Under the pieces are notes generated by a model that saw only the letters and a list, made by a program, of their open reading frames with translations, ran no database searches and was not told the origin of the DNA. The position numbers and the translations under genes are program-made. Positions 1-64,000 of a stretch of DNA of 64,000 nucleotides are shown piece by piece (within the stretch, counting starts at the first letter, position 1; every line of letters begins with the position of its first letter). Source of the stretch: Prasinococcaceae sp. CCMP 1430 (lineage: Eukaryota > Plantae > Prasinodermophyta); assembly GCA_013416795.1 (NCBI GenBank), contig RQSC01001165.1, positions 64,741-128,740 of the forward strand. Direction: 5' to 3'.

Positions 1-1
1 G

Positions 2-376
2 ATGGTCTTCAGCAGCGACATTCCCGACTGGTGCGCTACCGAGGCGCTCGGCTGCGAGCGCGGCGCCACCGCCGCGTGGCCGCCTACGCAGGACGAGCTG
101 CGCACCATGTGGGAGGTGTCGCCCATACAGTATGCGGGCTCGGTGCGCGCGCCCATGCTTCTGCTCGTGGGCGACAGTGACCAGCGCGTGCCGCGCGAGC
201 AGAGCCACCAGTACCGCCGCGCGCTGCAGGCGGCCGGCCGCGGCGAGGCCGCGTGCGAGTGCGTCGAGTTCGCGGGCGAGGGCCACGCCCTGGGTGGCAC
301 GCGCACTGAGGCCGAGTGCCTCGCGCTCGCGGCCGCCTTCTTCGAGCGCGCGGGCGGCAGGGCGCCCGCCGAATGA
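2..376 (+). CDS. Acylamino-acid-releasing enzyme / S9 prolyl oligopeptidase family, C-terminal part (5' truncated by window)
   Basis: SDIPDWC...SPIQY...PMLLLVGDSDQRVP (catalytic Asp)...GEGHAL (catalytic His), typical of APEH/AARE C-termini. Confidence 0.85.
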   Translation: MVFSSDIPDWCATEALGCERGATAAWPPTQDELRTMWEVSPIQYAGSVRAPMLLLVGDSDQRVPREQSHQYRRALQAAGRGEAACECVEFAGEGHALGGTRTEAECLALAAAFFERAGGRAPAE

Positions 377-479
377 CGCCCCCTCTCTCCCCCCCCACCC
401 CCCCCACACACCCTCCCGACCCTGCGAAAATTACGGAATAAATTCGCGCAATATCGGCGTAAGAAAAGGCGCGTAGGGC

Positions 480-3293
480 TCACGGCGGCGGCGAGCACGT
501 CCCGGTACCCACGCACGGCGGTGGCGGACTCGGCGGTGGCGAGGGGGGTAGCGGCGGTGGAGGTGGAGGAGACGGCGGTGGCGAGGGCGGCAGGCTCGGT
601 GGCGGAGGGCTCGGAGGAGGGGGGCTCGGCGGCGCGCTCGGTGGCGGAGGGCTTGGCGGCGGCGGACTCGGTGGCGGAGGGCTTGGCGGCGGCGGACTCG
701 GCGGCGGGCTCGGTGGCGGCGGGTTCGGCGGTGGCGGAGAAGGCGGAGGACTCGGCGGCGGTGGGCTCGGCGGCGGCGGGCTCGACGGTGGGTTTGGAGG
801 GGGGCTCGGCGGCGGGCTCGGCGGCGGGCTTGGCGGGCTCGGCGGTGGCGGCGAGCACGTCCCGGCACCCACGCACGGCGGCGGCGGACTCGGCGGCGGC
901 GAGGGGGGTAGCGGCGGTGGAGGTGGAGGAGACGGCGGTGGCGAGGGTGGCGGGTTCGGGGGCAGACTCGGAGGAGGGGGGCTCGGCGGCGGTGGGCTCA
1001 GCGGCGGGCTCGGCGGCGGGCTCGGTGGCGGCGGGCTCGGTGGTGGGGGGCTCGGCGGCGGGCTTGGTGGATTCGGAGTTGGAGGCGGCTCGGGGCTCCG
1101 AGGGGGGCTCGGCGACGGGGGCGGCGGAGGGCTGGGTGGTGGAGGGTTCGGCGGCGGCGGCGGGGAAGGCGGTTTCGAGGGCGGTGGCGGAGAAGAGGTG
1201 AACGGGAATGCCGCCGGGGTACGGTCGGGAGGCGGCGAACGCGGGCGCGGTGGTGGAGGCGGTGGTGGTGGCGAGCAGGTGCCAGCCTCGATGCATGCGG
1301 TCTCAACAATCTCGCGGATTGCCTGAGTAAGCGCAGCTGCGAAGCGGGCGGTGTCATCTACGTCACTGGCGCCGTCGTCGCCTTCGACATCGATGAGTGC
1401 CAGCGCGGCGTCCTCGGCCCACGGCATGCGATCGTCCTGCCGCACCTCGTACTGCATCGACGCGTCGCCGATAAGCTTGATCAGCGCACCTGCCTTTTCA
1501 GCCACGCGCTCGCTGACCCCCTCGGGATCGCTAAGAATCTCCAGGGCGCGCAAGGCCTGCTCCTTCATGGCCTCTTCCTCCTCGGTATCGAAAAGGACCG
1601 TGAACTCTACCACTATCTCCGTGTCAGAGATGACATCCGTGACCTCTGACTCGACGTCGTCGCAGGGAGCACCGGCAATGTCGGCGACCTCACACTCGAG
1701 ATCGCGTTGCTTTTCGCGGAAATCGTCGAGCCCGATGCCGTCGAAGGCGACGCCCCTCACGATGGCCACGAAGAGGTCGAGTTTCGGTCCTCTGGGGGCA
1801 ACCGGAGGATGGGGGGCAGCGAGCGGACTTGGCGAGGGAGTAAGGCTGACCTGAACGCTGATGGCGCCATTGACAGCGGCGGGCCCGTCGCTGTTGATGG
1901 GCGGCGACGGCGGGGGTGGCCTGCCTAGAATGGATTGACGGATCTCTCCAATGTCCGAATAGATGAAGTCCCGCTCGGAGATTTCTACCACGAACGCACC
2001 CTTGTCTGGTGGCGGGGGCGGAGAGGGCGGAGGCGCTGGGGGCACAGACGGCAGCACGAGGAGAGGGTTGCCGCCGCCGCCGCCGCCGTACACCACCGCC
2101 GTCGCCGCCACAGTAGCGATAACAAGTAGGCTCGTTAGGGGAGCTGCGAGCCGCCGGGGCATGGGGCCGCACGCTTTGGGCTGATGCAGCCCCGGACAGC
2201 GCTTTCGTCGGCTGCTGTCGTCGGCCGCATTCGCCGCGCCACTGCCGTGTTGCACCGTGACTTCCACGCTGACCTTCACCATATCCACGCTTGCAGCTGG
2301 AGGTGCCACTGGCACGGCCAGCTCGTTGGTCTCAATTGCACTGAGGGCGCCCCAGTGGGGCCAGGGTACCCGAACCCCGACGCCCGCTCCCTCAAGCTGC
2401 AGCAGCGCCTCGATCACGCGGGTCGTCGGGACTTTCCACGCCTCCGCTATCTGCGAGATCGCGACGACAAACCCATCCCAGTCGAGGCGTCGCGACGGGC
2501 CATTTCCGCGCGGCGTCCATGGTGACTGGGACCCGTCGCCGGAAGTCATCGCGAGGGCGCCGGCGCTTCCCAGCGCGGATTTACGGCATCGCGCGTGAAT
2601 GATGGCGAGTCCGTCGGGGGTGGGCGGCGCGAAGTCGCTGCTCTCGCCGTCACAAACGAGGCCTGCTTGTGCGCAGAGACCAACGAGCTGCTCCGCGCTG
2701 AGGGTGCACGCCTTGCCCGTCGTCGCGCTCTTGCCCCCAGCAGCCAGCGGCCTGGAGTCGGCGGGTCGCGTCCCAGAGACGTCGCTGCCGGCCGCCGCCG
2801 CGGCGTCGAAGATCGCCCTGAGTCGGCTGTGGCCCACGCACGGGCTAGGCGGCGCCGCAGTGGGAGGGCCGGCACGAGCGCTCTCAGCGTTCGTCTCAGG
2901 CTCGGACGACCCGCGGTGAGAGAGCGCTGCGAAGGAGGCGACTGACTCCACCAGCTCCTCGAAGCCTTCGAGCGATAGGGCGGTCTCATTGCGTTGCTGC
3001 GGACACGCCTCGGCGCGCTTCGACACCTCTGCGCGGAGGCAGGAGCCGAGCGAGGAGCAGTCAGCGCCGGCGAGCATGCCAAGGTCTCCCACCGCGAAGG
3101 CCGCGTCAGCGGTGCTGAGGAGCCCATCGCTCGCGAAGCGCTCGAACACCTGCGTCACAGGCGACGGACGCGGCGGGTCGCTGTCCCCCGTCCGAAGCTC
3201 CTCGTGCTCGGCGCCAGTGGCCTCGGCCGCGTCGGCGCCGAACGTGGAGGCGACCCTGGAGGCGAGCCCCTGGAGGAGGTTGCCGGAGGTCAT
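480..3293 (-). CDS. Predicted type II membrane protein: EF-hand-like and p25alpha/TPPP-like N-terminus, one TM, SEA-like domain, extensin-like Ser-Pro(n) tail
   Basis: Intronless ORF from MTSGNLL (ATG 3293). Hydrophobic LTSLLVIATVAATAVVY at ~2087-2138; long SPPPP array at 480-1290. Start codon uncertain. Confidence 0.7.
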   Translation of the reverse strand: MTSGNLLQGLASRVASTFGADAAEATGAEHEELRTGDSDPPRPSPVTQVFERFASDGLLSTADAAFAVGDLGMLAGADCSSLGSCLRAEVSKRAEACPQQRNETALSLEGFEELVESVASFAALSHRGSSEPETNAESARAGPPTAAPPSPCVGHSRLRAIFDAAAAAGSDVSGTRPADSRPLAAGGKSATTGKACTLSAEQLVGLCAQAGLVCDGESSDFAPPTPDGLAIIHARCRKSALGSAGALAMTSGDGSQSPWTPRGNGPSRRLDWDGFVVAISQIAEAWKVPTTRVIEALLQLEGAGVGVRVPWPHWGALSAIETNELAVPVAPPAASVDMVKVSVEVTVQHGSGAANAADDSSRRKRCPGLHQPKACGPMPRRLAAPLTSLLVIATVAATAVVYGGGGGGNPLLVLPSVPPAPPPSPPPPPDKGAFVVEISERDFIYSDIGEIRQSILGRPPPPSPPINSDGPAAVNGAISVQVSLTPSPSPLAAPHPPVAPRGPKLDLFVAIVRGVAFDGIGLDDFREKQRDLECEVADIAGAPCDDVESEVTDVISDTEIVVEFTVLFDTEEEEAMKEQALRALEILSDPEGVSERVAEKAGALIKLIGDASMQYEVRQDDRMPWAEDAALALIDVEGDDGASDVDDTARFAAALTQAIREIVETACIEAGTCSPPPPPPPPRPRSPPPDRTPAAFPFTSSPPPPSKPPSPPPPPNPPPPSPPPPPSPSPPRSPEPPPTPNPPSPPPSPPPPSPPPPSPPPSPPLSPPPPSPPPPSLPPNPPPSPPPSPPPPPPLPPSPPPSPPPPCVGAGTCSPPPPSPPSPPPSPPPSPPPNPPSSPPPPSPPPPSPPPSPPPPNPPPPSPPPSPPPPSPPPPSPPPPSPPPPSAPPSPPPPSPPPPSLPPSPPPSPPPPPPLPPSPPPSPPPPCVGTGTCSPPP
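485..1290 (-). repeat. Ser-Pro3-5 coding repeat array with a 360-bp-period duplication and three CxxxGTCSPPP motifs
   Basis: gcgagcacgtcccgg at 491 and 851 with near-identical flanks; CIEAGTC, CVGAGTC and CVGTGTC motifs. Confidence 0.9.
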
Positions 3294-4869
3294 CGCGGTG
3301 CGCGCGGGGGCGGCAGCCGTGGCGCCGCCGCCGCCCGGCCACCGCCAGGGCCCGAGGCGCCGGGCGGCGCCGAGGCGGGCCGTTGCGCGCGCCCTGCGCA
3401 ACTGGGACTGGCCCGAGGCGCTGCTCTTCGACTGCGACGGCGTGCTGTGCGACACTGAGCGCGATGGCCACCGCGTAATGTTCAACAAGGCGTTCGTAGA
3501 GATGGGCATCACCACCGACACGGAGCTCTGGAGCGTCGAGGAGTACGGCGAGCTCCTGGTGCGTGCCCGCGCGCCGCGCGGCGGCCGGGGTGTCGCGCAC
3601 CCTTGCCAGCGCCCGTCCACGTGAGCCCTCGTGCCTTCGCGCTCGCCGGTGCTCGCGTGCTACGGGCACATGCGCGCCTCCGGACAAAAGGCTGACACCT
3701 TGCACGTATATGCCGCGCGCGAGCGCAGCGCATTGGCGGCGGCAAGGAACGCATGACGCACTACTTCACCAACAAGGCTCCCGACACGCCCGCGTGGGCG
3801 TCCAAGACGGACGAGGAGCGAGTCGAAATGATCAAGGACCTGCACAAGCTCAAGACGGCCATGTTCCTCGAGGCTGTCGAAGCGGGTGAGCTCGCTCTGC
3901 GCCCAGGCGTGCGCCGCCTCGTCGCTGAGGCATTCGAAGCCGGGGTGAAGGTGGCAGTGTGCTCCACGTCCAACGAGAAGGCCGTGGCCGGCATCGTGCG
4001 GTTACTGGGCCCCGACTACGCCGACAACATCCCGATCTTCGCGGGTGACGTCGTGCCGCGCAAGAAGCCCGACCCCGCAGTGTACACCCTTGCCGCAGAG
4101 ACGCTAGACGTGTCTCCTGCTCGCTGCGTCGTCGTCGAGGACTCAAACATCGGTGCGTGTGTGCGCGCGTGTGAGGAGTGCACACCCGTGGCTGAGCTCG
4201 CGAGCGATGGTGGACGTCTGCATGGCGCGCGCGAACCGCGCTGTAGGCTGCTGACCCCAAACGCGTGTGTCACACGTTCACACTCGCGCTTACGCACGTG
4301 CGCAATCCCATCGACCCCCCCTCCCCTTGCGCCCGCGCAGGCCTGCGCGCAGCAAAGGCCGCCGGCATGCGCTGCGTGGTGACCGAGAGCGGCTACACTG
4401 CAGGCGAGGATTTCGCGCTGGCGGACGCCATCTTCCCCGAGATCGGAGACGAGGGCTCGGAGCAGTTCTCCCTGCAGGAGCTGTGCGTTGATTACTTCCC
4501 CGTAGACGCGTAGGACGCCGTGGCGCGCATGTGTGCGTTCGTACGCGCGATGCACCCGCGCGCACCCCAAACCTGTACACATAAGTGCCCGGCTCTCTCA
4601 TCTCACGCTCCGCGCGAAACGGGCGCATTCGCAATGCTGACGTGCGCACGCTCTCGATCTGCTCGCGCGCTTGAGCACGCCCCAGCACCACGCCAGGAGC
4701 ATATTGGCTGAATCCGCCCCTCCCTATTGACGAGGAGGGCAACTGGTACGAGGGCGCCGGTGAGGACGACGCCGAGGGACAAACGGACAGCTATGGCGAC
4801 GATGGCATGACTGCCGCCGAGCGCGCTATCCTCGAAGATATGGATGGCCCGCGCCGTCCCTCGAGATGA
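3076..4869 (+). CDS. CBBY: CbbY-like HAD phosphatase (xylulose-1,5-bisphosphate phosphatase family), probably plastid-targeted; introns 3559-3728, 4153-4340, 4483-4685
   Basis: LLFDCDGVLCDTERDGHR; spliced LL|RIGGGKERM; STSNEKAV; KKPDPAVY; VVEDSNIG. A final exon not in the ORF track (TTPGAYWLNPPLP...RPSR*) splices in frame and is followed by TGTAA at 4974. Start codon uncertain. Confidence 0.85.
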
Positions 4870-4973
4870 CACGCGCTCACGCAGAAGGACGCGGGCGCCG
4901 TCTTTGCGCGGTGGACGCAGGCATACCCTATCTTAATGAATCAGCCCTCCGCTGGTGTGCGTGGCTGCTGTTG

Positions 4974-4978
4974 TGTAA
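4974..4978 (+). promoter_or_regulatory. TGTAA chlorophyte-type polyadenylation signal (also at 12960, 14469 and 47503 on +, and 32186-32190 on -)
   Basis: TGTAA occurs shortly downstream of the stop codons of CbbY, the DUF6817-like gene, BUD23-like, DLH and the chromo-Tudor gene. Confidence 0.6.
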
Positions 4979-4999
4979 AGGGTAGCGTGCCCCTCGCGT

Positions 5000-7900
5000 T
5001 CACTGTCCACCTCTACCAGCGAGTTTCTCGAGGCCCGTGCGCGCCTCGTCGCTCACGCTGCCAACCACTGCCTGAAGCTGTGCTGCATAATGCGACGACA
5101 GGTGCGCGACACATCGCGACATCCGTGACATGGCGACGGCAGGTGTTCGATCGTTGAGCGCCGCCACGCCCATCGCAGCGAGGATCGCGCCCGCATGCGG
5201 AGCGACGGCCGCGTGTGCGCTCTCGAGCAGCTCGCATAGGAAGTCGTACACAGGCAGACTCTCCTCGACGTCATCCTCCAATGGGAGAAAGGGTACCACA
5301 CCGGCCACCGCCTGAGCGGCGGGCAGCTGCTCCGGGTGGGATTTTGCAAGCGAGCACACAGCTGAGATGACGTTGTCACGCGCGCTGCCGTGCTCCTGCG
5401 GGTTGAGTAGCGGGCCTAGACCTTCGAGCACCTGTGCGACGGCGTCCGGCGGGAACTGGACCGGCCCGAGCGCACAGAGTACGCGGACGCAAAACGCGGC
5501 GTTTCGATGGTTCTGTGGGTCGTCGCAGCGCAGCTCCGAAAGCAGCACGCCCGACAGGGCCTTCGCGTAGGGCGCGAGCAGTGCCGGCACGTACTCGCCG
5601 ATCTCTGCGAGGGCGGCGACCACCATAGTCCTGTCTTCTGCTGGCCGCGTAGCACGCGTGTAGCTCCACAGCACTTCCGCTTGTGCCGCCAAATATGGTG
5701 CGAAGGCATCACGCATCACGTAGGCCATGGCGGGCAGCACGTCAACTGCGGCATCGAGGACGCGCCCGGCATGCACGGCGTCGCCGTCTTCGTCCTCGTC
5801 CTCGTCCTCGTAATCGCTCTCGTCATGTTCGAAGCACGGATGCTTGCGCGCCGCAATGGTGCCCACCAGCACAGACACACGCTCAGCCCACTTGGCGAAT
5901 GCCGCCCCTCCCATCATGCGCGTGATGCAGGCTATGGAGCTGCATGCCGTGGCCACCACGTCTCGGTCATCGTCGGTTGACGCCACCTGGTGCAAAGCAT
6001 GCATGAGTGTGTTCACCACCTTGGTGGCCTCAGCGCTCAGCACGACCGCAGACTCTTGCTCGCTCAGGCGGCGCGCATCGGTCGACGCGCGCGCCTTCTC
6101 GTCTGAGGGCGCATCTGGCACGCCGGGTGCGGGTTTCGCTAGGCGCGCACACGCGCAGAGCCCCGAGGCAGCGTCGCACGCTGCGTCGCGCACGTCTTCG
6201 TGGAAGTACTCCATGAGCCCTTCCACGGCAGCCATCGACTGTTCCAGGAAGGGAGCGAATGCCACACCGCACTGCTCGGCGAGCACACTCAGCGCCTGCA
6301 CTGCCGCTTCTTTTTCCTCGAGCATGGCCGTGTGTATGCGGATCGACCCACCGCCGCCCAGATTGAAGCCTCCCTCGTCATCGGAGTCATCGAACGCCGC
6401 GGCGGCGCCCGCAATTCCCCCCGCACCGACGCCGTCGCTGTCGTCGCCCTGGATGAACATCTTCTCGAAGTCATCCTCCTCAACAGACTTGAGCACGTGC
6501 GGAACGATGCGGGGCAGCAGGGAGGCCATGTCCGCCTTGCCGAGCGTACTCACGTTGCACCAGAATCTGTGTGTGTGCTCGCGCAGCTCCGGGACGTCCG
6601 ATTCGTAGTTGGCCAGTGCGAGCTCCACGAATGTGGGAATGAATGGCGTGCCCTCCTCCAGGCCGATGGAGGCAAGCACCATGCCCGCGCACTCGGTGGC
6701 GCGCCCCCGGCGCGATATCTCCTCCTCGGTAGACGCGGGCGCGCGCATGCACGCGGCCATCATTTCAAGCAGTGGCGGGGCGTGCGGCGCAAAGCTCTCG
6801 TCGGCAGTAGCCGCGGCCGAGGTGATGCACGACAGCGCCACCTCGTGCATGTGCACACGGTCCGAGCGCAGGATGGCCACCATGGTTTCAATTATGCTCG
6901 ACACGTACGGCACGATCTCCTCGCCGCGATCATTGTCACTCAGCTGTTCGCAGAAGGTGCTCAGCACGAAGCACGCGCGCTCCACCACGTGGCCCTCTGT
7001 GTCGCGCAGCAGCTCGAAAATGCGTGGGAGAAGCTGCTCGTACGTCTCGACGATTTCGGGCTGAAGATGCTCGGCGTAGGCGGCCAGCGCCACGGCAGCC
7101 GCGCCGCGGACGCGCCTGCAATTGCGGCCGGGCGGGGGCAATGTGAGGTGTGAGGGTGTGAGTAAGAGGCCAAGCACGCTGCACCGCACGCACTGCTGCG
7201 GGTTGGCAAGCCTGCGCGCACAAAAATCCAAAAGCGCATGCACTCGCGCACCTGTGAGCGTCGCCGAGGCCTGCGACGATCGGTGCAAGGTACTCATTGA
7301 GGCGCCTGCGCATCTCCTCAGAGCAGCCGCAAGCTGCAACGCCCAAGACGTCCATTGCAGCAGCACGCGCGTTGTGATCTGTCGATGCGTGCGCCTGCGA
7401 GGCGTACGCTAGCACGGCGGGCAGAATGTGCTTGCTCGCAATTTGTTCGGCGAAGGCATCAAGCGCGGCCATCGCGTGCTTGCGCAGGGGCACCTCGGTA
7501 CTGTCTTCCTCGCCGTCGTCGTCATCGCCAGCAACCGCGCAAAGAGGGCAGATGGCGGCCACTAGCGCTGGTGCGAGCGGGGTCTTGCCTTTGGAGAGGG
7601 CGCGCGGCTTGCGACGTGCGGCACCCTCGATGAGCTCCACCGCGCGCTTGCGCGCGGGTGTCTCGGCTGCCCCATTGCACGCAGTCTCCGCAGCGAGGCG
7701 CAGCAGCCCCGGCAGGAGCGCGTTGCCCTTGCCGAGCACGTTCCCAGGCGCGGTCACGAAATCCTCGAGGAGGTCCAGCGCGCGTACCGCGGTCTCCGTG
7801 TCGCCACCAGCGACGGCAGCCTGCGCGACCGCAGCCACCGGCTCCACCAGCGGCGTTGCGGGGGACGCCTCGCCCTTGGCCCCTTTCGTGCCGTCCAGAG

Positions 7901-8498
7901 CGGGGGACGTGAAGAGCATGGCGGCCGTCGCGCGCAGCGCGGTCGCGCGCACGCGGGCGGAATCGTCGCGCATCGCCTTCACCAGAAGTCCCTGCAGCGA
8001 GGCTGTCTCAGCCGCGAAGAAGTCGCCCCCGAGGTCCTCTAGCAAGCCACCGAGAATGACGCAAGCGGCTTCGCGCACGCCCTCAGCAGGTGCCTCAGCA
8101 GCCTGTGCCAGGAAGGCTGGCAGCTCAGCCCATTCGCCTTTCGGCAGAGCCACGCATCCAACGGCCGCCGTGGCCTCTGCCACCGCTCGCCGAACGATGC
8201 CCTCAGGCTCGGCACTCACAGCCTCGAGCAGCGCCTGCTTCACGCTCGCCTTGGTGGCGGCGTCGAGCTTGGCCCAGTGCGAGCGCAGCCTGCGGCGGCA
8301 GAGCACCGCAGCAAGCTGCCGCACGGCGGGCTCAGCGTGCGTCCTAGCGAGCGCGACCAGCGCGGGGGCGGCAGCGGGCTGCTTAAGTGCGACTTTCAAC
8401 CGCGCCTCAGCCGCGCGGCGCGCCTCGTTGTCCGCGACGAAGAGCGACGGCAGCAGCGCCGCGAGCTCGGCGTGCGCCGCGTCCGCCGGCGCCGCCAT
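5000..8498 (-). CDS. IPO4: Importin-4 (karyopherin beta, Kap123-like); intron 7116-7251
   Basis: N-terminal IBN-like DNEARRAAE...VRQLAAVLCRRRL; HEAT repeats; RVRGAAAVALAAYAEHLQPEI; acidic loop before IHTAMLEEKEAA; YFHEDVR; RNAAFC. Confidence 0.85.
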
Positions 8499-9036
8499 CG
8501 CCTCACCCCGGTCCGCGCGCAGCGCCGGCGGCTCGCGCGCGCGCGCGCCGCGGGACGATCCACGCGAGTAGAAACGTCGACCGTCTGGCCCGTGCGGCGC
8601 GTGTGACACCGGCTCGTCCCTCCTCCCTCTCGCCTCGCCCCGGCGAGCGTGCGCGCCCGCGCCCGTGCGAGTGCGCGCAGCCGCCGCCAGCCGCCGCCAC
8701 GCGTGCGCGTTATCGAGTTGTCGCGCCCGGAGACGCGAGAAGAACGGCGGTTTGGATTTGGGACCGACTTTGACGCTCGCTCTGCGTTTCATGAAAGATA
8801 ATGCATCACATAACATATGCGTCGACTGCGCGGACGCTCAATTTCGCCGGGCGCAAAAGTTGCGGCAGCAGGCATCCGCGCCGGCGGCGGCTGCTGCTGC
8901 GGCGCGTGTCGGCGCGCCACACCGCGTGCGCGCGGCGGGTGGGTGCGGCGCGGCGCGGTCGGGCGCAGGGCCGGCCGAACCTTGCGCGGCCCTCACCCGC
9001 TTCAGCACCCTCCCTCCCCCTTCCAGACGTCGCGCG

Positions 9037-10249
9037 ATGTCCTCCGAGGCGATGCGCGCGGCGGTCGCCACGCTGGCGTCCGAGCTTGCCGACGACGCGC
9101 GGCCGCTCGGGGCGCGCTTCCGTACGCTCTTCGCGCTGCGCAACGTCGCCGTGGAGCACGGCTCGGCGGCGGCGCTCGCCGCCGAGATGGTGGCCTACCG
9201 CGGGAAATCACGCGCCGAAACAGCACTGCTGCGCCACGAGTGCGCGTTCTGCCTTGGGCAGATGGGGGCGGCGAGGTACGCGCGCGCACGCGTGCGCGCT
9301 CGCGCGCGCCTTGCCGGCGCTCCGGTGCGCTTCCTGGCCCTTCCGCTCTGCCGCAAGCTCGGTCTCGCGCCTGCGACCGCTCCTGCGCGGGCGCGCGCGT
9401 GTCATGATGCTCGTGCGCGCGGTGGGCAAGCGCCAGCACGCATGCGCGCGCGCTGACGTCCCTCGCATTTGCCGACCACCGGCCGTGGCGCGCGGCACCC
9501 CGTGCTGCTGTGCACGACCCTGCAGCGAGGTGGACGCGCTGCGCGCGGTCCTCGCGGATGCAGAGGAGGATTCGATGGTGCGGCACGAGGCTGGCGAGGC
9601 GCTGGGCGCCATAGCCGACACGCGCGCCGAAGATGCGCTCCGCACGCACGCTCACGACGACGCGCCGGAGGTGGCCGAGACGTGCGAGCTCGCGCTGCGC
9701 CGGCTCGCCGAGGTGCGCCGGCTGGTCGCCGAGGCCGCCGAGGGCGACGTCGATGCCGACACGGCCTTCAGTGGTGCGACGGCCTACAAGAGCGTCGACC
9801 CCGCGCCCGCCGCGTCGCCCGACGCGCCCGCCGATGAGCTACTCGAGGCGCTCGTCGACGAGAGCGGCGATCTTTGGGGACGCTACGGCGCGCTTTTCGC
9901 GCTGCGCAATCGCGGCGGTGACGATGCGGCCAGAGCCGTCGCGGCGGCACTGGGCGCTCGCTCCGCGCTGCTGCGCCACGAGGCCGCGTACTCGCTCGGC
10001 CAGCTGCAGAGCAGCGCCGCGCAGGACAGGCTCAAAGAGGTGCTTGCAGACCTTTCAGAACACCCAATGGTGCGCCACGAGGCGGCGGAGGCGCTCGGCG
10101 CCATTGCTTCGGAGGAGGCCGAGGCGGCGCTGCGCGCGTTCGTGGGGGATGAGGACCCCATCGTCGCACAGAGCTGCGAAGTGGCGCTCGACGTTCTCGA
10201 TGCCGAGCGCACTGGTGAGGATTACATAGCTGCGCTGCCCGAGGCTTGA
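9037..10249 (+). CDS. DOHH: Deoxyhypusine hydroxylase; intron 9276-9525
   Basis: Four HE motifs (LLRHECAF, MVRHEAGEALG, LLRHEAAY, MVRHEAAEALG); YKSVDPAP; QSCEVALD. Confidence 0.93.
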
Positions 10250-10377
10250 AATACTCCCAACACCGTGTACAACCACAACCTGCCCGAGCGCGCGTGCATC
10301 ACCTCCGCGCGCCGCGTGTGCTCTCGCGTTCGCGTGCTCGCGCTCGAACGTGCGCGAATGGTGCGGTCCGTGCAAGG

Positions 10378-11250
10378 TTACATGAGCTGCGACGCGAGCA
10401 GCCAGTGCGCGTCGTTCGTGCTGCCTAGGAGCGCCCAGGCGCAGCCTGCGCCAGCACAGGCAGCGCCAAAGGCCGCACAGGCTACGGCGGAGCGATACTT
10501 GCGCTCGGCGAAGCAGCGTGCGAGCAGGGCTCGTGCGGAGTACAGCAATCGCGCGAGTGACGCTGGCTGGCGCTTGTACAGCTCGACGGCGGCGCGCGCC
10601 ACAACAAACGCGGTGGCAGCGCCGACGAGTGCACGCTCACGGCGAGCTGCGCGCTTGAGGGAAGCGTCCGCCTCGGCCTCGATGCGCGCCTCGTCACCTG
10701 CCGCTGCTACATCGCGGACGCTCGCATCGCAGCCGGGCGGCGTGCGCCCCGTTGCCGCGTGCGACGCCGCGCACCCGCTGTCGCTGCTCATGGGCTCGCT
10801 GAGCGGCTCCAAACCAGTCGCGTTCGCCACCCACTCCGCCATAGCCGCGAGTGTGCGCGCGCCGTCGAACCTGCGCTTGCGCCGTCCCTCCTCGGCTGGA
10901 AATGCCAACAGCGCCGGCGTCGCAAACACCCCGTGGCCTGCGAGCGCAGCCGCATTCGAGCGGGCGACGTCGACCGCGAAGAAGCGCGCCGTCGGAAAGA
11001 GCGCGGGCAGCTGTGTGGCTGCACGCCGCGCGTCCCGCGAGGCGCTACAGTCGAGCGCATGGTACAGTAGCACCACGGGACAGCTCGCGCCGAGCGCCTC
11101 CTGCGAGGCTCGGGTGAACTCCGCGTCGTCAACGAAGTGGAACCTGCCCCCCTCGACGCCTGCATCGTCGACCCCCCCTGCAGCGCCGACAAGCGCCAAC
11201 GCGCCAATGAGCGCGAGCACGAGTACCAGCTCGATCCTGCTGCGCCGCAT
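10378..11250 (-). CDS. Secretory thioredoxin-like protein (APR-like/TXNDC15 type, CxxS) with signal peptide and C-terminal hydrophobic segments
   Basis: Signal peptide LVLVLALIGALALVGA; VVLLYHALDCSAS; GVFATPALLAF; RFDGARTLAAM..WV..TGLEP. Confidence 0.7.
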   Translation of the reverse strand: MRRSRIELVLVLALIGALALVGAAGGVDDAGVEGGRFHFVDDAEFTRASQEALGASCPVVLLYHALDCSASRDARRAATQLPALFPTARFFAVDVARSNAAALAGHGVFATPALLAFPAEEGRRKRRFDGARTLAAMAEWVANATGLEPLSEPMSSDSGCAASHAATGRTPPGCDASVRDVAAAGDEARIEAEADASLKRAARRERALVGAATAFVVARAAVELYKRQPASLARLLYSARALLARCFAERKYRSAVACAAFGAACAGAGCAWALLGSTNDAHWLLASQLM

Positions 11251-11634
11251 GGCACCGCTCGCCGCGGCCACCAGCTTCACGCTCGGGCCGCGTGGCCGCA
11301 CTGGCCGGGTGGGGGTGAGAAGAAAAGCCACGAGGGTGAGAGGGGTGGGAGCCGGAGGCGCCGCGCGCGCACGCGCGCTGGCGGGCGCGCGCGCACCCGG
11401 CCCCGCCCCCTCCTACCTCCGCTGAGATTCTCCCACGTCCGCTCGCGCTCACTCCGTTTCCCCGCGCCGCTCCGCTCCGCGCCGCGCCGCGCCGCGCCGC
11501 CGCGCGGCGGATCGCGTGATCCGCCAGCCGACCACCAACCAAAACCCAAGCCCACTCACGGATTGAAAAAGGGTATCGGGAAGAAACGCTGGGACTGGCT
11601 GGCTGGGTGGGAGCACGCACACACACACGCCCNC

Positions 11635-12935
11635 GCGCTGCCGTTCTCGCGCGAACGGGAGACGCGCGCGCTGCTCGCGGGGGACGAGGCGGCGCTCGAC
11701 GCCGACGCTGCGAGGCTGCTCGCGGCGCTGCGCGCGTCGGAGGCACATCTCATCTGGTGCGTGCGCGCCGCGAGCCCGCGCGACGCCGCTGGCCTGGCAT
11801 GCGCACTGGCCTGACCCGCCGACCCACACAGGCACAAGTGCGGCACGTTCGCGGATCACCTCGAGGGAGTGTGGCGCGTGCTGTGCGCCTGGCGACAAGA
11901 ACGCGACGTCTGCCGCCTCGGCCTGTTCCACAGCGCGTATGGCAATAGGTGCGAAGGACGATGGGCTGCGGCGCGGGCGCGGGCGCGTATGCGCGCGCAG
12001 GCGCGCTGACGCCGCAGCACCGCATCGCACCCCCTGATCCCACGCCCTTCAGCTTCGTGGCAATGCGCTTGTACGACCCCGCCGACGACGGCGAGAGGGC
12101 GCGACTGGCAGCGTTGATAGGCGAGCGCGCCGAGCGTCTCGTGCACGCATTTTGCACGGTGGATCGCGCGTCCTTAGAAGCCACAGTACTGGCTGAGGGG
12201 AGCGTGCGCGAGCAGGGCTACGAGCTCGCGGACGTTCGCCATCCTGGGAGTGTCGTGAGGGTGAGCAAGGAGGATGCGTGTGCTTTTCTCATCGAGACAG
12301 TGGCAGACTATTTGGAACAGAGCACGGGCTGGCAGTCGGAGATGCAGCAGCTCGGCCCACCTGGCGCGGGTGGGGTGCTATGGCCTGGCCCAATGCGCCC
12401 CACGTTGCGGATGGCGATGGTTTCCCGCCTCGCCCGCGCTGCTGCGCGCGCGCAGGTGGGCACTGGCGAATGCATTCCATTGTTCGACAACTGCACCGCG
12501 ACGCTCGAGGAGGCAGACGAAGCGAAAGCGGTGGACTTGTACTGGTCCGTGGTGGCCGAGAGGGTGGCCCAGGGAGAGGCGGCGGAGGCGGCGTTGGAAG
12601 AAGCGAGTCGGCTCAACCCTTTCGTGGGTGAGCCGCACGTCGTTCGCGCGCAGCTACTGCTCGCGCGCGGCGCGTGGGACAAGGCACGGGATGCTTGCGC
12701 ACGCGGGCTCAAGCTACTGGAAGACTGGGGGGGCACGTGCTGGGACAAACGCATGCCGTGGGCGGCGTGGGTGAACTGGTGCCGCGCGATGGCGCTGCAG
12801 GCGGACGCTCGCGCTTGGCCTTGCACCCACGGAGGCGTGGAGAGCCTGGGCGCCACCGAGGCGCACATGACGTTCCGCGAGCTCAACCACGGGCGCAGCA
12901 TGGCGCCGCGCACGGAGCGTGAAATGGTATCCTGA
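11635..12935 (+). CDS. Conserved plant/algal HD-like (DUF6817-type) plus TPR protein; introns 11757-11831 and 11949-12052; start lost near the N at 11634
   Basis: Spliced WHKCGTFADHLEGVWRVL..W...VCRLGLFHSAYGNSFV; IGERAERLVHAFC; LWPGPMRP; NPFVGEPHVVRAQ; WDKRMPW. Confidence 0.75.
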
Positions 12936-13078
12936 GTATCTATGCCCCCCCGCGCGTCCTGTAAAGTGGGTTTTGGGCTGCGTTCGCGGCATCCGGACGC
13001 GGCGGCCGGCAGGCAGCCTCGGCGGCGGCGGCCGCTGCGTGGCGCGCGCAGCGAGGGAGGGAGGGGAGCGGGCGGGGC

Positions 13079-14447
13079 GTGGCCGGGCGGCGTGACGCTC
13101 AGCGAGGGGCGGGCGGGCGCATTGGTGTGACGGCGCTGCGAGGCAGGCCGGAGAGCGCGGCCGAGGCGCGCGCAGGCGCCGCCGCGGGTTACTATGGCGC
13201 TGCCGAGGCGGCCGCGTATGACGCGCGCGCGCGAGCTTCGGGCGCGCAGGCCGAGCTCGCAGATGCGGCGCTTGGACTCGCAGGCGCTGGGGGAGGCGGC
13301 AGCAGCCTTGCGCCCGGCGCTGCGCTTTCGCCCGTCGGTCTGTTGCTGGACCTCGGCTGCGGCTCCGGCCTGAGCGGTGCCCGCGTGCCAGCACCTTGGT
13401 ACTGGATCGGCGTTGACGTGAGCAGCGATCTCCTGTGCTTGGCGGCGGAGCGCGCAGCACACACTCGAAGTGGTTCCCTCACGAGCGCGGGCGCAGGCGC
13501 AGATGCAGCCGCCTGCCAAGGGGACGGCGACGGGGCCCGCACAGACACGCCGCTGCCACGCTGTGCGGGGCTCGTGCGATGCGACCTCGGCCAGGGTCTG
13601 CCATTCCGCGCAGGAGCGTTCGACGCGGCGATCTCCGTATCGGTCGTGCAGGTGAGCACGCGCTTGCGTGCCCGCACTTTCCCGCTCTCTCGCGCACATC
13701 TGCGCCCCGCTGACGACGCTCGTTTCTCAGTGGCTAAGCGAGCGTCCTATCGGAGAAGCGCGCAGGTTCTTCTCGCACACGCGCGAGGTCCTCGTCAGCC
13801 CACGCGGTCGATGGGCATGCAGCATGCAGTACTACCCTGCATGCGCGGCGGATGCACACGCCCTCGCGCGCGCCGCGCGAGCCTCGGGCCTGCCCCTCAG
13901 ACCTGTGGTGCTGTACCCGCACGTTTGCAAGGAGCGGCGCACGGCGCGGAAGTTCTTCCTGTGCAGTGAGGCTGAGGCTGCCGAGGAGCGCTCATCGGCG
14001 CCCGGCGGTGCGCGGCGTCGGAGCGGCGCGTGCCCGCTCTCCTACCCGTATGGCTGCGACTGCGCGGCGCGCTGGATGGTGCGCACCGCCCGCGTTCGCG
14101 ACGCCAGCACAGCCACGCAGGGGACCACAGGCCTTCCCGCCTTGCCCGCGCCACGGGAGGCTGCCGCGGCCACCGCGGTGGCAGCGGCTGGGAAACTCTC
14201 GCAGCTGCACTCCATGCACCGCAAGCAGATGCGCTCCATCGCTCGCCTCGCTCTTCGTCTCGCGCGCGAGGCAATCGCCCGGAGCGACGGCACGCAGCTG
14301 CCGCTGCTCGTGCGGTTCGCGCTCGCGGGCGCTGTCGTGCGCTGGCTCGGGCTCTTCGGTTGCCTGGCGGGTGCCGACGCCGGGACCGCCGTGCGCGCCA
14401 TCATCGCGCTCGAGCGCCACCGAGCGCGTGCGTCGCGGCCCGGGTAG
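13079..14447 (+). CDS. BUD23/WBSCR22-like class I SAM methyltransferase; intron 13652-13730; start codon unresolved
   Basis: RPE..YY...EA..Y; LLDLGCGSGLSG; WIGVDVS; DLGQGLPFRAGAFDAAISVSVVQ|WL; QYYP; YPH...RKFFLC. Confidence 0.8.
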
Positions 14448-14522
14448 GCGTACTGTCTCTTCGCATGTTGTAAAGTATGTCAAGTGTAGGACCATTACTC
14501 AAGAAAGGTATTAGGTGTCTCG

Positions 14523-15519
14523 TCATGCGCCGCAGAGCTTCTCGAGCGCCGCGCTTTCGTCGCCGCCCGTCGCCGCGAGCGCTGCCTTCACGCTTTCGGT
14601 ATCGAAGCCCATCTCGCACAGCCGCGCAACCTTGGCGTCGTCGCTCGAGGGGACGGCGAACGTCTCCGTCCAGTAGCGCGCAGTGTTCTTGTACTCCTCA
14701 TAGTTCTTGATGTACTGCGAGGCAACCTGCGCGTCTTGTGGATCGTTGGGCTCGGGCGTCGACAGAAGCGCCTGCAGCGACAGCAGCGCGGTCTTGAGAG
14801 TCAAGGCTGGGCTCCACTGATCCTGCAGACGCGCGCGTCCGGCGAGAGGCAGCGAGTGCGCGCGCGGGCGCGAGCGCAAGGCATGGGCGGTTGGTGTTGG
14901 GTCAGCGTGCCCCTCATTTGCGCCAGCTCTGGCGCACTGACCAGAGCCGCGCGCGCGACACACGCGGCGTGTGCTGCGCTGTATTGCGCTGCGCACCTTG
15001 AGGATGTCGAGGCAGATCGCGCCATTGGCGCTGGACACGTTGGGATGCCAGACCTTCGTGATGAAGACCATCTTCGGAGGTTCGAAGGGATAACTGTCGC
15101 CCAGCTGAATGTCCACAGAGAACAAGCCGCCCTCGTACGGCGTGCCCACGGGCCCCTGAGCCCCCGATCCGAGCGTAACGCGCACAGCGCGGGGTCAGCG
15201 CGCCGACTGCGCCGCGCGTCCACCGCGACGCCCGCGCGTCCAAGCGCACGCACGAGCGAGGATGTTATGCGAGAGCGTGATGCGAGGGGGCGCGACGCGC
15301 GTGCGCAACGCGGGCGCGCACACGGGCACAGGCGGGCGGGCGCGCAAGCGCAAGTGGGCGCAGGCGCTCGTGCACCCACCCCACGCGCACCTTAATCTCG
15401 CCGCGCATGTGCGAGAGCGCCTGCGCGCCCTCCCCGGTGACGGTCACCGTGACGCCGCTGGCCGTGTCGCGCGCCACGTCCCTGAGCTCGCGCTGCACGC
15501 GCGCCGCGTCGAGCGGCAT
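14523..15519 (-). CDS. UBE2K: Ubiquitin-conjugating enzyme E2-25K/UBC27 with C-terminal UBA; introns 15156-15390 and 14823-14996
   Basis: RVQRELRD; [10 protein letters not shown]; YPFEPPK; [18 protein letters not shown]|DQWSPALTL; UBA motif EMGF. Confidence 0.93.
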
Positions 15520-15658
15520 CGCCACCGCATGCACGCCGGTCTGCGGGCCGCGCGCCCCACCGGCGAGCACGTCCGGCGCCGACGGCAGCGTGGAGCTCGC
15601 CCGCAGCGAGGGCGACGGCGCGAGCGGCAGCACCTACGGCGAAGGCGAGGCGCTCGCC

Positions 15659-16471
15659 ATGCTGCGCTCGCAGCTCTTCGCCTCGGTGGCGCTGCCTCCG
15701 CACGGGGAGCGCGGCGGCGGCCTCGGAGCGGTGGTGCTGGCGGCCGAGGGCAAGGATGCCGAGGTCGAGGGAGGCAGTTCCGATGAGGGCGGCGAGGCGC
15801 AGAGCGAGCAGGGCCGCGCGGCCCCGGGCGGCGGGCACGACGACAAGGACCAGAACGGACGAAACAAGGAGTACTACGCGCAGATGGGCGACGCCATCCG
15901 CGCGCTGCGCGCCGATCTGCCCATGATCTTCGACAAGGAGCACCCGGTAGATTGGGACATCTACCGCGAGGACGTCGGCCTCATCGTCAACATCGAGACG
16001 CCGCCGAAGCTGCGCACGCGTCTCGAGGGGCTGGACAACTACAAGGTGGTGTGGGAGTGGTTCCGGAAGACAATACGGGTATTCTTCAGGTCGCCGAGCG
16101 TCGAGGTGAAGCGCATCTGGCAGCCAGTGGACGGCATCATCATGGTGAGGTGGACCATCTGGGGCACGCTGCGCGGCATGGGCGCCAACATGCAGCCGGC
16201 CGTGCAGTTCGAGGGCTCGAGCGAGTTCAAGTTGGACAAGGATGGCCTCATCTATGAGCACCGCATAGACAACCGCGCGATGTCTGGGCGCAACGGCCAG
16301 CGCCAGCCCACGTGGCAGCTCGAGCTGGCGCGCATCGCAGCCCCTGCGCGCACTCCGACGCCGACCATGTGGTGCGAGAAGGCCGACTCGCCCACCGCGC
16401 TGCTGCTGCAGTTGGTCAAGCGAGCCATAGCGGCCGCGCCCAGAGGGACTGTCGCCGGCAGCAACAACTAA
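15659..16471 (+). CDS. DUF2358 (NTF2/SnoaL-like) protein; may start upstream at 15407
   Basis: YYAQMGDAIRALRADLP; DIYREDV; RIWQP...IMVRWT; FEGSSEFKLDKDGLIYEHRIDN. Confidence 0.8.
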   Translation: MLRSQLFASVALPPHGERGGGLGAVVLAAEGKDAEVEGGSSDEGGEAQSEQGRAAPGGGHDDKDQNGRNKEYYAQMGDAIRALRADLPMIFDKEHPVDWDIYREDVGLIVNIETPPKLRTRLEGLDNYKVVWEWFRKTIRVFFRSPSVEVKRIWQPVDGIIMVRWTIWGTLRGMGANMQPAVQFEGSSEFKLDKDGLIYEHRIDNRAMSGRNGQRQPTWQLELARIAAPARTPTPTMWCEKADSPTALLLQLVKRAIAAAPRGTVAGSNN

Positions 16472-17126
16472 TGAGAGGCTCACGCACCCGGGCGCGAGGG
16501 AGGCGCCAACGAAGTGAGCAGCGAGGTCCCGGCGACCGGGACGGCCGGCGGTCAGGTCGTCCCAGTGTATATGTCTCAGTACTACTAGCCATTGTGTCGC
16601 CCGGCGGCGCGGGCGAGCGCCGGGGAGTCGCCAGCGCAGCCACCATGCCTCCGCCGCGGGCGCTCGCGCTCGCGCCAGCGAGAACCCGAGCCGCTCCTCT
16701 GCTCGTCCCGCCACCACCCAGCTGCCACGGCGCCGCGCTGCGTCCCGCAAGTGCGCGCTCGCTCGCCGCATGGCATGGTGCCATGCCACCTCATCGCGCC
16801 GCATGATGCGACCATCGCATTGCTTTCCCGTGGTCTCACTATACCTCTATTCTGGTGCTCGTGAGTTTTATTTCCGACGGCGAAATGCGAATGCGAATGC
16901 GCTTTGATCCCATTGAAATTGATGGGGTGTGTCCGCGCGAAAAGAAAAGAAAAAACGCCGCTGCCGGTCTCCCTCGGAAGCGCGCGCTGCGCGCTGATGG
17001 GGCGGGTGGTTCGCGCTGGTGACCATACCAAAATGAACGCGTGGGCACACCGAGCGCCGCGGCACAGCCAGGAGCCAACGACGAGCGCTGAGATTTATTA
17101 GGGTGACTAGCTAGAGAGCGCCCATA

Positions 17127-18785
17127 CTACTGTATGTGAGGCGGGTCGTGGCGTCGGTGCGCCGTGCAGTAGCAGCGGGCGCTGAACCAGTACTCTTGCG
17201 AGTACCCGCGCAGGTTGAAGGCCTGGCCGCCCTCGGCGTACTTCTCCGCGCCGCCGCCACCGCCGGGCAGCCCTCCCTTGCTCGCGGCGAATGCGCGCAA
17301 GTTTTCCACTTCCCGCTGCAGGTGCATCGCTTCGGCAGACCACTTGTCGCGCTCCGAGTCAGCGACGTACACCGCCACGCGCAGCTCCTCGAGCTGTGCG
17401 CGCGCGTGGCTGAGATCCTCTCGCATGCCGGCGATGTCTTCCTCGCTCGTGGCCTGCGCGCACTCCGTCGTGCCGGCAGGCGGTCGTGTTTCGGCGCTGG
17501 CCGTGGCCGCGGCCGGAGCCGGAGCCGCGTCCTCATTCGCATCGCGCAGCTCCAGCACCTGCGTGCGCAGGCGCTCGATCTCGGCCTTGCTGTCGTCGAG
17601 CGCCGCGGCCGTGCCCATCGATGACGTCTCGGAGCGCTGCAACGCGGCCTCTGCAAGCAAGCGACGCTCTTGCTCGCGTTCTAGCTCGGCGCGGAGCTCG
17701 CTCGACGCGCTGCTGCCCGAAAGTGCGGGACACGAAGCGCCAGCGGCTTTGCCGTTCGCCTCGACGGCGTCGCGGCGTGCCTGAGCGAGTGCCGCGCGCG
17801 CCTCGTCGAGCTCTGCCTCGAGATTCGTCGCGCGGCTGCCATTGAGACCGCCGGAGGCGCAGTCGCTCCCCTCGCCCGCCGCGNGGCGCCACGCCGCCGC
17901 GGGCACCGGCAGTTGGTGCTGCGGCTCCGCCGGCCCGCGGCCACGACCAGACGCCGCCGCGCGCAGCGCCCATGCGTGGTGGCCAACGAGGTCCTTGCTC
18001 ATCTTGAGCACCGACTGCAGCGTGGCCTCAGCCTCAGCTGCTCGAGTCTCGGCAGCCGCCTTGGCACGGCGCAAGCTCTCGGCCTGCTTCGCGAAGGCCT
18101 CCCGCTCGCGCTCGAGCTGCACCTCGAGCGCCGGTGCCTCCTTCTCGGAGGCCCTGCGCTTGCGCGGGCTGCTACATGAGGACATGATCAACTTCGGCTT
18201 TTCCCCCTGCAGCTGAAGTTGCTGCTGCAACAGCATCAGCTGCTGTCGGTGCCCCTCTTCCTTCTCCTTCTCTCTCTGCCTCTGCTCGTCCCTCTCGCGC
18301 TCCCGTTCAGCAAGCAGCTCCTTCTCTCTCTGCCTCTGCTCGTCCCTCTCGCGCTCCCGTTCAGTGAGCAGCTCCTTGCGAGCTGCCTCTGACTGGCGCA
18401 GCGCCTCAACAGTGTTTCGAAGGCCGGTGCCGAGGTTGCGTATTTCCTCCGAGATGGCCGCGCGCTCCTCCTCGAGCTCGCGGCGCGCCTGGTCTCCTTC
18501 TCCGCCCACAGCGTCGAGTGCTGCGCGCAGCGACTCGCGCTCCGAGCGCGCCTGCACGAGCTGCGCCTGCAGCGCGCGTATGGCCTTCGCCGACGCTGCG
18601 CTGCTGACAAACGCCCCCGCGTGAGCAGTTTCCACCACCGAAGCCGCGTTTCCTCCCGCGCCCAGCGCCGCCACGGCGTCGGGTTCGAGCCTCTCGACCC
18701 CGACGGAGAGCTCCGCGTCGACAGCCGCGGTCGCGTCGCCGGGCGGCGCGCCGAGCGCGGCCGCCTCGCCCTCAAACCCCTCCAT
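17127..18785 (-). CDS. Long coiled-coil protein of unknown function (one ambiguous base at 17884)
   Basis: Continuous E/R/A/L-rich heptad ORF from MEGFEG. Confidence 0.6.
   Translation of the reverse strand: MEGFEGEAAALGAPPGDATAAVDAELSVGVERLEPDAVAALGAGGNAASVVETAHAGAFVSSAASAKAIRALQAQLVQARSERESLRAALDAVGGEGDQARRELEEERAAISEEIRNLGTGLRNTVEALRQSEAARKELLTERERERDEQRQREKELLAERERERDEQRQREKEKEEGHRQQLMLLQQQLQLQGEKPKLIMSSCSSPRKRRASEKEAPALEVQLEREREAFAKQAESLRRAKAAAETRAAEAEATLQSVLKMSKDLVGHHAWALRAAASGRGRGPAEPQHQLPVPAAAWRXAAGEGSDCASGGLNGSRATNLEAELDEARAALAQARRDAVEANGKAAGASCPALSGSSASSELRAELEREQERRLLAEAALQRSETSSMGTAAALDDSKAEIERLRTQVLELRDANEDAAPAPAAATASAETRPPAGTTECAQATSEEDIAGMREDLSHARAQLEELRVAVYVADSERDKWSAEAMHLQREVENLRAFAASKGGLPGGGGGAEKYAEGGQAFNLRGYSQEYWFSARCYCTAHRRHDPPHIQ
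18271..18377 (-). repeat. 54-bp tandem duplication encoding KELL(T/A)ERERERDEQRQRE twice
   Basis: tctctctgcctctgctcgtccctctcgcgctcccgttcag at 18271 and 18325. Confidence 0.9.
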
Positions 18786-19133
18786 GGCGTCGCAACGCGA
18801 CGACGCGCGACAGGACGAGCGACCCGACGCCCTCGCCCCCCTCCCCCACTTCCCCCGCCCGGGCCCACGCACGCACCGGTGCGCCCGCCAGGGACGCGCC
18901 GCGCCCCGTAGCACCGCCGAGCGCGCGCCAGCCGGCGGCGCCGTGCCATCATCGGGCTGAGAGCTGAGAGCGGTGCCGAAGGGGCTCGAGAGACAGGGTT
19001 CGCAAAAGTGGTTCGATTCAATGATGCTGTTCGTTCAGGCGCGATTCGGGTTCGGGAGTGAGCTCAGGATCGCTCCGGCTACACTGCTGCTGGTGGACTA
19101 CAGGTAGGCGAGGGCAGTCACGTCGGGCCCTGA

Positions 19134-21233
19134 CTAGGACGAGGCGGCGAGCGGCGCGCTCGCGGGCACGCCCCGCCGGCTGGGGCTGTCGCCGGAGTGA
19201 GCCCCCGAGCGGAGGGAGTCACTGCCGGCCTTTCCGCCGAGCCTCTCCCCCACGCGCGCCACGCTGTGTTTGTACTTGTCGGGCGTCTTGTGCTGCGCCT
19301 CGAGTCTGCCAATGCAAGGGCCGCAGTATCCGTCAATGCCATGGCAGCGACGGCTGAGCGCCTTCACGCAGCAAAGCACGGCGCGCAAGTCTCGTTCCTC
19401 GTACAGATGATCGGCCTGGAAGAGACTCATGGACGTCACGCCAATCGCCTTGCACTTGTCGAGGAACCGGCCGATGTTGTCACGCAACTTCGCCTTCGCT
19501 TTCGTGACCCCAGGAGCGAACTCGTCGGCATCCGCGTCGGGCACCCCGACGTAGTTGATTGTGATTTGTCGCGCGAGCGAGGCGTCGAGCGCGCGTAACG
19601 TCACTGCGTTGGCTAGCTCGCAGAGCGCAATGCCGTCCCGCAGGCGGGGCAGCAAGTCGTTGGCGGCATCTGCGCGATCCTCGCCCAGGAGAATGCCCGC
19701 GCGCTCGTCGCCAAGCACGTCGAACATCCAAGCCACGACTTGTTCCTCATCAGTCCCGGAGTACTCGCCATCGTAAGGTGCGGGGCTGGAGAATTCGAGC
19801 GGCTCGCCCGCGCCCACTCCCGCGGGCCCTTCTTCGCACCGCCCCACGTTCCCCGCGTTATCGATCAGGCCAGCGACGCGTACGCGCAGCGGCCCGTCCG
19901 GCGCGTCGCCGGGCGACATTTCTCTCGCGCACTCCCACGAGGCACTCAGTCCATTGGCGCCACTGCGGCCGAGCGCGGTGACGGAGGTACACACCGCGTC
20001 GCTGTCGCCGACGGTGAACTCGGGTGCGCGCACGGGCTTGTCGGCGGTCACCGTGACAATCACCCGGTCGCCGATTGTCGCACAACCATGCTTGATCTCC
20101 GAACCCTTCGCGTTGCACGCCTTGCAGGAAAAGCGCAAGCACGTGGGCGCTGCCGCGTCCAGCACGAGGGCCGCACCGTCCTTGGCGGTGTGCAGATCGG
20201 CCTCCGCTCCCTCTACGCGCGTGCTCACGTCGGAGAAGTTGCTCACGCGCAGCACGAGGTCTCCATCCGCACCACGCATGGTCTCGGGCACGACGCACGT
20301 GACCGTGAATGCGCCACCCTTGCTGCTCACCTCACACGCTTGTGTGGTATCGCTGGCCAGCGCAACCAGGGCGACGTTGGGCGTCGTGAGCGCTTGCTCT
20401 GGGTGGCAAGACACGAGCGATGCAAATAGGGACGATCCCACGGTGAAGGCGCTCGAATCGGCGCCGCAAGGGGCGACTGCGCGCAGCGAGGCGCACTCGA
20501 GTGCGGGATGCCGCGTGTCGGCGATTGGCAGGGGCGTGGCACCCTCGCCGCGCAGCTCGCGCAGACTCACTCTCGCATGGCGCGGCTCACCAGACGGCGC
20601 GCACGCGTGCAGCGGCTCGACCTCCGCGAGGAACTGCAGTGTGGCGCGCTCGGCCTGTTCACCTCCACGCAAAGTGTACGTCGCGACGTACGCGCTGCCA
20701 TCCGCCGGATCGGCCGCGCGCTCGACGCGCGCCACGTCGCCGCTGCCGAACGTGACCTTCGGCGGGGCCATCGGCTCGCTCGCGACGAGCGTGAGCTGGA
20801 CGGTGGAGCCGATGGAGACGATGGCGTTGCCGTCGTCGTCAGTGGCGGGATCGGCGCACGCTAGCTCCGCGCGCTGGACGACGAACGCGGGCGGCTTGCT
20901 CGTGACTGCCGCAAGCGCCTCGCGCCAACGCCTCTCGGCTTGATAGCTATCAGCCTTGAGCACGAAGAGGCGCACGCGTTGCTTGTTGACCTCAAGCGCG
21001 TTGAAGGCCAATTCCTGCGCTTCCCCCTGGACCCACTCCATGTCCGACAGGTCCGCCACGCCGAGCGCCTCGCCGCCCTCCTCTTGCGACCAGCTGAGGT
21101 CCTTTCCGCGCAGCGTGAAGTGGCGGTCTTGCCAGATGGCCGGCCAACGCGTGGTGCGCTTCTTCTTCAGCACGCCGTCGAGGTGCACCACTCCGCTCTC
21201 GTCGAAGAACAGCATCTCGCCGGACGCCGCCAT
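19134..21233 (-). CDS. PH domain + three bacterial-type Ig-like repeats + calponin-type CH domain protein
   Basis: PH: DGVLKKK...WQDRHFTL...RRWREAL. Ig: GSTVQLTLVASEP..PKVTFG, GDRVIVTVTADKPV..PEFTVG, DNAGN, and DTRHP/DAAAP linkers. CH: QVVAWM, LRDGIALCELAN, NIGRFL...GV...LF...LYE..DL..VL. Confidence 0.8.
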   Translation of the reverse strand: MAASGEMLFFDESGVVHLDGVLKKKRTTRWPAIWQDRHFTLRGKDLSWSQEEGGEALGVADLSDMEWVQGEAQELAFNALEVNKQRVRLFVLKADSYQAERRWREALAAVTSKPPAFVVQRAELACADPATDDDGNAIVSIGSTVQLTLVASEPMAPPKVTFGSGDVARVERAADPADGSAYVATYTLRGGEQAERATLQFLAEVEPLHACAPSGEPRHARVSLRELRGEGATPLPIADTRHPALECASLRAVAPCGADSSAFTVGSSLFASLVSCHPEQALTTPNVALVALASDTTQACEVSSKGGAFTVTCVVPETMRGADGDLVLRVSNFSDVSTRVEGAEADLHTAKDGAALVLDAAAPTCLRFSCKACNAKGSEIKHGCATIGDRVIVTVTADKPVRAPEFTVGDSDAVCTSVTALGRSGANGLSASWECAREMSPGDAPDGPLRVRVAGLIDNAGNVGRCEEGPAGVGAGEPLEFSSPAPYDGEYSGTDEEQVVAWMFDVLGDERAGILLGEDRADAANDLLPRLRDGIALCELANAVTLRALDASLARQITINYVGVPDADADEFAPGVTKAKAKLRDNIGRFLDKCKAIGVTSMSLFQADHLYEERDLRAVLCCVKALSRRCHGIDGYCGPCIGRLEAQHKTPDKYKHSVARVGERLGGKAGSDSLRSGAHSGDSPSRRGVPASAPLAASS

Positions 21234-21959
21234 CCCGACGTGTGTGGGGGCGCGTCGCTCTCTCCCCCCTGCCCCCGTAGCCCTTCCGCGAGGCTGGGCG
21301 TCCCGAGCGCCCCCTATGGCGCCGTCCCCACCAACCCCTGCCGACCCGCGCCAGTCCGCCCTGCGCCGCGCGAGAGCCGGGCGCCTGGTATTCCCCTCTC
21401 CGATCCATCACTGCGCATTGTCCTCCCTCCCCCCCGTCAGCGCCCTTCCACCGAGCGGCGCGCGTCGCGTCGCGCGGCGCCGCGGCCGCGTGCCCGTTGG
21501 GCGCTCGCCCGCACAACGGCCGCGAGCCCAGGGTGCGCCCTCTCGCCCCCCCCCGCGGGGGGCCACCGCCGCCGCTTGCGCGCAACGCGCCGCCAACAGG
21601 GGGATGCGCAGCCGTGCGCCCGTGTGTGTGTATGTGTGTGTGTGTGTCCCTTGGCGCCCCCCCCCCACCTACGCGCGAGCGCGCAAGCGCCTTGCGCAGC
21701 GTGCGTCGCGGCGCGTCCCCTCTTGCTTTGCTTTGCGTTGCTGCGTGCCCCTTGGCGCCCGGCGCCCGACGAGCGCGCCCGCGCCCGCGTTGCGGGGAAC
21801 GGCGGGGCCGGCCGGCCGGCGCGGGGGAACGCGGCCCACCGACGGAAGAAGGAACGCCTCCTCCTCGTCATCGCAGCCACCGTCAACTCAGACCGCGCGC
21901 GCACCAGCCAGAGCGCGCGCGCGAGCGCGGCGGCAACGCCCCCCCCCTTCCCCCCCCCC

Positions 21960-22179
21960 NNNNNNNNNNNNNNNNNNNNNNNNNNNNNNNNNNNNNNNNN
22001 NNNNNNNNNNNNNNNNNNNNNNNNNNNNNNNNNNNNNNNNNNNNNNNNNNNNNNNNNNNNNNNNNNNNNNNNNNNNNNNNNNNNNNNNNNNNNNNNNNNN
22101 NNNNNNNNNNNNNNNNNNNNNNNNNNNNNNNNNNNNNNNNNNNNNNNNNNNNNNNNNNNNNNNNNNNNNNNNNNNNNNN
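21960..22179. other. Assembly gap (220 N) following a poly-C tract
   Basis: Run of N. Confidence 1.
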
Positions 22180-22429
22180 CGCTGCGCTCCGCCGCGCGCG
22201 CGCCCCCGATCCCCATCCGCCCCCCCCCTCCCGCACGCGCAGGTGCCGCGGGCCATGCCTCTGACGCGCGTGTGCGTGTGCGTGTTCCCACGGAACAGCA
22301 GGGGAAAACCCGGGGCGGTGAAACGTGCGGCCGCGGCGCGCCGCGCGCGCGCGCGCGACGGCGCCGAAACCTCAACCCATCAGACGGAGCGACGCCCTCG
22401 TCAAAACCCACAGCAACCAGCGCGCATGC

Positions 22430-22467
22430 AAACCCTAAATCACGTGCTTGCGACCTTTTACCCTAAA
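22430..22467 (+). promoter_or_regulatory. Telo-box-like motifs (AAACCCTAA, ACCCTAAA)
   Basis: aaaccctaaat at 22430 and accctaaat at 22460. Confidence 0.35.
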
Positions 22468-22547
22468 TATGGGCGGCGAAGGTCGAGGCGGTTGCGCGCG
22501 GGGGGGGGGCATCTTCGGCGCGCGCGCGCGCCCGGCGCGCGCGCGCG

Positions 22548-23541
22548 CGGCACGCTGCGGCTGCACGTGTACAACACCTACGAGGGCGCGGCCGCCGATG
22601 GCGGGTCCACGGCGGTCACGCTGCACGTCGTCGGACGCGCGCTGGGATGCGAGGGGCGCTGCCCGCTGTCGAGCGTCGTCGAGCGCGTGGAGGTGGGCTT
22701 CGAGCACGCGGGCGCCGGCGGCAGCGTGCCGCGGAGCGCCACGTGGGCGCCCCCGAACGAGGAGGGCGGCAGCGGCGCGTGCGATCGCATTGAGGTGCGG
22801 CGCGAGGTGGCCGGTGGAGGCAGGGAGTGCGTGGCCAAGATCAGGATCTTCCTTCGGCGAGAGCACAAGTACTTCGTCGCGGCCCCAGCGCTCGCGGCGC
22901 TGCTGGGGATTGCAGAGGACACGCACGCGCGCTTCATGCAAGCGCTCTGGTCGTACTGCCGTGCGCGCGGCCTGGTGTGTGCCGACGATCCCGGCGCGGT
23001 GTCGCTCGACGCGCAGCTGCGCGCGCTGCTGTCGGTGGCAGGCGCGCCCACTTCGCATCCCGAGCTGTGCAAGGGGCGCGCAGCGTTCGCCACGGTGTGC
23101 GCGTACGCGGCGGACCTGCTGTCGGAGGCGCCGCCGGTGAGCATAGAGCACCGGCTCGCGACTGGGAAACAGCAACAGCGGGGCGCGAAGGCCAGCAATG
23201 GTGGCGTCGGCGGCGCGAGCCCCGAAAGCTGCTACGACATCGAGGTCGAGCTCGCTGCTCCGAGCGTGCGAGATGCCGACTCCGATGCTGTCGCCCAGGC
23301 TTGCGACGACGAGCTGAGGGCGCTGTGCGGGCGCATCGAGGGCGCCGCGGCCCGTGCCGCCTTCTTCCGCGCGTTCGAGGCATCGCCAGTGGACTTCATC
23401 AACGCGACTGTCCTCAGCCAGGGCAGGGACCTCCAAGTGGCGGCGGCCAGCGATGCGCGTGCGCGCTCTGCGAGCAGCACCGACGGGTTTGCACAACCGT
23501 GGGCGGCGCGAGCGGCAGACGTGTATCTCAAGCGGCGCTGA
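22548..23541 (+). CDS. SMARCD: SWI/SNF subunit SMARCD/BAF60/SWP73 (SWIB domain); 5' part obscured by the gap
   Basis: TLRLHVYNT; SWIB LAALLGIAEDTHARFMQALWSYCRARGL; CYDIEVEL; FFRAFEASPVDFIN..VLSQGRDL; FAQPW. Confidence 0.85.
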
Positions 23542-23643
23542 GTACTCACCACCCCGTAAACCGAGACGCGCCCCGAGCGACTTCTTGAAACGCGAGCGCA
23601 CGCGCAGCCACATGCGCGGGGACCATAGTCGACGAGACATTTT

Positions 23644-24257
23644 TTACAGGAGTCTCACGGTTGGATCAGGGAGGGTAACATCCTCGTACTCTCCGTCATC
23701 ATAGCGGATCCTGAACTCCTGCGTGTCGTCGTTGAATGACTCCAGAGTGCCAGGGAAGTACACCCCGTAAGCATCCCAGAGGGCCTCCACGCGACGCCCG
23801 ACGCACTCGGCCCCCCACTCGCAGTCCTCAGGGGTGGCTCGCGGCTTGCCCTTGCCCTTCTCCTTGCCGACGGGCGCACTCTTTTTGTTGGACGCGCCGG
23901 CGCCCGACTCGGCCTTTGCCATCGGACCCGTGCTCGCCGCGTCGGCCTTGCTCTTGGCACCATCCGCTCGCTCTTCGAGAGCAACCGCGTCAAGTCTCAG
24001 GCCACGGTGGCGCACGATGTGCGCCTGCAACACGTTGCGCTCCTGGAGAGCAAACACGACCACGTCACCTGTTGAAAGGCGGTGATCGAGGGAAAATCCT
24101 GAACAAAGACGTGCGGAGTGGGCGAGCGCGGCACCTTCGCGTTAGCGCATCTCACGCATCTCGCCCTTCGAGAGGAGGCGCGCGTGCGGGGGGGGGGGGG
24201 GGGGAAGGGGGGGGGGGGGGTGCCACTCGGCGCGCGGGCGGCGGCGCGGGAGGGCAG

Positions 24258-24289
<32 letters not shown>

Positions 24290-25106
24290 AGCGGCTGTGT
24301 GCATGCGGAGTACGGGGCAGAGCAGAACCCACGCGCGCACAGTAGCGAGTAAACCTGAGAGCAGGAGGGGGCGTGGTAGCGGCGAGGCAGTGCGTACCTC
24401 TCCAGCCGCCACTCAGGCCAGCTGCGCCCTTTGGGCGCGGGAGCAGCACGACCGGCCAGCGTGCATCGCTCGGGTCGTTCTCCCGGCTCTTGCCATTTGC
24501 CTCGCGGATGCTTTGGCCTAGCTCCGCGTCGGTCTCTACTGCCTGCAAAAAGATGGTCTCCTTGGCGTACGATGCGAAGGTGGCGTGCGACTCCTTCGGC
24601 AGCTGCATCCAAAAGCCCCCGGACACCTGCGACGGGCTCATCACCTTCACCCACGCTCGCATCGGCTTGAGCTTGGCGACGACGTCATCCGCAGCGCACA
24701 TCGCGTCCACGACAGCGTCCCGTGGGGGCCACACGTCGGCGCCGGCATGCGCCAGGCGCAGCGCGCGCGAGCGCCCGCTCTCTGCACCACCTCCGCCGCG
24801 CCTCCGCCACACTTGGCCCGTGATGTCTGCATAGTCGGTCTGGTTGTACTTCACCTGCAGGGCAGGATTCTCAGACACGCGGCGGCTCTTGCGCTCCGGC
24901 GCCGCGGCCGCGCGCTCGGCGCGGCGCTTGCGCGCAGCCTCCGCCCTCTCGGCTTTCACGGCCTTGCTAGCGCCGCCTGCCCCGCCGGCGGCCGCGCGCC
25001 CCTCTGCGGCCATCGCCCGCGCAAGGTCCTTGAGCATGAGCTCCTCGAGACGCGCGCGATTCTGCGCGACCCGGCGAGCGCGCTCCTCTTCGTACGCATT
25101 GGCCAT
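23644..25106 (-). CDS. B3 DNA-binding domain protein (REM-like) with C-terminal Tudor-like domain; intron 24099-24397
   Basis: YEEERARRVAQNRARLEEL; VKVMSPSQVSGGFWMQLP; spliced GLSGGWRG|FSLDHRLSTGDVVVF; VGRRVEALW..YFPG...IRYDDGEYEDVTLPD. Confidence 0.85.
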
Positions 25107-25710
25107 CTCGCCACCCCCCGCGCTTCAGCGCACGCCGGTGCCCGCGCGCGCGCGCCCACGCGAGCGCAATCCCACGCACGCGCCTGCGCGCCGAGCCCCC
25201 GCGCACCGCCCAGGTGCGCCGCCCGCCCGCTGCTGTGGCGCGGGGCGCCGCGCCGCCGATCGGGTGTGGCGCACCTCCCGTTCGAACGCGGCGGGAAACG
25301 GAAAACGGTTGCTGCGGCGGCCGATGAATGCGCGCCTGCGCGGCGTGGCGCGTGGCCAGCATGGCTGACCCTGGCGGCCCCCGATCATGCTCGCGCTCGA
25401 AGTCTGCGGCATGTACGCCCTCGCGGCGTAGGACCTACGTGCGCGCAGCGGCTGAGCCGACGCAGCACTCGCCGCGACAACCACGCAAGAGCACGGCAAT
25501 GTGGCCAGTTGCGCACTCCGTGGCTATGAACATGTCCTTCACTATTACTGCGAGGCGAGCGCGAGCCACCGCCGCGTCGCTCCTCCTGCCCTCACGCGCA
25601 CCACATGCCTCGTAGTGGCTCGCCAAAATGCTCGGCCTGCACTTTCTGAGAGGACTCGCGTCGCCGCGCGCGAGGCGAGGCGCGCGAGGCGCTCGCCGTC
25701 TACCCCCGCG

Positions 25711-26262
25711 TCACCCGCTGCCGGCCGTGAGGCGCTGTATGAGCTCCTCTCGCCCCCCGGCCGCGCTCTTCCCCGTGGCTTTGCAGAGCGCCCTCAGCTG
25801 CGCGTGCGTGTACGCGCCGAGGGCCGCTTCGCTAAAGAGGCCACCCACGCACGCATCCACTGTCGACGGGTCCGCTCCATCCGCCCCATCCCGCCCGCTG
25901 CCCAGCACGCCGTGGGCGACACCGAGATCCTCCGCGAGCTGCCTCGCCACCACCGCCGCTACCGCCGCGCGGCCCGCCTCGGCGGCGGCGTGTGCGCTCC
26001 CAGGCGAGCGCTGCGCGCGCGCGGCAGCCGCTGCGGCGGCCTTGCGCTGCCTTTCCATCGCTTCCCGCGCGTCAGCCGAGTGTGACGCAGCAGCCGCCGG
26101 CAGGCCCGCCGGCCGCCGCTCCGCCCACCCACCCTCGCCGCCGCGCCGCGCTGACGCGTCGCGCACAATCGCACTACGTTTGACCTTCAAGCCTGAAAGG
26201 GAAATCGCATCAACTTTGACCTCTTTTTCCAACCGCTGTGGGCGCTGCTGCTCGACTCTCAT
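25711..26262 (-). CDS. Small SAP-domain protein
   Basis: C-terminal YTHAQLRALCKATGKSAAGGREELIQRL fits the SAP consensus; start at 26262 or 26058. Confidence 0.6.
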   Translation of the reverse strand: MRVEQQRPQRLEKEVKVDAISLSGLKVKRSAIVRDASARRGGEGGWAERRPAGLPAAAASHSADAREAMERQRKAAAAAAARAQRSPGSAHAAAEAGRAAVAAVVARQLAEDLGVAHGVLGSGRDGADGADPSTVDACVGGLFSEAALGAYTHAQLRALCKATGKSAAGGREELIQRLTAGSG

Positions 26263-26271
26263 CGGTGCTCC

Positions 26272-28632
26272 TCACTTTTTCCCGACGTGAAACCACCACT
26301 GCCAGGCGGCGGCGATGAGGCGGTAGAGGACCGTCATGGCTATCAGGACGCCCGAGTTGCCCCAGATGTCGCGACCCGGAACGCCCGCTCCGATGTCGTA
26401 CAGAGTGAGCACATCGTCTCCCGGGACGGACTCCTGGCCTGGCTCGCAGAAGCTCAGCGTGCTGCTCTGGGTGCACGCGAAGCTGGCGCCCTCGAATTCG
26501 TTGGTCATGAAGCTCGCGAAGCTGTAACTGTGAAACCCAACCCAGTGCAGCCATCTCCACCACCAGCCGATCTTGTCGAGCGTGATGAAGAAGCCCTGCA
26601 CCACCACTGCAAGTGTCAGAGGCGCGCGCGGGCGCGCGAGCGGTCAGCAAGGTCAGCGCCCGCGTCTGGCCCCACGAGGCGGCGAGGAGCGCTCGCCTTT
26701 CCTTCCTTCCGTGGATACCACGCTTCGTCGTGCGCGCGGGGGAGCGCGGCGAGGGGCGCGCACGCACTGAAGGTCCCGTAGATGAAAGCACCCACGGCGA
26801 TGCCCACGACGAAAAAGGGCACAATGCTGGCGACAACGAACATCAAGGCCTCAGCGCACGCAAAGGATATGAAGAGGTTCCACACGAAGAAGAAGAAGGC
26901 GTTGACGTCCGAGTTAAGGCCGATGAGCCAGTACGTTATCGACGAGCAGATGAGCGACAGCAGAAAGAGGAAGGGGAGCGATACGATGGCGTTAGCCACG
27001 TTGTACGCGGCCACCCCGTACGTGCCGTTCGCCCGGTCGCGGATGAAGATCAGCTTGTCCTCGAGATACGCCGGAAGGACGCTGATGCTCATGAACACCT
27101 TGAAAGCCGCGATGAAGAACAGGACGTTGACAATGTCTTGGATGTCGTCGGCCTGCGTGCCTATTTGCAGCCACACTGTTCCAATCATGATACCCAGAGC
27201 GATGTACTGCGACGAGCGCGCGGCCACGGGCGTGAGCACGGGGGCGTGGGCGCAGCGCGCGGCGAGTGCGCAGGCCGGGCACATGCGCGCTTGCAGGCGC
27301 GCGTGCGCGCTCGCGCGGCTTTGCACTGCGCCCGGGCGTGCGTACCATAGCAAAGCGGAGCCACATGTACGCTGGGTTCCTCACCACGTTGACGAGCATG
27401 AGGCGGGAAAGCACCACCGTCTGCCATAGAATGGAAGAGTCAGAGCTGCTCCCAGCGGTCAGTAGCGTCCACAGAGGTGCCTGGAAGCCCCTCGCCTCGC
27501 TCTCCTTCAGTGCTGTGTCCACCGCATCGCCTTTACCCGTACTGAGCACGGCGTCGAGCAGGTGCTTCGCCTCGGAGCTGTCGTAGGCGTCCAGAATTTC
27601 ATCGACAGTCTCGTGCTCCTGAAAAGAGGTGTCCACCAGGTCGAGCATCCATTCGGCGCCGCTCGTGAGGGGCGGCACCTTGTGACCGAGTCCGGTGAAG
27701 TGGTCGACGGCGTTGGCCGTCAGGCCGAAGTATGCCGTGCGGCCGCCCGAGAGCAGCAGCAGCCCGTTGCTGAGATCGAAGACCTTCTCGCCCGGCTGAT
27801 GGATGGTGAGCACGGTGGTCGTCCCGAGCGTCTTGGCCACCTCGTTCAGGGAGCGCACGACGTGGAGCGCGGCCGCCGAGTCCAGGCCACTCGTGGGCTC
27901 GTCCAAGAAGATGATGCGCGGGCGCGCGACGAGCTGCACACCGACCGACACGCGCCGCTTTTGCCCACCGGAGAGCCCGCGGAAGAGCAGGCCGCCGATC
28001 TTGGTGTCCGCCTGGTCGTCGAGGCCCATGGCGCCCATCGCGGCTCGCGCCCGCTCGCGCGCCTCCGCCTCGTCCCACGGACAGTACATCCGGGCGTAGT
28101 AGAGCAGCGTTTCGTGCGTCGTGAGCGCCGCCGAGAGGACGTCGTCCTGCTGCACGTACTTGGCCACGGTCTTGAAGGTCAGCTCGTCCTTTGGCTCGCC
28201 GTCGACGGTCACGCCGCCCGTGACCCTCAGCTTGACGCGGTCCGCCAGCGCGTCCAGAAGCGAGCTCTTCCCCGCGCCCGATGGGCCCATGAGAAAGAGC
28301 ACGCAGCCGGGCTTGGCAGCGCCGCTCACACCGTCGAGGATGCGCTTGTAGCCTCCGTCTGGCGTATGCACGCCGAAGCTGATGTCGCGGAAGCGCAGCC
28401 ACGCGCCGCCAGCGCTGAGGCTCTGCGAGCCGCAGCGATGCGCCACGCCGTTCCCATCGAACGACGTCGCGCTCGAAGACGCCGACACAGCCACGGGTGC
28501 ACCGTCGCCGCCTGTCGGCGTGCTGCCGCCGCGGCCGCCAGCCCCGCTCGGTGCGATAGCGCCGTGGTCGCTGCCGCCGCCGACAGTGCCGAGCTCGATC
28601 ACGTGCGTCCCGCCATCGTCACCGGAGGCCAT
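26272..28632 (-). CDS. ABCG half-size transporter (White/WBC type); introns 27207-27345 and 26607-26767
   Basis: Walker A GPSGAGKS; LSGGQKRRV; FLDEPTSGLDS; TIHQP; NBD followed by TMD (RDRANGTY, VQGFF). Confidence 0.93.
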
Positions 28633-29670
28633 GCCGCGCGGCGCGGCGTGGCGCAATCGCGCGTGGCGGCTCCACGTGCACGCTGGGCGGCGCAGCGGCA
28701 AATTGCCAAGCTCTCAGCAAATTGACGGCAATGCCCCGCGCACACGCCTTGCGCGCTGTGCTGCGCCCTCTGGCCGCCGCTCCTCTTCACCCCCCCCCCC
28801 CACCCCACACACCTCTCTCCCTGCGCCACTGTGGCGGCGCCCATCTGGGGCCCCACCTGCGGGCTCCGCCCCGCCCCCGCGCGCCGCGCGCCCCGCTGCG
28901 AATGGCGACCGCGACATTCACCAGATCATTCAGCTGCGCCGCGCCTCACGCCGCCCGCCGCGCCGCATCACGTGACGGCCGCGCCGACGGCGCCCGCCAT
29001 CACCTCGCCGCCCGCCGCAAATAACGTCACATCCACATCACGTCACCGTCACAGCGTTTGATGCACATCAAAGCACATCGCATCGCAACATCACATCGCC
29101 TCGCACGCGGCATTGCCGCAGAGGGGCCCGGGCGCGACCCGCAGTGCGCGATGCGAGCAATTCAATTCAATGAACGGCTGCGTCAGCGGGCCGCCAACGC
29201 CCAGACGGCTGCGCCAAAATGCTATAATAAGAAAAGTAGAGGACATGTAACCACGGGCGACTGAAGTGTTCGATGCGGGCCGATCGCGCCGAGCGGGATT
29301 TTTTGGCGCGCGCGCGGCGATGCGCGTAGGCGCGTGCGCGCACGCGTGCGGGCACACAGCGTGCGACGCCTGCGGCAGGCGGGGTGGGGGCAACGACGCG
29401 CCGCACGTGGGCAGCGGAAGGGGTGGAGGTGGCAGTACGAGGCTGCCGGGGCCGCCAATTCGGGCGCAAGAGGCGCCTCCCCGCCCCCTCGACGCTGCGC
29501 ACGCGCGCACGCGCGCAGAATTGTAACGGCGCGCTCGCGGTCGCGCACCCGAAGCGTGTGGTCAGCCAAGGCGCGGCGCCTCCCTCGCGGCGCGGGGAGG
29601 GACATCGCCAGGTCGCCAGGGGTTGACGCTCCTAGACCGCTGCCGCGCCCCCGTGCCCCCCTCGCCTACC

Positions 29671-32128
29671 ATGCCGTACGACACCACCGACGCGGGGGTG
29701 CGCTGGGCTTTAGAGCTCGCGCAGGCGGTCGTCGCGTGCGAATCTGTCCCTGAAACTCCAGCAACGGCAGCAGCTGCTACCAGACTGGGGGAGCATGGCC
29801 GCGCGGCCCTCGCGGGCATGATTTCCTGCGCTCCGGCCGGGGTGCAGCCGGTCGGAGAGCTGGCTGATCTCGCCCTCGTGTGCACGGTGCAGCCTGGCAA
29901 CAGGCTGGCGTGCCGCGCATGCGTCTCAGGTATGTGGGCGCCAAGATGCTTCTCGCTAGCTAGCTAGCTTTCACACACACGCTTGCGTCTTCCTGCACTG
30001 TAATCGCACCCTTAGCAGCAGCAGCAGCAGCAGCTTCGATGCGATGCCGGCGACCTAACACGTGCAAGCGCGCGTGCACGCGCACCCACTCCATGCCATT
30101 GCCAGGCAAGGGGATGAAGCTCGCGAGCCCGGCAGCGTTATGGCAACACTCCGCAAGCTTTGGGGACGACCAGCACAAGGCCATCCATGAGATGGTGCAC
30201 CTGCTCGGGTGGGAGCAGGGTAGTGCGCGGTCTTTGATGTACGCGCGCGGGCCAGCCCCCGTGAGGGACGTGCCAGACGGTGGCGCGTCCGGCGCCTCCG
30301 CGTCCGAACCGGACGACCCTGATGTGCGCGATCAGCTCAAGGAGTACGAGGCCAACCCCGCTGGAGGGCCAAGGCACGAAGCTCAGGCGGTCGCAAGACA
30401 GTGTGCTGATGGAAAGCTACAATGTCGCGCATGCTTCGGGGCCAGGGCGACCGTGAGCGGCCTGGTTGGGCTTCAGCAACATGCGTCTGCACCGAGGTTC
30501 GCCTCTTGTAGGCGCCATCGTGCGATAAAATTCTGGCTCGAGAGGGCAGGGTACTCACCGGGGTCGATTCGCGTCGAGCCCACAAGCAAGGCCAACCGGA
30601 TTGTACTACCGCCACCTCAGCAGCAGCCGACCACCAAGAGAGCGCGCACGTCTTCGCAAGGTCCAGCAACGCGCACGGAGTTGACTCTCTCGTCCAGCGG
30701 TCACGTGGTGTGGCCACCCGTTGTTGTTATCCACAATCTACCGACCAAAAGCTTCCCTTTGTTGATCGTCGACGCGGATGGGAGCCCGCATGACTTGGCG
30801 GTGCAGCCTTGGCACACCCGCGCGGGTAGGAACGGGTCCACGGTGTGTTGGTTCCACAACGAAGAGGTGAGTGTGATGCCTTTGCCTGCTATGTCGCAGG
30901 ACATGCACACATTCCTGTAGCTGACGACTGCCGATTGCGTGACAAGGAGCGCGAGCTCGCCACTACGAGCACGTCACTGCAAGGGCAGCGGGTGCCGACG
31001 CGCCTTCAATCGCGTCTGTATGTCAAGCAGGACACCAACGAGTTATACGGTGCGCAGGACGTCATGAACATGGTCGCCGCCACGGCGGGACTAGAGGACG
31101 CACGGCTCGCGAAGACTCCGAAACTGCTCTGGCGTGGCGCGAACGGCGCGGCCGACGCACGCGGGTGCGCGCTCTTGTTCTTCGATGATAATGTTGACTC
31201 CCTGGAGGCGATGCGCAAGCTCACGCATGCAGCGGAGACTATGGAAAGCGGTCGCGCGGACTGGGAAGCAGAACAGCGCAGACAAAGGAGTCGGCGAGCC
31301 CCGCCGAACAGGATGTTCGTCTTTCGTGGCAGTCTGGCGGATCTCGAAGACGTCGACCCGCACAGGAGCACGAAATGGGCGACTGCCCCACAGCAGGAGG
31401 TGGAGGAGACGATGAAGAGGATTCAACAGGAACACGAGGAAAGGCGTGAGCAGAAGATCGCGGCGGAACGCGAAGAGGTAGAGAAGCGCTACGCGAATGA
31501 GATGGCGTCCCTCGCGTCGAAAATGGAGTCGCTTGAATCGAGGAAGATGGAAGAGCTCCAAAAACTCGAGCAGTCCTATGGTGCCAAGCTCGCAGCAAAG
31601 GATGGCGAGCTGGCGATGAAGGATGGCGAGCTGGCGAAAAAAGATCAGGAAATCGATGATGTGGAAGAAGGTACGGACGGGCGCAACTAGTCGCGTGCAT
31701 GCGATTGCAAACCCTGAGGAGAGCTCCGTGTTGCGCCCCATTCGTTTCTCTCGGCGTGATCGATGCCATCAGTGCGAGCACGGCTTGCACCTGACAAAGC
31801 TTGGCGCGGACTGTCTCGCCTAACGCCTGGCCATGACTGTCCAAACGAAGAGTACACACACACCACGGTGTTCATCGGCAGGCTGCAGGACAAGCTGGAA
31901 GATATGAAGGCAGCGTATGATCGTGTCGTGGAAGTTGGGACGATCGATTTCTCGGCGCAGCGAAAGAGTGACTTCCAAAGCTTCGCAAAGGATCTGACGC
32001 AGGCTGTCGAAGAACGCCACGAGGAGCGAACACGACGACGACAGCTGTCGCTGGACGCGAAGGCGATGGCAAGGTCAGTACGATTGCCCGCATGGGCGGA
32101 GCACGCGCTGAATCAACGGCGCGAGTGA
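29671..32128 (+). CDS. SGS3-like protein (two zf-XS-like zinc fingers, XS domain, coiled coil); intron 29930-30105, further donors at 30867 and 31671 with uncertain acceptors
   Basis: CRAC-x16-H-x8-H and CRAC-x15-H-x11-H; VVWPPVVVIHN; RGCALLFFDDNVDSLEAMRKL...GRADW...RMFVFRGSLADLE; C-terminal coiled coil. The 3' exon structure is uncertain. Confidence 0.65.
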
Positions 32129-32306
32129 GTAGGAGGGCTCCTACAACGCCGTCGTAATCCAAACCATATGGAACCGCTCAGCAACTTACACAGGACGACC
32201 ACAGCCCTACGCGCCCTCCGTGTACGCGCCTGCTATGTCTGCGGTCGCGTTACCCTCTCTCAGTTCTCCGCCATCCTTATTAGCGGCTCGATGGATCGCT
32301 TGCAGC

Positions 32307-33956
32307 CTAGTCATCCCCAAGGAGCATGATGCTAGGGTGAGGAACGGGGACTCCTTCCTCGAAGGAGCCATCATCGTATGATATGGTGTAGAGTCCGCTC
32401 TTCGCATTGAAGTGCGACAGGAAACCCTCAGACCACTCTTTCTCGCGATTCCAGTATGCTCTCACGCGCTGGCCAACGTAGATGGGCGTGGGCTTGGTCC
32501 TTGGGTGCTTTACCGGAGTGCTCGGTGCATGGTCAGGTGCGCACGCCCTCTTGGTGACGAGCGGCTGCTTTGTCGGCGTGTGCTTTTCGGGCATGACTTG
32601 TATGTCCGGATCGGGGAGCGTGACCTCCTCCTCATCGCCGTCGTCGTACTCGATCTTGTACGCGACACACGAAGACTTGTGCAGCTCACCCCAGTAGCAA
32701 GAGCGTTCGTTTCTCCAGTAAACACGTACCCTGCATCCGACCAGGTCCGCATAATCGCGAGCTGAACTGTCGTGCCCGTCATCAGCAGCGCCTCCCTCCC
32801 ACAGGGTGATCTCCTCGTCGGGCAGGGTCACCTCCTCAGTCTCTCCATCGTCGTAGACGATAGTGTAGGCAGTGAAGGTGGAGCTGGCAAGTGTGCCCCA
32901 AAAGTTCATCCCTTCCTGCTTCCAGAATACGCAGACTCTTGAACCTGCAAGGTCCTCTGCGCTGCAGTGTGGCGACGGCGGTCTTGGCGTCCTCTCGGCC
33001 GCGACAGCAGCAACTGCGGCGTTGCTCTCGTCCTCAGCCGCATATCGCGTGCGCTTGAGGTACCTGAAGCCGTTGTCGGCCTCGTACGTCCCCACGACGT
33101 CGCTCGGCAGTCTCCTCCTTGGCTCCCACGTGCAATGAGACGCGTCATATCCCTTCCACTTGACCAGAAACTCGACAATCTTCTTGGACGGGTTGGATCG
33201 GCGCCCAATGATGCTCTCAACTTCGTACAGGCCGTCTTGTCCCTCTTGCTCGCAAGTCTCCTGACCGTCTCCCTCGTCACGGCCCTGAGCTGTCTCGCCG
33301 AACGTATCTTCTCCTGACTCTGATGTCGAGGAGGACCCTGGGCCTGACCACTCCGGCACAACAACCTGGCCAGGGGCACCCTGCCTGAGGATCTCAGAGT
33401 CGGCCACGTCCGGGAAGGGGACCTCTTCCTCCAGCTCCGCACTCCTCTCAGTGTCCAGGATGCGTACAAGCGGCACCGAGGGTGGAAAGGCCAAATCGGG
33501 CAGCTCGCAGAATCCAGCCGCACTCGGCGCGCTGGCTGGCGCATCATCCCCGATGCCCTGGCGGTCCGCACTTCCGTCGCTCGATCCTTCCAAGCACAGC
33601 ACCAGCGACGACGAAGGCGAGCAGGCATGAACCTGCACTTCACCTCGCACAAAGCCCGTGAAGTCCAATTGGACGTATGCCGCGTTGCGGCTGGCTTCTT
33701 CTGCGAACGTGCGGAAGCCACAGCCAAGTAACAGGCCATGGTCGACCTGCCGGACCGCCACGGGCCAGACACGGCAGGGCCAGTGACCCGCCATCTTGAG
33801 CAGCACGAGCCTCGTGTCTGCTGTGACGCCAGTCACCACGGGGGGTGACTGAAGTGCATCAGCAAGATTGATTGTGACACGCGGCTCGTGCTGCTCAAGA
33901 TGCCGGGTCACTGGCCCTGCCATGTCTGGCCCGCGGCGGTCCGGCAGGTCGACCAT
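32307..33956 (-). CDS. Chromodomain + three Tudor-like domains (putative methyl-histone reader)
   Basis: YEVESIIGRR...EFLVKWKGYDASHCTWEP; three G.RV.VYW...YDDG..E.V.(L/V)P units. Confidence 0.8.
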   Translation of the reverse strand: MVDLPDRRGPDMAGPVTRHLEQHEPRVTINLADALQSPPVVTGVTADTRLVLLKMAGHWPCRVWPVAVRQVDHGLLLGCGFRTFAEEASRNAAYVQLDFTGFVRGEVQVHACSPSSSLVLCLEGSSDGSADRQGIGDDAPASAPSAAGFCELPDLAFPPSVPLVRILDTERSAELEEEVPFPDVADSEILRQGAPGQVVVPEWSGPGSSSTSESGEDTFGETAQGRDEGDGQETCEQEGQDGLYEVESIIGRRSNPSKKIVEFLVKWKGYDASHCTWEPRRRLPSDVVGTYEADNGFRYLKRTRYAAEDESNAAVAAVAAERTPRPPSPHCSAEDLAGSRVCVFWKQEGMNFWGTLASSTFTAYTIVYDDGETEEVTLPDEEITLWEGGAADDGHDSSARDYADLVGCRVRVYWRNERSCYWGELHKSSCVAYKIEYDDGDEEEVTLPDPDIQVMPEKHTPTKQPLVTKRACAPDHAPSTPVKHPRTKPTPIYVGQRVRAYWNREKEWSEGFLSHFNAKSGLYTISYDDGSFEEGVPVPHPSIMLLGDD

Positions 33957-33961
33957 CGCCT
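33733..33961. repeat. Long inverted repeat (arms 33733-33818 and 33876-33961; 57-nt loop)
   Basis: Arms are reverse complements with 5 mismatches in 86 bp; inner 8-bp stem at 33830-33837/33844-33851. Confidence 0.95.
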
Positions 33962-34392
33962 ACAAGGGCAAGGTGAAGTTTGCTGCACTTCCCGTTCCCC
34001 CCAGGCAATTGGTATCAGGAGGCGGGCCAAGCTTTTTTTGGATGTCGACGGTTTTTCGGGCGGGGCCTCTTCGGCGCGGCGTCCACGCGGCGCGCCGACG
34101 CTGAGCCCAATGACCGAGAAATTGCCCGAGTATGGTTCCTCCTTCCCCACCCTCCTCACGCCCGCACGCTGCAGACTCTCACGTGCGCGTGCGCGCCGCT
34201 GCGCTGTGCGCGCTTGTGTGCGCCGCGGCCGCTGCGTTGCGTCGCGCGCGTGGTGTGGTGCATCGCCTCCGCCGCGCGCGCACGCGCATTCACTGTGCGG
34301 GCATTGTGCGATTGAATGCTCATTGTTGTAACCGACGCACGCCGGCCGCGCTTGGCGCGAGTGCCGTCGCGCGCACACTATTGCTCGCGTCC

Positions 34393-34745
34393 GTGCGCGC
34401 GCGCGCAGCGCCAGGGGGACGCGAGGGCGGCAATAACCTTTGTGAGTGCGATGCGCAAGCTCCCCCGCCATCCTCCCATTCTCTGTGCGCGCGCGGCGCT
34501 ACAAGGCCCGCCACCCCTGCCGCCGGGGCGTACACGCCGTCCGCGAGTGCCATCGCCGCGCACGCTAGTGCTCGCGTGAGTCGCGTCGGTGCGCGCGAGC
34601 GCAGCGCCAGGGGGACGCGAGGGCGGCCATACCCTTTTTGAGTTCGATGCGCAAGCTCATCCGCCATCCTTCCATTCTCTGTGCGCGAGCGGTGCGACAA
34701 GGCCCGCCACCCCTGCCGCCAGGGCGTACACGCCGTCGCCGCGTG
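34393..34745 (+). repeat. Diverged direct repeat, two ~150-bp copies, period 196 bp
   Basis: gcagcgccagggggacgcgagggcggc...cgtacacgccgtc at 34405 and 34601. Confidence 0.9.
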
Positions 34746-35338
34746 CGCCCGCACGCCGCCGCCGCGCCCGCACCGGCATTGAGGAGCGCCTCCGTTGGCT
34801 GCCTGCCGCCGTACAGCACGGACCGGCACGCGCGCGCGCGCGCACGAATGCGCGCGTCGCGTCCGTTCCCGGGAGTTCGACAAGATCTCCCGTGGTCATA
34901 TCAGATATAATTATTAACTGATGAAGAGTTTTCATTCGCGTAAAAATTCATATCACATCGAAAGTCGGATTCATTTTGATATAATATCAAATAGCAGAGA
35001 GAATGTTGGTGTGCATCCATCAAATGAGTTCCCATGCGGCTCGCGCCGTGCCAGCGCATCGCCTCAGCCAATGAAAGCAAAGTTTGAGCAGCGTGAGCAC
35101 TCCAAGGAGCGTAGCCCCCTCGGATGTGCGCACTCTATAAAAGTCTCGCTTTTTAAGGGCAAAATATAACGTGGCTCGGGTCAGACATCGCGATGCCGCG
35201 CGCAGGCGCTCGCATGCGCATGTCAACAGCGCCCGCGCCCGCGCTGCGCCTCGAATGCCCGTGTGCACTGCAACCGCGTCGCCGAGCGCACGCAGCGCTC
35301 CCGCGCTCACTTGCAGTGCTGCACGCCCCCGCCGGCCT

Positions 35339-36284
35339 CTAGCCGCTGGGATGCATAGTGAGGACCTCGATGGAGGTCGCTAATCCCATGGGGCGCGCAG
35401 AGGTGGGTCGCCTCCGCTCCTCCGCTTCCTTGTGGGGCTTGTGGAAGAGGGGCTGCGCTACTGACTTGTAGTTGAAGTGGCCCCAGGTGCTGGGTGACAT
35501 CATGAGGCGCACCGAGAGCTTCACCAGGTCGAGTGGCAGGAACCAAATGATGTCCCAGACCCATGCGACGCCCGCCCAGTTCCAGCCTGCGCCGCGCACC
35601 TTCGTGAAGCCCCAGTTGGCATAGACGCCGATGAATGTGGCCACCAGCTGCGCGATGACAAAAGCCAGCGCGAGCAAGATGCTCGGCCGCTGCATGAAGA
35701 AAAAACCCTGCGAGCGGGAGACAAAGATGACTGCCTGCCCGAGGATGGACACTTGCAGGTACACGACGTTGTGAAAGACGAAGCTGTTCACTCCAGAGTC
35801 GTTTTGGGTCGAGTCGCCGAAGCGGATCTCTTCTGCATCCCTCAGGTTGAAGTGGTCGACGAAGAAGTTTGTCTCGCGCGCGACCACCACGAAAACGACC
35901 GTCGAGGCCGCCAGGTACAAGCCGATGACGATGCCTTCAATGAAGAGCTTCCAGAGGCGCCACACGTCCGGGGTGCGGCTCGGGCTGACGCGATCTGTAC
36001 TCACGGTCATGATGGTGCCGTCGTTCAGATAGGCGAGGATGAGGATCATGAATGGTGGCATGTTGAACCGAAAGGCCCACACTAGAACGCTGAATCGCGT
36101 GACAATGCCCACCGTAGTCGCGCACGCATACAGCACGTACGACTTCATCCGCTGAAAGATGCATCGACTCTCGATGATGGCGTCGATGATGACGCTGAGG
36201 CCTTTCTCCGTCAGCACGATGTCGCTCGCCCCGCGCGCGGCGTCGGTGGCGTCGGCAACGGCCACGCCGACGTGGGCCACCTTC

Positions 36285-36320
<36 letters not shown>

Positions 36321-39218
36321 CCCACCGTGAAGCCCAGCTTCTTGAGGGTCTGCACGATGGCGTACTTGTGTTCTGAGGTCCGCGCAGAGTCAGCGCGCCC
36401 GCGCGCGCTGGTGCCCACGCACTCGAGCTGGCAGCGCGGCGCGTGCTCGTCGCGCGCGGCCGTCGCGCGCGCGGGCGCTACCGCGCACCTGGGAAGACTC
36501 CAGCGAAGCCGTTTGCCTCGCGGATGACCGCATCTCGCTGGAGGCCGTCGGGTGTGAGGTCTGGGTGTGGGCCGGGCGCGAAGAGGTCCGGCGAGTCCAC
36601 GAAGCGCGTGCCCATGTCAAGCTGCCGCGCAGTCTCCTTGCCGATGGCAAGCTAGTGCGCATCATGGCGAGACGGGATTTTCAGAAACTGAGTGTGAGCG
36701 CAGTGGCGTCTCGAGCTGCGTCCTACCCCCACTCGCGCTCGCGCACGAACGCATCACGCACCTGGTCGCCGGTGATCATCTTGACCTCCACGCCCAAATC
36801 CTGCGCGCGCTTGATGGTCTCGGCCGTGTCGTGACGGGGCGGATCGAAAACTGGGAGCATGGCCAGCAGCTCCCACTGCTCACCTGGCGCGACAGATGCC
36901 TCGAGCGGCGAAGCGATGCTGCGGAACTCATTTGCGTCCGAGTTGTCTTCGCTGGAAGGCACCTCCACGTCAAGGGCAGGCACGTTGCAGATCGCAACGC
37001 CCAGCGCGCGATAGCCGCGCGTCGCGAGCGCGTCGATGTCACCGTTGACGGTCCCGCGCAGCACGTCCAGTTGCGAAGCGTCCATTCCCAGGAGCTTGCT
37101 AAGCTCGAGCGCCTGTTCGTCGTGCGGCAAGGGAAGGCACAGGTCCAGGATGATCTGTGGGGCGCCTTTGGTGACGCGGTACGCGCGGCCGGTGCGCGTT
37201 TCGAGGAAGGTCGACTGCGTGCGCTTGCCCACCGGATCGAAGGGCATGAAGTGCAACTCCTGTATGCCCGCGCGCGCGCGGCGCTGGCCAAGCTTCAACG
37301 ATGCCGCGCTCGCACTTTTCGTCCCTTCCGGTGCATCGTCTGGCGTGCCGTCGTCCTCGTCCCCCTCGTCCCCTCCAGCGCCCTCCGCCGCCGTCCCATC
37401 GACCGAGCCCTCCCCCAAATTTGTGCTCGCGCCCGTTCCGCCCCCGAGGCGGGCGCTACTCTGGAGGGCCGGTGCAGCCACGTCTGATTCGCCAGAGGAG
37501 GAGTCGAGGTGCACCTCGGGCGCGCCCGTCGCGTCATAGTCCTCCTCGGGCAGCTCACCCAGCGCTTCGACGATCGCGCGGTCAATGGCGTCGGGGTTTG
37601 ACACGCGCGCGGCGCGGGCCGCGTAGAGCAACGAAGCCGCTGGAGTGACGGTGTGTCCGTAACATAGCCCCATCTGCTGCATGAGCGCGGTGTTCACCGT
37701 CAGCCGGTTGAGCGTGAGCGTACCCGTCTTGTCCGAGCACAGCATGTTCAATCCAGAAAGCTCCTCGATGGCGGTGATTCGCGTGACGATGGCCTTCTTG
37801 CGTGCGAGGTGCGACGCGCCGATTGCGAGCGTGACGCTTAGAACGGTTGGCATGGCGATGGGCACCCCTCCTATCAGCAGCACCAGGCCGTTGGAAACGC
37901 CCGTCCTGTATGGATAGTTCATGGCTGCGTACATCGTCACCACGAGCACGATCAAGAAGACAAGGATGTAGACGATGCAAAATCCGCCTATGGCGGTGAG
38001 CAGCTGCTGGAAGTGCGAGCTCGTCTCGGCCGTGTCGACGAGCCCCGCAGCGCGCCCGAAGAACGTGTTCGGGCCAGTCGCCGTGACGGCGGCCTCTGCT
38101 TCGCCTGTTTTTATGGTCGAGCCCGAGAAGACGTCATCCCCGGGCCCGGCGGTGGCCGGCAGCGACTCGCCGGTGAGCGCCGACTGGTCGACTTTGAGTG
38201 GCTCGCCGCCGATTATCTTCGCGTCCGCGGGCACGCAGTCGCCTAATTTCAGGTATATCACGTCGCCGGGGACGAGTGACGCGCTCTGCACCTCCTGCAC
38301 CTCGCCGTCGCGTAGCGCGCGCGCCGTGGGGGCCAAGCGCGCCTTGAGCGCGGCGACGGCGTTCGAGGCCGAGTTCTCTTCGAAGAATCCGATGGTCGCG
38401 TTGATGAGGAGCAGCACGACGATTCCCAGGAAGTCTTCCCAGTCGGGGGGCTCGCCTCCTCCGTTGGCCACCGCGATGGCCACGATGGCCGCCGCTTCCA
38501 TCACCCACGACAGCGGGTTCCACATGAAGCTCAGGAATACGAGGAACTTGTTGCGCTTCTTTTCGGGGACCTCGTTCGGGCCGAAGAGCTCCAAGCGGCG
38601 TTGCACCTCGGCGCTCGTGAGCCCTTTCTCGCGGTCCGACTGGAGCAGGCGCAGCGCCTCGTCGGGGCCCATCTCCTTCAGCATCTCTTCGGGCACGAGC
38701 TCGCCGTGCGAGACGAAGTGCGCTGAAGGGCCGGGGACGGGCGGCGGGGACTCGGCGGAGAGCTCGCCAGCGGTACCATCGGGTGACCCCTTGGTCTCCG
38801 CGGGCTCCACGTGGCCGTGTGGCCATCCCTTCACGCGCGATGCAACACGCGAGGCCTGCGCAAGCAGCGGGCGCGGCGGGCAAGGGGGCGGGCGCGCGTG
38901 TTGGTGCGGGCATGAAGAGGCAGACATCACAGCAAGCAGTCAACGAGTCGGTCTACGTGTCAGCCGACGCGCACCGCAGCACTGCGCGTCGACAAGAGCA
39001 CGGCGGGCAGGCGCGGTGGGTCGCCCTGCGCGCAGCACGCCGACTCGCACCATCGAGCGCGACGGCGACCCCGCGGCCCCGCTTCCGGGCGTGGGTGCCT
39101 CAGCTGCTGACTCCGCCGCGCTCCCAGCCCGCTCCGCCAGCTCGACTCGCGGGGCCTGTTCGGTCGCACGGCGCGCGCCGTCATGGCCGCTTTTGGCGCC
39201 GCCGCCCCGCCTGAACAT
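35339..39218 (-). CDS. Plasma-membrane P3A-type H+-ATPase; introns 38856-39050, 36652-36761, 36373-36488
   Basis: FMWNPLSWVME; DQSALTGESLP; GGVPIAMPTVLSVT; CSDKTGTLT; KGAPQ; DPPRHD; MITGDQ|LAIGKET; FP|EHKY; GDGVNDAPALK; LNDGTIM. Confidence 0.95.
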
Positions 39219-40022
39219 GGCCCGTCTCGCGCGTGTGCCCCCCCCGCCGGCGGTCGCGAGGCTCGCGCTCCGCGTTCGGTCTGGCGCCGATGCGCCCGCC
39301 GCCGGCAGCCCGCCTCGCCCTCCGCCACGCGCGCTCCGCTCCGTTCGCGCGGCGGGGGCCGCGCGCGCGCGCCCGCGCCCGACTGATTTTTTCCGCGCGG
39401 CCGTTTCATCCCCTGCAATGAGTGCCCCATCAGAAAGCGCGAGGGCGCGCACGGCGCGCGCGCCCCGCTTGCGCGACGTGGTACGATTCGAGGGGCCGCG
39501 GCCACAGTTAGAGCTTTTTTTTCCTCGCCGGCGCCGCGCGCCGACGCGCGCGCCGGCACCCAAGCATCCCGCGCGGCGCTCCATCCCTCGATCTGATCCG
39601 CGCGACGCTGCCACGCGCGCGAGCGAGCGAGCGAGCGCGAGCGAGCGGACCCCTCTCAGTCCGTTGGGCCGCCCAACCAACGCCAGCCAGCGACCTTTTT
39701 TTTTTTTGGACGCTGTGGCTGTGGCCCTCCATCAACCAATCGAGGCCGCCGCAGCGGCGCGCACTTTGATTCGGATGCGCGCCTCAGTCCGGCAGATTCA
39801 GATTCTTTTTTCTGGATGTCAGATATTTTCTCCACGCATGTTTGGATTGCTGCGGGTCGCCCGCCCCGCCGCGCCGCGCCGCGCGGAGTGTGCGTGTGCC
39901 GTTTGCGCGCGGCGCTGAGGTGTTTGCGCGCCGGCGAGCGCGACATGCAAGGCTCGCGTGGGGGGCGCAAGTGGCAAGGAAGGGGGGCGGATATAATCAG
40001 GGGGGCACGGGGCACCGGTGAA

Positions 40023-40053
<31 letters not shown>

Positions 40054-41062
40054 GCGCATGCCAGCGGCACCGCCCGGCGCCACAGCACGCTCGCACGGCG
40101 CGTTGCGTAGCGGCGGCGGGGCGGGCCGAGGAGGTGCGAATCAGTCGGGGAGAAGCCCCGCCCGCGCCCCCGGGAGAGCGCCGCGCCCGCCGCCCTCCCC
40201 GCCCCCGCAGAGCGCCGCGCAGCGCGCCCCACGCACCACAAGAGGGAGGAACAAGAACACCAGGGGACGCGGCGCGGCGGGCGACGAAGGGGCGTTGCAA
40301 CAATCAATGCATCGATGGGACGCGCAACGATCGACGAGCGACCGACGCGGTCGCCTTGGAGGGCAGCGGATTAGATTCGGATTCGGAACCGGTGAGTCTG
40401 TCGCTGTCGGGGCCGAACCCTAATCAGGCTCATCGGTAAACAGTGGGAGTCGTTGAACTCCGCGCGTGCCGAAACGGGAGACAGCACACACACGTGCAAC
40501 ACGCGCCCGCGCAAGAACACCAACCACCCACCAGCCTTTTTCTTATTTTTCTTTCTTTTCCCCCGTCTTTTTTGTGGGTGGACGCGGGGAAGGGGCGAGC
40601 GGCGCCGCGCGCGCGCCCGCGTTTCGGAGCGTTTTTTGGGGCGCGCGCGCGGGTGCGCTCTGACCTGTCCAGGGGTCACCGGCCGGTCCCGCGCCGCGCC
40701 GTCTCCGTTTTCCGTCCTTTTTTTGTTGTTGTTGGCCAGGGGCCGGGCCGGGGCGTGCGCGACCTCGCGGGTCGGTTGGTTGGCCGGCGCGCGCCGAGAT
40801 GCGGAGCACGCCAGTTTCGCGATGACCGACCGGCACTCGCAGATCGCGCTGCGGCGCTGCACTGAAAGCGAATTGCGCGAATTGCGAAAGCACGTTTGTA
40901 AACCCTGCACCCTAATGCGACCGTCGATCGCGCGCACGGATCCCACCCCAAACCCAGGCTGAAACTCGCGCTGGCCCGTGGGGGGACTCCTGTACTGTAC
41001 TGTAACTTTCCAATGAGCAAGCTCCACGAACGCGTATTTGGGTATGATCGCGTGACGGGTTT

Positions 41063-43918
41063 GTGGGATATGCCATTCTGCATGGGTTCTGGCGCCGCCG
41101 ACGCGCGAGAGCGCGCGAGCAGCAGCGCCTCGCGGCGCGGAGGCAGCAGCTGGGCTCGACCCCTTACACGTACACGTACGGCTTTCGAGACGCGTCCGAG
41201 CTGCGCGCGGAGTACTGCCTGTTCGGCGAAGGTCGGCATGGCGCAAAAGTGCTCGATGGCGTGCTGCACCACATGCCGGCGGCGATTGGCGGCGCGGCAG
41301 CGTCTCCATCGTCAGCGTCGCCACCAGCGAGATCGCCCGACGAAGAGGCACTCTTGAAGGCTGAGGCCGATGCCGAGGCTCGCCGCTGGGGGGACCGAGG
41401 CGACGGTGCGTGCTTGACTGTACTATTGCCTTGGCCGCGCGCGTGGCATGCGATCCCTCGACTGCCGCCAAGCTCTCGAAGGTTTCCCGCCCGCCGTAGC
41501 ATTTATTGCGCCAGCGATGATCATAGCTGCTGACGCTCTGGACCCGCCATCTACGACTTGCATCTGCCTTCCAATCACCCGCGCGTCGGAACGCCGGTCG
41601 CAAATAGGGACCGCGCTGCTCGGGGTTGGCTCCTTCGGCATCGTGCGCCTCCTCGAGGACAGATTCGGACGCGGCGACAAGAGGGCGTGCAAAATCGTCC
41701 CCAAGCGACGTGTGCGACGGATGGAAGAGGATATCAAAAACGAGGTCCTCACTTGGTCCGTGTTGTCCGGCTCGCTGGACGTCGTGCACTTCTACGGCGC
41801 TTTCGAGGACGACCGGAATGTGTATTTGCTGCTCGAGGTGTGCAAGGGAGGCGAGCTCTCCCACAGGATGAAGGGCCATGTCGCTCTCAAGGAGGCAGTC
41901 GCGAAGCGCTACACGCGAACTCTGCTCAGACTGCTCTGTCACATGGGCGCCCTGAGCATCGTCCATAGGGACCTGAAGCCCGACAACTTCGCCCTTCTGG
42001 TCGACCACGCAGACTCGCCCATCAAACTGGGAGATTTCGGGATGGCGATCGCCCACCCGCCTGGATCTTCCCCGCTCCACGTCAGGTGTGGCACGCCGGC
42101 GTACATGGCACCAGGTGCGCGCGCGCGTGCGTACCGGGCGCTCGTCAATGACATCACAAATGCGGGCGCTTCGATCACTTGTGTGTGCATGTGCTCGCGC
42201 GGGAGCGCACCGCGCCTTCTCCACGTCCCGTCGCAAGTTCGCAACGCGTACTCACCCGCTCGCGCGCCTGCGGTGTATGCGCGTCCAACGTCGCGCGGCG
42301 CGCAGAGGTCTGGTCCCGCGAGTATGACGGACGCTGCGACCTGTGGTCTGCGGGTGTCATGATCTTCGAGATGCTCACGGGTGAGCTTCCGACAGACCGC
42401 GAACTTCGCCGGCGGGGATGGCTATCCTCCGGGGAAGTGCTGCGGACCATCCACGACTCTTTCTCGGAGCAGGCGAAATTCGAGCGCCGGTGCCTCGAGA
42501 CCAACGCCAAGTGGTTGAGCTTGCCTCCGGGCGCTCGAAACCTGGTGTCGTCGCTGCTGCACGTCGATCCCGGCGAACGCATGCCGGCGGCGGAGGCGCT
42601 CAAGCACCCATGGCTGCTCGAGGAAGTCGTCCCCACGCACATCCCCTTCCTGCCACCGTCACCCTCGCCGTCGGATAGCGGGCACCAACATTCTGGGGAT
42701 GACGAGGAGCCTGAGGCAAGTCTTGGGAGCACGCTCATCGCGCGCGTGCAGCGCTTCCGCACACAGATGGCAGTCAAGCAGATCGTCTACTTTCTCATGG
42801 CGGTCCGCATTGTGCGCGCGCTCGCCGACGAGGAAACGTTGCGCGCGGCGTCCGTATCCGACGCCGTCAGCAGTAGCCTCAGCTTGAGGGCGACAAGCAC
42901 TGGCGAGCTGGCCGCCGAGGATATCGACGAAGGTGTCTCGACCGTCAACGATACAGAGGCACCAGAATCGGCGACAGAGGATACCAATCGCTCCACCGGC
43001 GGTGAGACGGACTCGGACTACGCCATTGGAGAGAGCGCTCGGCAGCGAGCGAGCGAGCCGGTCGCCTCGAGTGCTATGCTGACAGTAGCAGAGTCAGCAT
43101 TGTCGCTCGAAGAGGACGCGGCGAGCGCCCCACCGACGGAGGCAATCAACGCCTCGTCGCTTGACGAGCGCATCCGTCGCAGCACGCGCGTGTGCCAAGC
43201 GTACCAAGACGCCCATCGGCTCTTCTTTCGAGTTCTCGATGCAGACAAGACCGGCGTGGTCTCATATGCAGAGTTCACCAAGGCGGTCAGAGGCATGCAC
43301 TTCAGTGTGCACTCTGACGAGCTCGCAACATTGCTCAAGGCAGCTGATGTAGACGGCTCGGGGGTGATCACATTCGTCGAATTCGTGACGGTTGCCTTCA
43401 CATGGAGCCATGTGCGCGAGGCCAGTCATGGCCTCTGGGAGATTTTGCTCCTCGACATTTTCGAGGAGCTTGACCTGGACAAGAGCGGCCGCGTGTCGGG
43501 GCTGGAGCTCCGTGCGGCCCTCGAGAAGAATTACGGCAAATTTCGCAAGTCTGGCGGCCACGGCGACAACGAATTTGCCCGGAGGGCGTCCCTGGAAGTG
43601 GACCTCGCCCTCACGAATGCGCTGTATACGAGTGAACGCGCGGGCACGGGCGACGGCGACGACGTTGTCAGGCGCCCTGCGGACGAAACGCGCATGGACT
43701 TCGAGGGCTTTCTCGTGCTTATTGAGCCCGAGCTCGAGCTCGACACTTTCGAGGACAGACTCCCGACCCGCAAGGCGAGGCGCGCGATGGCAAGGTATGT
43801 AGAAAAGGCCGAGCGTGAGCACAGCGCGGCCCCTGGCGGGCCGGCTGCGGGCGAGGGGCATGGAATCGGGAGCTTCGTCGGCGCGCTCTTTGGCAGCTGC
43901 TTTAGCTTTAGCACGTGA
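41063..43918 (+). CDS. Calcium-dependent protein kinase (CDPK-like); introns 41406-41607 and 42115-42305; start uncertain
   Basis: LGVGSFG; ACKIV; HRDLKPDNF; DFG; CGTPAYMAP|E; DLWSAGV; EF-hands DADKTGVVSYAEF, DVDGSGVITFVEF, DLDKSGRVSGLEL. Confidence 0.88.
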
Positions 43919-44376
43919 ACGGGGCGCGCTGTGTACCAAAACCGACCGACATTGTCGCACTTGCGCGCGCGCCGACGCTTTAGGGTCAGTCATGAACCCT
44001 ATCGCAAGCGCCTTGGTGCCATCAATCGCTTCCACGCCCTCGTCGCTTTTCCTCCGTTGTCCGCCGCGCGCACATGCATTGAGTTCCAACGGACAAACAA
44101 ACGCACTCCGTCAGAAGCGCAGGCGGGGAGGCGGCGCGCGCCTCGGAGTGCCGCTGTGGTGCAGGGCACCGTGAAAACGACGTGCACATCGAATTGCGGA
44201 TGGCTTTTTCTTTTTCGGCGCCGTTTCGCGGCGGCTGCGCGCGCGCGCCCGCACCGTCCGGGCGGTACGGCGGCAAGGCGCTGTCGGGATGCGGCAGTGA
44301 CGGGCGAGCAGGGGGGGCAGGAGGAGGAGGGCGCTGCCACTGTGCGCGTGCGGCGCGGCGAGGCGCGGCGCAACCA

Positions 44377-45973
44377 ATGGCGTCGCCCACTGCGCCCGCG
44401 CTTGCTCCGTCTGAGTCGACGGCCATCGCGCTGTTCGAGAGCGAGAGCGTGAGGGGCTTCTTGGCGCAGCGCGCGACGCGGCGAGCGGCGCGCGCGCACA
44501 ACGACGGGGGCTCATGGGGAGCGGCGGCCGCCGAGGGCGCCGCCGGTGGCGTAGTCGTTGTGGACAGGGACGACACTGTCGGCACCGCGCTGGACCTCTT
44601 CGCCAAGCACAAGATCCTGTCCGCGCCGATGGTGCTGCGGAGTCCCGCCGACGGTGCGTGAGCGCGCGCTGCGTGCCTTCGGATGGCGGTATGGTGGGTC
44701 TAGTGCCAGTCAGTACTGACACTTCGATTTTCTCACGCCGCGCGGGCCGTGTCCCTGCGCACCGGTCGCGCCGGATGGCATCGCTGCAGCGACGGCAACG
44801 CTGCCCCTGGGGACGAGCACCGGCGCTGCCGAGGTCGCCCCCTACCGCGTTTTGAATTTCTTGTCGGTCGGCGACATCGTCCGAAGCTTCATCGCATGTT
44901 GGGAGGCCGAGGAGCACGCGGCGGGCGCGGCGGCGGCAACGGGCGCGCAGCCGCCGCAGTGCGGTGAGGCCGATAACGGGTACGCCGAAGACGCCCGCGC
45001 TGCCGACGTGGGCAGCGTGCTTTGGCGCATGGGAGTTCTGCGCTCCGCAGGACGCGCGTTCGCCGATCGGATGTGCGGCGACTGCGGCACCGTCGAGGAC
45101 GGCGACATGGTATTCAGTGGCGCCTCCGACGCCATGCCTCTGTCGCAGCTCGTGCGCTACGGGCTCCTTCGATGGCCGCGCCGTCGACCAGCAGTCGCCC
45201 CTTGCCATCGCGTGGGCGTGTTTGGCTCTGACGGCTCGATCGAGGAGATCATTTCGCAAAGCGACATCGTAGAGTGGCTCGCAGACAATCTGTGGAAGCT
45301 CGGCAATCTGGTCCACGAGCCCGTTGGGGCAATCAGTGGCCTCATCAGCTCACCAGCGGCGACCGTGAGCAGCCTGCGCCCAGCCATCGACGCCTTCGCC
45401 GACATTGAGCGCCTGAAGGGGGTCAGCGCCGTGGGCATTGTGGACGCGGTGTCGGGCGCGCTTGTTGGGAACTTCTCGGAGTCCGACCTGCGCGGGATGC
45501 GACCGCAACACTTTCCAGGGCTCGCACTCCCCGTGGCTGAGTTTCTCTGCTACAAGCACTCATGGACGACTGCCCCAGCACCGGCGGCCGGAGACGGTCC
45601 GACCACGCCCGGCGACACCACCCCGATTCGCCTCTCCGATGTGGCAGCGTCCCTGCCCATGATGGTACAACCCTCGGCGACTTCCCATACGGCGGCGGGG
45701 GCTGCAAGCCGCGTGCCGTCGGTTCCATGGGCGGGGCTCGTGCGCGACGAGTACGGTCGCGCTTTGCTCGCGGCCCGGCCCGTCCTAACGTGCAGCGAAG
45801 GGGACTCCCTCGGCAGCGTCATCACCAGGCTGGCAGAACTTCGCGCGCACAGAATATACTGCGTCGACGCGGTGAGCGGCAAGCCGTCTGGGGTGATCAG
45901 CCTCACCGATGTGCTCTCCGCGCTCGTCCGCTCGCCGACCGAGACCACGCCAGCGGCGCCGGCGACGATCTGA
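44377..45973 (+). CDS. CBS-domain protein (SNF4/KING1/PV42-like); intron 44654-44789
   Basis: HKILSAPM; HRVGV..IISQSDIV; VSAVGIVD..LVGNFSESDLRG; HRIYCVD..GVISLTDVL. Confidence 0.85.
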
Positions 45974-46297
45974 GCGAGGGGCATGCCTGCCACTACTGCT
46001 GACTGTCGGCGTTATGCCTTCACCTCCCTTCTTCGTTTTGTTCAAGAGTTGAAATAACTACAGTAGTGGACTAGTGGGTGATGGTTGGCTGCAAATTGCG
46101 AACCACGCCAACATTAAGCACCAAGCGGCGACGCTGGCTCGCTGTCCGCGATGGAGCCTGCGCAGCGAGTACGCCGCTAGTAGGAGAGCGCCACTGTCCA
46201 GACATAAGCACAAGCTTGGTGATCAATGACTGAGTGCCAGTGATCACCGCTCGCATGCTGCCCATGCACTGTACATACTATGTGATGGAACTTCATA

Positions 46298-46313
46298 TAA
46301 CCCTAACCCTAAA
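46298..46313 (+). promoter_or_regulatory. Tandem telomere-like / telo-box motif TAACCCTAACCCTAAA upstream of DLH
   Basis: Two CCCTAA units about 160 bp before the ATG. Confidence 0.45.
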
Positions 46314-46473
46314 TATACAACCTCAACTACCCGTCACGCGAAGCACCGGGGGGAACGGCCCTGCAGCGCAGAAAAAACGGCCCGAGGCGGCGCGCCCAGT
46401 GCGGGCACGCAGCAGGCAGGGGCCGTGCCGAGACATGCGGGCGCGTCACAACGCCCCGCAGTGGCACGAGCGC

Positions 46474-47346
46474 ATGATCGCAACCGCCGCGCGTGCGACG
46501 TCGCTGCTGCGCGCTGCGCGCGCCACGCGCACCGCCGCCGCTGCGCGGCGGGGGACCGCGCCAGCGGTCGCGCGTCGTCGCGCGGGACACCCAGCCGCGT
46601 CGAGGCCGCGCGCTGCTCGCTTCGCAGCGGTCGCAATGGCGCAGTGGGAGGCGGTCACGTTCGGCGCTACGGGAGCGCCCGGCGTCGAAACGGGTCCTAA
46701 GGACGCGCCAGGTGTAATGCTCATTCAGGAGTGGTGGGGCGTCAACGTGGAGATCAAGGCGCTGGGCGCGCGACTCGCCGAGAAGGGCTACCGCGTGCTC
46801 ATCCCCGACATCTACAACGGCAAGCTCGCGCTCGATGCCGAGGAGGCCAACCATGAGATGTCCAACCTCGATTGGCCCAAGGCCCTCGGCGAGATCTGCG
46901 ACGGCGTGGCGTACTTGCACGACACCGGATCGGCCAAGGTCGGCATCACAGGCACCTGCATGGGCGGGGCGCTCGCGCTCGCCGCCGCCGCCAAGTGCGG
47001 AGGCCTGGCGTGCGCCGCGCCGTTCTACGGTACGCCCGACCCGGGCCTGGCGGACGTGTCGACTATCACCATCCCCGTGCAAGCGCACTTCGGCGAGCTC
47101 GACGACCTCGCAGGTTTCTCTGACAAGGCCGCCGCGGATGGGTTGCGCGACGCGCTCGCCGCGAATGCGGAGGCCAAGGTGTTCCTCTACCCCGGTGTGG
47201 GCCACGGATTCATGAACGCCGCCCCTGACAGGCCTCGCATCACGCCCGAGGTCGCCGCCGAGACGGGCTTCCCGCCGGCCAACCCCGAGGCGCAGGCGGC
47301 GGCTTGGGAGAGGGTGGTGTCCTTCTTCGCCAAGCACCTCAAGTGA
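46474..47346 (+). CDS. Dienelactone hydrolase family protein with organellar transit peptide
   Basis: IQEWWG; GITGTCMGG (nucleophile Cys); HFGELD; GHGFMN; AWERVVSFF. Confidence 0.9.
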   Translation: MIATAARATSLLRAARATRTAAAARRGTAPAVARRRAGHPAASRPRAARFAAVAMAQWEAVTFGATGAPGVETGPKDAPGVMLIQEWWGVNVEIKALGARLAEKGYRVLIPDIYNGKLALDAEEANHEMSNLDWPKALGEICDGVAYLHDTGSAKVGITGTCMGGALALAAAAKCGGLACAAPFYGTPDPGLADVSTITIPVQAHFGELDDLAGFSDKAAADGLRDALAANAEAKVFLYPGVGHGFMNAAPDRPRITPEVAAETGFPPANPEAQAAAWERVVSFFAKHLK

Positions 47347-47664
47347 AGGCGGGCGCGGCGGGCGCCGGAGGCGAGGGAGTGGAGTGTCCGCGAGTGTGGG
47401 CCTCACGCCAGGCAGGTTCGCGCCCCCCACCCTTCTTTGATGCCGAAGCTTGTGCTTGTGCGAAGGCCTCGCAGCAGGCGCAGGCCGATTTCGCCATCAA
47501 TCTGTAAAAGTTGGGATGCTGCCATACCACGCGCGCGGCATCCTCAAAAACACTCTTCAAACGCTGGAAGAGGTGTCGACAGCGCGCGCAGCGGGGCGCA
47601 AAGGTGGTGCATACTCACATCCTCGGCAGCTGCTTTCTCACGGTAGCGCACGAATGCGAAGCCA

Positions 47665-47711
<47 letters not shown>

Positions 47712-47876
47712 CACACCGCACCGCACCGCACCGCCACGGCGGGGCGGGGCGCGGCGCCGAAAGGGGCGCCTCGTGCCCGGGGGTGCCAACGCGGGCGGTG
47801 GTGCGGGGGGGCGCGCGCGCGTGTGTAAGTGTGTGTGTGGGGAGGAGGCGACGGGCCGGGGCCTGCGCAGGTTGCC

Positions 47877-50800
47877 ATGGGGTGGTTCTCGTCGGGGCGC
47901 AGCAGGCGGGCGCCGCCGCCGCGCAGCGACGGCCTCTCGGGCGGCGGGGACGGCGGGGCACCGCCACCGCCTGCGGCGGTTGGTGGCGCGCCCGCGGCGT
48001 TCCCCGGTGACGCGGGCGCGCCGCCACGGGCGCTCACCGACGAGGAGCGCGCGGAGCTCGCCGGCCGCTGGATGCGCGAACAGCTGCTGCGGCGGCGGGA
48101 GGAGTTCACAGACGCGCTGCCCCTGCGCGTGGTTGCGGGCACGTGGAACGTCAACGGCCGGGGCCCGCCCGCGGATCTCGCGCCCACCGCACTGGCGCCG
48201 TGGCTCGCGCCGCACGGCGGCGGCGCCGACGTTGTCGTGGCGGGCTTCCAAGAGGTGGTGCCGCTCACCGCCACCAACGTGGCGCTCGCGTCCAATACCT
48301 CAAACAGCGACCTGTGGGATGAGCGACTGGACGCCATGCTGAACGCCGGCGCGGGCGACGAGCGCGCGTACGTGCAGCTAGTTGCCGAGACGATGGTGGG
48401 CGTGCACCTGGCCGTGTGGGTGCGCGCATCGCTCGCTAGCCACGTCGAGGGCCTCAACGCGGCGGTGGTGGGCACGGGCGCCATGGGGTTCATGGGCAAC
48501 AAGGGCGCCGTGGTGGCGCGCTTCAAGTTGCACGACTCGTCCTTCGTTTTCGTGAACACGCACCTCTCGAGCGGGCAGTCGTCGACCGCGCACGCCAAGC
48601 GCAACGCTGACGTCGCCGAGATCCTGAGGCGCTGTCCGAGCATCGATGGCCACGATGTCCAGGTGTGGCTGGGCGACCTCAACTACCGCTTCGCGCCGGA
48701 TGCCGCAGCCATTGCCGAAATCACGCAGCTCATCACCGCGGGCGACTGGTCGGCGCTGCGCGGATTCGACGAGCTCTCGCGCGAGATGGGCGCGGGGCGT
48801 GTCTTCACGGGCGGGTGGAGGGAGGGGCCCATTGCCTTTCCGCCCACGTACAAGTACCGCCGCGGCACGAACAGCTACGCGCTCGGCCTCGAGGGCGAGT
48901 GCGCCACGGGGCCCGATGTGCACGACGGCAACAACAAGGATGGCGCGGGCGGACCGAGGAGCAGCGACAGCGGTGGGGAGAGCGGAAACGACGCGGCGAA
49001 GGCCGCTGCGCTAGAGAAGGAGAAGGTGCGCCGCCCGGCGTGGTGCGACAGGATTCTGGTGCGGACGCGCGCGCGCGCGGGCACGCTCGAGCGCGTGGAT
49101 GTGGTAGCGTACGATGCCGTCGGCGCCCTGTGCTGCAGTGACCACAAGCCCGTCACGGCGGTCCTGTCCGTCGAGGCGCGGCGCGTTGACGCCGAACGGC
49201 TGGGAGGCGTGCGGATGGAGGTGAGGCGCCAACTTGATCTTATCGAGATGGAGGCAATGCCAAAGTGCGCGATGCGCAATGCCATTGTGGAGCTAGGGGA
49301 GGTGCGTTACGGCACCCGGGTGGACGCGGAGGTCACACTTACGAACGTGGGGCAAGTGCCCGCCACTTGGGACATCCTTACGACAGCACATGGTGACACG
49401 TGTGCCCCAGAGCTCCCGCCGTGGTTGTCGTTTGAGCCCGCATCCGGCACGGTCATGCCTGGCGAGGAGGAGACGATCAAGCTTTCAGTCTTTGTGCAAG
49501 GGCGCGACGGCGGCGCGGCAGCACTGCACGCGGCAGGCGACGCGCTGGATGCCATCCTCGTGCTGCGCACTCGACGCGGTCGCGACTTCTTCATCCCGGT
49601 CTCGGGCACCTTTGCGCCTGGTTGTGGCTTCGGACTCATTCTCGACGACATGGCCGCAGTGAGACCGGGTTCTTCGGGTGAGTACGGAGTCCCGAGGGCC
49701 ATCGAAGTGCTCATCGCGCGCCTATGCGATCCAGAGGCAACCGCCATGCGGGGCTTGTTCTCGCTCGGTTGGGAGGAGGCATCGGAGCAAGGCTACGAAG
49801 ACGTGTCGCTATCCGAGGCCCAGCTGGCCTCGAACAGCTTTGAGCGGGCGAACGCGCATGCGGTGGATCCGATCAGGCGCATGCTCGAGACCGACAGCGG
49901 CGAGCTGCCCGTGGGCCTCAACCCGCAGGCAAACGCCGCTGCCCTGCTTTCGCTCCTTGCCAGCATTCCCTTTGCACCGCTGCCCGACGTGGTCCTCGCC
50001 GACGCTGGCGCCGCCCACACCGTGCCCGTGCGCGATCACGCTATCGAGGCGCTCGGCAGGCGATGCTCGCCGCCGGTCGTTGCCACCATGGAGTGCTTGA
50101 CATCTTTCCTACGGCACCTGCTCGCGCATGCCAGCGAGTCGCGCGTGAGCGCGCAGTCGCTCTGCGCAGTTTTCGGCGAGCTGCTTTTCAGGCCACAGAC
50201 CGCAGACGGTACGATCGCGGCCCGCGCATTCATGAGAAGCCTGCTTGAAGGGCTCGCTCCGTCGCCCGACACAGGCATGGGCAACTACGAGGCTACCATG
50301 TGGGAGGCTGCCTACAAAAACTCGCTCGACACCGCGGGTGTCGAGGTCCCTCCTCCGGTTCGTCCCTCCGTTCCGACCGACCAAGACGGCGCACGAGCGC
50401 ATGACGTGCTCCCAGGTGCGGCCGAGGCAGAGGCCAAGGAAGCGGAGGTGACAGCTACACGCGACGCTGAGGCGCCTGAGGTCGGCTCTGGAGCAGGAGC
50501 TGAAGAGACGCATCCCGAAACTGGAGCGAGCGATAGTCCTGTCATCCAGCACAGCTCTCTGCCTGACGCATCCTCTGACGAGCACGGAGGTGACGGTACT
50601 GGATCAAAGGAAAGCGACTTGCCCGAAACAAGCGGCGAGGTCCTGGCGGGTGCGAGTGACAGCGACGCATGCACATTCGCGGACAGAGGTTCTGGCGAGG
50701 ACGGGTTTGGCGAAGTCGATGGTGCTATGCGAGACGCTCCTTCAATTGGAGGGCCTGGCGTCGACGAGGCCGACGTCGACCTGACTGAAGCAGCAGCTAT

Positions 50801-50909
50801 GAGTCAAGCGGGAGAAGGCAATGCAGCTTCGGAGCAAGGACATCCTAGTGTCGGAGGCACCCCCGGACACGCATCAGCCGATATCCTGGATGAGGCGGAT
50901 CTGTGTTGA
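47877..50909 (+). CDS. OCRL/INPP5B-like inositol polyphosphate 5-phosphatase (5-phosphatase, ASH, RhoGAP-like, acidic tail)
   Basis: GTWNVNG; GFQE; GNKGAV; WLGDLNYR; FPPTYKY; PAWCDRIL; SDHKPV; ASH TNVGQVPA..LDAILVLR..GRDFFIPVSG; GVPRAI. Confidence 0.9.
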   Translation: MGWFSSGRSRRAPPPRSDGLSGGGDGGAPPPPAAVGGAPAAFPGDAGAPPRALTDEERAELAGRWMREQLLRRREEFTDALPLRVVAGTWNVNGRGPPADLAPTALAPWLAPHGGGADVVVAGFQEVVPLTATNVALASNTSNSDLWDERLDAMLNAGAGDERAYVQLVAETMVGVHLAVWVRASLASHVEGLNAAVVGTGAMGFMGNKGAVVARFKLHDSSFVFVNTHLSSGQSSTAHAKRNADVAEILRRCPSIDGHDVQVWLGDLNYRFAPDAAAIAEITQLITAGDWSALRGFDELSREMGAGRVFTGGWREGPIAFPPTYKYRRGTNSYALGLEGECATGPDVHDGNNKDGAGGPRSSDSGGESGNDAAKAAALEKEKVRRPAWCDRILVRTRARAGTLERVDVVAYDAVGALCCSDHKPVTAVLSVEARRVDAERLGGVRMEVRRQLDLIEMEAMPKCAMRNAIVELGEVRYGTRVDAEVTLTNVGQVPATWDILTTAHGDTCAPELPPWLSFEPASGTVMPGEEETIKLSVFVQGRDGGAAALHAAGDALDAILVLRTRRGRDFFIPVSGTFAPGCGFGLILDDMAAVRPGSSGEYGVPRAIEVLIARLCDPEATAMRGLFSLGWEEASEQGYEDVSLSEAQLASNSFERANAHAVDPIRRMLETDSGELPVGLNPQANAAALLSLLASIPFAPLPDVVLADAGAAHTVPVRDHAIEALGRRCSPPVVATMECLTSFLRHLLAHASESRVSAQSLCAVFGELLFRPQTADGTIAARAFMRSLLEGLAPSPDTGMGNYEATMWEAAYKNSLDTAGVEVPPPVRPSVPTDQDGARAHDVLPGAAEAEAKEAEVTATRDAEAPEVGSGAGAEETHPETGASDSPVIQHSSLPDASSDEHGGDGTGSKESDLPETSGEVLAGASDSDACTFADRGSGEDGFGEVDGAMRDAPSIGGPGVDEADVDLTEAAAMSQAGEGNAASEQGHPSVGGTPGHASADILDEADLC

Positions 50910-51041
50910 ATGGGGCGTCGCTCGTCTGCTTTGCGCTTGACCCACAGCCACTCGCTGTGGGTAGTCTATCTGTAGGCAAAGAATCGCAATGATACAAAAG
51001 CAGCTCGCGCGCCGTCGCTCGACAGGCACGTTTGGCTGGCC

Positions 51042-51926
51042 TCATGTTGGCTGCACGTCATCGTTTGCAAAGTGCCATCTGTGCTGCGGATGTGCGACGC
51101 CTTCCGGTGCGGGCGCCTCCCTGCTCCTGTCGACGGGCGGCCGCTCCGTGCCCACACGCGCTGCGTCTAGCTCGAGGCGCCAGAGATCGAGGCTCAGTGT
51201 GTGGGAGTCGTGAACATGATGCGCGCGGCATCTCGGTAGCACATACTCCATCTCCGCCACCAGCTCCGCCCCTGTGTAGCCGAGCTCTCCTAGGGCCAGC
51301 GAGCGCACGAATTGCCGCGTGGCCGACTTGTGCAGACTGTACACTATGCGCGCGCCCGTCTCGCGCGCAGCGCACAGGAAGAACGTGTCGGCACCTCTCA
51401 TCTTCGTGCCAAAGGGCGGGTTGGTCAGCACCACATCGAATGCGCCGCGCCGGACGTGTGGCAGCCGCGGCTCGAGCCCGACCCGTGCACGCAGGGCGCA
51501 CACCCGGTGCCCCACTCCAAGTGCGTCCACATTTGCAGACAGCTGCTCAAGTGCGTCGGCGTCGCAGTCGACTGCCGTGACGCACGCCGCGCCTGCAATC
51601 GCCGCTGCGCAGCTCAGCATGCCCGTGCCGCAGCCCAGGTCCAACACCCGCGTGCGCGCGCAGACGTCGCCACGCGCGGCCGATGCATGCGCTAGCCACG
51701 CCGCAGCTAGCGCTGGGGACGTGATGTACTGCTCGAGAGCCGCCTTGGGCCGCACAAAGGCAAACGACGGTGGCGCAGCGACTGAGGCGGAGGAGTTGCA
51801 TTCCTCGCCGCCACACACCCCAGCCAGCCGTGCGTGGAGGTGCTCTCGGAGGACGTCGACTGCGGCTGCGACTGTATCCGTGTCTCCAAGGCACTCTCGC
51901 CCGCTGCCCCCGCCAGCACCTCCCAT
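51042..51926 (-). CDS. METTL5: rRNA N6-adenosine methyltransferase METTL5
   Basis: PKAALEQYITSP; LDLGCGTGML; NPPFGTK; YSLHKSATR; DLWR. Confidence 0.88.
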   Translation of the reverse strand: MGGAGGGSGRECLGDTDTVAAAVDVLREHLHARLAGVCGGEECNSSASVAAPPSFAFVRPKAALEQYITSPALAAAWLAHASAARGDVCARTRVLDLGCGTGMLSCAAAIAGAACVTAVDCDADALEQLSANVDALGVGHRVCALRARVGLEPRLPHVRRGAFDVVLTNPPFGTKMRGADTFFLCAARETGARIVYSLHKSATRQFVRSLALGELGYTGAELVAEMEYVLPRCRAHHVHDSHTLSLDLWRLELDAARVGTERPPVDRSREAPAPEGVAHPQHRWHFANDDVQPT

Positions 51927-52157
51927 GCTACGCAAGGCGAGCTCTGCGGCTCCCGCTGCCCCCCCCCCCCCTCCCTCAGTCCAGCGCGCAAACAGCGCTG
52001 TGAGCGGGCGGGGGGCGCACCACGCGCGCAGTCTGGCAGCGGCACGGTTGTGGATTCGCACGCAGTCGCGACCCGGCCACTCAGCGCGCGGCGCGCGCAG
52101 GAGCGGCGGCGGCGGCGGCGGCGGCGGTCGTGCCCGTGGCACTCGACCTGCGCGGCC

Positions 52158-53862
52158 ATGTTTACCGCGTATCCCTCAGCGGGTGCGCGCCGGCCGGCGT
52201 TCCCGCCCGCTGGAGGGCCAGGAGCAGGGGGCAGCGGCGGGCTGCCGCGCGGCGGCGAGCCACCACCGCCGCCGCCACCGGTCGAGATGGTACATGTCGC
52301 CACACACCGCTTCGAGGAGCCGACAAAGGTGCGTGTGCACAAAAGAGGCGCGAACGCCTGGGCGGGCACGATTGAGCCATGCCGTGGGCTTCAGGGTGCG
52401 GCGTGGCACTGCGCCGCGTGCGTCCGCAAGCGCAAGACGCGACCGCGCGCGAGCACGCATCGCGCGCTTCTCCTGCATCAGCTCGCAGCCGTCCGTGCAT
52501 CCGCCCATCCTCCTCCGTGCGTGGCGACGTCGACCCTCCGTATCTCACGCTACCCTCGCTCAATTCTTCCCCCTCCTGCTCTGCCCGCCCGCCCTTGCCC
52601 AACTGCGCACGCCCCACTGCGGCACTCGTAGGTGATCACTTCGCAGGCGCACCTGGACGCATTCCTTTCCGACGACGGCGCCGGGACAGATCTGCTCAAC
52701 TACGTGGTCGAGTTGGCGGAGTCCTGCCGTGGCACGACACTCAAGGATGCAGACAAGGAGGCTGCCCTGGCAAGTGCGGGCGAGCACACGCGCGAGTGCG
52801 TGCGCGCCATCGAGGCCGCCCTAGATTCGCTCAGTGCGCTGCTCGACGAAGTACCGCCAGCGGCGCATGCGATGCGCTATGGCAACCCGGCGTACAGGGT
52901 TTGGCACGATCGCATGTGCGGCATGGCCTACGAGGCGTGCGCGGCGGCGCTTGCGCCGGCGTTTCGGGAGCAGCAGCGGGGCGGCGACAGCACACAGGCG
53001 GGGAGCGAACATGGGAATAGCACCGGGGAGGGAGCGCCTGGCGGCACCTCGTCGACGCGCTTCGAGTCGGCGTGCTGCGAGCTGCGCGCGTACTGGTGCG
53101 ACTCATTCGGCAATCGCACGCGCATCGACTACGGCACGGGCCACGAGACAAACTTTGCCGCTTGGCTGTACTGCTTGCGGCGCACTGGCGCGCTCGGTGG
53201 AGGTGTCTGCGATTCGCGAGCCGTTGCGCTGTGCGTGTTCCATCGCTACCTTCGGCTGATGCGCCGCGTGCAGACCTCGTACTGGCTCGAGCCGGCGGGC
53301 AGCCATGGCGTGTGGGGGCTCGATGATTACCAGTTTCTGCCGTTCGTCTTCGGTGCTGCGCAGCTCGCCGACCACCGCCACCTGCGGCCACGCTCCATCC
53401 ACGTCGAGATGACGCGCGAGGCTGTCGCAGGTCAGTACTACTACTTTGAGGCGGTCGAATTTATCCGCAGCGTCAAGCGCGGCAGCCTGCACGAGACCTC
53501 GCCCATCATCAACGATGTCTCGTCGCTCAGCACGTGGGCCAGGGTCTACAACGGCATGGTCAGGATGTACAGGGCAGAGGTGAGGGGCGCGGGGTCAAAT
53601 GGAAGGGACGCGGCGTATTTGTCGTTTGCGCGCGCTTTCTCGAGGACCTCGCGCCCCGTCGCATGCTGACTCGCCCTCCGCTGCCGCCATGTGTGCGCTC
53701 CCCCAGGTGCTCGGGAAGGTCCCCATCATGCAGCACTTCCTCTTTGGCTCGCTCATCAGGTGGAAGGAGCCGGCAGTGGACGTACAGGGCCATGCCGTGG
53801 GCGCGCACGAGGAGGGGACGGGCGGGGACGCGCACGCTGCGCCTGGTGGAGGTGCCACGTAA
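52158..53862 (+). CDS. PTPA: PP2A phosphatase activator PTPA; introns 52329-52631 and 53580-53706
   Basis: RYGNPAYRVW; SFGNRTRIDYGTGHE; YWLEPAGSHGVWGLDDYQFLPF; MYRAE|VLGKVPIMQHFLFGS. Confidence 0.95.
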
Positions 53863-54004
53863 CGATTGCATACAGGACGGCCACTTATTTCGCATGGATC
53901 GTGCCCCGCCAGGGACGCGCGCGCGCGCGCGCGCGCGCGCGCAGGGTGGGAGTTCCGAGGTGGGGACGAACCCCACAGCGAGGCGCTCGATCTGGTGGCC
54001 ACGG

Positions 54005-55560
54005 TCACGGCGCGTACTCCTCCTCCTCCTCAGGACTGAGCAGCGACCCCCCGCCGACGCCATTGAATCCAGCGTACACAACATCGCTGCCCTCGTCCTC
54101 GTACAAGTCGGCCGCGTCGTGCTCCTCGTCACGAGTGCCGTCCGGATGGGTCCCGTCGTATTCGAAGTCGTCCACGCTCAGCACGCCCTCGTACTCGCCC
54201 ACCTCGGCCAGCGCCTCCTCGACCGCGCCCGAGTAGAAGAGCTCCTCCCACGTTCCCAGGAACTCCGCCCAGCCCTCCCACTCCTCGTCTTCTTCGCTGT
54301 CGGCGCTGGCGGAGTACGCGGCCTCCGGGTCGCGCGGCATGCCAAGAGGCAGGCTGTCCGCGTGCGCCTGCACGTAGGAGAACCACGCGCGCTTTGAGCG
54401 CACATTGAGCCCGCGCGCGAACGCCTTGGCGTCCTCGTACGAGCACATTGCGCCCTTGACCTCGTCTGCGCCCGCCGCATCGTCGCCGTCGGCGGCGGAG
54501 CACGTCTCGCCGAGGAAGTCCTGCCAGCTCACCCACCCGTCGCGCGCATAGACAGCGTGTGCCTCCGCGGGCATGGTAAGCGGCGCGTTGACCGCACACC
54601 ACGCTGCGTATTCTGACGCAGAGCGCAGGCCGAGCGCGCGCGCCACGGTGCGCGCCTCGTCGAAAGCGGCAAAGCTCGTCATGGTCCCCCCACGCCATCC
54701 GACCCCCACCGCGGTCTCGTCGCCATCGGCGTCGGCGCTCGGCGCATCGCCGAGCGTGACCGCGCCGCGCGCGCCGCGCTTGCGCACGCGCTTCGAACGC
54801 GCGGCCGCGGCCGCCTGCGCCTCGGCGCTCGGCTTCCAGCCCACATGCACCTCGCGATCGATTCGCTCGTGCTCGTAGCCGCCGTGCGCGTCGTCGCCGT
54901 CGTCGGCCTCGGCCTCATGGCCGCCCGCACCCTCGCCGCCCTCGCCGCCAACCCCTACGCCCCACCCGCCCTCGCCGACGCCGTCGTCCCAGCCCGCCGC
55001 ACCATTCGCCGACGCGGCTTCGTCTGTCCCGGCCGCCCCGAGGAAGGCGTCAAGGTCGTCCCACAGCATGGCGTCCGCGCCCGCGCCGCCGCTGGCCTGC
55101 GCGGCCGCCCCCACGCCGTCGAGGTCGAAGTCGCGCAGCGTGCTGTCGAGGTACGCCGAGAAGTCGGGCGACGACTCCGCGCTCGCGGCGAGCAGCTCGG
55201 CCTGTTCGTCCTCGGAGAGCGCGGCGGAGTCGGCGTCGGGCACGAGCTGCAGCTCGGGGCCGGCCGCCTCGCGCGCGGCGGGCGCAGGGCGCCGCGGCGG
55301 GCGCCGCGGCGGTGTCGACGCCGCCCGCGCTCCCATCCGCCAGGGCGGCGGACTGTGCGTCGAGGATGCGCTCGATGAGATCCGCCTTGTTTCCCGCCAG
55401 CTTGAGCTTGCGCTCGCGCAGCACGTCCTTGAGCCGCGGAACGGTGAGCTTGCGCAGCGACTCGGCAGTGAACGTGCCGAAGGCGGCGGCTTCGCCCGCG
55501 TCGCCGGCGGCCGCCGCGCGCGGTGCGGCAGTGGCGGCCGGCGGGGTGGGGAGACGCCGC
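54005..55560 (-). CDS. SAP domain + acidic region + two integrase-repeat-unit-like (GW.xW.DFLG) repeats; apparent 1-nt frameshift near 55285; start unresolved
   Basis: LRKLTVPRLKDVLRERKLKLAGNKADLIERI (SAP) in one frame; FDEARTVARALGLRS...GWVSWQDFLG and YEDAKAFARGLNVRS...WEGWAEFLG in the adjacent frame. Confidence 0.65.
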
Positions 55561-56416
55561 GCCGCCGCGCCGCGCCGCCGCCGCCGCCGCCCTTTTTCTT
55601 TTTCAGCCCCCTTTTCCCTCGCTGCTGCCTCGCCTCTCCCACGCCCGTATGCCGCGTGTGTGTGCCATGTCGCGTGTCACATGCACATGCACATGTGCAT
55701 GTCACATGGCATGCGGCCGGCGCTCACCTCGCCTCGGCGAGCCTATGTGCGGGGGAAAAGGAAAGTAAAATGAATTAAAAAACGGAGCGGCGCCGTTTCG
55801 CGCGCGTCTCCCCGCGCGTTTCGCGCCGCAATTGAAGGCGTTCCGTCCTCCTCGCCGGCGCCGCCGCGGCGGCGAAATGACGCGCTCCGCGCGTTTCCCC
55901 CGGGGACGCCGAATCCGAACCCGCACGGCCGCGAATTCGCGCGCGCCCGCCCGCCCACGCTTGGAAAAAAAAAAAACATTATTCCGAAGGCCTTCTCCGG
56001 TGCAAAAAAAGCATTCGTTCTGGTGACGACTGGTGTTTTCGCCTGGTTTTTCCTCATGCGCTCTCGGCCCCGCGCGCCGCGCGGCGGCAGCTCCCGGCGG
56101 AAAAAGTGCGCGGGCCGACGGGCGCCAGCGAGCGAGCGGGCGGAGGCCGGCGCTCATCGCCCAGCAGCGGATGGGGACGGGCGGGGAAAGGGCCGGGGCG
56201 CGCGCGCGCGGGAGGAGGGCGACTGTCCATCCGCGCCTGGGCTCGGGGCGCGCGTCCGCGCGAGGGGGCGCCCAGCCAGCCAGGCCCTCTTTTTTGTGTG
56301 CGCCCATTTTCTACGCATTTCCTCGCGAATATTACTTTTGGGGGGGGGTCGGGCGCGGGGGGCGCCGCCGTCGCCGCCGCCCCCATCCGACCCACCCACC
56401 CTGCTGCGGCGCGGCG

Positions 56417-58086
56417 TCACAGCTCGTCGCGCGGCGCGGCGCCGCCCGCGCCCTCGTCGTGTACCGCGCGGAAGTTGTGGTAGATGCCGAGGTAGGCGCC
56501 AGCCGCCATCGAGAAGCGCTCCAGCTCGAGCGCCTCGTCCGGCGAGTGCCACTTGTCCTCGTCGAGGCCGAAGCCCACCGTCGTGGTGTACACGCCCAGC
56601 ACCTCGCGAAAGAGCGACGTCACGGGGACCGTCGCGCCCCAGCGGACCCAGCCCGGCTCGCTGCCGTACGTCTCGCGCAGCGTGCGCGCCGCCGCGCGGT
56701 TCAGCGGGCAGTCCTTGGGCATCACGTAGGCGTCCGCGCCGCCCTCCGGGTACGACACGCGGGTGTCGACCCCGGCGAAGCGCCCGGCGGCCTCCAGGAT
56801 GGCGTCGCCCACCAGCCGGCGGACGCGCTCGCTGTCCTGGCCCGGCACCATCCGCATCGCCACCTTTGCGTGCGCCTCGCGCGGCAGGACCGTCTTCATG
56901 CCCTCGCCCTGGAAGCCGCCGTGCATGCCTACCACCTCGAGCGTCGGCCGGTTCCAGTTGCGCTCCGCCCACGTGCGGCCGCGCTCGCCGCCGTAGTGGC
57001 CGGGCGGCAGGCCGATGTCCGCAAGGATGGCCTCCTCGTCCGGCGCGCTCGCCGCCCAGTCGGCGACCTCCTCGGCGGTGGGCTCGGGGACGCCGTCGTA
57101 GAAGCCTGGCACGGTGATCTCGTTGGTCGCCGGATCGCGCAGGCTGGCGAGCGCGTACGCCACCGCGTGCAGCGGGTTGGCGACGACGCCGCCGTACACG
57201 CCGGAGTGCAGGTCGAGCGAGGCGCCGAAGGCGTCTACCTGCAGGCTGCACAGGCCGCGCAGGCCCAGCATGAAGGCGCCGCCGTCGGGAGGCTGCGTGC
57301 CATCGGTGGAGAGCACCGCGTCGGCCGCGAGCTCCTCGGCGTGCGCGCGCACGAACTCGTCCACCCCAGGCGAACCGATCTCCTCGGCGCCCTCGATGAA
57401 AACCTTGATATTGACGGGCGGGCGCTCGTCGAGCGCCTCGGCGGCGCGCAGCATGGCGCCCGCCGCGTGGACGGCCGCGAGGATCTGCCCCTTGTTGTCC
57501 GACACGCCGCGCGCGTACATGGTGCCGTTGCGCACCTCGGCGGAGAACGGCGGGCTCGTCCACAGCTCGAATGGGTCGCCGGGCTGCACATCGAAGTGGC
57601 CGTACAGCAGGAGTGTGGGGGCGCCCGCGCCCGCGCTCGCGTCCGACGCCGTCACCACCGGGTGCAGCGACGTCTCGTGCAACGCAGCATTGCGCAGGCC
57701 AGCGGCGTGCAGCGCCTGCACGAACCACTGGCCGGCGGCGCGCACGTCGGCCGCGTTGGCAGCGCCCGCCGACACCGAGGGAATGCGGCAGATTGCCGCG
57801 AGGTCCGCCTCGCGCTGTGCGGCGGCAAGGCGATGGCAGCCGCGCGCGCGGGGGTGCGCCGGCGCGGGAGGAGGAGGGTGGGAGGAAGGGGTCAGCAATG
57901 CGGGCAGCGGCGCTTGGGACGCCGCAAGGCACGGCTGGCGCGTGGCGGCGCGCCCCTCACCGACTCGCGCGTGGCTCGCAGGTCCGATTTGGCCTCTGCG
58001 ATCGCAGCGGCCGCCGACGCCGCGTACTCGGCGCGCGCAGTCGGCGTGGCCCCCGCCGCGCCCGCCGCACCCCCCCCCACACACAC
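56417..58086 (-). CDS. M20 family dipeptidase-like metallopeptidase; intron 57815-57960; start unresolved
   Basis: YGHFDVQP; ARGVSDNKG; EGAEEIGS; DLHSGVYGG; GEGMKTVLP; HSPDE. Confidence 0.88.
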
Positions 58087-58702
58087 ACGAGCAGCGCCAC
58101 GAGCGCGCCCTGTGCCCCCGCTCCCCCCCTCCCCTCATCCTCCCCCTCTGGAGCATCCCCGTCCCAGCCAGCAGCACCGCAGAGGGTTTGGATGCAAAAA
58201 ATCATCCAACAACCGACACCGGACGCCCTCGGCATCGCCTGCCGTTGCACTCGTCGGTGACCCGCAATTCACCCGACTGACCCACCAATCGACATCAACA
58301 TCGTCATCGACATCGACATCCAACAGCCGCGGCCGATTGATTGATTCGCTGCGAGTGACGTGGCGTTTTCGCTCGCCTTTCGCTTTGACTTTTGACGTGC
58401 GGGCGCCTCTCCCTCGAATCGCGCGCGCGCGGCGCCGCGAGACCATCGGCAGCGCGGGGGGGCGCGCGCGCGCGCGGGGAGAGTGCGGGGAGGGGAAGGG
58501 CGGGGGGGCGTCACGAACGGGGCGCCACTCGCCGCACCGCGCGCGACGCACCAGCAGCAGGCCTGCGCGCGCGCCGAGTGCCTCCGCGTACGGCTGCGAG
58601 GGCGGGCGGGCGGGCGGCGGTGGAAGCGGCTGCGACGGTCGGCCGCGCGCGGCGCGTTTTTCGCGCTTGGGCGAAGTCCGAAGAGCCAACGGACGCTGTT
58701 GC

Positions 58703-59662
58703 ATGATGTCGGCGTCGGAGCCTGCAGCGGCAGCCGAGGCGCCCGCGCCAGTGGCACCCCCGGCGCAGCCGCAGCGCGCGCCGCTCGACTCTACGTGGCC
58801 ATGGGGCCTGGTCTGCCTGGCCTCGCTGATCGAATTCGCGGCGGCTGCGGACGCGGAGAACACCAACTCGCCCTGTGATCAAGCCGGTAAGGAGCGGGCG
58901 CTGTTGAGCGCGCGGCCGCAGGATGCTGCCAGCGAGCCAATACTGTCATGCTGCCGGCAGCGGATACGCTGGGTCTAGCGGTGCCTCCTAGCTGCTAGTC
59001 ACTGCCCTTGCGTGACAGTAACGTGCGCGCGCGCGCGCGCGCTGCGCTCCCCGCCGTGGCGGGAGGCGTATGATGCGGGCGCCTTTGAGTGTTGTTGGTC
59101 CGCACGCGTGCGAGCTGACAATCCGCGCTCCTGTTGCCAACACCCGTCATCGATCCCACGCGCACCGTCGATGCGCGCAGGGCCTGCAGCCGTCACGCAG
59201 GGCAAATGTAACTGGGCGATCGCCGTAGGCGTCATTGCCTTCGTGTTCGCTCTCGTCATGATGTTCCTCGTGATCTTCTTCAAGCGTTCGAGCATGGCGA
59301 TTGTAGAGTGCGCGATGGCCGGCTTCTTCTGCATCTGGTGGGCGGTCGGCACGGCCGTCAACGTATCCGCGGAAGGCCCATTCCCCGATCCAGGCAACGT
59401 CTACTACGCGTCCTGGGTCGCGCTCTTCACGAGCAGCTACCTACTCTACGTGTCTGTCGTCAACGTGACGCGGCCAGCTGAGGACGACGTGGGCGTCCAG
59501 GCCGAGAGCAAGGGCGACCAGCCGGCGCGGTCCCGGGGTCACAGGCACCGCAACAAGAAGGACGAGGGCACCGAGATGACTGCCACCGGACCCGAGCCCC
59601 CGAAGTCGCCCGAGCCACTCGCCCCCGAGGCAGAGTACGCCGACGCTGCTGCGGCCGAATAG
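58703..59662 (+). CDS. Small four-TM (MARVEL-like) membrane protein; intron about 58887-59180
   Basis: Four hydrophobic segments (GLVCLASLIEF, WAIAVGVIAFVFAL, GFFCIWWAVG, GNVYYASWVALF). Confidence 0.6.
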
Positions 59663-59966
59663 TCGGCTGACAACACAAGTGGTGCTGCGGAGACGCACGT
59701 TACGGCGCGTAGGGCAGGGCAGGTGGCGCCCGCGCAGACCGCAGTTGTAGCAGCAGCGAGTGCACAGGAGCAAGCCACCGCCCCATCGACAGCGGTCACG
59801 AGTAGCACTGATATGAAGTGCTGCAGCAGGCCACGCATAGCACCCACGCAGCGGTAGTAGCTGCTCTTCTCGATGGGTTTTGAAGAAAAGATGTCTCTCG
59901 CACACCTCGCGACGGCGAGCACACGGTGGCGCGCCACACCGCGCGGGCGCGGCGGTGCCAACGGCG

Positions 59967-60906
59967 ATGGGGGCGGGCGAGCCCGACTCGCCTCCGCCAC
60001 AGCCACTACGCGCGCCGGACCTACGCGACCTACGCGTCGCCGACGACGTCTACGAGCCCGCCGAGGACAGCTTTGCACTGGTCGACGCGCTCGCGCTCGC
60101 GCTCGCGGCCGCGACCGCCGCAAACACGCTGCCCCGTGTGGCGCTCGAGGTCGGCTGCGGCAGTGGCTTTGTCTCCGCCGCGGTCGCCGCGGCGCTGAGC
60201 GATCCGAAGAGCGCCTATGCCGTGGAAGGCGCGAGGGTGTACGCCACCGACTGCAACCCGGCTGCGTGTGCGGCAACCCGTGCGTTGCTCGCTGCGCACG
60301 CACCTGCGGCTGCCGCCGACGTGCGCGAGTGCGACCTCGAGGGCGCGCTCGCAACAGAGCTGCGGGGTGCGGTCGATCTGCTCGTGTTCAACCCGCCGTA
60401 CGTGCCGTCGCCCGAGGACGAGGTCGGTGGGCCGCGCATTGAGGCCGCTTGGGCTGGCGGCGAGCGCGGGCGCGTCGTCATCGACAGGCTGCTGCCAAGG
60501 GTCGCCAATCTCCTCTCAGGTGAGAACGGCTGCGCTGGCAGGGCCGAGGGCGAGGAAGTGCCTCCCAGCACCTTCCCAGCCACGCACGCGCGAAAGTGCC
60601 GTCCAATCCAGCCCGGAGGCCACTGACAGACAGAGGCTTGCGCGAGCGCTCGCGCGCGCGCGGGCGGTGCTGACTCTCGCCCGTCGCTTCTCACACCCTG
60701 CGGCGACGGCGCTCGCCCGCTCCGAACGCCCGCCCTCGCGCGCAGAGACGGGCGTTTTCGTGCTCCTTACCATCGCGGAGAACGAGCCAGACCAGATCCT
60801 GCGCGAGGCGGCACCTGCCGCGGGACTGTCGGGCGAGGTGATCTTCGAGAAGCGCGCGTGGAACGAGAAGTACTCCATCCTTTGCCTGCGCAGGGCGCGA
60901 GCGTAG
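59967..60906 (+). CDS. N6AMT1: HemK2/N6AMT1 (Mtq2) eRF1 glutamine methyltransferase; intron 60520-60745
   Basis: DVYEPAEDSFALVDAL; LEVGCGSG; FNPPYVPS; AWAGGERGRVVID. Confidence 0.9.
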
Positions 60907-61132
60907 AGCGCCGATGGAGCGCAGCACGGCTGGCACATGTATTCTACGATTTTGTATGATACAGAGTGGTTCTGAGTGGCGCGGCGGCGCAGGGCGCGGT
61001 GGCGCTTGCTATCGCGGGGTCTTGAGAACGCTGCGCCTCGCTCTTGTGGCGGCGCGACCATGCGCGCGCATCAGTAGTGGCGTCGGTCACACTGAAATGC
61101 GGTCGACGCCTGCCGCGACCTGCCTGCAATCG

Positions 61133-62110
61133 CTACACCGCCTCGGTCTCTTTGAACCTGTACGCCCATGCCCTCGCGTCCGACAGCCCCGCCTCGTACA
61201 TCGGCACGATTTCCGAAGGGGTGGGTACAGCAGCCACCGTCAGGTTCCAGGCTGTGGAGCTCATCTTGGAGCCCGCGCCACGGCCGTCGCGCTGCAGGCG
61301 CTCGACGATTCCTGGTTGAATGTCCAGCGATGGGGGTCGCAGGCTGTGGAGCAGCGTGGCAGCCGTCGGGTTGAAGCAACTGACGCTGACGACCCGCTTG
61401 GCGGGCGAAGGCAGGTCGGGGAGGAAGCTCGAGAAGTAGCCGTCTATGTGGGCGCGGCCGCGCAGAGTGGTGAAGGGCGCGACCCGCATGTACCCTGGGA
61501 TGAAGGAGCTGGCAATGACCGCCTCGATGACGTCGGCCTTGCTGCTGAAGTCGCTCACGACCAACTTCTGGGGAGGCAGCAGCCGCGTGACGCCGACGCC
61601 GACACGGCCAGCGCACGCCTCGGCGACGTCGGCGGGCAACTCGCGCTCGAGAACGTCGCGTAGCACGCCCTCGACGGAGCCGACGACACCCGCCTCAAGC
61701 GATCTGGCGAATGTCTGCTCGCACAGCGACAGCAGCTTGTCCGAGCGCAAGCCAGCAGCCTCGCACACCACGCAGATGGCACCCGCGGACGAGCCGGCGA
61801 GCGGCGACGACGGCAGGAGGAGTTCCTCGTCGCGCAGGGCCTGCAGCACGCCGATATAGTATGGGAAGAGAAACGCACCGGGCGAGAAGCGGAAGCCCAG
61901 CGGCGGCAGCACCGCGCCGCCGCCGTCTGAGGGAGCGGAGGCGGCGGCGGACGAGGAGGCGCCGCGCCTCGCGCTTCGACGACGCGCAGCGGCCGTCACT
62001 GCCCGCGCGGACGGAACCCGCGCTCCATGCGCGACAGTGCCGCTCCCCCTCCCACGTGGCGCGTGCCTGGCTGCACGCGCGATCGCATGCGCAGTCCCCG
62101 CCGGCAGCAT
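61133..62110 (-). CDS. Patatin-like phospholipase with transit peptide
   Basis: FSPGAFLFPYYIGV; GSSAG nucleophile; ASSFIP; DGY. Confidence 0.88.
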   Translation of the reverse strand: MLPAGTAHAIARAARHAPRGRGSGTVAHGARVPSARAVTAAARRRSARRGASSSAAASAPSDGGGAVLPPLGFRFSPGAFLFPYYIGVLQALRDEELLLPSSPLAGSSAGAICVVCEAAGLRSDKLLSLCEQTFARSLEAGVVGSVEGVLRDVLERELPADVAEACAGRVGVGVTRLLPPQKLVVSDFSSKADVIEAVIASSFIPGYMRVAPFTTLRGRAHIDGYFSSFLPDLPSPAKRVVSVSCFNPTAATLLHSLRPPSLDIQPGIVERLQRDGRGAGSKMSSTAWNLTVAAVPTPSEIVPMYEAGLSDARAWAYRFKETEAV

Positions 62111-62231
62111 GGTGCGCGTTGCGCCCGCCGCCGCGCGCTGTGGCCCTCCCGCGTCCGCCCAGCGAGCGCGAGCACCCTCAGCTGCGTCAAACGACGCGCG
62201 CGGCAGGCGCGGCTGCCCTGCTCGCGCCCCT

Positions 62232-62273
<42 letters not shown>

Positions 62274-62409
62274 ACGCCCGCACACCCCCCCCTCGCCCGC
62301 CCGCCCGGCGTGTGCTGTGTGGCACGCACAAACCGCAAATGGGCGCATGCGTGAGCACACACCACTGACACATTTGAATTGTACCATTGTTTCGAAAGGG
62401 CGATCCGCA

Positions 62410-64000
62410 TTACAGATCGGCGATGAGCGCCTCGGCCGCCTCCCGGCCGCTCTTGAAGGCGCCATCGAGCGTAGAGGCGGCCCTGTGGTCACCGCACACG
62501 AAGAGCCCGTCGGCGAGCCTGCGGGCGCGAGCGGAGCGGAGCGCGTGCGGCGGGCGATCCGTCAGTCGCGCGATGCGGGCCGGATGGGCTGCGCCGTGCG
62601 CACAGCGTATTCACGCATGTGTCCATGCGTCGACACGCGCGCCTGGGGGTGGGGGCGCGCACACGTACCTGACGGGGCGGCCGAGGTTAGTCGGCGGTGA
62701 TTGCGCGGGCTGCGCGAACGGTATCCTGTACACCGCGAGCGCCTGCCACTGTGACGTGCTCGCCTCACCAAACCACGCCGCCATCTCCGACCGGACGGCC
62801 TCGGTGAGCTCTTCGTCGCTCATGTCATTCGCCACACCCAGCACCGACGTCGACACCAGCGCCTTGCCAGGCGGCGCATACGCGGGCGCAACGGCGCTGG
62901 GCACGCATGCGTTGTTGACGAGTCCGCCGTCCCTCTCGCCATTGAGATACAAGATTGGCTCCTCGCCCGCGCCGGGCGCCGCTGACTTCGGGCAGCCGAA
63001 ATACACGCAGGCCGTGCCAACGCCGGGTTCCGAATTGGTTGGTGTGTCGCCGAGCCGCTCGCCCAGCAGCGCCTTGGCAGCAGGCCCCTCAGCTGCCACC
63101 ACGACGCCCGCCGGCGCCTCAATGACGCTTCCGTCTTCGAGAGTCACCGTGCGTGCGCCCTCGTCTACGGCGACCACTCTCGCGCCCAGCCGCACACAGC
63201 CCTGCGGCAGGGCGCGCTCGAGCTGGGTCGCGACCTCGCCTATTCCCGCAGCCGGAAGGCAGTTGTCGCCGACGGCGAGCATGTGAAAGACCCAGTCGAA
63301 GAGGCGCGAGGTAGTCTGCAAATTGTCGTCGAAAAAGATGCCTCCGAAGAACGGGCGGAAGAACCTATCGATCATCACCGGGGAGAAGCCGAGCGATTCC
63401 AGCCGCTGCATGATAGTCGTCTCGGGCTGCGAGGTTGCATACGAGGCGCGTGAGTGTGCGTGCACAGGCATACGCCGCGGCACGCGTGTTAGCGGCGCTG
63501 GTGCTTCGCTCTCTCTCTCTGCGCAGAGTGGGATCGCTCGCGGGCCCGCAGGAGCACGCACCTTGGCAAGCAGCGCGTAAGGATCCTGTATCATCGCGAG
63601 CGCGCGCGCGACGCCCACGCGGATCTTGTCCAGAGGAGAGCCGATGGCGTGCGATGGTGCGAGCGTGGCGATGCCATCCAGGGGCTTGCGCAGCGGATCG
63701 GCCACCCGGTGGAACTCGCCGCCGTTACGCACGAGCGCGCCGGGATAGAACTTGCGCAGGTCCAGCGCCCCGTAGTCCAGCGTCTCGCGGACTTCAGGAT
63801 ACGCGCTCAGGAAGACATGGAAGCCTCTGTCTAGCAAGTAGCCGTCTTGTTCATCTGTGCGCACGCGCCCACCCACGCCATCGGAGGCCTCAAGTAGCGT
63901 CACGTGCACACCAGCGGCTGACAGCGTACGCGCGGCGCACAGCCCTGCGACGCCCCCTCCGACGACGACGGCCTCGCGCGCACCGGGCGAGCCGCCGGCC
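62410..64000 (-). CDS. FAD-dependent amine oxidase / phytoene-dehydrogenase-like oxidoreductase (5' truncated); introns 63427-63561 and 62519-62668
   Basis: VVVGGGVAGL..LEASDGVGGRVRTD..LDRGF; FFRPFFGGIF; last exon LFVCGDHR..TLDGAFKSGREAA. Confidence 0.85.

Follow-up and report, generated by a model that had tools for sequence, protein, structure and literature searches.

The RITS and RDRC assemblies of fission yeast (Chp1 chromodomain, Ago1, Tas3, Rdp1) are defined by physical complexes. Proteins of the SGS3/IDN2/FDM type combine a zf-XS finger (PF03470), an XS domain (PF03468) and a coiled coil. HP1/CDY proteins are chromodomain readers, and Tudor readers include PTM/DIR17-like, SETDB1-type and BAHCC1-type proteins. 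Long-hairpin miRNA/siRNA loci of plants and Chlamydomonas originate when a target gene is duplicated in inverted orientation. The locus analysed here, from a GC-rich marine green alga, can be compared with each of these systems. The window, meaning the whole stretch of DNA that was analysed (64,000 nt), contains an SGS3-like gene (gene A) and a chromo-Tudor gene (gene B), which an initial annotation proposed to be a linked, possibly mobile or self-regulating island. Every sequence feature listed in that proposal was found, including two end palindromes, an 86-nt inverted repeat, a 196-bp tandem repeat and a GC trough. The proposed island looks like an ordinary neighbourhood, and a linked, mobile or self-regulating unit is not supported by the sequence evidence. 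The most likely reading, with a rough probability of 0.68, is that gene A and gene B are ordinary nuclear genes that evolved independently and became convergent neighbours by chance in a compact genome. The likeness to RITS/RDRC is limited to a shared idea, the presence of a chromodomain reader and an RdRP-helper-type protein in one genome; RITS/RDRC are not based on gene adjacency, and the adjacency of gene A and gene B is not conserved. The neighbourhood comprises the following features.

26992-28701, minus strand: flanking ORF, Pfam ABC_tran (5.5e-23) and weak ABC2_membrane_7
29057-29072, unstranded: palindrome TTTGAT-N4-ATCAAA, in the promoter region from which the ABC transporter gene (minus) and gene A (plus) diverge
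about 29671-32128, plus strand: gene A, SGS3-like, 3-4 predicted exons
32129-32306, unstranded: inter-stop space of 178 nt, with a minus-strand TGTAA at 32190-32186
32307-33956, minus strand: gene B, chromo-Tudor reader, single 549-codon ORF
34385-34746, unstranded: 196-bp tandem duplication upstream of gene B, 1.8 copies, 91%
34975-34991, unstranded: palindrome TTTGAT-N5-ATCAAA, in an AT-rich stretch between the 3' end of the ATPase gene and the upstream region of gene B
36723-38930, minus strand: flanking ORF, Pfam E1-E2_ATPase (5.2e-47) and Cation_ATPase_N

Gene A and the SGS3/XS family

The exon structure of gene A was evaluated against two haplotypes of the same species (L002 and L003, 97-98% DNA identity); a single relative, L001, was found.

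29671-29930, plus strand: putative exon 1, ATG at 29671, ending CAG/GTATGT, coding status uncertain
29931-30106, plus strand: putative intron 1, acceptor at 30106 or 30016, both in frame
30107-30866, plus strand: exon 2, ending in the consensus donor GAG/GTGAGT
30867-31057, plus strand: putative intron 2, donor firm, candidate acceptors the in-frame AGs at 30946-31057, with 31057 the outer limit
31058-31670, plus strand: exon 3, remainder of the XS-like domain, then a charged coiled-coil region
31851-32128, plus strand: putative last exon, in the frame of exon 3, TGA at 32126-32128; exon and preceding intron uncertain

Gene A is coding, as judged by the excess of synonymous changes in exon 2 and by frame-breaking indels that are confined, in the haplotype comparison, to the proposed introns. 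Exon 2 differs from L002 by 14 synonymous and 4 non-synonymous changes, distributed 0/3/15 over the codon positions (15/18 in third position). Constraint is not evident in exon 3, given 3 synonymous versus 6 non-synonymous changes, and exon 1 (3 synonymous, 4 non-synonymous) has no third-position bias. Intron 1 contains one 4-nt and two 3-nt indels relative to L002, all within 29955-30013, as well as one copy of a short repeated element (29997-30016). The frame must change between 30830 and 30920, and neither 30899 nor 30920 would be an in-frame acceptor; L002 and L003 lack 1 nt at 30906, which indicates that this spot is non-coding. For the intron preceding the last exon, AAG/GTACGG at 31671 is a candidate donor and in-frame GT..AG options exist. 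The last-exon region has an open frame from 31760 to 32125, and a metatranscriptome contig matches 31897-32129.

Gene A probably, although not provably, encodes a very divergent protein of SGS3 architecture, with a zf-XS-like finger, an XS-like domain and a coiled coil in the same order as in SGS3/IDN2/FDM proteins. Exon 2 encodes a CxxC...H...H finger (CxxC-x15-H-x11-H, about 30408-30560), then a low-complexity linker and the XS-like first-strand motif WPP..V.HN (about 30700-30750). The shared traits are this finger, the WPP..(I/V)..N start of XS, a G(R/K)xDW core and a long coiled coil. The XS-like domain would be of the RRM type and split by an intron. Pfam XS matched exon 3 alone, which holds only part of the split domain, with an E value of 0.009 and 16.8 bits versus a gathering score of 25; the match (31145-31288) covers HMM positions 50-97 of 113, the conserved XS core. 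In a language-model search of 7.7 million clusters, the top two neighbours of exon 3 were XS (0.87 and 0.80) and the nearest of exon 2 was zf-XS plus XS (0.84), scores of 0.84-0.87 being in the range that the tool rates as leads only. The zf-XS clusters nearest exon 2 share 181-183 features with it, and counts of 181-184 of 256 for exons 2 and 3 are in the tool's typical range for true family members. The XS-like domain is followed by a charged, heptad-like coiled coil (31380-31670) that has only weak matches to coiled-coil families, includes a perfect 21-bp tandem duplication (31598-31637) and is helical in a partial structure model. Unlike SGS3/IDN2/FDM proteins, gene A falls below Pfam thresholds, has an insert of ~40 residues after the first XS strand within its intron-split domain, and possibly has a second finger upstream with no detectable similarity to the first; this would be formed by a CxxC in exon 1 together with His residues of exon 2.

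It is conceivable, but unlikely, that gene A is not a relative of XS/SGS3 and is instead a lineage-specific coiled-coil protein with XS-like motifs that arose by chance. In addition to the XS match below the gathering score, Pfam zf-XS had no match at E <= 10, exon 2 drew no Pfam hit, and phmmer with exon 2 against 1.84 billion representatives returned only itself and one low-complexity protein. Sequence searches with gene A reached the same species only and no plant member, and a PDB sequence search gave no match. A model of the partial XS domain has low confidence (pLDDT 55.5) and a helix-strand-strand-helix-strand order, with no meaningful match by Foldseek and VIA-align (best Z 3.5). The language-model scores, as leads, are compatible with this reading as well. 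However, two non-overlapping pieces of the protein lead independently to the same two rare families, with shared-feature counts typical of true members; the Pfam match is to the XS core; and finger, XS and coiled coil occur in the SGS3 order. The SGS3-like identity in the initial annotation stands in part, through the sub-threshold XS match and the zf-XS/XS language-model neighbours, and falls short at the Pfam cut-off for XS and in the absence of a Pfam zf-XS match. By analogy with plant SGS3/IDN2, the inferred function of gene A would be to bind double-stranded RNA and to help an RNA-dependent RNA polymerase.

Prasinoderma branches before the chlorophyte/streptophyte split. Published surveys place SGS3/zf-XS in streptophytes only (PMC5907777; PMC13069868). 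SGS3 was not found in chlorophyte, red or brown algae (PMC5907777), and in a domain survey of 446 genomes, one of them from a prasinodermophyte, zf-XS was traced to streptophyte ancestors (PMC13069868). The most valuable lead from the locus is that Prasinoderma may have an SGS3/zf-XS relative, which would put the family earlier than these surveys do. Should the spliced protein bear this out, the family of RdRP helpers would trace back to the base of green plants, and threshold-based domain surveys would be seen to overlook such divergent members.

Gene B and its inverted repeat

Gene B is the more readily recognized of the two genes, and its features are as follows.

about 32799-32951, 32589-32747 and 32319-32483, minus strand: three Tudor-like repeats (Pfam)
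33105-33227, minus strand: chromodomain, Pfam Chromo 1.6e-13
33733-33818, minus strand: proximal arm of the inverted repeat, within the part of the ORF that encodes the conserved N-terminal domain
33876-33961, minus strand: distal arm, an inverted copy of the coding arm, with both candidate start codons (33956 and 33923)

The proposed identity of gene B as a chromodomain protein with three Tudor-like repeats is borne out by Pfam, with Chromo (PF00385) at 50.8 bits versus a cut-off of 25.1 and PTM_DIR17_Tudor (PF21743) at 1.3e-10 and 41.4 bits versus 27.2 over three stretches; Tudor_5 and a BAHCC1-like Tudor also exceed their cut-offs. The chromodomain matches CDYL, HP1 and cpSRP43 in the PDB, down to 6e-9. 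It is preceded by a conserved N-terminal domain of unknown fold and an acidic linker. Tyr244, Trp267 and Tyr270 are presumably the aromatic cage positions, by inspection and by analogy with HP1, and gene B may function as a multivalent methyl-lysine reader with an HP1/CDY-type chromodomain whose cage is intact. Like HP1/CDY proteins, it has a canonical chromodomain with Tyr/Trp/Tyr at these positions, and like the Tudor readers it has conserved aromatic and YDDG motifs, present in each repeat. Unlike both groups, it lacks a chromoshadow, SET or other catalytic domain. A search of 5.8 billion proteins gave a single further cluster (P0002) in which a chromodomain is combined with three Tudor-like repeats and this N-terminal domain. 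The dN/dS values relative to L001 (0.36 for the C-terminal part and 0.26 for the N-terminal domain) indicate purifying selection, and gene B differs from that of an environmental haplotype at only 6 of 1,647 nt.

The 86-bp hairpin is present at the 5' end of gene B as an inverted repeat with 86-nt arms (33733-33818 and 33876-33961) that are 94% complementary and separated by a 57-nt spacer. Low-complexity sequence aside, the 64 kb contain no other long inverted repeat, and as RNA the hairpin is predicted to fold at -224.9 kcal/mol (z = -23). The repeat likely arose locally, when coding sequence of gene B itself was copied by fold-back duplication and took the place of the ancestral start region in this species. 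L001 lacks the repeat, its ATG aligning with the inner edge of the distal arm, and the distal arm adds a species-specific N-terminal extension of ~22 residues. Mismatches between the arms vary among haplotypes without clear compensation. As in hairpin small-RNA precursors of plants and Chlamydomonas, a long near-perfect hairpin is produced by an inverted coding copy. Unlike those loci, the copy lies in cis at the gene's own 5' end and carries start codons, and its closest Rfam models, long miRNA precursors, score far below gathering (35.5 and 29 bits versus 90 and 68). An inverted self-copy over the start of gene B would be a clean natural case of fold-back duplication remodelling the 5' end of a gene, and a simple test case for hairpin RNA processing in this alga.

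Adjacency, palindromes and base composition

Gene A (TGA at 32126-32128, plus strand) and gene B (ORF end at 32307, minus strand) are separated by 178 nt, so the tail-to-tail arrangement with stops ~180 bp apart holds, provided that the last plus-strand exon is real. The conserved minus-strand TGTAA at 32190-32186 is the probable poly(A) signal of gene B; this motif is rare, with 20 occurrences in the 64 kb, and is missing from the plus strand within 31600-32900. With the signal 117 nt into a space of 178 nt, overlap of the two transcripts is plausible. The gene pair is adjacent in L002 and L003, which are same-species haplotypes only. L001 is 91% identical to the window over the coding sequence and 3'UTR of gene B, and the similarity runs through TGTAA and ends a few bases beyond. 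The gene that follows in L001 is a different one, a 1,211-residue leucine-rich ORF absent from the window, although this relative is represented by one metagenome contig of 6 kb, possibly chimeric or holding a paralogue. The claim of a linked module is not upheld: adjacency is not seen in the one relative and is kept only within the species.

The lower GC of the block is real, as are its palindromic ends and its position between ABC transporter and ATPase genes, the flanking ORFs matching ABC_tran and E1-E2_ATPase. The GC minimum of the window is the 3-kb block from 30401 (0.593 versus a mean of 0.680, sd 0.029), and 29057-34991 (5,935 nt) has a GC of 0.628, below 96% of equal-sized windows. 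GC3 of gene A and gene B is ~0.70, compared to 0.78-0.84 in three flanking ORFs. The low GC is likely due to a charged, low-GC2 protein composition and a weaker GC3 bias, and not to foreign origin. The TTTGAT/ATCAAA palindromes at 29057-29072 and 34975-34991 are the only two in the window (0.00 expected from shuffles), TTTGAT is the only recurring AT-rich 6+6 palindrome word there, and both sites are kept in the 97%-identical environmental haplotype L002. A single factor may bind at both, or the match may be a coincidence spotted in hindsight; they bracket exactly this gene pair and are alone of their kind in the 64 kb, for which a rough post hoc estimate of the chance is 1-2%, so co-regulation retains some probability.

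These features could also be read as the marks of a mobile or foreign island, a 5.9-kb low-GC block bounded by palindromes and inserted between the ABC transporter and ATPase genes. The block has the lowest GC in the window, similar palindromes mark its ends, and searches of very large databases detected no relative of either gene from beyond the genus. Nonetheless, this origin is very improbable. No transposase, integrase or reverse transcriptase was found in the block, its ends share only the 6-nt half-site TTTGAT/ATCAAA with no target-site duplication seen, and no second copy was found in the window; the suggestion of mobility finds no support in these points. The genes remain strongly host-like in GC3 (0.70), their introns have the usual GT..AG boundaries, and the different neighbour of gene B in L001 points to ordinary rearrangement.

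Functional coupling without mobility would require that the genes be co-regulated through the shared palindromes or overlapping 3' ends, and that the 5' hairpin of the gene B mRNA feed a small-RNA pathway using the gene A protein, which would tie small-RNA production to chromatin reading at one locus. The palindromes occur in the window nowhere but in the two upstream regions, are kept in L002, and bracket exactly gene A and gene B; the stops are close, with the probable poly(A) signal inside the space; and the hairpin is predicted to be extremely stable as RNA. However, coupling seems improbable: L001 does not preserve the adjacency, the two palindromes have spacers of different length (4 versus 5 nt), the hairpin is missing from L001 and its mismatches are not clearly compensated, and close convergent neighbours are common in a compact genome. 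The Dicer family, moreover, was scored as gained after Prasinoderma split off and as missing from Prasinoderma in the gene-family survey of the genome paper (PMC7455551). A more far-reaching proposal, which we consider a long shot, is that a true SGS3-type protein in Prasinoderma dates this factor to the green-plant root and partners the alga's RdRP and Argonaute in a genome from which Dicer is reportedly missing; in its fullest version, gene B, whose start codon is covered by the 86-bp hairpin and which has a promoter palindrome in common with gene A, would be an endogenous trigger or target of the pathway. Chance convergence of two independently evolving genes remains the preferred reading.

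GC-rich palindromes at both ends were also considered and rejected as special, since (GC)5-like motifs are generic and occur 311 times in the window. The 196-bp-period repeat is present upstream of gene B, where the repeat finder places it at 34385-34737 with 1.8 copies and 91%; with no further copy in the window, it is likely a local tandem duplication.

A candidate SGS3 relative

The lead worth pursuing at this locus is a possible SGS3/zf-XS relative outside the streptophytes, the only group in which published surveys place the family (PMC5907777; PMC13069868). Gene A (plus strand, about 29671–32128) has been proposed to encode a finger, an XS-like domain and a coiled coil, the same order of parts as in SGS3. 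Its exons were searched one at a time. In ESM Atlas feature searches, the clusters nearest to the XS part of exon 3 were two XS clusters (0.87, with 184 of 256 features shared, and 0.80). A second query, the finger-to-XS part of exon 2, does not overlap the first and placed zf-XS and XS clusters at ranks 1–3 and 9 (0.84). The Pfam XS model matched exon 3 across its conserved core (HMM positions 50–97, E 0.009), but the score of 16.8 bits is under the cut-off of 25.

This low score also belongs to the case that gene A lies outside the XS/SGS3 family, together with a series of blank searches. The gene A exons had no Pfam zf-XS match, word-based homologue searches with exon 2 and the XS part of exon 3 recovered same-species ORFs only, a PDB sequence search with exon 3 returned nothing relevant, and no locus came out of scanning metagenomes with exon 3. 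A phmmer search of 1.84 billion representatives with exon 2 found only a same-species ORF and a low-complexity protein of 1,900 residues, made up of repeats according to Pfam. For the XS segment of exon 3, the predicted model is poor (pLDDT 55.5), and this partial fold matched nothing: Foldseek gave no PDB match at E ≤ 0.001, and the best Z of a wide VIA-align search was 3.5. A crystal structure is available for the XS domain of IDN2. Exon 3 also lacks an excess of synonymous change. Set against the XS and zf-XS clusters that lie nearest to exons 2 and 3, these points leave the SGS3-like identity given in the initial annotation probable; judged exon by exon from sequence, membership of gene A in the XS/SGS3 family has a likelihood of roughly 70–75%.

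The coding frame of gene A changes twice, and introns are therefore needed. Exon 2 (30107–30866) ends at a consensus donor, GAG/GTGAGT; neither of the obvious acceptors (30899 and 30920) keeps the frame, and those that do lie within 30946–31057. Compared with an environmental haplotype, exon 2 has 14 synonymous and 4 non-synonymous differences, 15 of the 18 at third positions, and deletions of 1 nt at 30906 and 4 nt at 29955–29958 fall inside proposed introns. The haplotype comparison supports the exon/intron model, with exon 1 and the last exon outside this support. Logan assembled contigs, the sole read data, contained no credible splice joints, transcript ends or small RNAs; one metatranscriptome contig (30755–30957) passes the exon 2 donor unspliced and could represent either DNA or pre-mRNA. 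BLASTP gave no alignment between the two proposed zinc-finger halves, so the "duplicated finger" amounts to no more than a pattern.

The coiled-coil exon carries a perfect 21-bp tandem duplication (31598–31637), common to the window and the TARA haplotype, that adds a 7-residue repeat (KDGELAM / KDGELAK). A short element occurs once in intron 1 (29997–30016), with the core ACTGTAATCGCACCCTTAGC preceded by a GCTTGCGTCTT part, and ends at a possible acceptor. The same ACTGTAATCGCACCCTTAGC element is found in both orientations in L001, a metagenome contig of a relative, directly upstream of the reader ATG (12–36, 66–90, 137–165 and 168–195). Possibly it represents a small element of Prasinoderma genomes, either interspersed or placed at intron ends.

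Composition and repeats of the block

The GC content of the window, 68.1%, is consistent with the 69.8% published for the Prasinoderma coloniale genome (PMC7455551), a paper that also reports a transcriptome of P. coloniale CCMP1413. The proposed island (29057–34991) had been described as less GC-rich than its neighbours, and this is borne out: the GC minimum of the window is the 30.4–33.4 kb block (0.593 over 3 kb, about 3 sd under the mean), and GC3 is about 0.70 in genes A and B versus 0.78–0.84 in three flanking ORFs. Charged, low-GC2 proteins together with a weaker GC3 bias account for the low GC, and foreign origin is not required. The flanks are also as described, with an ABC transporter, nucleotide-binding domain first, on one side, and on the other a P-type ATPase split over ORFs 36723–38930 and 35339–36418, both on the minus strand. 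All of the repeats reported for the block are present, and the two palindromes mark exactly the outer coordinates first given for it.

Repeats and palindromes of the block
33733–33818 / 33876–33961, inverted repeat: 86 nt, 94% complementary, 57-nt spacer
34385–34737, tandem repeat: period 196 bp, 1.8 copies, 91%
29057–29072, palindrome TTTGAT-N4-ATCAAA: left end of block
34975–34991, palindrome TTTGAT-N5-ATCAAA: right end of block

The two TTTGAT/ATCAAA palindromes are the only ones of their kind in the 64 kb, TTTGAT is the sole recurring AT-rich half-site among 6+6 palindromes in the window, and both are kept in a 97%-identical environmental haplotype. The GC-rich inverted pairs returned by the repeat finder are generic, with 311 (GC)5-like motifs in the window. 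A third TTTGATG motif lies 30 nt past the right-hand palindrome (35018–35035), followed on the minus strand by GATGCACA, which is similar to the left palindrome's TTTGATGCACA. The TTTGATG 7-mer alone has 6 sites versus 2.6 expected, an over-representation that is not clear. Elsewhere in the window, at 22000–22570, GC drops sharply to 0.454 over 500 nt, next to (GC)n-rich inverted repeats (22323–22356 and 22535–22568).

The chromo-Tudor reader and the hairpin over its start

Gene B, the reader (minus strand, 32307–33956), is a single ORF of 549 codons. Its identification as a chromo plus triple-Tudor protein holds: Pfam detected Chromo (1.6e-13) and PTM/DIR17-like Tudor (1.3e-10, three stretches), Tudor_5 and BAHCC1-like Tudor also exceed their cut-offs, and PDB sequence matches are the chromodomains of CDYL, HP1, cpSRP43 and LHP1. 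Tyr244, Trp267 and Tyr270 are present at what we take, by inspection and from HP1, to be the chromodomain cage positions. Only two other clusters among 5.8 billion proteins resemble gene B over its full length, one from the same species (99%) and one from a relative (72%). Against the relative, dN/dS is 0.36 in the chromo-Tudor part and 0.26 in the conserved N-terminal domain, indicating that gene B is functional. The N-terminal domain has no Pfam match and its predicted model is unusable (pLDDT 39); by eye it gives the impression of a B3-like barrel. Measured against L001 (203–1939), a synonymous divergence of about 1.0 for the N-terminal domain contrasts with 0.16 for the chromo-Tudor part, and the linker has large indels. 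Gene conversion could account for this unevenness, as could a mosaic origin or a chimeric contig.

The proximal arm of the hairpin is coding sequence of the conserved N-terminal domain, and an inverted copy of it, 57 nt further upstream, forms the distal arm. In this species the distal arm contains both candidate start codons of the reader (33956 and 33923), and roughly the first 22 residues come from the inverted copy. The inverted repeat is absent in L001, where the ATG aligns at the distal arm's inner edge. In the simplest reading, a fold-back duplication would have overwritten the ancestral start region of the reader, an event older than the divergence of the haplotypes sampled. Mismatches in the hairpin number 5–6 per haplotype, at partly different positions and with no clear compensation. 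The computed RNA stem has an energy of −225 kcal/mol; if transcribed whole, it would block scanning or serve as a source of double-stranded RNA. Because selection acts on the reader, two options arise: the distal arm would be left out by the start site or by splicing, or the stem would have a regulatory role. Rfam and tRNA scans of 27–37 kb yielded only sub-threshold matches of long miRNA precursors to the hairpin.

Neighbours of the reader in other genomes

The initial annotation proposed that the two genes may form a linked, possibly mobile or self-regulating module. Genes A and B occur together in L002 and L003, TARA ocean metagenome contigs of the same species (97–98% DNA identity), and the pair is kept in these two only. 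L001, of about 6 kb, was the only relative found, with 91% DNA identity over a stretch that starts within the reader coding sequence and runs 124 nt beyond the stop. In the alignment, the reader 3'UTR stays conserved as far as a TGTAA present in both, and similarity stops beyond it. TGTAA is a poly(A) signal in green algae. It is scarce in the window (20 sites), so it is plausibly the poly(A) signal of the reader gene. The next gene in L001 is a convergent leucine-rich ORF of 1,211 residues with no counterpart anywhere in the window. Since another gene follows the reader there, the A–B adjacency is not conserved in that relative, as judged from one short metagenome contig. Scanning metagenomes with the chromo-Tudor part of gene B turned up 33 loci; almost all match the chromodomain alone and none is an orthologue of gene B, and these loci therefore carry no synteny information.

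The mobile-island reading found no support: the block contains no mobility genes, has no second copy in the window, and its ends have only the 6-nt half-sites in common, with no duplicated flank. With a different neighbour in L001 as well, the proposed module is likewise not supported.

Divergence from L002 across window positions 28790–35000 is very uneven. Per 100 nt, the two differ by 7.3 substitutions, with indels in addition, at 28790–29670, by 1.5–2.7 in gene A exons 1–3, and by 0–0.4 at 31671–33560, non-coding positions included. The pattern is what one would expect of a recombination mosaic or of a recent sweep in the region of the reader gene.
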